A stretch of 24,000 nt of DNA from an archaeon GW2011_AR15. GTDB taxonomy: Archaea > Nanobdellota > Nanobdellia > Woesearchaeales > GW2011-AR15. The stretch covers positions 214,033 to 238,032 of the forward strand of contig CP010425.1 of the NCBI GenBank assembly GCA_000830295.1, in the 5' to 3' direction. Positions 1 to 24,000 of this stretch are shown here, one piece after another. Within the stretch, counting starts at the first letter, position 1. Each line of letters starts with the position of its first letter. Below the pieces are notes generated by a model. The model was not told the origin of the DNA, searched no databases, and saw nothing but the letters and a program-made list of their open reading frames with translations. The position numbers were made by a program, and so were the translations under genes.

Positions 1-1
1 G

Positions 2-388
2 ATACAAATTGAAGGCAAGCACGGCTGGGCAAAAAAGCTTCCCACATGGAGAAAGCAGTTCTGGCTTTTCAACAGGATATTCGGAAGAAAGAAAGAGCTC
101 ACGGGCTATCATGTCTCTATGTGGCTGTTCATCTTTTCGATGCTGCATACTGCTTTCATATTTGCGCCATGGACTCTGCAGAACGAGGCACTGGTGTTTT
201 CATTGTATATCTTCATAACATTGAGTGAGGATTTCCTGTGGTTCGTGCTGAACCCGGCATTCGGACTGAAAAAATTCAGCAGAAAATATGTAACATGGCA
301 CCCGAAATGGCTAGGCCCGCTTCCTTTCCAGTATTATCTGGGGATTATGGCATGGGTGGCTTTGTTCTGGTTTGGTATAAATTATTAG
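2..388 (+). CDS. 3' part of a membrane protein of unknown function; the 5' end lies upstream of the window
   Basis: This frame is open from nt 2 to the TAG at 386-388. The product is hydrophobic and aromatic-rich (WLFIFSMLHTAFIF, YYLGIMAWVALFWF). It has no Cys and no motif I recognise. Confidence 0.45.
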   Translation: MQIEGKHGWAKKLPTWRKQFWLFNRIFGRKKELTGYHVSMWLFIFSMLHTAFIFAPWTLQNEALVFSLYIFITLSEDFLWFVLNPAFGLKKFSRKYVTWHPKWLGPLPFQYYLGIMAWVALFWFGINY

Positions 389-412
389 AAAAATGAAAAA
401 ATAAAATGAAAA

Positions 413-1711
413 TTATACTTTGGCAAGCTCCTCTTCTATCACAGCCTCAAATGCTGAGTAAGGCTGCGCTCCCCTGACACTCTGTCCTATCACTGTTTTT
501 CCGTCAGCCTGTATCACACCAACTAAAAACCCTGGTGTGCCTGAAACTCCTGCACTCGTGCCTGCGCTGAAGTCGCTCTGGACCTCTGCCTGGTATTTTC
601 TTGAGTTAATACAATTGTTGAACAGTGATGTGTCCATGCCGAGCTCTTCAGCCCATGCCTTGTAGTTATCAGCACTTAATGAGTCCTGATTTTCGAACAG
701 CTTGTTATGGAATTCCCAGAACATTCCCTGTTCGTCTGCGCATTCTGCTGCCTCTGCTGCAGGTGTTGCCTGAGGATGTATGCTGCTCAGAGGAAAATCT
801 CTGTAAACAAACCGGATTTTCCCTGTGCTGATATAGTTCTGCTGTATTGAAGGCAGTGTCTCACTGTAAAACCTGCTGCAGTATGGGCACTGGAAGTCTG
901 ACCACTCTATTATCACAACCTTGGCTGATGCACTTCCCTTTGACGGATCATCATCTATGCTGCTTGTGTATTCTGTAGCCTGCGTTGGCTGTGTAGGCTG
1001 AGTAGGCTGCACTGGTGTTGGCTGTGCCTCCCCTGAAAGATGCCTGTCAATAACAGCCTTCAAATTGTCATATGGCTGTGCCCCCACAACTTTCTCTCCG
1101 CCTATGAAAAATGTAGGCGTGCCTGTAACTCCCCTGCTTGTTCCCTCATTGTAATCTGCCTGGACAACAGATGCCTTTTCCTTGCTGTCATAGCAGTCAT
1201 TGAATTTTGCAGTATTAAGGCCAAGATCTGCTGCGTGCTTTTTCAGGCTGGCTGTATCAAGGGCTTTTGTCTCAAAAAGCCTGTCATGATATTCCTCAAA
1301 TTTGCCCTGGTCTCGCGCACACTCTGAAGCCTCTGCTGCCTGCTGTGCCAATGGGTGCAGGCTGCTCAGTGGGAAATGCTTGTATACAAACGTCACCTGC
1401 CCCTCATACTCATCCAGCAGCTGTTTCACTGTTGGATATGCTCTCTGGCAGAACGGGCACTCAAAATCTGAAAACTCCTCAATAAGCAGTTCTCCATTGC
1501 TGCCTGTATTTGATTTCTTAAGGCTGTTGAGAAGTGACCCGACGCCGTTGCCCAAACCAAATCCGTTTGTAAGTACAGACAGGACCAACAATACTCCCAG
1601 CACAATTGCATAAGTCTTCCACATATCATCTTTAGGAGCTGCTTTCCCGGATGCTCCTTTTGCGGATGATCTTCTAGAAGCAGTTGACTTCTTTTTAGTG
1701 TTTTTAGCCAT
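413..1711 (-). CDS. Membrane-anchored tandem DsbA-like thiol:disulfide oxidoreductase with two thioredoxin-fold domains
   Basis: 432 aa with a basic N-terminus and one TM helix (YAIVLGVLLVLSVL). Two paralogous DsbA-like halves of about 150 aa carry CPFC (nt 1448-1459) and CPYC (nt 878-889) active sites. Each half also has a GTP(T/G)F cis-Pro loop motif. The halves are joined by a PTPVQPTQPTQPTQ linker (nt 974-1021). A GGGGG Shine-Dalgarno-like box lies about 10 nt upstream of the ATG. Confidence 0.85.
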   Translation of the reverse strand: MAKNTKKKSTASRRSSAKGASGKAAPKDDMWKTYAIVLGVLLVLSVLTNGFGLGNGVGSLLNSLKKSNTGSNGELLIEEFSDFECPFCQRAYPTVKQLLDEYEGQVTFVYKHFPLSSLHPLAQQAAEASECARDQGKFEEYHDRLFETKALDTASLKKHAADLGLNTAKFNDCYDSKEKASVVQADYNEGTSRGVTGTPTFFIGGEKVVGAQPYDNLKAVIDRHLSGEAQPTPVQPTQPTQPTQATEYTSSIDDDPSKGSASAKVVIIEWSDFQCPYCSRFYSETLPSIQQNYISTGKIRFVYRDFPLSSIHPQATPAAEAAECADEQGMFWEFHNKLFENQDSLSADNYKAWAEELGMDTSLFNNCINSRKYQAEVQSDFSAGTSAGVSGTPGFLVGVIQADGKTVIGQSVRGAQPYSAFEAVIEEELAKV

Positions 1712-1836
1712 TATTATATACCCCCTTTTGACAAAAGTATGGCTTAGCTAAATAGAATTGGTTTATATATTTTATCTAAATTTTAATTTTGGGAGAAACT
1801 TAAGTTTATAAAAAAATTTAAGAAAATTTCCGGAAA

Positions 1837-2073
1837 TTATCTTCTGGATTTGGTTTTCCTGGCTGCTTTCTTTGTTGCTTTTCTTGCATGTTTCTTGGCA
1901 GTCTTCTTGGCAGCTTTCCTGTAGCTTTTTTTTGCTGCCGGCTTTGCTCTTGCCTTTGTTTCGGTGCTTTTCTTGTTCTTGCAGACCTCACAATATAATG
2001 AGCCAGCATATTTTGGATAAAAGACTCCGCCGCATATCAGGCATTTCTTCCTTACTTTGTATAATTTTGCCAT
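1837..2073 (-). CDS. Small zinc-ribbon protein with a Lys/Ala-rich basic C-terminal tail
   Basis: 78 aa with CxxC-x14-CxxC (CLICG...CEVC). This is followed by about 45 aa of AAKK/ARK-type low complexity. It is co-directional and closely spaced, 37 nt after the upstream thioredoxin-like gene. Confidence 0.6.
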   Translation of the reverse strand: MAKLYKVRKKCLICGGVFYPKYAGSLYCEVCKNKKSTETKARAKPAAKKSYRKAAKKTAKKHARKATKKAARKTKSRR

Positions 2074-2110
2074 TTTGCTCTTTCTTGGAAAAACAAGTTA
2101 CTTTAAAAGG

Positions 2111-2503
2111 TTACTGTAAAAACGCCTCGCACCCCGCTTTCTGTGCAAGTTCCAGCAGGCCTCTTTCGCCATTAAGCTCTGAGCCGTCTGCAAATCTCCA
2201 TGTAGGGTAGCCTGTTATACCCTCATTCTGGCACAGTTCTGTCTGCGTCCTCTGGGCTGTTGAGCATTCAACATAGCCGCCTGCAGCAGCAAATGTATCC
2301 CATGAGTCCCCGAACAGTTTCTTATTGTTCTGGCAGTGCGGGCACCACCATGCGCCATACATCACAACCCCGTTATCAGCAAGACACTGTGCGAGTTCAT
2401 CATACTGGCCTGAGGAGCTGGCCGCGGATCTGAAAATCAAAAATCCAACAATAGCTACAGCAATTATAACAACGTAAACCAGATAGCTATTTTTCTTTTT
2501 CAT
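2111..2503 (-). CDS. Membrane-anchored thioredoxin-like protein resembling the Trx-like domain fused to VKOR homologues
   Basis: 130 aa with an N-terminal TM helix (LVYVVIIAVAIVGFLIF). The pattern MYGAWWCPHC..KKLFG..YVEC..C..GITGYPTW matches my memory of the Trx-like domain of cyanobacterial and plant VKOR homologues. The CPHC site is at nt 2333-2344. Confidence 0.75.
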   Translation of the reverse strand: MKKKNSYLVYVVIIAVAIVGFLIFRSAASSSGQYDELAQCLADNGVVMYGAWWCPHCQNNKKLFGDSWDTFAAAGGYVECSTAQRTQTELCQNEGITGYPTWRFADGSELNGERGLLELAQKAGCEAFLQ

Positions 2504-2572
2504 TAAATTTTCAGAAACATGGTAACGTGCACCATTTTAAATATGTTTTGTTTGTGGCTGCTGCCATAGTCA

Positions 2573-2587
2573 AAAAATATATAAAGG
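2573..2587 (+). promoter_or_regulatory. TATA-like box for the large surface-protein gene, in the 114-nt divergent intergenic region
   Basis: The sequence aaaaatatataaagg is centred about 37 nt upstream of the ATG at 2618. A second A/T box (catatttaaaatgg, about 2537-2550) faces the minus-strand thioredoxin-like gene. Confidence 0.45.
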
Positions 2588-2617
2588 CTCAAAGTCCTAA
2601 TACATAAACGATGAGGA

Positions 2618-5600
2618 ATGAGGGGTAGGGCCCATGATAGTACTATGGATAACTCTATACAACTTTTGTATAAGAAAGCAGGCATAAGGAGAATTCTGTT
2701 TCTTGTTGCGCTGTGTTTCTTTGTCTATTTCATGTTCCTCACTGTTTTGCCCGGAAATGAAAGGGTGATTGTGTGCGCTGCCAATGATAATTTCTGCACA
2801 GCATCAGACGGCGATACGGATGCAGGAGCATGCACTGCATATGGTACCTGTAATGGCGGTCCGGGATGGAGTCTGGGTTCTGGAGATTGTACTGGAGACG
2901 CCTCGTGTGCAACAACATCATGCTGTGGTGATGACGCGGGTGAAGCTGTTGTAGCGGAATCCTCAAGCACAGATACTCCTTCAGGATATAATGATGCTGT
3001 AACGGCATGCTGTAATGTCGCTACAGACTGCAATTACAATGGCGCCTGTGTAGCAACAGGAAGCGCAAGTTCTGCTTCCACACCGGATAAAGCCTACTGC
3101 GGGACAGGCAGCACATGGTACGGAGGGGATTACTCAGAAGATGCATGCACTGCTGTTGCAGGAACCGGCAGCTGGAATATAGGCGGAGAAATAAACACCA
3201 CTGTCTGCTGCGGCGACGACTCAGGAGAAAATAAAAATACAAGACAAGTAAGCGAAATCTCTATTGATAATGGGTTTGCTGATAATTCAAGCGATAAAGC
3301 ATGCTGTCTGGCAGGTGATTCATGCATCAGCTCGGGCACATGCTACGCAAACGGGACCTCACCTGCGGATGTGGACGGCGACGGAGATAATGATTACTGT
3401 GATGCAGGAACATGGCAAGACTGCAATTCAGATAGTGACTGTTCTCCCGGACTAATTTGCTCCTCAAACGACTGCACAGATGTAAACTTCCCTTATTTCA
3501 CATCAATACCTGGTGATGAAACAACAACATACGGTAATTGGGAGGGAGTTGATTTTAATGCTGATGATGCTATAGGCGTTGATACTTATGATGTTAACGA
3601 CACCAGATTTACAATAAACTCATCCGGGTTCCTTGACGAAGACTCCGCAGTGTCTGCCGGGGCCTACAGTTTAAATGTTTCTGTAAATGACACATCTGGA
3701 AATACAAACTCAACAATATTCACACTAACTGTAAACAAAGCAACGCCTTCACTCAGTCTGAATTTCAATAGTACCAGTGGGAATACCACAATATATACAG
3801 GAAGCTCTATGGTATTAAACGGCAGTATTGTGTCAGGGGACAGCGGCGCTGTATTGCAGCTCTATAATAATGGAACCCTGGCCGATCAGGCAGCCGGCGC
3901 AGTAATCAATGATACTTTATTCGGCAGTGCAGGTACGTATAACATAACTGTAGTTTACATGGAGAGCCAGAATTACACTTCGGGGAGCCTGTCATACTTC
4001 ATAGGTGTCAGCGACCCTGATTTAACAGCTCCATATTTCACATTAATCCCCTCAAATGCAACAATAACCTACGGAAGCTGGGCAGGTGTTGATTTCAATG
4101 CTGATGATAACATTGACATCGGCGACTATACTGTCAACGACAGCAGGTTTACAATAAGTTCCTCAGGGCTTCTTGATGATGTCTCTGTGGTTGCTGCCGG
4201 AACATACAGCCTGGATATCACTATAAATGACACATCTGGAAATACAAACTCAACAGTATTCGGGCTGACTGTCAACAGGGCAGCGTCTTCGCTTACCCTA
4301 ACCGTGAACAGCACATCAGGCAATTCAACTGTGCATCTAGGAAGCGCCATACTGCTTAATTCTACTATAGTATCAGGAGACACTGGTGCAACACTCCAGC
4401 TGTATAATAACGGGACATTAATCAATCAGGGAGCCGGATCAATAAGCAACAATACCCAGTTTAGCAGCAGCGGGCTGTATAACATAACTGCAGCCTATCC
4501 TGAAACCCAGAATTACACTTCAGGCAGCCAGACATATTATGTAACTGTTGCTGACATACTGCAGCCTTACTTTACCGCAATACCTTCCAATGAAAGCATA
4601 ATATACGGACAGAACTGGTCAGGCGCTGACTTTAATGCCACAGACAGCAATGGATTTGACTCCTATTCTGTAGCTGACAGCAGGTTTACAATAAATTCAT
4701 CAGGATTCCTTGATGACGCCGCAATACTTAATGCCAGCGAGTATCTTATTAACATAACAATAAATGACACTTCCGGGAATTATAACTCAGCTATATTCAA
4801 CCTGACTGTGTTCGCTGATTCAGATGGCGACGATATTGCAGATATAAATGACACTTTAAACGGAAATGAATCAACTCCTGCTGTCTCAGGGATAAACAAC
4901 CTGAATATAACCATAAGAGGGAACTCTTCAAGAGGAAGCTTCCAAGGCAGGCATCCTGTTGTAATCAAGGAGGATTCAGATGTTCTTGTAAACTTCAGCC
5001 ATAACTTCACAGCAGCACATCTTAACCTGAGCAAAGTGCACATAACAAAAGGGGATAACTTCATACTCCTGAATTTCTCAGGCCAGCTGCTGACAAATAA
5101 GACAGTGTATTTCGATGACAGCAGCTATATCAGCCTGTGCGTGAAAGATGCGCCTGTCTCTGCATCGTCTGATATAAGCGCCGCATGCACAGGAGCCAAT
5201 GAGACAGACTTTACATCATGCATCGGCAATTCAACAGGGACAACAATAAACAATATCACATGCTATGATGAAGGCTCAAGGTTTAAGTTTGACAACCTAC
5301 ATCATACAGGAATTAAGGGAAGCGCTGCTGCGGAAGAAGAGGAATCAGGAGGGAGCAGTTCTGGGGGCAGCAGCTCAGGGGGCTCTTCTGACCGCAAGTA
5401 TGATTTCTCTGTTACGCCTGAAAAGACCACGCTAGGAATAAAGCAGGGCGAGACAAGGGAATTCACATTAAGGGTTGCAAACAACAACTCATATAATATT
5501 GTGGTGAAAGCATGGTCAACCCTGGCTGAATTTATGACCCTCGAAGAGATAGATTACCATATCAGTGCAAATGACTATCAGGATATTGCTGTTATTGCTG

Positions 5601-6244
5601 CTGTCCCCAATGAAACAGAGCCGAAATCATATCTCGGTGATATAGTCTTCAGCTCCGGCAGCAGGACTCAATTTATTGATATAAGGATTGACGTTTTCCC
5701 CAAAGGCAGCCTGTTTGATATCATAACAGAGATGGACCAGAGATACGCTTCTGTCCTGCCAGGAGAATACCTGAAATTTGATGTCACTTTATTTAAATTC
5801 CTAGATGTTGCAACAGAGGATGTAACTATTGTATATCTAATCAAAGACACCTCCGGAAATGTGCTGTGGAAAGAGAGCGATACAAGGGCAGTGCACAAGG
5901 AGCTTGAGTACAACAGGGAGCTGAGGATTCCCTCAGACCTGCCTCCCGGGGATTACCTTCTGGAGACAAGCGTCAATTACCAGGGCAAGGCCGCAACCTC
6001 AGAACTCTCATTTACAGTTGTAAGCCCTGCTCCTGAGGCTCCGCCTGAAAACTATCTCTTCCAGATAGAGCTTCCTGCAATAAAGATTCCTGCAGAATTC
6101 TTTACTTCAAGAGCATTCATATCTGCCTTCCCAAGAGTGCTGCTTGTGGTGATTATTTTATTGTCAGGGTTAAAGCCTCCTGGAACTGCAAGGAAGGGAA
6201 AAAAAGCAGGAAAGGGGAATAAAAAGAGAAATTCTAAGTCATAG
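2618..6244 (+). CDS. Large cysteine-rich, sequon-dense cell-surface protein (putative adhesin or S-layer-associated glycoprotein)
   Basis: 1208 aa with an N-terminal hydrophobic helix (ILFLVALCFFVYFMFLTVL). About 25 Cys fall within aa 53-286. There are 2.5 tandem repeats of about 180 aa (aa 292-731). A SGGSSSGGSSSGGSS linker is followed by two further beta-rich segments. The C-terminus has a TM helix (VLLVVIILLSGL) and a basic tail (KGKKAGKGNKKRNSKS). I counted about 48 N-x-S/T sequons by hand. An alternative start is the ATG at 2645. Confidence 0.85.
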   Translation: MRGRAHDSTMDNSIQLLYKKAGIRRILFLVALCFFVYFMFLTVLPGNERVIVCAANDNFCTASDGDTDAGACTAYGTCNGGPGWSLGSGDCTGDASCATTSCCGDDAGEAVVAESSSTDTPSGYNDAVTACCNVATDCNYNGACVATGSASSASTPDKAYCGTGSTWYGGDYSEDACTAVAGTGSWNIGGEINTTVCCGDDSGENKNTRQVSEISIDNGFADNSSDKACCLAGDSCISSGTCYANGTSPADVDGDGDNDYCDAGTWQDCNSDSDCSPGLICSSNDCTDVNFPYFTSIPGDETTTYGNWEGVDFNADDAIGVDTYDVNDTRFTINSSGFLDEDSAVSAGAYSLNVSVNDTSGNTNSTIFTLTVNKATPSLSLNFNSTSGNTTIYTGSSMVLNGSIVSGDSGAVLQLYNNGTLADQAAGAVINDTLFGSAGTYNITVVYMESQNYTSGSLSYFIGVSDPDLTAPYFTLIPSNATITYGSWAGVDFNADDNIDIGDYTVNDSRFTISSSGLLDDVSVVAAGTYSLDITINDTSGNTNSTVFGLTVNRAASSLTLTVNSTSGNSTVHLGSAILLNSTIVSGDTGATLQLYNNGTLINQGAGSISNNTQFSSSGLYNITAAYPETQNYTSGSQTYYVTVADILQPYFTAIPSNESIIYGQNWSGADFNATDSNGFDSYSVADSRFTINSSGFLDDAAILNASEYLINITINDTSGNYNSAIFNLTVFADSDGDDIADINDTLNGNESTPAVSGINNLNITIRGNSSRGSFQGRHPVVIKEDSDVLVNFSHNFTAAHLNLSKVHITKGDNFILLNFSGQLLTNKTVYFDDSSYISLCVKDAPVSASSDISAACTGANETDFTSCIGNSTGTTINNITCYDEGSRFKFDNLHHTGIKGSAAAEEEESGGSSSGGSSSGGSSDRKYDFSVTPEKTTLGIKQGETREFTLRVANNNSYNIVVKAWSTLAEFMTLEEIDYHISANDYQDIAVIAAVPNETEPKSYLGDIVFSSGSRTQFIDIRIDVFPKGSLFDIITEMDQRYASVLPGEYLKFDVTLFKFLDVATEDVTIVYLIKDTSGNVLWKESDTRAVHKELEYNRELRIPSDLPPGDYLLETSVNYQGKAATSELSFTVVSPAPEAPPENYLFQIELPAIKIPAEFFTSRAFISAFPRVLLVVIILLSGLKPPGTARKGKKAGKGNKKRNSKS
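3491..4810 (+). repeat. In-frame tandem coding repeats: units 3491-4030, 4031-4564 and a partial unit 4565-4810
   Basis: Each unit starts with PYFT(S/L/A)IP. The periods are 540 and 534 nt. A 32-nt stretch is identical at 3684-3715 and 4224-4255 (taaatgacacatctggaaatacaaactcaaca). Confidence 0.9.
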
Positions 6245-6262
6245 TCCTGAAAGTTTAGCAAA

Positions 6263-6275
6263 GTTTTTATATTCC
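6263..6275 (+). promoter_or_regulatory. TATA-like box for the PAP2-like gene
   Basis: The sequence gtttttatattcc is centred about 25 nt upstream of the ATG at 6294. This is consistent with a leaderless transcript and favours ATG 6294 over TTG 6288. Confidence 0.4.
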
Positions 6276-6293
6276 CCAGAATAATATTTGGAT

Positions 6294-6740
6294 ATGAGTT
6301 TTTTAGGAGAGGTACTCACGAACAGGATAATTATAAGCGTAATCCTGACCTACATTGTAACAGGCGCCCTAAAGCTCCTTTTCTATTATCTTGGTACAGA
6401 TGAATGGAATTTTATGGTATTTTTCAGGACAGGAGGCATGCCAAGCAGCCATATTGCCTCTGTTACTGCTATGAGCGCCGCAATATACCACCTTGAAGGC
6501 GTCTCCAGTCTCTTCATTGTGGCGCTTATACTCAGCTCAATAGTGACTGTTGATGCAATCGGCGCAAGAAGGGCTGCCGGCCAGCAGGCTCAGGTCATCA
6601 ACAAGGTTGTTGATGAATTCAGGTATTTCAGGAAGTTCAGGACAAGGAGGCTCTATGAACTAATCGGGCATACCCCAAGACAGGCCCTTGTGGGATTTAT
6701 AATAGGCATTATAGTCGCGAGAATTGTCTTTATGTTCTAG
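6294..6740 (+). CDS. Divergent PAP2 / acid-phosphatase-related membrane protein (DUF212-type)
   Basis: The GGMPSSH motif and a polytopic hydrophobic profile are typical of the divergent PAP2 family. The ORF-track start at 6288 is a TTG, and the ATG is at 6294. Confidence 0.65.
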   Translation: MSFLGEVLTNRIIISVILTYIVTGALKLLFYYLGTDEWNFMVFFRTGGMPSSHIASVTAMSAAIYHLEGVSSLFIVALILSSIVTVDAIGARRAAGQQAQVINKVVDEFRYFRKFRTRRLYELIGHTPRQALVGFIIGIIVARIVFMF

Positions 6741-7198
6741 ATTAGTGCTATAACAATGCCAATGAACAGGTAGACGATATTATCCCTGACAGGAAGAATA
6801 AGGTTATAGGCTAAATTTTCTTTAGTGTCATAATATACTGATGCTGTAAGCAGCCCGAATATGAATATAAGGCCTGCTGCAAATGTGCCTGCTGTCTCAA
6901 ACAGTATCACTGCAAGAAGGCTGTATGCCAAAACATCATTATACGGCAGGTTTGATTTCACATCCCATAAAAAATACAGGACTGCAATTATCCCTGAAAG
7001 CGGTATTGAGATTGCAGGGCTTACTGCGAGGAACTTAAGGAAATAGAAGAAAACCAGGGACAGGACTACGGGCCTTGCAAAAATAAAGTATTTTTTCCCT
7101 GCTTTAAGCTCCTCTTTTGTGAAATGCGAGATTATTGTCCCGACCAGAAGCCCGGAATATGTTACCAGCAGGAGCAGGATATGGTTGAGTGTCAGCAT
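6737..7198 (-). CDS. Polytopic membrane protein of unknown function
   Basis: 153 aa with 4-5 hydrophobic helices. An A/T box (acaaatataaact) lies about 25 nt upstream. Its stop codon shares the CTAG palindrome with the stop of the convergent PAP2-like gene. Confidence 0.5.
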   Translation of the reverse strand: MLTLNHILLLLVTYSGLLVGTIISHFTKEELKAGKKYFIFARPVVLSLVFFYFLKFLAVSPAISIPLSGIIAVLYFLWDVKSNLPYNDVLAYSLLAVILFETAGTFAAGLIFIFGLLTASVYYDTKENLAYNLILPVRDNIVYLFIGIVIALI

Positions 7199-7233
7199 AG
7201 ATCTGTTGTTTTATTCAGAGTTTATATTTGTAA

Positions 7234-8388
7234 CTAAATTTTCTTAATATATCCCCTGACATATTTCAGTATCTCCTCTCCTGATGCTATGTTGAAGCTT
7301 ATTCCCCCTGCAGAATCGTGGCCTCCTCCTGAAAGCAGGGCGGCAGGGAACTCCTTCTTCAGCTTTTCCAGGAGGTCAACACCTTTAAAATCAACTCCGT
7401 CTGCCCTGTAGCTGATTGAATCTGCCGTAACTGCAAGCGTTATTTTGGGCCCCTCGACAAGCCTGTGGGATATCCCTATCAGTTTTGAGGATGCATATTC
7501 CCAGTCAGAGACAAGGCTTTTCTCTATTATGACTAATTTGAATTTTCCAAAATCCTCTATCTTTGCATATTTCTTTGCTGCTGCCCTTACTCTCTCTGTC
7601 TCCGCTTCAATCCTGGGATAGATTTCATTGATTATCCTGGTATTATTGGCTCCCGGCATGAACAAACCCTCAAGTATGTCTGTCCTCTCAGGGAATTTGA
7701 GGTAATAAGTATCATGGTCAATCACAGCTGCCCACTTCTCAAGCTCTTCTCTGGTGTATCCTGACAGCTTTACATACGCATCATTATCCTCTCCTGACGA
7801 CTTGTCAGCGACTCCTGAGAGACCCGGGAGATGCTCTATTCCCTTTAGTGCAGGGTCAAGTATGACAGCAAGTTCTGTTGCAAGTGCGCCTGCATTCAGC
7901 TCTGAGCCGAGCCCGAAAACATGAGGGTTCAGGAAGCTTACTGCCTCGTGCTTGTTTTCAGCATCGAACCTGTGGTGGTCTATTATTACAAATTCAATGC
8001 CGTATGTTTTCAGCCTCTTTATTGATGCCATGCTCTGCTCATTTGAGCCCAGGTCTGCAAGTATGATTAAAGGGGGCGTAGTGCTTTTTGAAGAAAGGAA
8101 ATTATTGAGGTCGCGCAGTGCATCTGTGTAATCATAGAATGGTGTCCTGCTGGACGTTCTCATAATGTTCCTGCTGTAGCCAATTGAATTCAGTGCTTTT
8201 TCAAGCACAAACCCTGCAGCATATCCGTCTACGTCGTTATGATGGCGTATTACTACGAACCTGTTCTCGGAAACAGCTTTTCTTATTACTGATTCTGCCT
8301 TCAGGAAAGCCTCTTTCATCTTTTCAAGGTTCCCGGAATCTATAAGAAAACCTTTCTTCCTGTCTTTCACAATGTCTTTTATCATCAT
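7234..8388 (-). CDS. DHH/DHHA1-family phosphoesterase (RecJ-like or NrnA-like)
   Basis: Motifs seen are HHNDVDGYAAG (motif I), ILADLGS (motif II), IIDHHR (DHH motif) and GGGHDSAGG (DHHA1). The likely start is the MMIKD ATG pair at 8388/8385. The ORF-track start at 8433 adds 15 aa overlapping the upstream ORF. Confidence 0.8.
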   Translation of the reverse strand: MMIKDIVKDRKKGFLIDSGNLEKMKEAFLKAESVIRKAVSENRFVVIRHHNDVDGYAAGFVLEKALNSIGYSRNIMRTSSRTPFYDYTDALRDLNNFLSSKSTTPPLIILADLGSNEQSMASIKRLKTYGIEFVIIDHHRFDAENKHEAVSFLNPHVFGLGSELNAGALATELAVILDPALKGIEHLPGLSGVADKSSGEDNDAYVKLSGYTREELEKWAAVIDHDTYYLKFPERTDILEGLFMPGANNTRIINEIYPRIEAETERVRAAAKKYAKIEDFGKFKLVIIEKSLVSDWEYASSKLIGISHRLVEGPKITLAVTADSISYRADGVDFKGVDLLEKLKKEFPAALLSGGGHDSAGGISFNIASGEEILKYVRGYIKKI

Positions 8389-8672
8389 CTTTCCAGAATA
8401 TTTCCGTAGTCCCTTTTTCCCGAGTCCTGCCACGGGCTGTGACCGTAATGGACAAGGAGGTCCACGCCGAGCCTCTTGACTTCAAGAGGGAGGTCGCAGC
8501 TGCCGTAGCATGAGCCGCCCCAGATTATTACCTGGGCCCCTGTCTGCTTTTCTATCTCTTCCTGCATTTTTTTTGCATCCGGCTTTATGCCGTCCGGAAG
8601 ATGAAGACAGACTGTCTTTGCTCCCTGCTTCTTTATCTCATCCACCAATCTCTTTATCTCAAGCTTATACAT
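8385..8672 (-). CDS. dph2: Truncated Dph2-like ORF: only the N-terminal ~90 aa of 2-(3-amino-3-carboxypropyl)histidine synthase; probable gene remnant
   Basis: The sequence YKLEIKRLVDEIKKQGAKTVCLHLPDGIK...VIIWGGSCYGSCD...LGVDLLVHYGHS aligns by eye to the first ~80 aa of archaeal Dph2. The ORF then ends after 16 unrelated residues. Full-length Dph2 is about 330 aa as I recall. The stop TGA overlaps the DHH start (AGATGATGA). Confidence 0.7.
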   Translation of the reverse strand: MYKLEIKRLVDEIKKQGAKTVCLHLPDGIKPDAKKMQEEIEKQTGAQVIIWGGSCYGSCDLPLEVKRLGVDLLVHYGHSPWQDSGKRDYGNILER

Positions 8673-8695
8673 ACTGCAAAGGGAGAAAGAGGCCA

Positions 8696-8706
8696 TATAT
8701 AAAAAT
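8696..8706 (-). promoter_or_regulatory. TATA-like box driving the dph2-fragment/DHH transcription unit
   Basis: The minus-strand sequence is tttttatatat. It is centred about 27 nt upstream of ATG 8672, implying a leaderless start at 8672. The ORF-track ATG at 8696 lies inside this box and is therefore unlikely to be the start. Confidence 0.4.
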
Positions 8707-8738
8707 GATTGGTAATCTCAGAAAAGGAAAAAATAAAT

Positions 8739-8864
8739 TTAGTCTGCGGCAACCTCAAGGGAATTGTCATCTTCTGACTTTTTCCATTTCTTGCCGTTTT
8801 CATCGCATTTTGGAATATCCATAAAATAAGTTGTGTTTGTCTTTGACTTTCTTATTCTTGCCAT
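8739..8864 (-). CDS. Candidate small ORF (41 aa) of unknown function
   Basis: The product is MARIRKSKTNTTYFMDIPKCDENGKKWKKSEDDNSLEVAAD. Its charged composition is protein-like, unlike the Leu/Ser/Phe-rich plus-strand shadow ORFs here. An AAGGA lies 9 nt upstream. No homology was recognised. Confidence 0.2.
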   Translation of the reverse strand: MARIRKSKTNTTYFMDIPKCDENGKKWKKSEDDNSLEVAAD

Positions 8865-8898
8865 TGGTTCATCCTTGCTTAAAGCTGTCTCTGCTCTG

Positions 8899-9036
8899 TT
8901 ATGATGATAAAAATAACTCGTCCATCTCCTCTTCAGTAAGATTCCTGTCGTTAATTGCCTTGGAGAAGTCCTTATTCCTTCTGGATGCATACCTTTTCAC
9001 TTTTTTCAGAGTGTCTATGTCGTCTTGGTCGTACAT
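8899..9036 (-). CDS. Candidate small ORF (45 aa) of unknown function, below the ORF-track cutoff
   Basis: I translated this by hand as MYDQDDIDTLKKVKRYASRRNKDFSKAINDRNLTEEEMDELFLSS with a TAA stop. The composition looks helical and charged. It is co-directional with all neighbouring genes and preceded by the structured element at 9049-9128. Confidence 0.3.
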   Translation of the reverse strand: MYDQDDIDTLKKVKRYASRRNKDFSKAINDRNLTEEEMDELFLSS

Positions 9037-9048
9037 CTTCCATCACGG

Positions 9049-9128
9049 TTAAGACTTTTTGCGTAAGGGCTGTTCTTGTGGGTGGGGTGATAGTAAGAAA
9101 TTTGCCCTTACGCAAAAGTTCTTACTAT
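9049..9128 (-). other. Structured inverted-repeat element with alternative stem-loops; possible 5' UTR, cis-regulatory RNA or small ncRNA
   Basis: Stem A is a 14-nt perfect inverted repeat (9057-9070 ttttgcgtaagggc with 9104-9117 gcccttacgcaaaa) with a 33-nt loop. Stem B is 10 nt perfect (9090-9099 atagtaagaa with 9119-9128 ttcttactat) plus an inner tttgc/gcaaa pairing (9101-9105 with 9112-9116). Stems A and B compete for 9104-9117. A TATA-like box (tttatata, minus strand, about 9146-9153) lies just upstream. The strand assignment is an inference. Confidence 0.4.
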
Positions 9129-9203
9129 GAAGTAGTGGTGTTGAGTATATAAATCTTTCTATTTTTAACTATTATAGAGTAACAACTTGATTAATATGGA
9201 GAA

Positions 9204-9530
9204 TTATTTTGTTTTGGCAGGAGAATATGGAAAGCGCATGTAGTTCCTGCATTTATGGCAGAAATAGACAACTTTCTGGCCTGTCAGCCTTACACGGCAA
9301 TTAGCTCCAGGAACTAGATAGGTGTAGCAGTGCTTGCAGAACCTTCTCTTGTGCTGCCTTGGCATTGTGACCTTGTATTTCATGCCTATTTTCCTGGCCA
9401 GTTCTACATACCTGTCTGCAAGATCAGGGCTTTTCCTGAAAACTTTCTCTGCCTGGCTGAAGAGCTCATTTATCCTCTCCAGGGCTATCTCCTTCAGCTG
9501 GCCTGATTTTTTGCTGTGCGGCCTTTTCAT
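9204..9530 (-). CDS. rnp4: RNase P protein component 4 (Rpp21/Rpr2 family)
   Basis: 108 aa starting at the internal ATG at 9530. The sequence IALERINELFSQAEKVF...PDLADRYVELARKIGMKYKV..P...KRRFCKHCYTYLVPGANCRVRL...CHKCRNYMRFPY matches the archaeal Rpp21 zinc-ribbon signature. Confidence 0.9.
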   Translation of the reverse strand: MKRPHSKKSGQLKEIALERINELFSQAEKVFRKSPDLADRYVELARKIGMKYKVTMPRQHKRRFCKHCYTYLVPGANCRVRLTGQKVVYFCHKCRNYMRFPYSPAKTK

Positions 9531-9603
9531 GGCAGGAGAGAATTGGGGCAGCTTAATAATTGTTGCCACAAAATTTATAACCCCAAAATGAATTAATAGG
9601 GCC

Positions 9604-9864
9604 ATGGGCCACATATTCTGCCGGCTGAGGAATGTCAGTGTAAGTGATATAAGGGCAAGGCTGAAGGCAGATGAAAAAGAGCATGCCAAATACGGCCTCT
9701 ATCTTGAAAATGTCTGGCAGAATGCAGATAATCCTGATGAAGTGCTGTTTTTGTTCAGGGCATATGACCTGAAGAAAGCAAGGGATTTCATTGAGGCCAA
9801 GCATAAAGAGACGCTTGAGCAGAACCCAGAGGCTAATCTCCCGCAGATGATATTTCTTGAGTGA
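9604..9864 (+). CDS. Small hypothetical protein, possibly a ferredoxin-like alpha+beta fold
   Basis: 86 aa with a normal charged composition. A TATA-like aaatttataa lies about 30 nt upstream. It is divergent from rnp4. No confident family assignment. Confidence 0.45.
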   Translation: MGHIFCRLRNVSVSDIRARLKADEKEHAKYGLYLENVWQNADNPDEVLFLFRAYDLKKARDFIEAKHKETLEQNPEANLPQMIFLE

Positions 9865-9884
9865 ATAGGCTGTTTTCAATCAAC

Positions 9885-10436
9885 TTATAGTTCCAGAAGT
9901 TTTTCGAGTAAAGGGAATTCTTTGTAGGGCTGATTGAAAGACTCAGAGCCCATATGCCCTTCTCCATGAAGAATGATTAGCTTGCCGCCGAGATGTTCAA
10001 ACATAAAATATCCTTCCTTATCATCACATCCCCAGGGATCATTATCTGAATTTATGAAAATAATCTCTTTGGCGTTATGCTTTATCTTCTTCCAGTTATA
10101 TTTTTCCTGCAATATTAATTCAGTCTTCTTTGCTTTTCCTTTGGGTCTTGCATAGCCTGCCACTAAAACTGCCTTATGGATTCTTACTTTGATGTTTTCT
10201 AAAACTGCCAATGCTAATGGAGCCCCTGCAGAATGCCCGATTATTATGGTCTTATCATTGAATTCCCCGCTTTTAAGCACAAAAGGAAGCTGCGATTTAA
10301 GATTTGGCGTATCGGGCTCCGGAAGCGAAGGTACCCACACATCATACCCTTTGTTCTGTAAAAATTCTTTTATCTTGGGCTGCCAGAATGAATTTGGATT
10401 GCAGGAGGTTCCATGCAGGATAATTGCATTCTTCAT
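9885..10436 (-). CDS. Alpha/beta serine hydrolase of the YdeN/RBBP9 type
   Basis: 183 aa with the N-terminal ILHG motif, the nucleophile elbow GHSAG, and a C-terminal D...GH (SDNDPW...HGEGHMG). The length is typical of this family. Confidence 0.7.
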   Translation of the reverse strand: MKNAIILHGTSCNPNSFWQPKIKEFLQNKGYDVWVPSLPEPDTPNLKSQLPFVLKSGEFNDKTIIIGHSAGAPLALAVLENIKVRIHKAVLVAGYARPKGKAKKTELILQEKYNWKKIKHNAKEIIFINSDNDPWGCDDKEGYFMFEHLGGKLIILHGEGHMGSESFNQPYKEFPLLEKLLEL

Positions 10437-10492
10437 GCATGAAAGAGGTTTTCCTTTGTATATAAATATTACCTGATAAAACAGGACTAAAT

Positions 10493-10517
10493 AAATATTT
10501 AAACTGGCAAATATTTG
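10493..10517. promoter_or_regulatory. Pair of AAATATTT boxes upstream of the ArsR-family gene; candidate operator overlapping the promoter
   Basis: The boxes are aaatattt at 10493-10500 and caaatatttg (a perfect 10-nt palindrome) at 10508-10517, 16 nt apart start to start. The same motif pair with the same spacing occurs at 10792-10818. Confidence 0.45.
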
Positions 10518-10525
10518 CTGTGATT

Positions 10526-10774
10526 ATGGACGTGTCAGAATATTTCGGGATACTTGCAGACAAGACAAGATTAAGGATAATAGACTTTCTGCAGGATGGG
10601 GAAAAATGCGCCTGCGAAATAGTGCCATACACCGGCAAATCACAGCCAAACGTCTCGCTTCACCTCAAAAAGATGGAAGAAATCGGGATATTATCTTCAA
10701 GGAAAGACGCTACCAGGGTATTGTATAAAATAAAGGATAAAAGAGTAAATGAACTTCTCAAAATTCTAAAATAA
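10526..10774 (+). CDS. ArsR/SmtB-family winged-helix transcriptional regulator
   Basis: The sequence FGILADKTRLRIIDFLQDGEKCACEI....SQPNVSLHLKKMEEIGILSSRKD....YKI is a typical ArsR HTH. The ORF-track start at 10520 is a GTG, and the ATG is at 10526. Confidence 0.85.
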   Translation: MDVSEYFGILADKTRLRIIDFLQDGEKCACEIVPYTGKSQPNVSLHLKKMEEIGILSSRKDATRVLYKIKDKRVNELLKILK

Positions 10775-10791
10775 CAAGATATTTAAGTTAG

Positions 10792-10818
10792 TAAATATTT
10801 GTGAATATAAATATTTGT
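10792..10818. promoter_or_regulatory. Second pair of TAAATATTTGT boxes upstream of the permease gene
   Basis: The sequence taaatatttgt occurs at 10792-10802 and again at 10808-10818, 16 nt apart. A GAGG Shine-Dalgarno-like box follows at 10822-10825, about 10 nt before the ATG at 10835. Confidence 0.45.
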
Positions 10819-10834
10819 AAAGAGGATTAATATC

Positions 10835-11815
10835 ATGGATATTTTTAGCCCTGTCCGGTCATTTGCAGACCTTATTACCTATGATTTACTTAATCTGGGA
10901 AAGGACTCTTATCTCGGAAGTGCGGCAAATTTCTTCATATATGATGTAATAAAGATTGGTTTCCTCCTTCTGATAATAAACTATAGCATGGCAGTCATAA
11001 GATATTATTTCCCAATGGAAAAAGTAAAAAATATCCTGACAAAAAGAAGATGGCTCGGCCTGGATTATCTGTTTGCAGCCCTGCTCGGCGTCATAACTCC
11101 CTTTTGCTCATGCTCATCAATACCTCTCTTTATAGGCTTTGTAGGAGCAGGCATCCCGCTTGGAGTGACCTTTGCTTTCCTGATCAGCTCTCCGCTCGTG
11201 AATGAGGCCTCCCTTTATCTCTTCCCTGCAATGTTCGGGATAAAAGCTACCCTGATCTATAATATAATCGGAATTGCTGTAGCAGTAACCGGAGGGATGA
11301 TTATACAGAAGCTTAAGCTTGATAAATATGTAAGCCGGGAGCTATTGAAATTCAGGTCCAGGCTGCAAATCTTAAAAGAGCAGGGTGGCAGGCCGCTGCA
11401 GCTTAAAGAACTTGTTAGATACTGGTGGCAGGACGGATGGAATATAACAAGACAGGTTTTCCCTTATGTTCTGCTGGGCGTTGGCATCGGAGCTGCTATC
11501 CACGGGTTTGTCCCTGCCAGCCTGGCAGAAAGATACCTGTCTTCAAAAGAGTGGTGGGCAGTGCCTCTTGCAGTTCTCATCGGTGCGCCGTTTTATGCAA
11601 ATTCTGTAGGAGTCATCCCGGTAATGGAAGCACTGGTCGGAAAAGGAGTGCCTCTTGGGACTGCATTGGCATTCATGACGTCTATAGTAACTGTCTCAGT
11701 CCCCGAGCTACTAATCCTTAGAAAAGTTATGAAATGGCAGCTTCTAGCCACATTTTTGAGCATTACAATTATTGGAATTGTTATTATGGGGTATGCTTTG
11801 AATGCAATCCTATGA
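10835..11815 (+). CDS. Permease of the ArsP/DUF318 type (predicted two-repeat membrane transporter)
   Basis: 326 aa, polytopic. It has the TPFCSCSSIPLF motif characteristic of this family and sits directly downstream of the ArsR-family regulator. Confidence 0.7.
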   Translation: MDIFSPVRSFADLITYDLLNLGKDSYLGSAANFFIYDVIKIGFLLLIINYSMAVIRYYFPMEKVKNILTKRRWLGLDYLFAALLGVITPFCSCSSIPLFIGFVGAGIPLGVTFAFLISSPLVNEASLYLFPAMFGIKATLIYNIIGIAVAVTGGMIIQKLKLDKYVSRELLKFRSRLQILKEQGGRPLQLKELVRYWWQDGWNITRQVFPYVLLGVGIGAAIHGFVPASLAERYLSSKEWWAVPLAVLIGAPFYANSVGVIPVMEALVGKGVPLGTALAFMTSIVTVSVPELLILRKVMKWQLLATFLSITIIGIVIMGYALNAIL

Positions 11816-11833
11816 ATCTTTAGAGAAAAGGAG

Positions 11834-11930
11834 TAGCCCCGCCAGGATTTGAACCTGGGTCGCAAGGTGCCTCCAGTGAAATTATTCATCTGCCAGAGCC
11901 TTGCATGATTGGCCGCTACACTACGGGGCT
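11834..11930 (-). tRNA. tRNA-Gln (anticodon CUG) with a 24-nt intron after position 37; CCA not encoded
   Basis: Hand-folded. The acceptor stem is AGCCCCG/CGGGGCT (A1-U72) and the D-loop is AGCGGCCAA. The anticodon stem is CAAGG/CCTTG with loop CU-CUG-G[intron]A. The T-arm is CCAGG-TTCAAAT-CCTGG and the discriminator is A. The intron cagatgaataatttcactggaggc pairs back onto the anticodon loop (CUCUGG with CUGGAG). Confidence 0.85.
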
Positions 11931-11979
11931 AAAGTGTGTTAGTTATAATTTGATGAGAAATCTAGGTGTTTTATAAGAT

Positions 11980-12753
11980 TTATTCTTTTTTCTTGGCTGC
12001 TTTTGCCTTTGGCTCTTTTTTTACAGCAGGCTTTTTTGCAGCTGCCTTCTTCTTTGGCTTTTCTTCCTTGGCTTCTGCTGGCGTTTCCTCGGTCTTGGGA
12101 ATGCCTGCTTCAATATCCTCAGCTTTTGGCTCTTCAGCGAGAGCTTTCTCCTGTGCCTTCTTGCTTACATATTCATCCGGCTCTTTCTCCACAACCCTGA
12201 TGATGATGCCCTTCAGAGGATAAATCACATTGAATTTCTTCTTCAGGTCATTCTGTATCTTGTTCTGTATGATCTCAGTATAGAGCTCTTCATAGGAAAC
12301 GCCTGTAACAAACTTAACTAGTTCTGCCTTAAGCTCTGCTCTCAGCTTCTTTTCAACAGACCTGCTTACCTTCTCCCTTGTTATAAGAAGCGGCTTGATC
12401 CTGATTTTTACACCGTCTTTTGTGGAAACGACGAAAGACTCATCTATCCTTGTAATGCTTCTCCTCATGAGCCTTTTTACAGATGAGGGAAGATATTCAT
12501 AAGAAACTATTTTTGTCTGGAGCTTGTTATCCTTGAAATCAGCTATCTGGAACTTGACTGCAATATTCTGCGACTTTATGTCACCTGTAACCTGCATAAG
12601 ATTGACTTTCACAGTCCTCTTTATAGCCTCTGCAGGCTCGCTTAAGAATGATTCCCCTATAACCCTCTCTTCGAGGAATTTGGGAGCAGTTATCTTAATC
12701 CATTTCTTCTTCTTTATGCTTATCCTTGATGTTTTTGGTTTAACAACAGCCAT
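11980..12753 (-). CDS. rps3ae: 30S ribosomal protein S3Ae (eS1) with a ~55-aa Lys/Ala/Glu-rich C-terminal extension
   Basis: The sequence KKKKWIKITAPKFL....IGE......A...R.VKVNLMQVTGD...Q....KFQI and the following region match the eS1 family. The tail is EEPKAEDIEAGIPKTEETPAEAKEEKPKKKAAAKKPAVKKEPKAKAAKKKE. Confidence 0.9.
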   Translation of the reverse strand: MAVVKPKTSRISIKKKKWIKITAPKFLEERVIGESFLSEPAEAIKRTVKVNLMQVTGDIKSQNIAVKFQIADFKDNKLQTKIVSYEYLPSSVKRLMRRSITRIDESFVVSTKDGVKIRIKPLLITREKVSRSVEKKLRAELKAELVKFVTGVSYEELYTEIIQNKIQNDLKKKFNVIYPLKGIIIRVVEKEPDEYVSKKAQEKALAEEPKAEDIEAGIPKTEETPAEAKEEKPKKKAAAKKPAVKKEPKAKAAKKKE

Positions 12754-12805
12754 ATGCTGTTTGAATTTGTGTATAGTTTAAAAAGCTTTTGGAGAATGGT
12801 AACAG

Positions 12806-13150
12806 TTACCGGAACTGTTTAAAGAAGTGAAGATACACTGCTGCTGCATTAGGCCCGAATTCTCCCACGCCTTTCCTGGCTACTTCACCAGCAGACAATA
12901 TCCTCTCGGCCGAATGCACTGATGAGTACAAAAGCCTGTAATCCCCGCCCAGGCCAATCTCCGGGTTTTCTGGGTCATTCACTCCGTCATATGAGACCTG
13001 GGTTCTTACATAGAACGTATGTACCGTGTCTGGCTGGTAAATCCCAATATAAGCTGAATTTCTGGTTAGCCTATCGCCATGCCCTACATTCGCCAGGACC
13101 CAGACAAAATCTCCTGGGCTAATTTTTCTCTCCAGGTCTGATTTATTCAT
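12806..13150 (-). CDS. Hypothetical protein (114 aa) with no recognised family
   Basis: An intact ORF with ordinary composition. It has its own A/T box (tatatatttataaata, minus strand) about 25-35 nt upstream, in the 38-nt gap after gyrB. Confidence 0.45.
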   Translation of the reverse strand: MNKSDLERKISPGDFVWVLANVGHGDRLTRNSAYIGIYQPDTVHTFYVRTQVSYDGVNDPENPEIGLGGDYRLLYSSVHSAERILSAGEVARKGVGEFGPNAAAVYLHFFKQFR

Positions 13151-13188
13151 CCTGTAACGAGAACTATAAGTTATTTATAAATATATAA

Positions 13189-15087
<1,899 letters not shown>

Positions 15088-15260
15088 CTAACTCATTGAT
15101 GATTTTTCTTCTGGAATTTTATGCGAGAAAACCCCCTTTTCTCCTCTATAAATACTGAAAGTTCGGGCATATTTAAATGTTGTGGTAAGTTTGACAGAAG
15201 GAGGATAATTTTAAATATATATTAATTAATCTAAACTTAAGAGGTGGGACACGCACCCGC

Positions 15261-16451
15261 ATGAAACCAGATGATTTAGGATATAAAGAATCACTCATAT
15301 ACCGGCTGGACACATACGGGAACGACACGTTTGTCAAAGCCTCTGAATATTCATCTTCTTTTCCAAACACGCCTTACCAGCATGTAAGGCATTATGCAAC
15401 TTCCGGCTTTGAAGGCATACTAGCTGTCAGGGATGCCAATAATGAGTGGTATATCCTTACATTAGAAGAGAACCTTGACAGGATGCAGAAAACTATGAAG
15501 CAGCTGTTCCTTACCCAGCCAGAGGCTCTTGAAGCATCGCTGGAAGAAAAAAGAAAATTGTTTTCTGATATTCCGGGGGAGCCAGTAGCTTTGAAAGATG
15601 CTCCGCTGTTTCTTGACGCAAATAAAGACAAAATCAGGGAAGCCATCATGGAGACACTGAAGATAAATGCAGAAAAAGGCTATCTTGACCTTGATGCAAA
15701 AGACGGGCTGATCTACATAAGGCCCAATTTCTACAGGGACCATAAGCTGGATGAAAACGGGAATCTTGTTCCCGGGCTTGGCGTTGCCTCACTTAGCCAC
15801 CATGCTGTGCTGGAGATAATGGTGCAGAACGTACCTAATTACCTTGCGAGCGCTCCGAAGTCAGGGGCCCGCATTCTTGTATATGATGAAGAACTGCACA
15901 GGAGAGTCATAGGGCTTCCTCCCTCAGATACGCCCCATCTGGGCTTCTCAGGCATGTCGAGGAAAGCAAAGCTTGGGGCAAACTACGGCGCCGGTGGAAT
16001 GGTGAAGAACCTTGCCAATCTGCTTGGCTTTGATGAGGGCCTGCTTACTGATCATGACAGGAATGTGCTGGAAGGAGGAGGGGAAAACGCTTTCATGATA
16101 AAAGACAACAAAGTATACACCCCTCCGTTAACCCAGGCAATACTACCGGGGACCAAAAGGAACCTGGTGATAAAAATAACAAGGGCGCTGGGATATGAAC
16201 TAATAGAAAAGAAAATTCCTCTTGAGGATTTCATAAACGCTGATGCAGCTGCATTTTCTGGAACATGGACAGGGTTTGAGCCTCTCGGAAGCGTGGTGAA
16301 CTGGAATCCAAAGATGGAGAGCAACTACCGGCCGCACAGGATTTTCGGAAATGTAAGTGAACAGTATTCAAATTATCTTCAAGGGTATCCTCTTGACTCC
16401 CGCCTTGAAAAAGTGCTTCCTGAAAAGGCCCATATTGACTTCAGCAGATAG
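15261..16451 (+). CDS. Divergent, expanded class IV (BCAT/DAAT-fold) PLP-dependent aminotransferase-like protein
   Basis: The N-terminal HVRHYATSGFEGILA corresponds to the HxLHYGxxxFEG motif. A candidate PLP lysine lies in RKAKLGANYG. The C-terminal EGGGENAFMIKDNKVYTPPL..ILPGTKR......A..LGYELIEKKI..EDF..ADAAAFSGT is also typical. At 396 aa it is about 90 aa longer than typical members. Confidence 0.65.
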   Translation: MKPDDLGYKESLIYRLDTYGNDTFVKASEYSSSFPNTPYQHVRHYATSGFEGILAVRDANNEWYILTLEENLDRMQKTMKQLFLTQPEALEASLEEKRKLFSDIPGEPVALKDAPLFLDANKDKIREAIMETLKINAEKGYLDLDAKDGLIYIRPNFYRDHKLDENGNLVPGLGVASLSHHAVLEIMVQNVPNYLASAPKSGARILVYDEELHRRVIGLPPSDTPHLGFSGMSRKAKLGANYGAGGMVKNLANLLGFDEGLLTDHDRNVLEGGGENAFMIKDNKVYTPPLTQAILPGTKRNLVIKITRALGYELIEKKIPLEDFINADAAAFSGTWTGFEPLGSVVNWNPKMESNYRPHRIFGNVSEQYSNYLQGYPLDSRLEKVLPEKAHIDFSR

Positions 16452-16483
16452 GTTTTTATAAGACTGCTGGTTAACTTCTTATT

Positions 16484-17728
16484 ATGGATTTTTTGGACAA
16501 AATAAAACAGGATTTGCGTCCGGATACTTCAGCGCTTGTTGAAATAGGGATATTTGTAAAAGAGATAAACAAAGAAATTAAAAAAAGCAGGATAAAAGCC
16601 TCCTGTGTTGCAGGCGGCAGTGTTGCAAAAGGCACATTCCTGAAAGGCGATTTTGATGTTGACCTGTTTGTTAAATTTGATTACTCATACAAAGATAAGG
16701 ATATATCAAAGCTGCTCAAAAAAATTCTCAGGAAATTCAGGCCGGTAACTCTCCACGGCTCAAGGGATTATTACCAGATAAGGCATGACAGCCTGAATTA
16801 CGAGATTGTCCCTGTCCTGAATATAAAGAACCCTGAAAAAGCCCTCAATGTAACTGACATGAGCTTCATACATGTTGACTGGGTAAAGAAAAAGCTGAAA
16901 AAAGGGCAGGAGGATGAGATAAGATTAACTAAGAAATTCTGCAAAGTCATTGGGGTCTATGGTGCCGAATCATATATACAGGGATTCTCTGGGCATGTTA
17001 TTGACATCCTGATAGTGCATTACGGCTCTTTCCTCAATTTGCTGAAAGCCTCCCAGAAATGGAAGCCTAAATTAGTTATAGATGCAAAAAAGCACTACAA
17101 AAATTCCGCTGATGTGAAGTTCAACATCAACAAGTCAAAGCTGGAAGGGCCAATGATTGTTGTTGACCCTATACTGAAAACAAGGAACGCTGCCTCTGCT
17201 GTTTCCATGGAGAAATTTGAGCTGTTCAGGAAAAAAACAAAGGAATTCCTGAAAAAGCCGTCTGAGGAATTTTTTGTTGAAAAAAAGATAAGTGTGGAGT
17301 ATCTAAAATCGAAGTACAGGAAGCATCTTGTTGTGCTGAAACTAAAAGCAGGAAAAGGCAAGCCAGATGTCATCGGCAGCAGGATACTGAAAGCATTCAG
17401 GTTCATGGAATCAGAGCTGGCAAAAAAAGGGTTTGAAATAAAAAAAAGCGGGTGGCACTGGGACAAAAAGCAAAATGCGCTTGCGTGGTTTGTATTTGAA
17501 AATGCTGTCCTGCCTGAAACAAGAATTGCTGAAGGCCCCCCTCTCGAGATGAAAAAGGCATGCAGCGGCTTCAAAAAAGAGCATAAGAAAACTTTTGAGA
17601 AAAAAGGCAGGCTATGGGCGGAAATCAAAATAGAAAAGAGGGGGATTAAAAAGAATATAGAGGAGATTTCAAGGAAAAAATACTTCAGTGAAAAGATTGG
17701 ACTTGAAGCTATAGAAAAGTATTTATAA
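16484..17728 (+). CDS. cca: CCA-adding enzyme (archaeal class I tRNA nucleotidyltransferase)
   Basis: It has the VAGGSVAKGTFLKGDFDVDLFVKF nucleotidyltransferase motif and the downstream HVDW / GAESYIQGFSGHVIDILIVHYGSF region typical of archaeal Cca. 414 aa. Confidence 0.85.
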   Translation: MDFLDKIKQDLRPDTSALVEIGIFVKEINKEIKKSRIKASCVAGGSVAKGTFLKGDFDVDLFVKFDYSYKDKDISKLLKKILRKFRPVTLHGSRDYYQIRHDSLNYEIVPVLNIKNPEKALNVTDMSFIHVDWVKKKLKKGQEDEIRLTKKFCKVIGVYGAESYIQGFSGHVIDILIVHYGSFLNLLKASQKWKPKLVIDAKKHYKNSADVKFNINKSKLEGPMIVVDPILKTRNAASAVSMEKFELFRKKTKEFLKKPSEEFFVEKKISVEYLKSKYRKHLVVLKLKAGKGKPDVIGSRILKAFRFMESELAKKGFEIKKSGWHWDKKQNALAWFVFENAVLPETRIAEGPPLEMKKACSGFKKEHKKTFEKKGRLWAEIKIEKRGIKKNIEEISRKKYFSEKIGLEAIEKYL

Positions 17729-17750
17729 GTTATATTCTCTTCTCTTTATT

Positions 17751-18011
17751 ATGAAAAGATACATTGTTTTGATCTCGCTTGTCTTTCTGATTGCTGTTAT
17801 TTCCGGATGTGCAACAGATGGGAACTATTCTAATGAAAATAATGGGGCAGACACTAATGAAACTGCACAGGACGGGAAATGTTCGCCAAATAACGATATA
17901 GTCTGCACCATGGAGTACAACCCTGTATGCTGCAACGGCAAAACATACAGCAATTCCTGCGTTGCAAGGGCAAACTGCGCTACAGATTGTGTGGCTGGGG
18001 AATGTAGCTAG
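17751..18011 (+). CDS. Secreted lipoprotein with a Kazal-like serine-protease-inhibitor core
   Basis: The signal peptide ends in a lipobox-like ISGC (Cys20). The mature part, C44-x7-C52-TMEYNPV-C60-CNGKTY-SNS-C70, reproduces the Cys spacing and the CT(L/M)EY.P.C...KTY.N.C signature of Kazal domains. There are 8 Cys in the mature part. Confidence 0.7.
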   Translation: MKRYIVLISLVFLIAVISGCATDGNYSNENNGADTNETAQDGKCSPNNDIVCTMEYNPVCCNGKTYSNSCVARANCATDCVAGECS

Positions 18012-18049
18012 GAAAATATTATAAACTCCATATTGTTTAATTTTCTCTG

Positions 18050-18706
18050 ATGTTTTCAGAACTTACTGCATGGATTCTTGAGGGAATAAGGACGCATGGG
18101 CTCCTTGCTGTCATAATCGGCGTTGCAATTGAGACAATAATCATCCCCATACCCAGCCCCCTCATTGTGATGGCTGCAGGCTACGTCCTGATACCGCAGG
18201 GAGCACTGATGGCTGTGCTCTGGAACGCTCTCTGGATTGCTGTTGTCGCAGGGCTGGCGCAGACAATAGGAAGCTACTTCCTGTTCTTCATAGGCTATTA
18301 CGGCGGAAAGCCGATAATCGAAAAATATGAGAAGTGGCATGGCGTGTCATGGAAGGAAATAAAGGGATTCCAGAAAAAATTCAGCAGGGGAGGAAAAGAA
18401 GACATAACTTTATTTACAATGAGGCTGCTGCCTATAATGCCTCTCTCTGTAATCTCCGGGGTTGCCGGCATCATGAAATATGACGTAAAAAGATACTCAG
18501 CAATGACCTTTCTTGGAGTAGTCCCAAGAAATATCTTTCTCGCGCTGCTCGGCTACAATTTCGGGGAAGTTTACACTCTTATCGCAGGCAGGATAGACCA
18601 TGCAGAAACAATAATGACTGTGGTTCTTGTCTTGATTATCATTGCTTATGTTGCAGGAAAAAAAACAGGATATATAGATAAAGTAAGGAAAAACCTTTTA
18701 AAGTAG
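18050..18706 (+). CDS. DedA/SNARE-associated (VTT-domain) membrane protein
   Basis: 218 aa. It has AIETIIIPIPSPLIVMAAG, the YFLFFIGYYGGKPIIEKY motif, and RLLPIMPLSVISGVAGIMKY....F..LGVVPRN, all typical of the DedA family. Confidence 0.8.
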   Translation: MFSELTAWILEGIRTHGLLAVIIGVAIETIIIPIPSPLIVMAAGYVLIPQGALMAVLWNALWIAVVAGLAQTIGSYFLFFIGYYGGKPIIEKYEKWHGVSWKEIKGFQKKFSRGGKEDITLFTMRLLPIMPLSVISGVAGIMKYDVKRYSAMTFLGVVPRNIFLALLGYNFGEVYTLIAGRIDHAETIMTVVLVLIIIAYVAGKKTGYIDKVRKNLLK

Positions 18707-18724
18707 AGCAATTCAAAAATATAC

Positions 18725-19330
18725 ATGGCAGAGTTCAAGGGCTATATGGTAAGAAGAAAAGTAGTGCATTTCCTGCTTGGAATAGCTTTTGTAATCTTTA
18801 TCAATTCCGGGATTATCAACTACAAACAGGACCTGATACTTATCCTGCTATGCGGCCTGATACTTGCCTTCATTGCAAGCTGGTACATAAAGGTCAGGAG
18901 GCCAAAGCATCTCATTAATCTTCTTGCCCTATTCGACAAGCCAGAAGATCTTGCAAGCTTTCCGGCAAAAGGGGCCGTATTCTACATTCTCGGCGTGTTG
19001 ATGTCTGTGTCGCTGTTTGACAAAGATATAGCCTCAGCATCAATAATGATACTGACAATAGGGGATCCTGCAGCCCATGTAATAGGAAACTATTACGGGA
19101 AAACAAAGACCGTAATCAATGAAAAGAAACTGCTTGAGGGGACTCTTGCAGGCACTCTTGCCGGTGCGGTTGCCGCCATGTTTTTCGTGCCCCTTCCAAT
19201 TGCCTTCTTCGGCAGCGCTTTCGGCATGATGGCAGAAGCTGTTGAAGTTGAAGTGTTCAACCTGGATGATAATTTCTTCATACCCTTTGTCTCAGGGCTT
19301 GTGATGAGCCTTATCTCACTGCTAATTTAG
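18725..19330 (+). CDS. Polyprenol (dolichol) kinase / CTP-dependent cytidylyltransferase-family membrane protein
   Basis: 201 aa, polytopic. The motif GDPAAHVIGNYYGKTK....KKLLEGTLAG resembles the COG0170 dolichol/phytol-kinase type. It starts 18 nt after the DedA gene. Confidence 0.55.
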   Translation: MAEFKGYMVRRKVVHFLLGIAFVIFINSGIINYKQDLILILLCGLILAFIASWYIKVRRPKHLINLLALFDKPEDLASFPAKGAVFYILGVLMSVSLFDKDIASASIMILTIGDPAAHVIGNYYGKTKTVINEKKLLEGTLAGTLAGAVAAMFFVPLPIAFFGSAFGMMAEAVEVEVFNLDDNFFIPFVSGLVMSLISLLI

Positions 19331-19948
19331 CAGTGCAAGAAGCTCCCTTGGGCTGTCGACAATTATATCCGCATCCTTCAGCCTGTTCTTGTGGTGGAAT
19401 CCGTATGTAACTGCAACTGTCTTTACTTTCGCAGCCCTGCCTGCTATTATGTCCCCGTCCATATCCCCGATATAGATGGCTTCTTCCGGGCTTACATCAA
19501 ATTTTTTCAGGCATTTCAATAACAAATCCGGCTTCGGCTTCAGCTCCCCGTCATCCTCCGCGAAGTATCCGTTGAAATATCCTGACAGCTTGTATTTCCC
19601 AAGCCTGTAGTTAAGCTCTGATTTGAAATTATTGGTGACAACGGCCAGCTTATATCTGGCAGAAAGCGCCTTAATGGCTTCTGGAATGCCGGGATACGGT
19701 TTTATGAGGGGGCTGTATTTTTTCAGGCCGGCCTTGAATATCCTGATGTTCCTCTCTATCTGCTCTTCTGTCACAATATTAAGCTTTCTTAATGTCTCTC
19801 TCCAGTCCAGTTCAAGAAGCTCTCTTAAGTATGCGTCATCATCAGGAATTTTGACCTTGAATTCTTCTCCGAGCTCTTTGTATATCTTTCTTGTGAAGGC
19901 AAAAGTATCCATTATCACGCCGTCATAATCAAACATTACAAGCTTCAT
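19322..19948 (-). CDS. HAD-superfamily hydrolase (phosphoglycolate phosphatase-like)
   Basis: Motif I is MFDYDGVIMDT, motif II is VVTNN, and motifs III/IV are K.KPDLLL....GDMDGDIIAGRAA. The likely start is the ATG at 19948 (MKLVMFDYDG). The ORF-track start at 20005 adds 19 aa. Confidence 0.8.
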   Translation of the reverse strand: MKLVMFDYDGVIMDTFAFTRKIYKELGEEFKVKIPDDDAYLRELLELDWRETLRKLNIVTEEQIERNIRIFKAGLKKYSPLIKPYPGIPEAIKALSARYKLAVVTNNFKSELNYRLGKYKLSGYFNGYFAEDDGELKPKPDLLLKCLKKFDVSPEEAIYIGDMDGDIIAGRAAKVKTVAVTYGFHHKNRLKDADIIVDSPRELLALLN

Positions 19949-20040
19949 GAGGATTTGGATTGCTGCTTGATTTAAATAATTAGAGCCTCTATTTACTTTC
20001 TGCATAATTTAAATATAAGCTCATCCTATTTTGGGCTGGG

Positions 20041-20445
20041 ATGGTAACTTATGAATATGAAGGCCTGCAGCTTTTAAGGAGAAAACCTATAAAAAAAGGC
20101 ATAATAAGGCAGAAGTATGCTGGCAAGAACAGGAGTGAAAGTGTTGGAAATCTGGAAGCAGTATTGATTGGTGCATTCGGAGCAATTGCAAAAGAGTACA
20201 CAGGAAGAATTGACAGGCCTGCTTTTACAATAGGTGTGAGGGAAGCCGATTCAGAAGAGCCCTATTCTATCTGGAGAACAGGATTTGTGAACCATCCAGA
20301 GCACAACTCCATATACACTTCGCCTTTCGCTTCCAGGTATATCTCATTTGAAGGCTATGAGGTATTATTTAGTAAAATAGAATCTGCGAATGAGGTCTTG
20401 GAACTAAAACAATTATTCCATGAATATTTCAAGGCACAACCTTAA
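20041..20445 (+). CDS. Hypothetical protein (134 aa) with no recognised family
   Basis: An intact ORF with ordinary composition, immediately upstream of the L37Ae-RpoP-Pcc1-PfdB cluster and divergent from the HAD gene. Confidence 0.45.
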   Translation: MVTYEYEGLQLLRRKPIKKGIIRQKYAGKNRSESVGNLEAVLIGAFGAIAKEYTGRIDRPAFTIGVREADSEEPYSIWRTGFVNHPEHNSIYTSPFASRYISFEGYEVLFSKIESANEVLELKQLFHEYFKAQP

Positions 20446-20505
20446 TTCTCCAGGTCTTTATCTTAAGGCGTTAACTATTTAAACCCCTATAATTTCCAAG
20501 CCCTC

Positions 20506-20715
20506 ATGGCTAAAGACCTTCCCAAAAACGTGAAAAGGTTCGGTGCAAGGTATGGCAGGACCACAAGGCTCCAGTACGGAGCTATAGAAAGGACCCAGAG
20601 GGCCTTCCACAAGTGCCCATACTGCAACCAGAAGAAAGTAAAAAGGATTTCAGCAGGCATCTGGCTGTGCCAGAAATGCGGCTCAAAATTCACAGGGAAG
20701 GCCTATACTCTTTAA
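20506..20715 (+). CDS. rpl37ae: 50S ribosomal protein L37Ae (eL43)
   Basis: The sequence RFGARYGRTTR......E..Q...H.CPYC....VKR...GIW.C.KCG..F.G.AY is the zinc-ribbon signature of this family. 69 aa. Confidence 0.95.
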   Translation: MAKDLPKNVKRFGARYGRTTRLQYGAIERTQRAFHKCPYCNQKKVKRISAGIWLCQKCGSKFTGKAYTL

Positions 20716-20723
20716 TCAAGAAA

Positions 20724-20861
20724 ATGGTACTATACAAATGTTTCCAGTGCAACAAGGAAATAGAAGACTCAACCTTAAGGAAGAGAGTCAGGTGCATCTA
20801 CTGCGGTTCAAAGATGCTGTATAAGCCACGAACAACCACAACAAAAGTCAAGGCAAGATGA
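20724..20861 (+). CDS. rpoP: DNA-directed RNA polymerase subunit P (Rpo12)
   Basis: 45 aa starting at the internal ATG at 20724: MVLYKCFQCNKEI......VRCIYCGSKMLYKPR (CxxC...CxxC). It occupies the conserved position after L37Ae. Its stop overlaps the next start (ATGA). Confidence 0.85.
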   Translation: MVLYKCFQCNKEIEDSTLRKRVRCIYCGSKMLYKPRTTTTKVKAR

Positions 20862-21076
20862 TAACTTGCACGCTTGAGATAAGCGAAAATGTCGGGGAGT
20901 TATACAAAGTTTTCCTGTCTGAAAAGCTGCAGTCGGACCGCGCGAGCTGCAGAATGACAAAGGGGAGGACACTGAAATTCGAGATAGAGGCAAAGGACCC
21001 TGTCAGCATGAGGGCATTCACAAATTCGATTCTGAGAATAATTGAGACACATGAAAAAATTTCAAGGGTAAAATGA
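20858..21076 (+). CDS. pcc1: KEOPS complex subunit Pcc1-like protein
   Basis: 72 aa. LKFEIEAKDPVSMRAFTNSILRIIE resembles the archaeal Pcc1 pattern (I.A.D.SALR...NS.LR.I). It has ATGA overlaps with both neighbouring genes. Confidence 0.6.
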   Translation: MITCTLEISENVGELYKVFLSEKLQSDRASCRMTKGRTLKFEIEAKDPVSMRAFTNSILRIIETHEKISRVK

Positions 21077-21393
21077 ACAAGGAAACAAAGGAAAAGCTGG
21101 AGCAGCTGCAGAATCTGGAGCAGAACATCAATTCTATTTTATCACAGAGGCAGCAGTTCCAGTCCCAGCAGCTTGAAATAGAAAATGCGATGGAGCAGGT
21201 AAAGGATACTGAAAAGGTTTTCAGGATAATAGGGAACATAATGGTTGCCTCAAAGAAAGAAGAGGTCAAAAAGGAGCTTAGGGAAAAGCTGGATATTGTT
21301 GAGCTGAGGCTGAAGACTCTGGAAAAACAGGAAGCAAAATTCCGCGAGAAAGCATCTGAACTGCAGAAGGATGTTATGAAGGAGATAAAGTGA
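21073..21393 (+). CDS. pfdB: Prefoldin beta subunit
   Basis: 106 aa. Two heptad coiled-coil arms flank a central VFRIIGNIMV beta-hairpin segment. It occupies the conserved position after RpoP/Pcc1. Confidence 0.85.
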   Translation: MNKETKEKLEQLQNLEQNINSILSQRQQFQSQQLEIENAMEQVKDTEKVFRIIGNIMVASKKEEVKKELREKLDIVELRLKTLEKQEAKFREKASELQKDVMKEIK

Positions 21394-21399
21394 TGGAAG

Positions 21400-21642
21400 A
21401 TGTCAGAGCTGGAAGAGATTACAGAAATTCTACAGGAACTGCTGGATGATACCACAGTGCCTAAAAATGTCAAGACAAAGATTCAGCAGATAATTGATTC
21501 CCTCAACCAGAAGACTGAGCTTTCTCTGAGAGTCAACAAGGCGCTGAGCCTGCTGGATGAAATATCTGACGACAACAACATACAGCCTTACACAAGAACC
21601 CAGATATGGAATGTTGCTTCAATACTAGAATCCATTAATTAG
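21400..21642 (+). CDS. UPF0147-family small helical protein
   Basis: 80 aa. The sequence TVPKNVK...Q..I..L.......R...A.SLLDEISDDNNIQPYTRTQIWNV.S.LE matches my memory of the UPF0147 family, which often sits next to prefoldin genes. Confidence 0.65.
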   Translation: MSELEEITEILQELLDDTTVPKNVKTKIQQIIDSLNQKTELSLRVNKALSLLDEISDDNNIQPYTRTQIWNVASILESIN

Positions 21643-22225
21643 GCTTTTCAGGAGATTTTGGTGCTCTCTTCTTTATCCTAATGCTTGACTTCACGACAGT
21701 AGCATTAGGGATGTATATTATATCGCCTGACTTGGTTCTTATTTTCACCTGGAAAAGATCAACATTCTCTATCTCCCCTTTTATTCCAGCTATCTCAACA
21801 TGTGCCCCTTCTTTAAGTCCTTCTTTCCTGTAGAGCAATGTGCCTGCTATGAGGTTCGGGATGAAATCCCTGACTGCAAGGAAAAAAGACACTGCTATGA
21901 CTATCGTCAGCAGGACAGACAGCATATAGACTATATAGCCTGCAACCCCAAGCTGGTCGAGCGCAGCTATGAATGCGATAAAATAGATTATGTATGCCAG
22001 CACTGAGCTTATGAAACTGTCAGCATTGATTTTAAGTCCTGTGTACTCCCTGATTATCTTATTCAGCTCAACTTCGCTAAGCGCCTTGTATGCAAACCTT
22101 TCAACAATCTTACCTATTATCAGCCCGAATATAAATGTAAGGACTGCGAGGGCTATCGTTATCAGCGTAGCGTTGACTACTGAAAGTGCGCCTCTGAGGT
22201 CTGCAAATGGTATCTGGAATATCAT
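21635..22225 (-). CDS. Short MscS-family mechanosensitive channel-like protein
   Basis: 196 aa with three hydrophobic helices. These are followed by an MscS-type pore-helix/beta-domain segment (FIPNLIAGTLLYRKEGLKEGAHVEIAGIKGEIENVDLFQVKIRTKSGDIIYIPNATV). The protein ends right after this segment. Confidence 0.65.
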   Translation of the reverse strand: MIFQIPFADLRGALSVVNATLITIALAVLTFIFGLIIGKIVERFAYKALSEVELNKIIREYTGLKINADSFISSVLAYIIYFIAFIAALDQLGVAGYIVYMLSVLLTIVIAVSFFLAVRDFIPNLIAGTLLYRKEGLKEGAHVEIAGIKGEIENVDLFQVKIRTKSGDIIYIPNATVVKSSIRIKKRAPKSPEKPN

Positions 22226-22247
22226 TTTAGATTAGGGATATTTCATC

Positions 22248-22886
22248 TTATTTATTTTTATCTGTTCTGAGGGGGACAAACATGAAAGAGCCATGGTTCT
22301 CCCCTATTAGCTCACTCCCTTTTTTTCTTATTTTTATCATTGCCTGGCCTGTGTGCTGCTCGCCGAGGGGGAAAACAAGTATGCCTGTGCCCTTAAGCTG
22401 CTCTATCCATTCCTGCTTTAATTCAGGAGCAGCCGCAGTAACTATGATCCTGTCATACGGCGCTTCTTTTGCATATCCCCTGCTGCCGTCTGCCTCCACT
22501 ACTGCCACGTTCTTTATGCTTGCTTTTTCAAGATTCTTTGCTGCGGTTTCTGCAAGCTCAGGAATTATCTCAGTAGCTGTTATCTTTCCTTCTTTTCCTA
22601 CAATCGTTGACATCACAGCGGCATTATAGCCGCTCCCCGCACCTACTTCAAGCACTTTAAGGCCTTTTTTCAGCTCAAGCAGCTCAATCATGAAGGCAAC
22701 TGTGTACGGCTGGCTTATTGTCTGGCCATGCCCTATGTAGAGGGGATAGTTTGCATAAGCCTCTTCCATATATCCCCGGGGGATGAACAATTCTCTTTTT
22801 GTCTTTCCCACAGCATCAAGGACTTTCCTGTCTTTTATGCCCATCCCGATGAGCTCTTTAACCAGGCTTTCTTTTGTGTATGCCAT
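22248..22886 (-). CDS. pcm: Protein-L-isoaspartate O-methyltransferase
   Basis: It has GHGQTISQPYTVAFMIELLEL, the SAM motif VLEVGAGSGYNAAVM, and YDRIIVTAAAP. 212 aa. Confidence 0.9.
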   Translation of the reverse strand: MAYTKESLVKELIGMGIKDRKVLDAVGKTKRELFIPRGYMEEAYANYPLYIGHGQTISQPYTVAFMIELLELKKGLKVLEVGAGSGYNAAVMSTIVGKEGKITATEIIPELAETAAKNLEKASIKNVAVVEADGSRGYAKEAPYDRIIVTAAAPELKQEWIEQLKGTGILVFPLGEQHTGQAMIKIRKKGSELIGENHGSFMFVPLRTDKNK

Positions 22887-22940
22887 ATACCCAGGTAATC
22901 AGTAAAAACATATAAATACTTTCTTGGATTTTCCAGAGCC

Positions 22941-23822
22941 ATGGATGAGAGGGAGAAATATATTGAGGCCGGAAGGATAGCAGGCACTGCACTGAAATAT
23001 GGGGGGAATATGATAAAAGTCGGAGCTTCCATGCTAGAAGTGACTGAAAAAGTCGAGGAAAAGGTTCTGGACCTTGGCGGAGAGTTCGCTTTCCCTCCGC
23101 AGATTTCACTTAATGAGATTGCTGCACACTACTGTGCAGAGCCGGATGACAAAATAGTTTTCAGAAAAGGGGATGTTGCAAAGCTTGACGTGGGCGTGAT
23201 GATAGACGGATATATCGGGGATAATGCGCTTACTGTTGATTTAGGTGACAATGAAAAGATTGTGAAAGCCGCCAGGGAAGGGCTGAACAATGCCCTGAAG
23301 CTTGTAGGTCCGGGAGTGGCAATTTCAGATATCGGGAGGGCAATACAGGACACAATAACAAAATACGGCTTTGCTCCTGTGAGGAACCTTTCAGGCCACG
23401 CCCTCAGCCAGTATGTGTATCATGATTCCCCGAGCATCCCGAATTTTGACACAGGGGACAAGACAAGACTGGAAAGGGGTATGGTGATTGCAATAGAGCC
23501 TTTCGCATCTACGGGAGCAGGCATAATATTTGAGAGCTCCAATGCAAATATATTCTCAATGAAGCAGAAAAAGCCTGTCAGGAACATGATAACAAGGCAG
23601 GTGCTGAAAGAGATAGAATCATTCAAAGATATGCCCTTCACAACAAGGTGGCTGACAAAAAAATTCCCAGAGCCGAAAGTCAATTTTGCGCTGAGGGAGC
23701 TAATGCAGCAGGATATGCTGAACAGCTATCCTCCTCTTCCTGACAGGGACGGAGGATTAGTGAGCCAGGCAGAGCACACGGTAATTGTGGATGATGATCC
23801 TATAATCACAACTAAGATTTAA
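22941..23822 (+). CDS. map: Methionine aminopeptidase, type 2 (archaeal)
   Basis: 293 aa. It shows pita-bread fold metal-ligand contexts (AHYCAEPDD, KLDVGVMIDGYIGDNALTV, LSGHAL, IAIEPF, AQAEHTVIV) and the type-2 helical insert. Confidence 0.9.
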   Translation: MDEREKYIEAGRIAGTALKYGGNMIKVGASMLEVTEKVEEKVLDLGGEFAFPPQISLNEIAAHYCAEPDDKIVFRKGDVAKLDVGVMIDGYIGDNALTVDLGDNEKIVKAAREGLNNALKLVGPGVAISDIGRAIQDTITKYGFAPVRNLSGHALSQYVYHDSPSIPNFDTGDKTRLERGMVIAIEPFASTGAGIIFESSNANIFSMKQKKPVRNMITRQVLKEIESFKDMPFTTRWLTKKFPEPKVNFALRELMQQDMLNSYPPLPDRDGGLVSQAEHTVIVDDDPIITTKI

Positions 23823-24000
23823 GCCTGGAGATTATTTTTTCTGTGCTGAGTGCTTCTTCTTTTCCGGATTTCATATCCCTGAGATTCAGCTTGCCGCTGG
23901 CCAATTCCCTTTCCCCGACTATAAGGGCATAAGGTATGCCATAGGAATTCGCAAATGCAAGGTTTTTGCTTATGCCCCTGTTAAGAAGGTCGATGTCCGT
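23812..24000 (-). CDS. hisS: 3' end (62 codons) of a class II aminoacyl-tRNA synthetase, most like the histidyl-tRNA synthetase anticodon-binding domain
   Basis: My hand translation of the minus strand is TDIDLLNRGISKNLAFANSYGIPYALIVGERELASGKLNLRDMKSGKEEALSTEKIISRLKS followed by a stop. The pattern ...A...G..Y..I.GE.EL..G...L.DM.SG is HisRS-like. The frame is open to the window edge. It overlaps the map 3' end by 11 nt. Confidence 0.55.
   Translation of the reverse strand, partial: TDIDLLNRGISKNLAFANSYGIPYALIVGERELASGKLNLRDMKSGKEEALSTEKIISRLKS

What the first reader, a model, noticed from the sequence alone, without database searches (positions are those of the whole stretch)
413..6244. Oxidative-folding gene trio divergently paired with a cysteine-rich giant surface protein
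Three consecutive minus-strand genes share a 114-nt divergent promoter region with a 1208-aa surface protein. They are a membrane-anchored WCPHC thioredoxin-like protein (2111-2503), a zinc-ribbon/KA-tail protein (1837-2073) and a membrane-anchored double DsbA (413-1711). The surface protein's first ~290 residues contain about 25 cysteines. All three envelope proteins have an N-terminal anchor helix, which would place the redox domains and the Cys-rich region on the same extracytoplasmic side. A second small secreted protein with 8 Cys (the Kazal-like lipoprotein at 17751) lies in the same window. This looks like a machinery-plus-client arrangement for extracellular disulfide formation. No quinone-linked re-oxidase (VKOR or DsbB) is visible in the window, so how the CxxC proteins are re-oxidised is open.
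Basis: partly seen in the sequence, partly recalled or inferred. Interest (0 to 1): 0.7.

Follow-up and report, generated by a model that had tools for sequence, protein, structure and literature searches.

The report
Archaeal disulfide-forming genes beside cysteine-rich protein
A tiny groundwater archaeon (Woesearchaeota GW2011_AR15) carries membrane-anchored disulfide-forming enzymes next to a cysteine-packed surface protein, but comparison with related genomes shows the enzymes are a general toolkit, and their position beside this protein is a local accident rather than a conserved partnership.

Summary
All four ORFs, the 114-nt divergent spacer, the N-terminal anchors and 25 Cys in residues 45-300 of the 1208-aa protein are there.

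- The 130-aa protein is the thioredoxin-like domain plus last membrane helix (TM5) of a bacterial VKOR, encoded as a separate gene. PDB 3KP8/3KP9 match at E 1e-15, and Foldseek gives TM 0.86.
- This standalone family has six invariant Cys. In CPR bacteria it sits directly upstream of dsbB or vkor in at least 53 of 66 loci. It does so in 0 of 12 DPANN archaeal loci.
- In archaea it pairs instead with anchored DsbA-like or GILT-like proteins and a conserved zinc-ribbon gene.

The client half is not supported.
- Relatives keep the enzyme cluster without the surface protein.
- A paralogue in the same genome, and homologues elsewhere, lie far from any DsbA or Trx gene, for example at the head of pilus-like operons.

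The Cys-rich region consists of about two full copies, plus a partial leading segment, of an undescribed ~95-aa, 8-Cys "CCGDD" repeat. This repeat is common in large DPANN proteins, and its cysteines are conserved.

No VKOR, DsbB or MauE lies within 34 kb. The whole genome could not be scanned, so how the enzymes are re-oxidised remains open.

The parts
413..1711 (-). Membrane-anchored tandem DsbA. It has a cytoplasmic Lys/Arg-rich N-terminus, a TM at about aa 29-55, DsbA domain 1 (CPFC at 85-88), a PTQ-rich linker at about 228-246, and DsbA domain 2 (CPYC at 275-278). Each domain carries a second Cys pair (131/173 and 324/367).
   Evidence: Pfam Thioredoxin_4 6e-60 (2 stretches) and DSBA 1e-43. 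NCBIfam Rcas_1661 family scores 224 bits against a cut-off of 190. Best PDB sequence hits are MdbA 4PWP/7UNN at 1e-21 and BdbD at 5e-17. The two domains are 43% identical. Topology. A relative has a 73% identical copy (L012).
1837..2073 (-). Small cytoplasmic zinc-ribbon protein (CLIC...CEVC) with a Lys/Ala-rich tail. Function unknown. Conserved gene partner of the TM-Trx in Woesearchaeota.
   Evidence: No family above threshold. No TM helix. Homologues lie immediately downstream of the Trx gene in L012, L018 and L098 (E about 1e-26).
2111..2503 (-). Standalone VKOR-type thioredoxin-like protein: an N-terminal TM helix equivalent to VKOR TM5, plus a Trx domain with WCPHC (54-57) and two further Cys pairs (80/91 and 40/125).
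   Evidence: PDB phmmer hits 3KP8 at 1.1e-15 and 3KP9 at 2.1e-15, aligned over residues 7-124 against 163-276. AlphaFold pLDDT 90.5. Foldseek top hit 3KP8 at E 6.7e-9, TM 0.86, rmsd 1.7 A, five orders of magnitude ahead of ordinary thioredoxins. All six Cys are invariant in 36 homologues.
2504..2617 (.). 114-nt divergent intergenic region. It has two AT-rich TATA-like boxes, tttaaata at about 2536-2543 and aaatatataaa at about 2575-2585, each about 30-45 nt from one of the two start codons.
   Evidence: Read directly from the sequence. Promoter function is inferred only; no archaeal promoter tool was available.
2618..6244 (+). 1208-aa membrane-anchored glycoprotein-like surface protein. Layout: N-terminal signal/anchor, Cys-rich CCGDD modules, three tandem ~180-aa Ig-like repeats (aa 300-731), a 4-Cys region (841-882), a Ser/Gly linker, a beta-sandwich C-terminal domain, a C-terminal TM and a Lys-rich tail. 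It has 48 N-x-S/T sequons.
   Evidence: Weak Pfam hits to Wzt_C (3.9e-8), DUF4625, He_PIG and Big_13. Identified as QT06_C0001G0281 / HA239_05295 of archaeon GW2011_AR15.
2750..3517 (+). Cys-rich region (aa 45-300, 25 Cys): about two full copies, plus a partial leading segment, of an undescribed ~95-aa repeat. Consensus: WxIGGE-x5-CCGDDxxE...ACCxxxxDCVxxxxCYxxG...YCxxGxW...C.
   Evidence: phmmer against 1.84 billion cluster representatives gave at least 150 hits, 89 below 1e-10, including one 6834-aa protein with 16-19 copies. Seven Cys columns are 96-100% conserved and an eighth about 78%. No Pfam or NCBIfam family. AlphaFold pLDDT 84.6, pTM 0.77. No PDB fold match with E below 1.
6098..6244 (+). 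C-terminal TM anchor (aa 1161-1188) and cytoplasmic Lys-rich tail of the surface protein.
   Evidence: Hydropathy 2.34 over aa 1161-1188, followed by KPPGTARKGKKAGKGNKKRNSKS.
6288..7198 (.). DUF212 (divergent PAP2) gene at 6288-6740(+) and a Cys-free multi-TM gene at 6737-7198(-). Both are syntenic neighbours of the Trx cluster in relatives.
   Evidence: Pfam DUF212 1.1e-34. The same pair sits next to the GILT-like/Trx genes in L006, L007 and L018. This shows that the surface gene occupies the slot which relatives fill with a GILT-like oxidoreductase.
17751..18011 (+). 86-aa predicted lipoprotein (lipobox ISGC) with 8 further Cys, marginally Kazal-like. A second plausible disulfide client, 11 kb away.
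   Evidence: Pfam Kazal_1 2.2e-4, 21.6 bits against a cut-off of 21.

Best explanation
The minus-strand genes encode a general extracytoplasmic thiol-disulfide oxidoreductase set of a DPANN archaeon. The set comprises a tandem DsbA tethered to the outer face of the membrane, and a tethered thioredoxin-like protein that is the detached TM5-plus-Trx module of a bacterial-type VKOR.

Proposed mechanism, by analogy with VKOR-Trx fusions and DsbA/DsbB:
- Secreted proteins emerge with reduced cysteines.
- The DsbA domains, the CPHC Trx, or both take their electrons and leave disulfides.
- The Trx module normally hands the electrons to a membrane quinone reductase (DsbB or VKOR).
- In this archaeon no such partner is encoded nearby. 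The acceptor is therefore either a gene elsewhere in the 1.16-Mb genome or something non-canonical.

The cysteine-rich surface protein is very probably a substrate, as any exported 25-Cys domain would be. Its position next to the enzymes is a lineage-specific rearrangement, not a dedicated enzyme-client operon.

Shown: the homologies, fold, conserved cysteines, gene-neighbourhood statistics and non-conservation of the adjacency. Inferred: topology, oxidase rather than reductase direction, the DsbA-to-Trx relay, and substrate status.
For: Homology and fold:
- Trx matches the VKOR Trx-like domain including TM5.
- DsbA domains are closest to the MdbA and BdbD oxidases.
- Both proteins have positive-inside N-termini followed by one TM.

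Family neighbourhoods:
- In CPR bacteria, 53 of 66 complete loci have dsbB (45) or vkor (8) within 100 bp downstream on the same strand. Another 9 have one elsewhere in the locus.
- In archaeal loci the figure is 0 of 12 (Fisher P about 1e-7; the loci are not phylogenetically independent).

The Trx plus DsbA-like pairing recurs: window, L012, L030, L070, L098, L128, L141, L148, L152, L155 and L175.

Adjacency to the surface gene is not conserved:
- L006, L007, L018 and L098 have a distantly homologous anchored GILT/DsbA-like protein immediately upstream of the Trx gene. In L006, L007 and L018 it fills the slot between the Trx and DUF212 genes where the window has the surface gene (L098 is cut by its contig end).
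- The same-genome paralogue G0990 and its orthologue head type-IV-pilus-like operons without DsbA or Trx.
- L177 has none either.

Client plausibility:
- Cys density is 26-fold above background.
- The Cys columns are conserved.
- The region has a confident fold.
Against: - No re-oxidase was found in 34 kb, so an oxidative cycle is incomplete as seen.
- Woesearchaeota are generally regarded as anaerobic fermenters without quinone synthesis (my own knowledge, not tested here). That makes a quinone-linked pathway awkward.
- The redox direction of the CxxC sites was not measured. Several PDB hits for DsbA domain 1 are ScsC-type copper-stress proteins (E 1e-10 to 1e-12).
- The nearest relative (L012) could not be checked for the surface gene.
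- The divergent 114-nt spacer could still give co-regulation in this species.
Confidence: 0.62

Rival explanations
1. The trio is a dedicated folding machine for the adjacent surface protein, co-regulated from the shared 114-nt divergent promoter region, like DsbL/DsbI next to their substrate AssT in uropathogenic E. coli.
For: The genes are physically adjacent, and two TATA-like boxes lie back to back in 114 nt. The N-terminal domain is extremely Cys-rich. All products sit on the same side of the membrane. The same arrangement appears in several same-species contigs (L001, L002, L004, L005).
Against: The adjacency was not found in any other lineage examined.
- Among the other roughly 90 Trx loci and 80 DsbA loci, none has a CCGDD protein.
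- Three of three other CCGDD loci lack DsbA or Trx, including a paralogue in the same genome.
- Synteny indicates that the surface gene replaced a GILT-like gene.
- Short divergent spacers are common in compact genomes.
Confidence: 0.15
2. The CxxC proteins act as reductases, isomerases or envelope stress protectants (ScsC-like, DsbC-like or TlpA-like) rather than as net disulfide donors. They would repair mis-oxidised or metal-damaged cysteines of surface proteins.
For: DsbA domain 1 hits ScsC and copper-resistance proteins at E 1e-10 to 1e-12. Related islands (L030, L070) contain a cupredoxin and a metal-type regulator-like gene. No oxidase partner is nearby. Relatives carry monothiol CPYG domains, which cannot form an active-site disulfide alone.
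Against: - No CcdA/DsbD-type electron importer was seen in the window.
- The best hits overall are oxidases (MdbA, BdbD, VKOR-Trx).
- The Trx family is coupled to DsbB or VKOR, which oxidise, in at least 53 bacterial loci.
- The CPHC dipeptide is the one found in E. coli DsbA and Synechococcus VKOR-Trx.
Confidence: 0.15
3. The cluster is a quinone-independent, VKOR-orphaned oxidative system specific to DPANN archaea. The Trx module has lost DsbB and VKOR and is re-oxidised by another route: dissolved oxidants, a host-supplied quinone pool at the cell contact, or an unrecognised membrane protein.
For: None of 12 archaeal Trx loci has an adjacent DsbB or VKOR, against at least 53 of 66 bacterial loci. 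No VKOR, DsbB or MauE lies in 34 kb. An unannotated 4-5 TM protein with a membrane-embedded APACPxCA motif sits between DsbA and Trx in L030, L070 and L152. As a precedent, Staphylococcus aureus DsbA has no DsbB (my own knowledge).
Against: - The whole genome was not searched.
- L030 and L152 do have a VKOR within 0.5-3 kb of the Trx, so archaeal-type relatives can encode one.
- Lack of adjacency is not absence.
- The VKOR profile search listed only the top 120 of 815 hits, so it was uninformative.
Confidence: 0.2

Closest known systems
Synechococcus sp. VKOR with fused C-terminal thioredoxin-like domain (PDB 3KP8, 3KP9, 4NV5)
   Same: The 130-aa protein aligns to TM5 plus the Trx-like domain (E 1e-15; Foldseek TM 0.86; 42% identity). 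It has the same WCPHC site and the same second Cys pair in the ECS...C segment. That domain is the periplasmic electron shuttle between substrates and the VKOR core.
   Different: - Here the module is a separate gene with no VKOR core in 34 kb.
- It has a third invariant Cys pair (C40/C125).
- In CPR bacteria the standalone form precedes the partner gene instead of following it.
- In CPR bacteria that partner is usually DsbB, which is not a VKOR.
Actinobacterial MdbA/VKOR pathway (Corynebacterium diphtheriae and Actinomyces MdbA, PDB 4PWP, 4PWO, 7UNN)
   Same: These are the closest solved relatives of the DsbA domains (E 1e-21). They are membrane-tethered by one N-terminal helix and fold secreted proteins. 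MdbA is known to fold pilins (my own knowledge). A CCGDD paralogue here heads a pilus-like operon.
   Different: The domain is duplicated in tandem. The organism is archaeal. No VKOR partner was identified. An extra TM-Trx gene sits in the cluster.
Substrate-adjacent dedicated Dsb pairs (E. coli DsbL/DsbI with AssT; my own knowledge)
   Same: An oxidoreductase gene sits physically next to a gene for a probable substrate.
   Different: In those systems the co-location is conserved and includes the membrane re-oxidase. Here the co-location is not conserved, and no re-oxidase is present.
Staphylococcus aureus DsbA (CPYC, no DsbB in the genome; PDB 3BCI)
   Same: It has a DsbA with the CPYC motif, as in domain 2, and is a PDB hit at 2e-8. 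It functions without a dedicated membrane oxidase (my own knowledge).
   Different: It is a lipoprotein rather than TM-anchored, has a single domain, and is bacterial.
NCBIfam NF041057 Rcas_1661 family thioredoxin-like (seleno)lipoprotein
   Same: The 432-aa protein scores 224 bits against a cut-off of 190, with both domains matching. Multi-domain (2-3x) versions are common in metagenomes.
   Different: There is no lipobox and no selenocysteine. It has a long basic N-terminus plus a TM anchor instead.

Membership tests
VKOR-associated thioredoxin-like domain | Thioredoxin fold with a CxxC site, closest in sequence and structure to the VKOR C-terminal domain | tested here: met
   phmmer gives 3KP8 at 1.1e-15. 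Foldseek gives 3KP8 at E 6.7e-9, TM 0.86, while ordinary thioredoxins score E of about 1e-3 or worse.
VKOR-associated thioredoxin-like domain | Preceded by a TM helix equivalent to VKOR TM5 that places the domain outside the cytoplasm | tested here: met
   The alignment covers residues 7-124 against 163-276 of 3KP9. AlphaFold predicts a helix at 7-27. MKKK precedes the helix. The side of the membrane is inferred from the positive-inside rule.
VKOR-associated thioredoxin-like domain | Four conserved cysteines: CxxC plus a second pair | tested here: met
   C54, C57, C80 and C91 are invariant in 36 sequences, as are C40 and C125. PMC4555120 describes the four-Cys feature.
VKOR-associated thioredoxin-like domain | Fused to, or encoded next to, a VKOR catalytic core | tested here: not met
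   No VKOR lies in the window plus 10 kb. It is adjacent in CPR loci L008, L009, L016 and others. The rest of the genome was not searchable.
DsbA (Pfam PF01323 / PF13462) | Profile score above the curated cut-off | tested here: met
   Thioredoxin_4 scores 202.6 bits against 23.2. DSBA scores 149.9 bits against 25.6. There are two domains.
DsbA (Pfam PF01323 / PF13462) | CPxC active site and a cis-Pro loop (T/V-P) in each domain | tested here: met
   CPFC at 85-88 with TGTP at 197-199. CPYC at 275-278 with SGTP at 391-393. Read from the sequence. The cis conformation itself was not tested.
DsbA (Pfam PF01323 / PF13462) | Extracytoplasmic location | tested here: inconclusive
   There is a single TM after a 28-residue segment with 9 K/R and no positive charge after it. 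This is a prediction only; no dedicated topology predictor was available.
DsbA (Pfam PF01323 / PF13462) | Re-oxidised by a cognate membrane enzyme (DsbB, VKOR or MauE) | not testable with these tools
   None was found in 34 kb. The VKOR profile search listed only CPR proteins, none on the 1,157,790-bp contig. The complete genome could not be scanned.
DsbA (Pfam PF01323 / PF13462) | Net oxidase activity towards substrate thiols | not testable with these tools
   This needs redox potential measurement or genetic complementation.
Dedicated enzyme-substrate Dsb locus | Co-location of the oxidoreductase genes with the substrate gene is conserved across related genomes | tested here: not met
   The surface gene is absent in L006, L007, L018 and L098. 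No other Trx locus (about 90) and none of the 80 DsbA loci has a CCGDD protein. CCGDD loci L014/L015, L176 and L177 have no DsbA or Trx.
Kazal-type inhibitor domain (PF00050), for the 17751 lipoprotein | Profile score above the gathering cut-off | tested here: inconclusive
   21.6 bits against a cut-off of 21, E 2.2e-4, covering profile positions 1-31 of 49 only.

The most novel reading that the evidence does not exclude
DPANN archaea such as GW2011_AR15 form extracellular disulfides with a VKOR-derived thioredoxin module that has lost both VKOR and DsbB. The module works with anchored DsbA/GILT-like proteins and passes electrons to a non-canonical acceptor. Candidates are an unrecognised membrane CPxC protein, host-derived quinones, or dissolved oxidants. 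This would be a quinone-synthesis-independent oxidative folding pathway, and it would supply the many CCGDD-repeat surface proteins these episymbionts use at the cell surface.
Probability: 0.2. Interest if true: 0.75.

Novelty: new variant of a known kind. Interest (0 to 1): 0.48.

Why it matters
Disulfide formation outside the cell is well mapped in bacteria and hardly at all in archaea, least of all in the tiny DPANN lineages that depend on surface contact with hosts. Three testable points come out of this locus.

1. The TM5-plus-Trx module of VKOR exists as a free-standing gene family across CPR bacteria and DPANN archaea. In bacteria it is wired interchangeably to DsbB or VKOR, which are non-homologous enzymes. 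That bears on how partner specificity evolves.
2. The archaeal members lack that wiring. This poses a clear question about the terminal electron acceptor in organisms thought to lack quinone synthesis.
3. A widespread, unannotated 8-Cys repeat builds much of the large surface proteins of these archaea, and it gives the pathway obvious substrates.

The specific idea of a dedicated enzyme-client pair, which made the finding attractive, does not hold.

Tried and rejected
- **Looking for the re-oxidase nearby.** I ran phmmer --max with CPR VKOR and DsbB sequences against six-frame ORFs of the window and of L001. Nothing scored better than E 0.09. Pfam at E up to 1 on all window membrane proteins gave no VKOR, DsbB, MauE or DoxX hit.
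- **Genome-wide VKOR check.** I used the contig-length field of the big protein search as a marker for the same genome. Of 815 hits only the top 120 were listed, all Patescibacteria, so this was inconclusive. The marker itself works: the paralogue P0196 shows 1,157,790 bp.
- **MauE as a third oxidase** (bioRxiv 10.64898/2026.03.05.709764). The MauE/DoxX-like gene in L006 has no cysteine, and the window has no such gene. Rejected.
- **The ArsP_1 permease at 10835-11815.** Its CSC motif was considered as a membrane thiol protein. It is an ArsR/ArsP-type module. Rejected as unrelated.
- **Word-indexed search with the Cys-rich region.** It found only one fragment. The exhaustive HMMER search was needed.
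- **Disulfide connectivity.** Model coordinates are not exposed, so the connectivity of the CCGDD module could not be read.
- **tRNA and Rfam scans of the window.** Both were empty.
- **Literature searches** for DPANN or CPR oxidative folding found nothing specific.

Full report
**Provenance.** Exact-sequence look-ups place the window in archaeon GW2011_AR15 (Candidatus Woesearchaeota). It lies on a 1,157,790-bp contig, QT06_C0001. The zinc-ribbon gene is G0279 and the surface protein is G0281, also tagged HA239_05295. The same sequence occurs in Rifle-type groundwater metagenomes. Other genes in the window fit an archaeon: a CCA-adding enzyme-like ORF, RNase P Rpr2 and a DHH/RecJ-like protein. 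There are no tRNA or Rfam hits.

**Observation.**
- The four ORFs and the 114-nt spacer are exactly as described.
- The 432-aa protein has two DsbA/Thioredoxin_4 domains with CPFC and CPYC motifs. The domains are 43% identical to each other.
- The 130-aa protein is a thioredoxin fold with WCPHC.
- The 78-aa protein is a CxxC...CxxC zinc ribbon with a Lys/Ala tail and no TM helix.
- The 1208-aa protein has 25 Cys between residues 45 and 300 (9.8%). Nineteen other proteins of the window average 0.38% (P about 5e-27).
- Hydropathy and charge distribution give each of the three envelope proteins a basic N-terminus followed by one helix, so N-in and C-out.
- The surface protein also has a C-terminal TM and a Lys-rich tail, 48 N-glycosylation sequons and three tandem ~180-aa repeats.

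**What the small thioredoxin is.**
- Against all PDB sequences, its best matches by ten orders of magnitude are the thioredoxin-like domain of Synechococcus VKOR alone (3KP8, E 1.1e-15) and in the full enzyme (3KP9).
- In the full enzyme the alignment starts in the anchor helix. Query residues 7-124 align to VKOR residues 163-276, which is TM5 plus the domain.
- An AlphaFold model built from 36 homologues has pLDDT 90.5. It superposes on 3KP8 with TM 0.86 and rmsd 1.7 A. Ordinary thioredoxins score about five orders of magnitude worse.
- All six cysteines are invariant in the family.
- The gene is therefore a detached VKOR TM5-plus-Trx module.

**What the family does elsewhere.**
- Homologues are all standalone ~130-aa proteins from Woesearchaeota and other DPANN archaea, and from CPR/Patescibacteria.
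- I fetched 80 loci from species-representative genomes and scanned them with my own HMMs for VKOR, DsbB, DsbA, GILT-like and CCGDD domains.
- In 53 of 66 complete bacterial loci the Trx gene is followed within 100 bp, on the same strand, by dsbB (45 loci) or vkor (8 loci). Nine more have one elsewhere in the locus. Pfam pre-computed hits confirm the calls for L008-L011.
- In 12 archaeal loci none is adjacent, and one (L030) has a VKOR 2.8 kb away (Pfam 1.2e-26). Fisher P is about 1e-7. The loci are not phylogenetically independent.
- The family is therefore the extracytoplasmic partner of a quinone reductase in bacteria, and remarkably it works with either of two non-homologous reductases. 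In archaea this coupling is not visible.

**What it pairs with in archaea.**
- In the window and in L012 (Trx and DsbA both 73% identical) the order is Trx, zinc ribbon, tandem DsbA.
- In L006, L007 and L018 an N-anchored 620-650-aa protein with GILT/DsbA-like domains lies immediately upstream of the Trx. Those domains carry CPYG in place of CxxC, and the protein also has a central CPDC/CAEC thioredoxin-like segment. It aligns weakly to the window DsbA, including the anchor (E 7e-9).
- L098 has GILT-like, Trx, zinc ribbon and a single-domain DsbA in a row.
- The zinc-ribbon gene follows the Trx gene in all four of these Woesearchaeota-type arrangements.
- In a scan of 80 metagenomic DsbA loci, the TM-Trx was co-located in 7.
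- The recurrent unit is therefore TM-Trx plus an anchored DsbA-like protein, plus the zinc ribbon in this clade.

**Is the surface protein a dedicated client?** The comparative evidence says no.
- *Machinery side.* L006, L007 and L018 keep the DUF212 gene and the Cys-free 4-TM gene that flank the window's surface gene (window 6288-7198). The slot between them and the Trx holds the GILT-like oxidoreductase, not a surface protein. Among the other roughly 90 Trx loci and 80 DsbA loci, none has a CCGDD protein.
- *Client side.* The closest homologue of the Cys-rich region (P0196, 74% identical) is a paralogue in the same genome, QT06_C0001G0990. It is the first gene of a type-IV-pilus-like operon (five small ORFs, a T2SSE ATPase and T2SSF proteins) with no DsbA or Trx within 6 kb. 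Its orthologue in another genome has the same context (L176). A Nanoarchaeota homologue has no DsbA or Trx either (L177).
- *Limits.* L012, the one relative close enough to be decisive, is cut 43 nt upstream of the Trx gene. Two TATA-like boxes in the 114-nt spacer allow co-regulation in this species but do not demonstrate it.

**The Cys-rich region itself.**
- An exhaustive HMMER search of 1.84 billion cluster representatives found at least 150 proteins, 89 of them below 1e-10. Named examples come from Woesearchaeota, Nanoarchaeota and Undinarchaeales.
- The region resolves into a ~95-aa unit. I found 381 units in 149 proteins, with up to 16-19 in one 6834-aa protein.
- Seven Cys columns are 96-100% conserved and an eighth about 78%. 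The motif is WxIGGE...CCGDDxxE...ACCxxxxDC...C...YCxxGxW...C.
- No Pfam or NCBIfam model matches.
- AlphaFold on residues 81-290 with a 22-sequence alignment gives pLDDT 84.6 and pTM 0.77, mostly short strands.
- Foldseek finds no PDB fold with E below 1. Only insignificant resemblances to eukaryotic disulfide-rich modules appear.
Pairing could not be read because coordinates are not exposed.

**Re-oxidation.**
- No VKOR, DsbB or MauE lies in the window plus 10 kb.
- A profile search for VKOR listed only CPR proteins in its top 120 and none from the 1.16-Mb contig, which is uninformative.
- Relatives can encode VKOR near the cluster (L030 and L152).
- Those islands and L070 also carry an unannotated 165-172-aa, 4-5-TM protein with a membrane-embedded APACP[AS]CA motif between the DsbA and Trx genes. 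It is a candidate additional redox component. It is absent from the window.
- Whether GW2011_AR15 has any membrane oxidase is the decisive open point. It needs a whole-proteome scan, which I could not run.

**Verdict.**
- The locus encodes a bona fide extracytoplasmic oxidative-folding set of a known kind in an unusual configuration: a VKOR-orphaned Trx module plus a tandem DsbA in a DPANN archaeon.
- It lies beside a surface protein built on an undescribed 8-Cys repeat.
- The enzymes are best read as general machinery, and the adjacency as a lineage-specific rearrangement.
- Interest is moderate. The pairing idea fails. The modular Trx family, its loss of DsbB/VKOR coupling in archaea and the CCGDD repeat are useful and testable leads.

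Noticed in passing
L030:8933-9451(-), L070:7379-7876(+), L152:3845-4357(+): An unannotated 165-172-aa protein with 4-5 TM helices and a membrane-embedded APACP[AS]CA motif sits between the DsbA and TM-Trx genes in three loci. The copies are 48% identical (E 2e-43). There is no Pfam or NCBIfam hit. It is a candidate new membrane redox partner. The same islands hold DoxX-like, cupredoxin and TM-plus-winged-helix genes, and VKOR in two of the three.
   Followed up: partly
window 1837-2073(-); L012:450-758; L018:7294-7578; L098:2134-2337: A small zinc-ribbon protein with a Lys-rich tail is conserved immediately downstream of the TM-Trx gene in Woesearchaeota-type loci (E about 1e-26). It has no TM helix and no known family. 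Why a cytoplasmic basic protein is tied to an exported oxidoreductase is unexplained.
   Followed up: partly
L006:5098-6999, L007:5057-7000, L018:4961-6835, L098:1-1683: N-anchored 620-650-aa proteins have two GILT/DsbA-like domains whose active site reads CPYG (second Cys replaced by Gly), plus a central CPDC/CAEC thioredoxin-like segment and 21-25 Cys. They always sit directly upstream of the TM-Trx gene.
   Followed up: partly
L014/L015:6001-15189; L176:8001-18556: A ~1060-1170-aa CCGDD-repeat protein (in GW2011_AR15: QT06_C0001G0990) is the first gene of a conserved operon. The operon has five small ORFs, a T2SSE-type ATPase and two T2SSF-type membrane proteins, and is preceded by glycosyltransferase and radical-SAM/SPASM genes. 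This suggests a pilus-associated adhesin.
   Followed up: partly
loci L010, L011, L020-L095 (CPR bacteria): A VKOR-type Trx-like protein is paired with DsbB, not VKOR, in about 45 CPR genomes, and with VKOR in about 8. One partner family therefore serves two non-homologous quinone reductases. In L155 a DsbA gene precedes the Trx-DsbB pair, so the Trx does not simply replace DsbA.
   Followed up: partly
L070:7890-8360; L030:8292-8936: In L070 a C2H2-type zinc finger is fused to the cytoplasmic N-terminus of the TM-Trx. In L030 a separate 214-aa C2H2-finger-plus-TM protein lies next to the Trx gene.
   Followed up: no
window 8385-8696(-): A 103-aa ORF matches only a fragment of diphthamide synthase (PF01866). 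It overlaps the start of the DHH/RecJ-like gene at 7234-8433. It may be a truncated or split Dph2.
   Followed up: no
window 17751-18011(+): An 86-aa predicted lipoprotein has 8 Cys after the lipobox. It only just reaches the Kazal_1 threshold (21.6 bits against 21). A Kazal-like inhibitor in an archaeon would be unusual, but the call is weak.
   Followed up: partly
window 10835-11815(+) and L001:938-1186: An ArsP_1-type permease with a TPFCSCSS motif lies next to a small ArsR/HTH_5 regulator. This is a likely metalloid-resistance pair, unrelated to the finding.
   Followed up: no
window 13189-15081(-): A full-length bacterial-type DNA gyrase B subunit (630 aa) is present in this DPANN archaeon.
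   Followed up: no

Follow-up and report, generated by a model that had tools for sequence, protein, structure and literature searches.

Kazal inhibitors are textbook animal proteins. Proteins of this type are best known in animals, have been catalogued in bacteria and are almost undescribed for archaea. To our knowledge, the prokaryotic homologues are present in databases and essentially unstudied, and we know of no characterisation so far of the single-domain Kazal lipoproteins of the Bacteroidota (Pontibacter, Hymenobacter, Rufibacter and others). The latter are annotated as 'Kazal-type serine protease inhibitor domain-containing protein' and carry a lipobox, a short linker and one Kazal domain in approximately 60–85 aa. 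Among the animal inhibitors, the classical type is represented by the ovomucoid third domains OMSVP3 of the silver pheasant (PDB 2ovo) and OMTKY3 of the turkey (PDB 1cho) and a non-classical type by AEI of Anemonia sulcata (PDB 1y1b). The leech-derived tryptase inhibitor LDTI (PDB 1ldt, 1an1), also non-classical, is a secreted animal protein with P1 Lys that acts on trypsin and tryptase. CrSPI-1 of the horseshoe crab (PDB 3qtl) is a two-domain soluble arthropod protein, and its domain 2 is a solved inhibitor structure, bound to subtilisin. Greglin, conkazal-M1 and schistosomin are four-disulfide non-classical Kazal proteins in which an additional helix at the C-terminus is tethered by the fourth disulfide; greglin and conkazal-M1 have been shown to inhibit subtilisin (PMC13101452).

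For archaea, a COG labelled 'kazal-type serine protease inhibitor' and numbered arCOG10350 (Thaumarchaeota) already exists (PMC6697440), and DPANN Kazal singletons were noted but left unverified in a 2026 archaeal-fold survey (PMC13607799). These are likewise archaeal Kazal-like genes already catalogued, but as annotation labels alone, with architecture, synteny, cysteine frame and reactive site unanalysed. A literature search on bacterial Kazal lipoproteins and Woesearchaeota protease inhibitors returned nothing relevant (e.g. protease-inhibitor cocktails), and no biochemical data on prokaryotic Kazal proteins were found.

The Kazal gene described here lies in a window of 24,000 nucleotides, the whole stretch of archaeon GW2011_AR15 DNA that was analysed; its features are listed in Table 1. 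Translation of the ORF gives exactly MKRYIVLISLVFLIAVISGCATDGNYSNENNGADTNETAQDGKCSPNNDIVCTMEYNPVCCNGKTYSNSCVARANCATDCVAGECS, in agreement with the protein of the initial annotation, and the CTMEY codons that it had placed at 17904–17918 are read directly from the DNA. The identical 86-aa protein recurs in independent metagenomes, on at least 24 contigs, and in one NCBI MAG; anaerobic-digester samples are among those that carry the gene. Complete MAGs are available as GCA_013331675.1 and, for the orthologue, GCA_018670325.1. A spurious ORF was considered as a reading of this segment and rejected. The TATA-like sequence 5' of the gene may be its own archaeal promoter and would give a leaderless or short-leader mRNA; the orthologues at loci L010 and L017 have TTTATATA and TTTAAATA at an equal upstream distance. 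Counts from a sigma-70 promoter and terminator scan were at the level of shuffled sequence, the bacterial model being uninformative for an archaeon, and an Rfam scan of the window gave no matches.

Table 1. Features of the Kazal gene and of two thioredoxin-fold genes in the 24-kb window.
Feature	Position	Strand	Remarks
Tandem DsbA/Thioredoxin_4 protein, membrane-anchored	413..1711	-	Thioredoxin_4 6e-60, DSBA 9.8e-44, two domains
Small membrane protein, thioredoxin fold, CPHC motif	2111..2503	-	Context of Kazal gene
TATA-box-like TTTATAAG	17722..17729	+	22–29 nt 5' of ATG; overlaps CCA-enzyme stop codon
Kazal gene, complete	17751..18011	+	ATG start, 86-aa precursor, TAG stop
Signal peptide, aa 1–19	17751..17807	+	n-region MKR, h-region YIVLISLVFLIAVI; read from sequence
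Lipobox I17-S18-G19-C20	17799..17810	+	Cys20 predicted lipid-attachment residue; fits PROSITE PS51257-type rule
Low-complexity N/D/T/G-rich linker, aa 21–43	17811..17879	+	Predicted disordered, pLDDT below 50–63
Non-classical Kazal domain C44–C85, eight cysteines	17880..18005	+	Sequence, profile, predicted fold, cysteine co-occurrence
Reactive-site loop P3–P3' C52-T53-M54-E55-Y56-N57	17904..17921	+	Putative P1 Met54, codon 17910–17912
Asn68 of T-Y-S-N-S-C	17952..17954	+	Invariant column in 126-sequence alignment; equivalent to ovomucoid Asn33

The Pfam Kazal_1 model (PF00050; the family is I1 in MEROPS) just recognises the whole protein (E=2.2e-4, a marginal 21.6 bits where the gathering score is 21) and gives 24.8 bits for the isolated domain, the match spanning profile positions 1–31 of 49 only. 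Orthologue P0088, at 18.2 bits, is under the cut-off. Searches with phmmer are more extensive in their matches: 1126 at E<=1e-3 among 1.84 billion representatives, chiefly multi-Kazal proteins, and Kazal inhibitors exclusively in the PDB. The best of the PDB matches are CrSPI-1 (1.8e-6) and the Anemonia elastase inhibitor (3.6e-5), and silk protease inhibitor 2 aligns out to the closing GEC. When a profile made from eight domains of the same sub-type was run against the PDB, all 32 of the sequences found were Kazal inhibitors, with CrSPI-1 domain 2 again the best at 2.9e-11. Across an alignment of 126 relatives, little or no variation is seen at T53, Y56, P58, Y66 and N68 or at the cysteines. 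An NCBIfam scan of the 86-aa protein found nothing beyond sub-threshold lipoprotein-signal matches. By profile, alignment and predicted fold, the AR15 protein is a genuine Kazal domain, and the Kazal core proposed in the initial annotation is supported by all three.

The likeness to ovomucoid is closest in the first half of the domain. The third-domain sequence given in the initial annotation is reproduced in the PDB alignment, and the C-x7-C-x7-C spacing is, as had been claimed, identical; TY-x-N-x-C is also shared. The next loop is C-x9-C in the AR15 domain and C-x10-C in ovomucoid, and Cys61 stands where ovomucoid has Gly25. OMSVP3 and OMTKY3 differ further in their C-x2-C spacing between CysIV and CysV and in their longer helix and C-terminus. 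CrSPI-1 domain 2 aligns without gaps across SVCTEEYDPVCVEGKIYGNRCMQSHFC and shares the C-x7-C-x9-C-x5-C spacing, but has Val in the place of Cys61 and Glu at P1, and lacks the C-x3-C-x4-C tail. The Bacteroidota lipoproteins share CTM(E/Q)Y(N/D)PVC...GKTYSN.C with the AR15 protein; they differ in being bacterial, in passing the Pfam cut-offs easily, and in their six-cysteine C-x7-C-G-C frame, which has neither CysV nor the terminal C-x4-C.

AlphaFold2 models have pLDDT values of 92–96 across aa 51–86, and the domain-only model has a mean of 87. Strands are predicted at 59–61, 64–66 and 80–82 and a helix at 69–74, all with pLDDT above 90, which is the short helix and small three-stranded sheet of the Kazal fold. 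With few exceptions, Foldseek matches the models to Kazal or follistatin-type domains, and LDTI from its trypsin complex ranks first (rmsd 1.1–2.0 Å, TM 0.73–0.83 over 38–41 columns, probability 1.0); the Foldseek E-values are weak, at 0.04–0.1, because the domain is tiny. The superposition on ovomucoid third domains that the initial annotation had in mind is poor, with a TM of approximately 0.45 and an rmsd of approximately 5 Å, compared with a TM of 0.75–0.83 to LDTI. The C70-x5-C76 spacing, the length of 42 residues and the lower TM to ovomucoid than to LDTI set the domain apart from the classical sub-type (ovomucoid, PSTI), which has C-x2-C between CysIV and CysV, a long helix and about 50–56 residues. 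Therefore, as modelled, the scaffold is that of a compact non-classical Kazal domain. LDTI shares its hairpin-helix-strand architecture, about 40 residues long, and the position of its reactive loop. The cysteines of LDTI number six, CysI lying at -2 and CysV at +4; in the AR15 protein these two lie at -8 and +6, and a further CC...C pair, Met at P1 and a lipobox signal are present. The description of the domain as an atypical truncated Kazal does not hold, since the helix and closing strand are predicted to be present and superpose on LDTI; a truncated domain was rejected in favour of a full compact LDTI-like scaffold.

The precursor has cysteines at 20, 44, 52, 60, 61, 70, 76, 80 and 85, all as originally reported. 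Homologues of CysII, CysIII, CysIV and CysVI align directly in the PDB, profile and family alignments. The assignment of CysI (C44) and CysV (C76) draws on the AEI alignment and on co-occurrence across domains: a cysteine at -8 upstream co-occurs with one at +6 downstream, and domains without CysI are also without CysV. The AEI cysteine with which C76 aligns is one that we take to be CysV (C34), a partner in the shifted I-V bond. AEI otherwise differs in having six cysteines, CysI at -4 and a longer C-terminal segment, and in being an animal protein. Cysteine frames were sorted by a spacing-based classification, which replaced column-wise tabulation on the HMM alignment; the latter was too noisy, as the positions of CysI and CysV shift. 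A C-x4-C ending is found in essentially all of 75 domains with a CC doublet, and a single-cysteine ending is typical of domains without one. The co-occurrence pattern suggests the pairs C44–C76 (I-V), C52–C70 (II-IV), C60–C85 (III-VI) and C61–C80, and the doublet C60–C61, which the initial annotation had left uninterpreted, marks a sub-type whose likely fourth disulfide is C61–C80. Greglin, conkazal-M1 and schistosomin likewise combine eight cysteines with a Kazal core. The putative extra bond of the AR15 domain runs from CysIII+1 to CysVI-5, unlike the helix tether of greglin and conkazal; only one residue follows CysVI, so that a C-terminal extension is absent, and the predicted fold contains no additional helix.

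The reactive-site loop aligns to CTLEYR and CTMEYR of ovomucoid third domains, CTMQYD of the Anemonia elastase inhibitor and CTEEYD of CrSPI-1. It has the composition of a canonical loop, with Cys at P3, Thr at P2 (Thr or Pro in canonical loops), Glu at P1' and Tyr at P2', together with Asn68. The ovomucoid counterpart of this residue, Asn33, braces the reactive loop. The ovomucoid-like loop of the initial annotation is borne out by the silver-pheasant third domain (PDB 2ovo, 1iy5), in which C-T-M-E-Y is the reactive site and the P1 residue is Met18. AEI also has Met at P1, as does the L010 orthologue, in a loop that reads CTMQYDPVC. With P1 as Met, the expected targets would be subtilisin-, chymotrypsin- or elastase-like proteases. 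In the three-domain orthologues the P1 residues are K/E/M (L017) and E/E/M (L018), and such variation among tandem domains is typical of multi-headed inhibitors.

The Kazal gene has as neighbours genes for a class I archaeal CCA-adding enzyme, L37ae, Pcc1 and S3Ae, and the names given to relatives of the CCA-adding enzyme are without exception Nanoarchaeota, Candidatus Woesearchaeota or unclassified archaeon. The gene belongs to a Woesearchaeota/Nanoarchaeota-like (DPANN) archaeon, which upholds the original assignment to an archaeon. In at least four related lineages the slot between the genes for the CCA-adding enzyme and a VTT (DedA) protein holds a Kazal gene, encoding a lipobox protein with one domain (as in L010) or three (as in L017 and L018). 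Identity to the L010 orthologue is approximately 69% in the Kazal domain, on a par with the housekeeping neighbours GyrB (74%), the CCA-adding enzyme (63%) and VTT (67%). The linker cannot be aligned among the orthologues, unlike the domain. The GC content of the Kazal gene tracks that of its host in the four genomes (27–43%), and the gene is therefore long-resident and not contamination. In two related genomes the slot has no Kazal gene, so the gene is dispensable. In L016 the slot is occupied by a large cysteine-rich surface protein.

Beyond these orthologues, a profile search found 423 proteins, and most of those with names are annotated bacterial Kazal proteins, mainly of Bacteroidota. The view that Kazal domains are overwhelmingly eukaryotic is thus out of date. 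An ancient transfer of the gene from bacteria or protists is possible, and would not alter its present nature. A scan of genome contigs with the whole protein gave merely signal-peptide look-alikes (Alkalicoccus, Sutterella).

These observations make it fairly probable that the protein is a membrane-tethered canonical Kazal inhibitor with P1 Met, directed at subtilisin-, chymotrypsin- or elastase-like proteases and guarding the cell surface. After export, the signal peptide would be removed at the lipobox and Cys20 lipid-modified, and a flexible acidic and polar linker of about 23 residues would tether the protein to the membrane's outer face. The C-terminal 42 residues would fold as a compact non-classical Kazal domain made up of beta-hairpin, short helix and third strand, held by three canonical disulfides and the C61–C80 bond typical of the CC sub-type. 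With Asn68 as its brace, the exposed loop C52-T-M54-E-Y-N would enter the active site of a serine protease in the manner of a substrate (the standard Laskowski mechanism). Surface proteins would in this way most probably be shielded from proteases that neighbours or hosts secrete in protein-degrading anoxic communities.

The lipid anchor in this reading is taken from a PROSITE PS51257-type rule: a positively charged n-region, a hydrophobic h-region, a lipobox of the form [LIV..][ASTV..][GAS]-C and the Cys at 15–35. The lipobox-like ISG-C20 of the initial annotation satisfies it, as do P0088 (C16), L017 (C18) and P0012 (C33, or C19–20 from an internal Met), the orthologue lipoboxes being IVSC, LSAC and LTSC. 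There is a lesser but appreciable chance that the protein is exported without a lipid, either as a soluble secreted inhibitor freed by SPase I from an ordinary signal peptide or with its membrane anchor uncleaved. Pfam LPAM_1 gives the 86-aa protein 10.7 bits, far under its threshold of 20, no lipoprotein-processing gene is visible in the 24-kb window, and lipoprotein biogenesis in DPANN archaea is still uncharacterised. Against this, an equivalent N-terminus is present in all four orthologues, with [ILV]-[SVA]-[GSA]-Cys retained just after the h-region despite diverged surroundings, and 81 of the 119 best matches of the profile search share the lipobox architecture, their named members being almost all bacterial Kazal proteins. 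An origin outside the archaea, by bacterial contamination, chimeric assembly or very recent horizontal acquisition, is effectively refuted. It would account for the closest named proteins after the archaeal orthologue being Bacteroidota lipoproteins, and DPANN Kazal assignments were called possible artefacts in the 2026 survey (PMC13607799), but the gene is flanked by archaeal genes on contigs of up to 1.16 Mb in many independent assemblies, with synteny in four diverged genomes and a GC content matching each host.

The target of the inhibitor could also lie within the archaeon, as a secreted or surface subtilase of its own that is inhibited for self-protection or zymogen control. Secreted proteases are in general often paired with dedicated inhibitors, and the Kazal gene runs in the same direction as the housekeeping genes with which it is closely packed, and its inheritance is vertical. 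This is nevertheless unlikely, since no protease gene was found within approximately 10 kb of the gene at any of the four loci (Pfam scans covered all neighbours in the window and at L010), the Lys, Glu and Met P1 residues of the three-domain orthologues suggest broad-spectrum cover in place of one cognate enzyme, and the gene is lost in close relatives. It is more improbable still that the fold serves as a non-inhibitory module for binding or adhesion to a host cell or ligand, as in proteins of the follistatin, agrin and SPARC type. Foldseek does also return Kazal-like domains of follistatin, FSTL3, SPARC and OATP, DPANN archaea rely on cell-cell contact, and the L016 slot has its large cysteine-rich surface protein. 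The best sequence and structure matches, however, are to the true inhibitors LDTI, CrSPI-1, AEI and ovomucoid, and the conservation of the inhibitor-specific T-P1-E/Q-Y and the bracing Asn with a variable P1 is the signature of reactive-site evolution rather than of a binding module. A membrane-tethered inhibitor of external proteases is the reading that we prefer.

This reading can be extended, doubtfully, to an interaction factor that is lineage-specific and that Woesearchaeota-type DPANN archaea inherit vertically: a lipid-anchored Kazal inhibitor array with one to three heads, stabilised by a previously undescribed CysIII+1–CysVI-5 disulfide, that would neutralise host or community serine proteases at the surface of the symbiont and be needed to survive on or beside protease-secreting partners. 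If true, it would be the first protease inhibitor with a defined function in DPANN archaea, and the first prokaryotic Kazal protein of which this could be said. At least one DPANN Kazal case is now shown to be bona fide: the gene family is archaeal and conserved, its reactive loop is intact, it varies in domain number and P1, and it has a distinct eight-cysteine framework. The known mechanism of inhibition is unchanged by this. At 46–66 residues the protein is small and easily expressed, and could serve as a probe of the extracellular proteolysis that ultra-small, surface-exposed symbiotic archaea face in anoxic communities that degrade protein; the compact, extra-stabilised domain is also a possible new inhibitor scaffold. 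In the same window, the tandem DsbA protein is plausibly an extracytoplasmic disulfide-forming enzyme for cysteine-rich surface proteins such as the Kazal protein.

The reading frame that the initial annotation had interpreted as an archaeal Kazal-type lipoprotein is real, and its translation is identical at 86 aa. The protein begins MKRYIVLISLVFLIAVISG-C20, then has a polar linker and the domain C44-SPNNDIV-C52-TMEYNPV-C60-C61-NGKTYSNS-C70-VARAN-C76-ATD-C80-VAGE-C85-S. The placement of the CTMEY codons and the ovomucoid sequence given for comparison also agree with the DNA and the PDB alignments, respectively. The sole spacing difference from ovomucoid is in the CysIII-CysIV loop, which is one residue shorter and has Cys61 in place of the usual Gly. 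In the window and in two orthologous loci, L010 and L017, a TATA-like octamer precedes the Kazal start codon at a conserved spacing of about 22-32 nt. These octamers suggest that the gene may be transcribed from a promoter of its own into an mRNA with a short leader or none. A Ser/Phe-rich low-complexity frame elsewhere in the window overlaps a 106-aa ORF on the opposite strand and is probably not a real gene.

Coordinates of features in the window and in related loci
Feature	Position (nt)	Strand	Sequence
Membrane-anchored tandem DsbA/Thioredoxin_4 protein	413-1711	-	window
Small membrane protein, thioredoxin fold, CPHC	2111-2503	-	window
1208-aa surface protein: Cys-rich N-terminal region, ~150-aa repeats, C-terminal TM anchor	2618-6244	+	window
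TATA-like A/T octamer, overlapping stop codon of upstream gene	17722-17729		window
Kazal gene	17751-18011	+	window
CTMEY codons	17904-17918	+	window
Ser/Phe-rich ORF, 151 aa	21018-21473	-	window
TATA-like A/T octamer, upstream of Kazal ATG	about 5971-5978		L010
TATA-like A/T octamer, upstream of Kazal start codon	about 4092-4099		L017
Three-domain Kazal gene, 165 aa	4124-4621		L017
Three-domain Kazal gene (P0012), 166 aa	2610-3110		L018
DUF4215/MopE-like protein, 835 aa	8650-11157		L016
Kunitz/Kazal lipoprotein (P0019), 439 aa	263-1582		L019

The archaeal protein carries a genuine Kazal domain. The HMM match proposed as a check is present, just over the cut-off, with the whole protein scoring 21.6 bits against Pfam Kazal_1 (E=2.2e-4; gathering score 21) and the isolated domain 24.8 bits. 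Every phmmer match among all PDB sequences is a Kazal inhibitor, the best being horseshoe crab CrSPI-1 (1.8e-6) and the Anemonia elastase inhibitor (3.6e-5), followed by silk protease inhibitor 2, leech-derived tryptase inhibitor (LDTI), PSTI and many ovomucoid third domains (E about 0.02-0.05). A profile was also made from eight domains that share the sub-type; its 32 PDB matches at E<=1e-3 are without exception Kazal inhibitors. Its top match, CrSPI-1 domain 2 (2.9e-11), aligns with the archaeal domain without gaps and has an identical C-x7-C-x9-C-x5-C spacing. Against 1.84 billion representatives, phmmer gave 1126 matches at E<=1e-3, with multi-Kazal proteins predominating. The single-domain archaeal proteins are labelled 'hypothetical' because their scores, 21.6 and 18.2 bits, lie at or under the Pfam cut-off. 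The reactive loop is ovomucoid-like: its C-T-M-E-Y is also the loop sequence of OMSVP3 from silver pheasant (2ovo and 1iy5 among the matches), in which P1 is Met18, as known from the work of Laskowski.

The AlphaFold2 model, from an alignment of 126 sequences, has a pLDDT of 92-96 over residues 51-86 (mean 87 for the domain modelled alone), with a hairpin (59-61/64-66), a helix (69-74) and a third strand (80-82). Foldseek matches in the PDB are nearly all Kazal or follistatin-type domains. The top match is LDTI bound to trypsin (rmsd 1.1 Å over 38 columns, TM 0.73-0.83, probability 1.0), whereas ovomucoid third domains reach a TM of only about 0.45. Because of this difference, the predicted scaffold is a compact non-classical Kazal with helix and third strand, rather than the truncated one first proposed.

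Cysteine-spacing classes were assigned to the Kazal-like domain instances of 157 retrieved proteins. A Cys directly after CysIII (CC type) is found in 75 distinct instances, essentially all with a terminal C-x4-C; the non-CC instances, several hundred in number, typically have a single terminal Cys. The N-terminal Cys and the Cys that follows CysIV shift together, with -8 paired to +6 and -2 to +4, the latter being the LDTI pattern. Domains without an N-terminal Cys, such as the first domains of the proteins P0012 and P0022, have no +6 or +4 Cys either. C76 aligns with CysV (C34) of the Anemonia inhibitor. From co-occurrence and homology, the predicted disulfides are C44-C76 (I-V), C52-C70 (II-IV), C60-C85 (III-VI) and an extra C61-C80. 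Four-disulfide Kazals are already known in greglin, conkazal-M1 and schistosomin, where the extra bond holds an additional C-terminal helix that the archaeal protein lacks (PMC13101452). The CC-type frame is also present in many multi-domain proteins whose signal peptides are eukaryote-like (P0016, P0017, P0023, P0031, P0035, P0044 and P0043). The last, on a 1-kb single-ORF contig (L020) from JGI sample 3300019040, has the motif ANCATDCV-G-C in common with the window protein. Bacteroidota single-domain Kazal lipoproteins (P0003-P0006, P0158-P0276) have a different frame with six Cys, C-x7-C-G-C, without CysV. This frame implies that CysI would pair with the Cys two residues past CysIII, a topology undescribed to our knowledge.

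Besides the Kazal gene, the window has genes for a class I CCA-adding enzyme of the archaeal type, for S3Ae, for a subunit of RNase P (Rpr2-like) and for a DHH protein of the RecJ/GAN-like kind; L37ae and Pcc1 follow just downstream. The closest relatives of the CCA enzyme that carry a name are all listed as 'Nanoarchaeota archaeon', 'Candidatus Woesearchaeota archaeon', 'Candidatus Nanoarchaeia archaeon' or 'archaeon'. These names point to a Woesearchaeota/Nanoarchaeota-like DPANN host. At least 24 contigs, one of them 1.16 Mb long, encode a Kazal protein identical to this one; their sources include NCBI MAG GCA_013331675.1 and several digester metagenomes. Judged by composition, the gene is long resident in this lineage, because its GC tracks that of the genome in four cases (43.7/43.4, 29.7/27.2, 29.3/27.0 and 42.7/39); the same tracking rules out contamination or recent transfer.

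The closest relative, P0088 (81 aa, 'hypothetical protein HN789_01915 [archaeon]'), shares its architecture and eight-Cys frame with the window protein. The locus around it (L010-L014, GC 27%) shows synteny to the window, with GyrB(-) and CCA(+), then Kazal flanked on either side by two extra genes, and after these VTT/DedA, a membrane protein of 200 aa and L37ae. Identities to the window are 74% for GyrB, 67% for VTT, 63% for CCA, 53% for the 200-aa protein and 40% for the whole Kazal protein, of which the domain is about 69% identical and the linker unalignable. The CCA to VTT/DedA interval is a variable slot among related archaea. It holds the Kazal gene alone in the window, and Kazal with 240-aa and about 503-aa unknown genes in L010 (intervals 3749-5969 and 6250-8488), L017 and L018, the last two having three-domain lipobox forms. 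L016 has a Cys-rich surface protein instead, and no Kazal motif was found in any frame of the L015 slot. The single-domain proteins are the counterpart of domain three in the three-domain forms, the one with Met at P1; P1 is M in both single-domain proteins, K/E/M in L017 and E/E/M in L018. The first domains of the L017 and L018 forms lack CysI and CysV, keeping the CC...C-x4-C cysteines.

The best-supported prediction is a membrane-tethered canonical (Laskowski-type) inhibitor. The loop C52-T-M54-E-Y-N would enter the active site of a serine protease whose S1 pocket is hydrophobic, such as a subtilisin-, chymotrypsin- or elastase-like enzyme. A soluble protein is the alternative to lipid anchoring; a PROSITE-type lipoprotein rule (n-region K/R, uncharged h-region, [LIV..][..][GAS]-C, Cys at 15-35), holds for 4/4 archaeal orthologues. 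Lipobox and Kazal occur together in 81 of the 119 top profile matches, whose named members are almost all bacterial, mostly Bacteroidota (Pontibacter, Hymenobacter, Rufibacter); the bacterial members are already annotated as Kazal-type inhibitor domain proteins in NCBI and UniRef. The domain could also be a non-inhibitory adhesion module; a constant framework with a changing P1, as seen in these sequences, is typical of canonical inhibitors. For such an inhibitor, shielding of the exposed surface from foreign proteases is favoured over control of one cognate enzyme, because no protease gene adjoins the Kazal gene in any locus (Pfam scans of window and L010 neighbours) and the tandem forms have several different P1 residues. 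Both observations argue against an endogenous protease as the target.

Prokaryotic Kazal domains as such are already catalogued, with arCOG10350 for Thaumarchaeota (PMC6697440) and, in a 2026 survey, Kazal-type inhibitors among DPANN-unique singleton folds, an assignment left unverified there (PMC13607799). No biochemical study of prokaryotic Kazal proteins was found in the searchable literature. What is new is the confirmation that the archaeal gene is real, its syntenic conserved family in Woesearchaeota-like archaea, the one- to three-domain variation with shifting P1, and the eight-cysteine CC-type frame. Given the Kazal homology, fold, lipobox rule and archaeal host, the initial interpretation was essentially right. 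It places a well-known inhibitor family in an unusual host, with a function accessible to simple biochemistry.

P0019 is a metagenomic lipoprotein (lipobox ISGC) in which one Kunitz/BPTI domain is joined to six Kazal domains. In the window, the tandem DsbA-like and CPHC proteins adjoin the 1208-aa surface protein. This arrangement suggests that the three genes may form a system for making disulfides outside the cytoplasm of a DPANN anaerobe, the two thioredoxin-fold proteins being a plausible route to such bonds.
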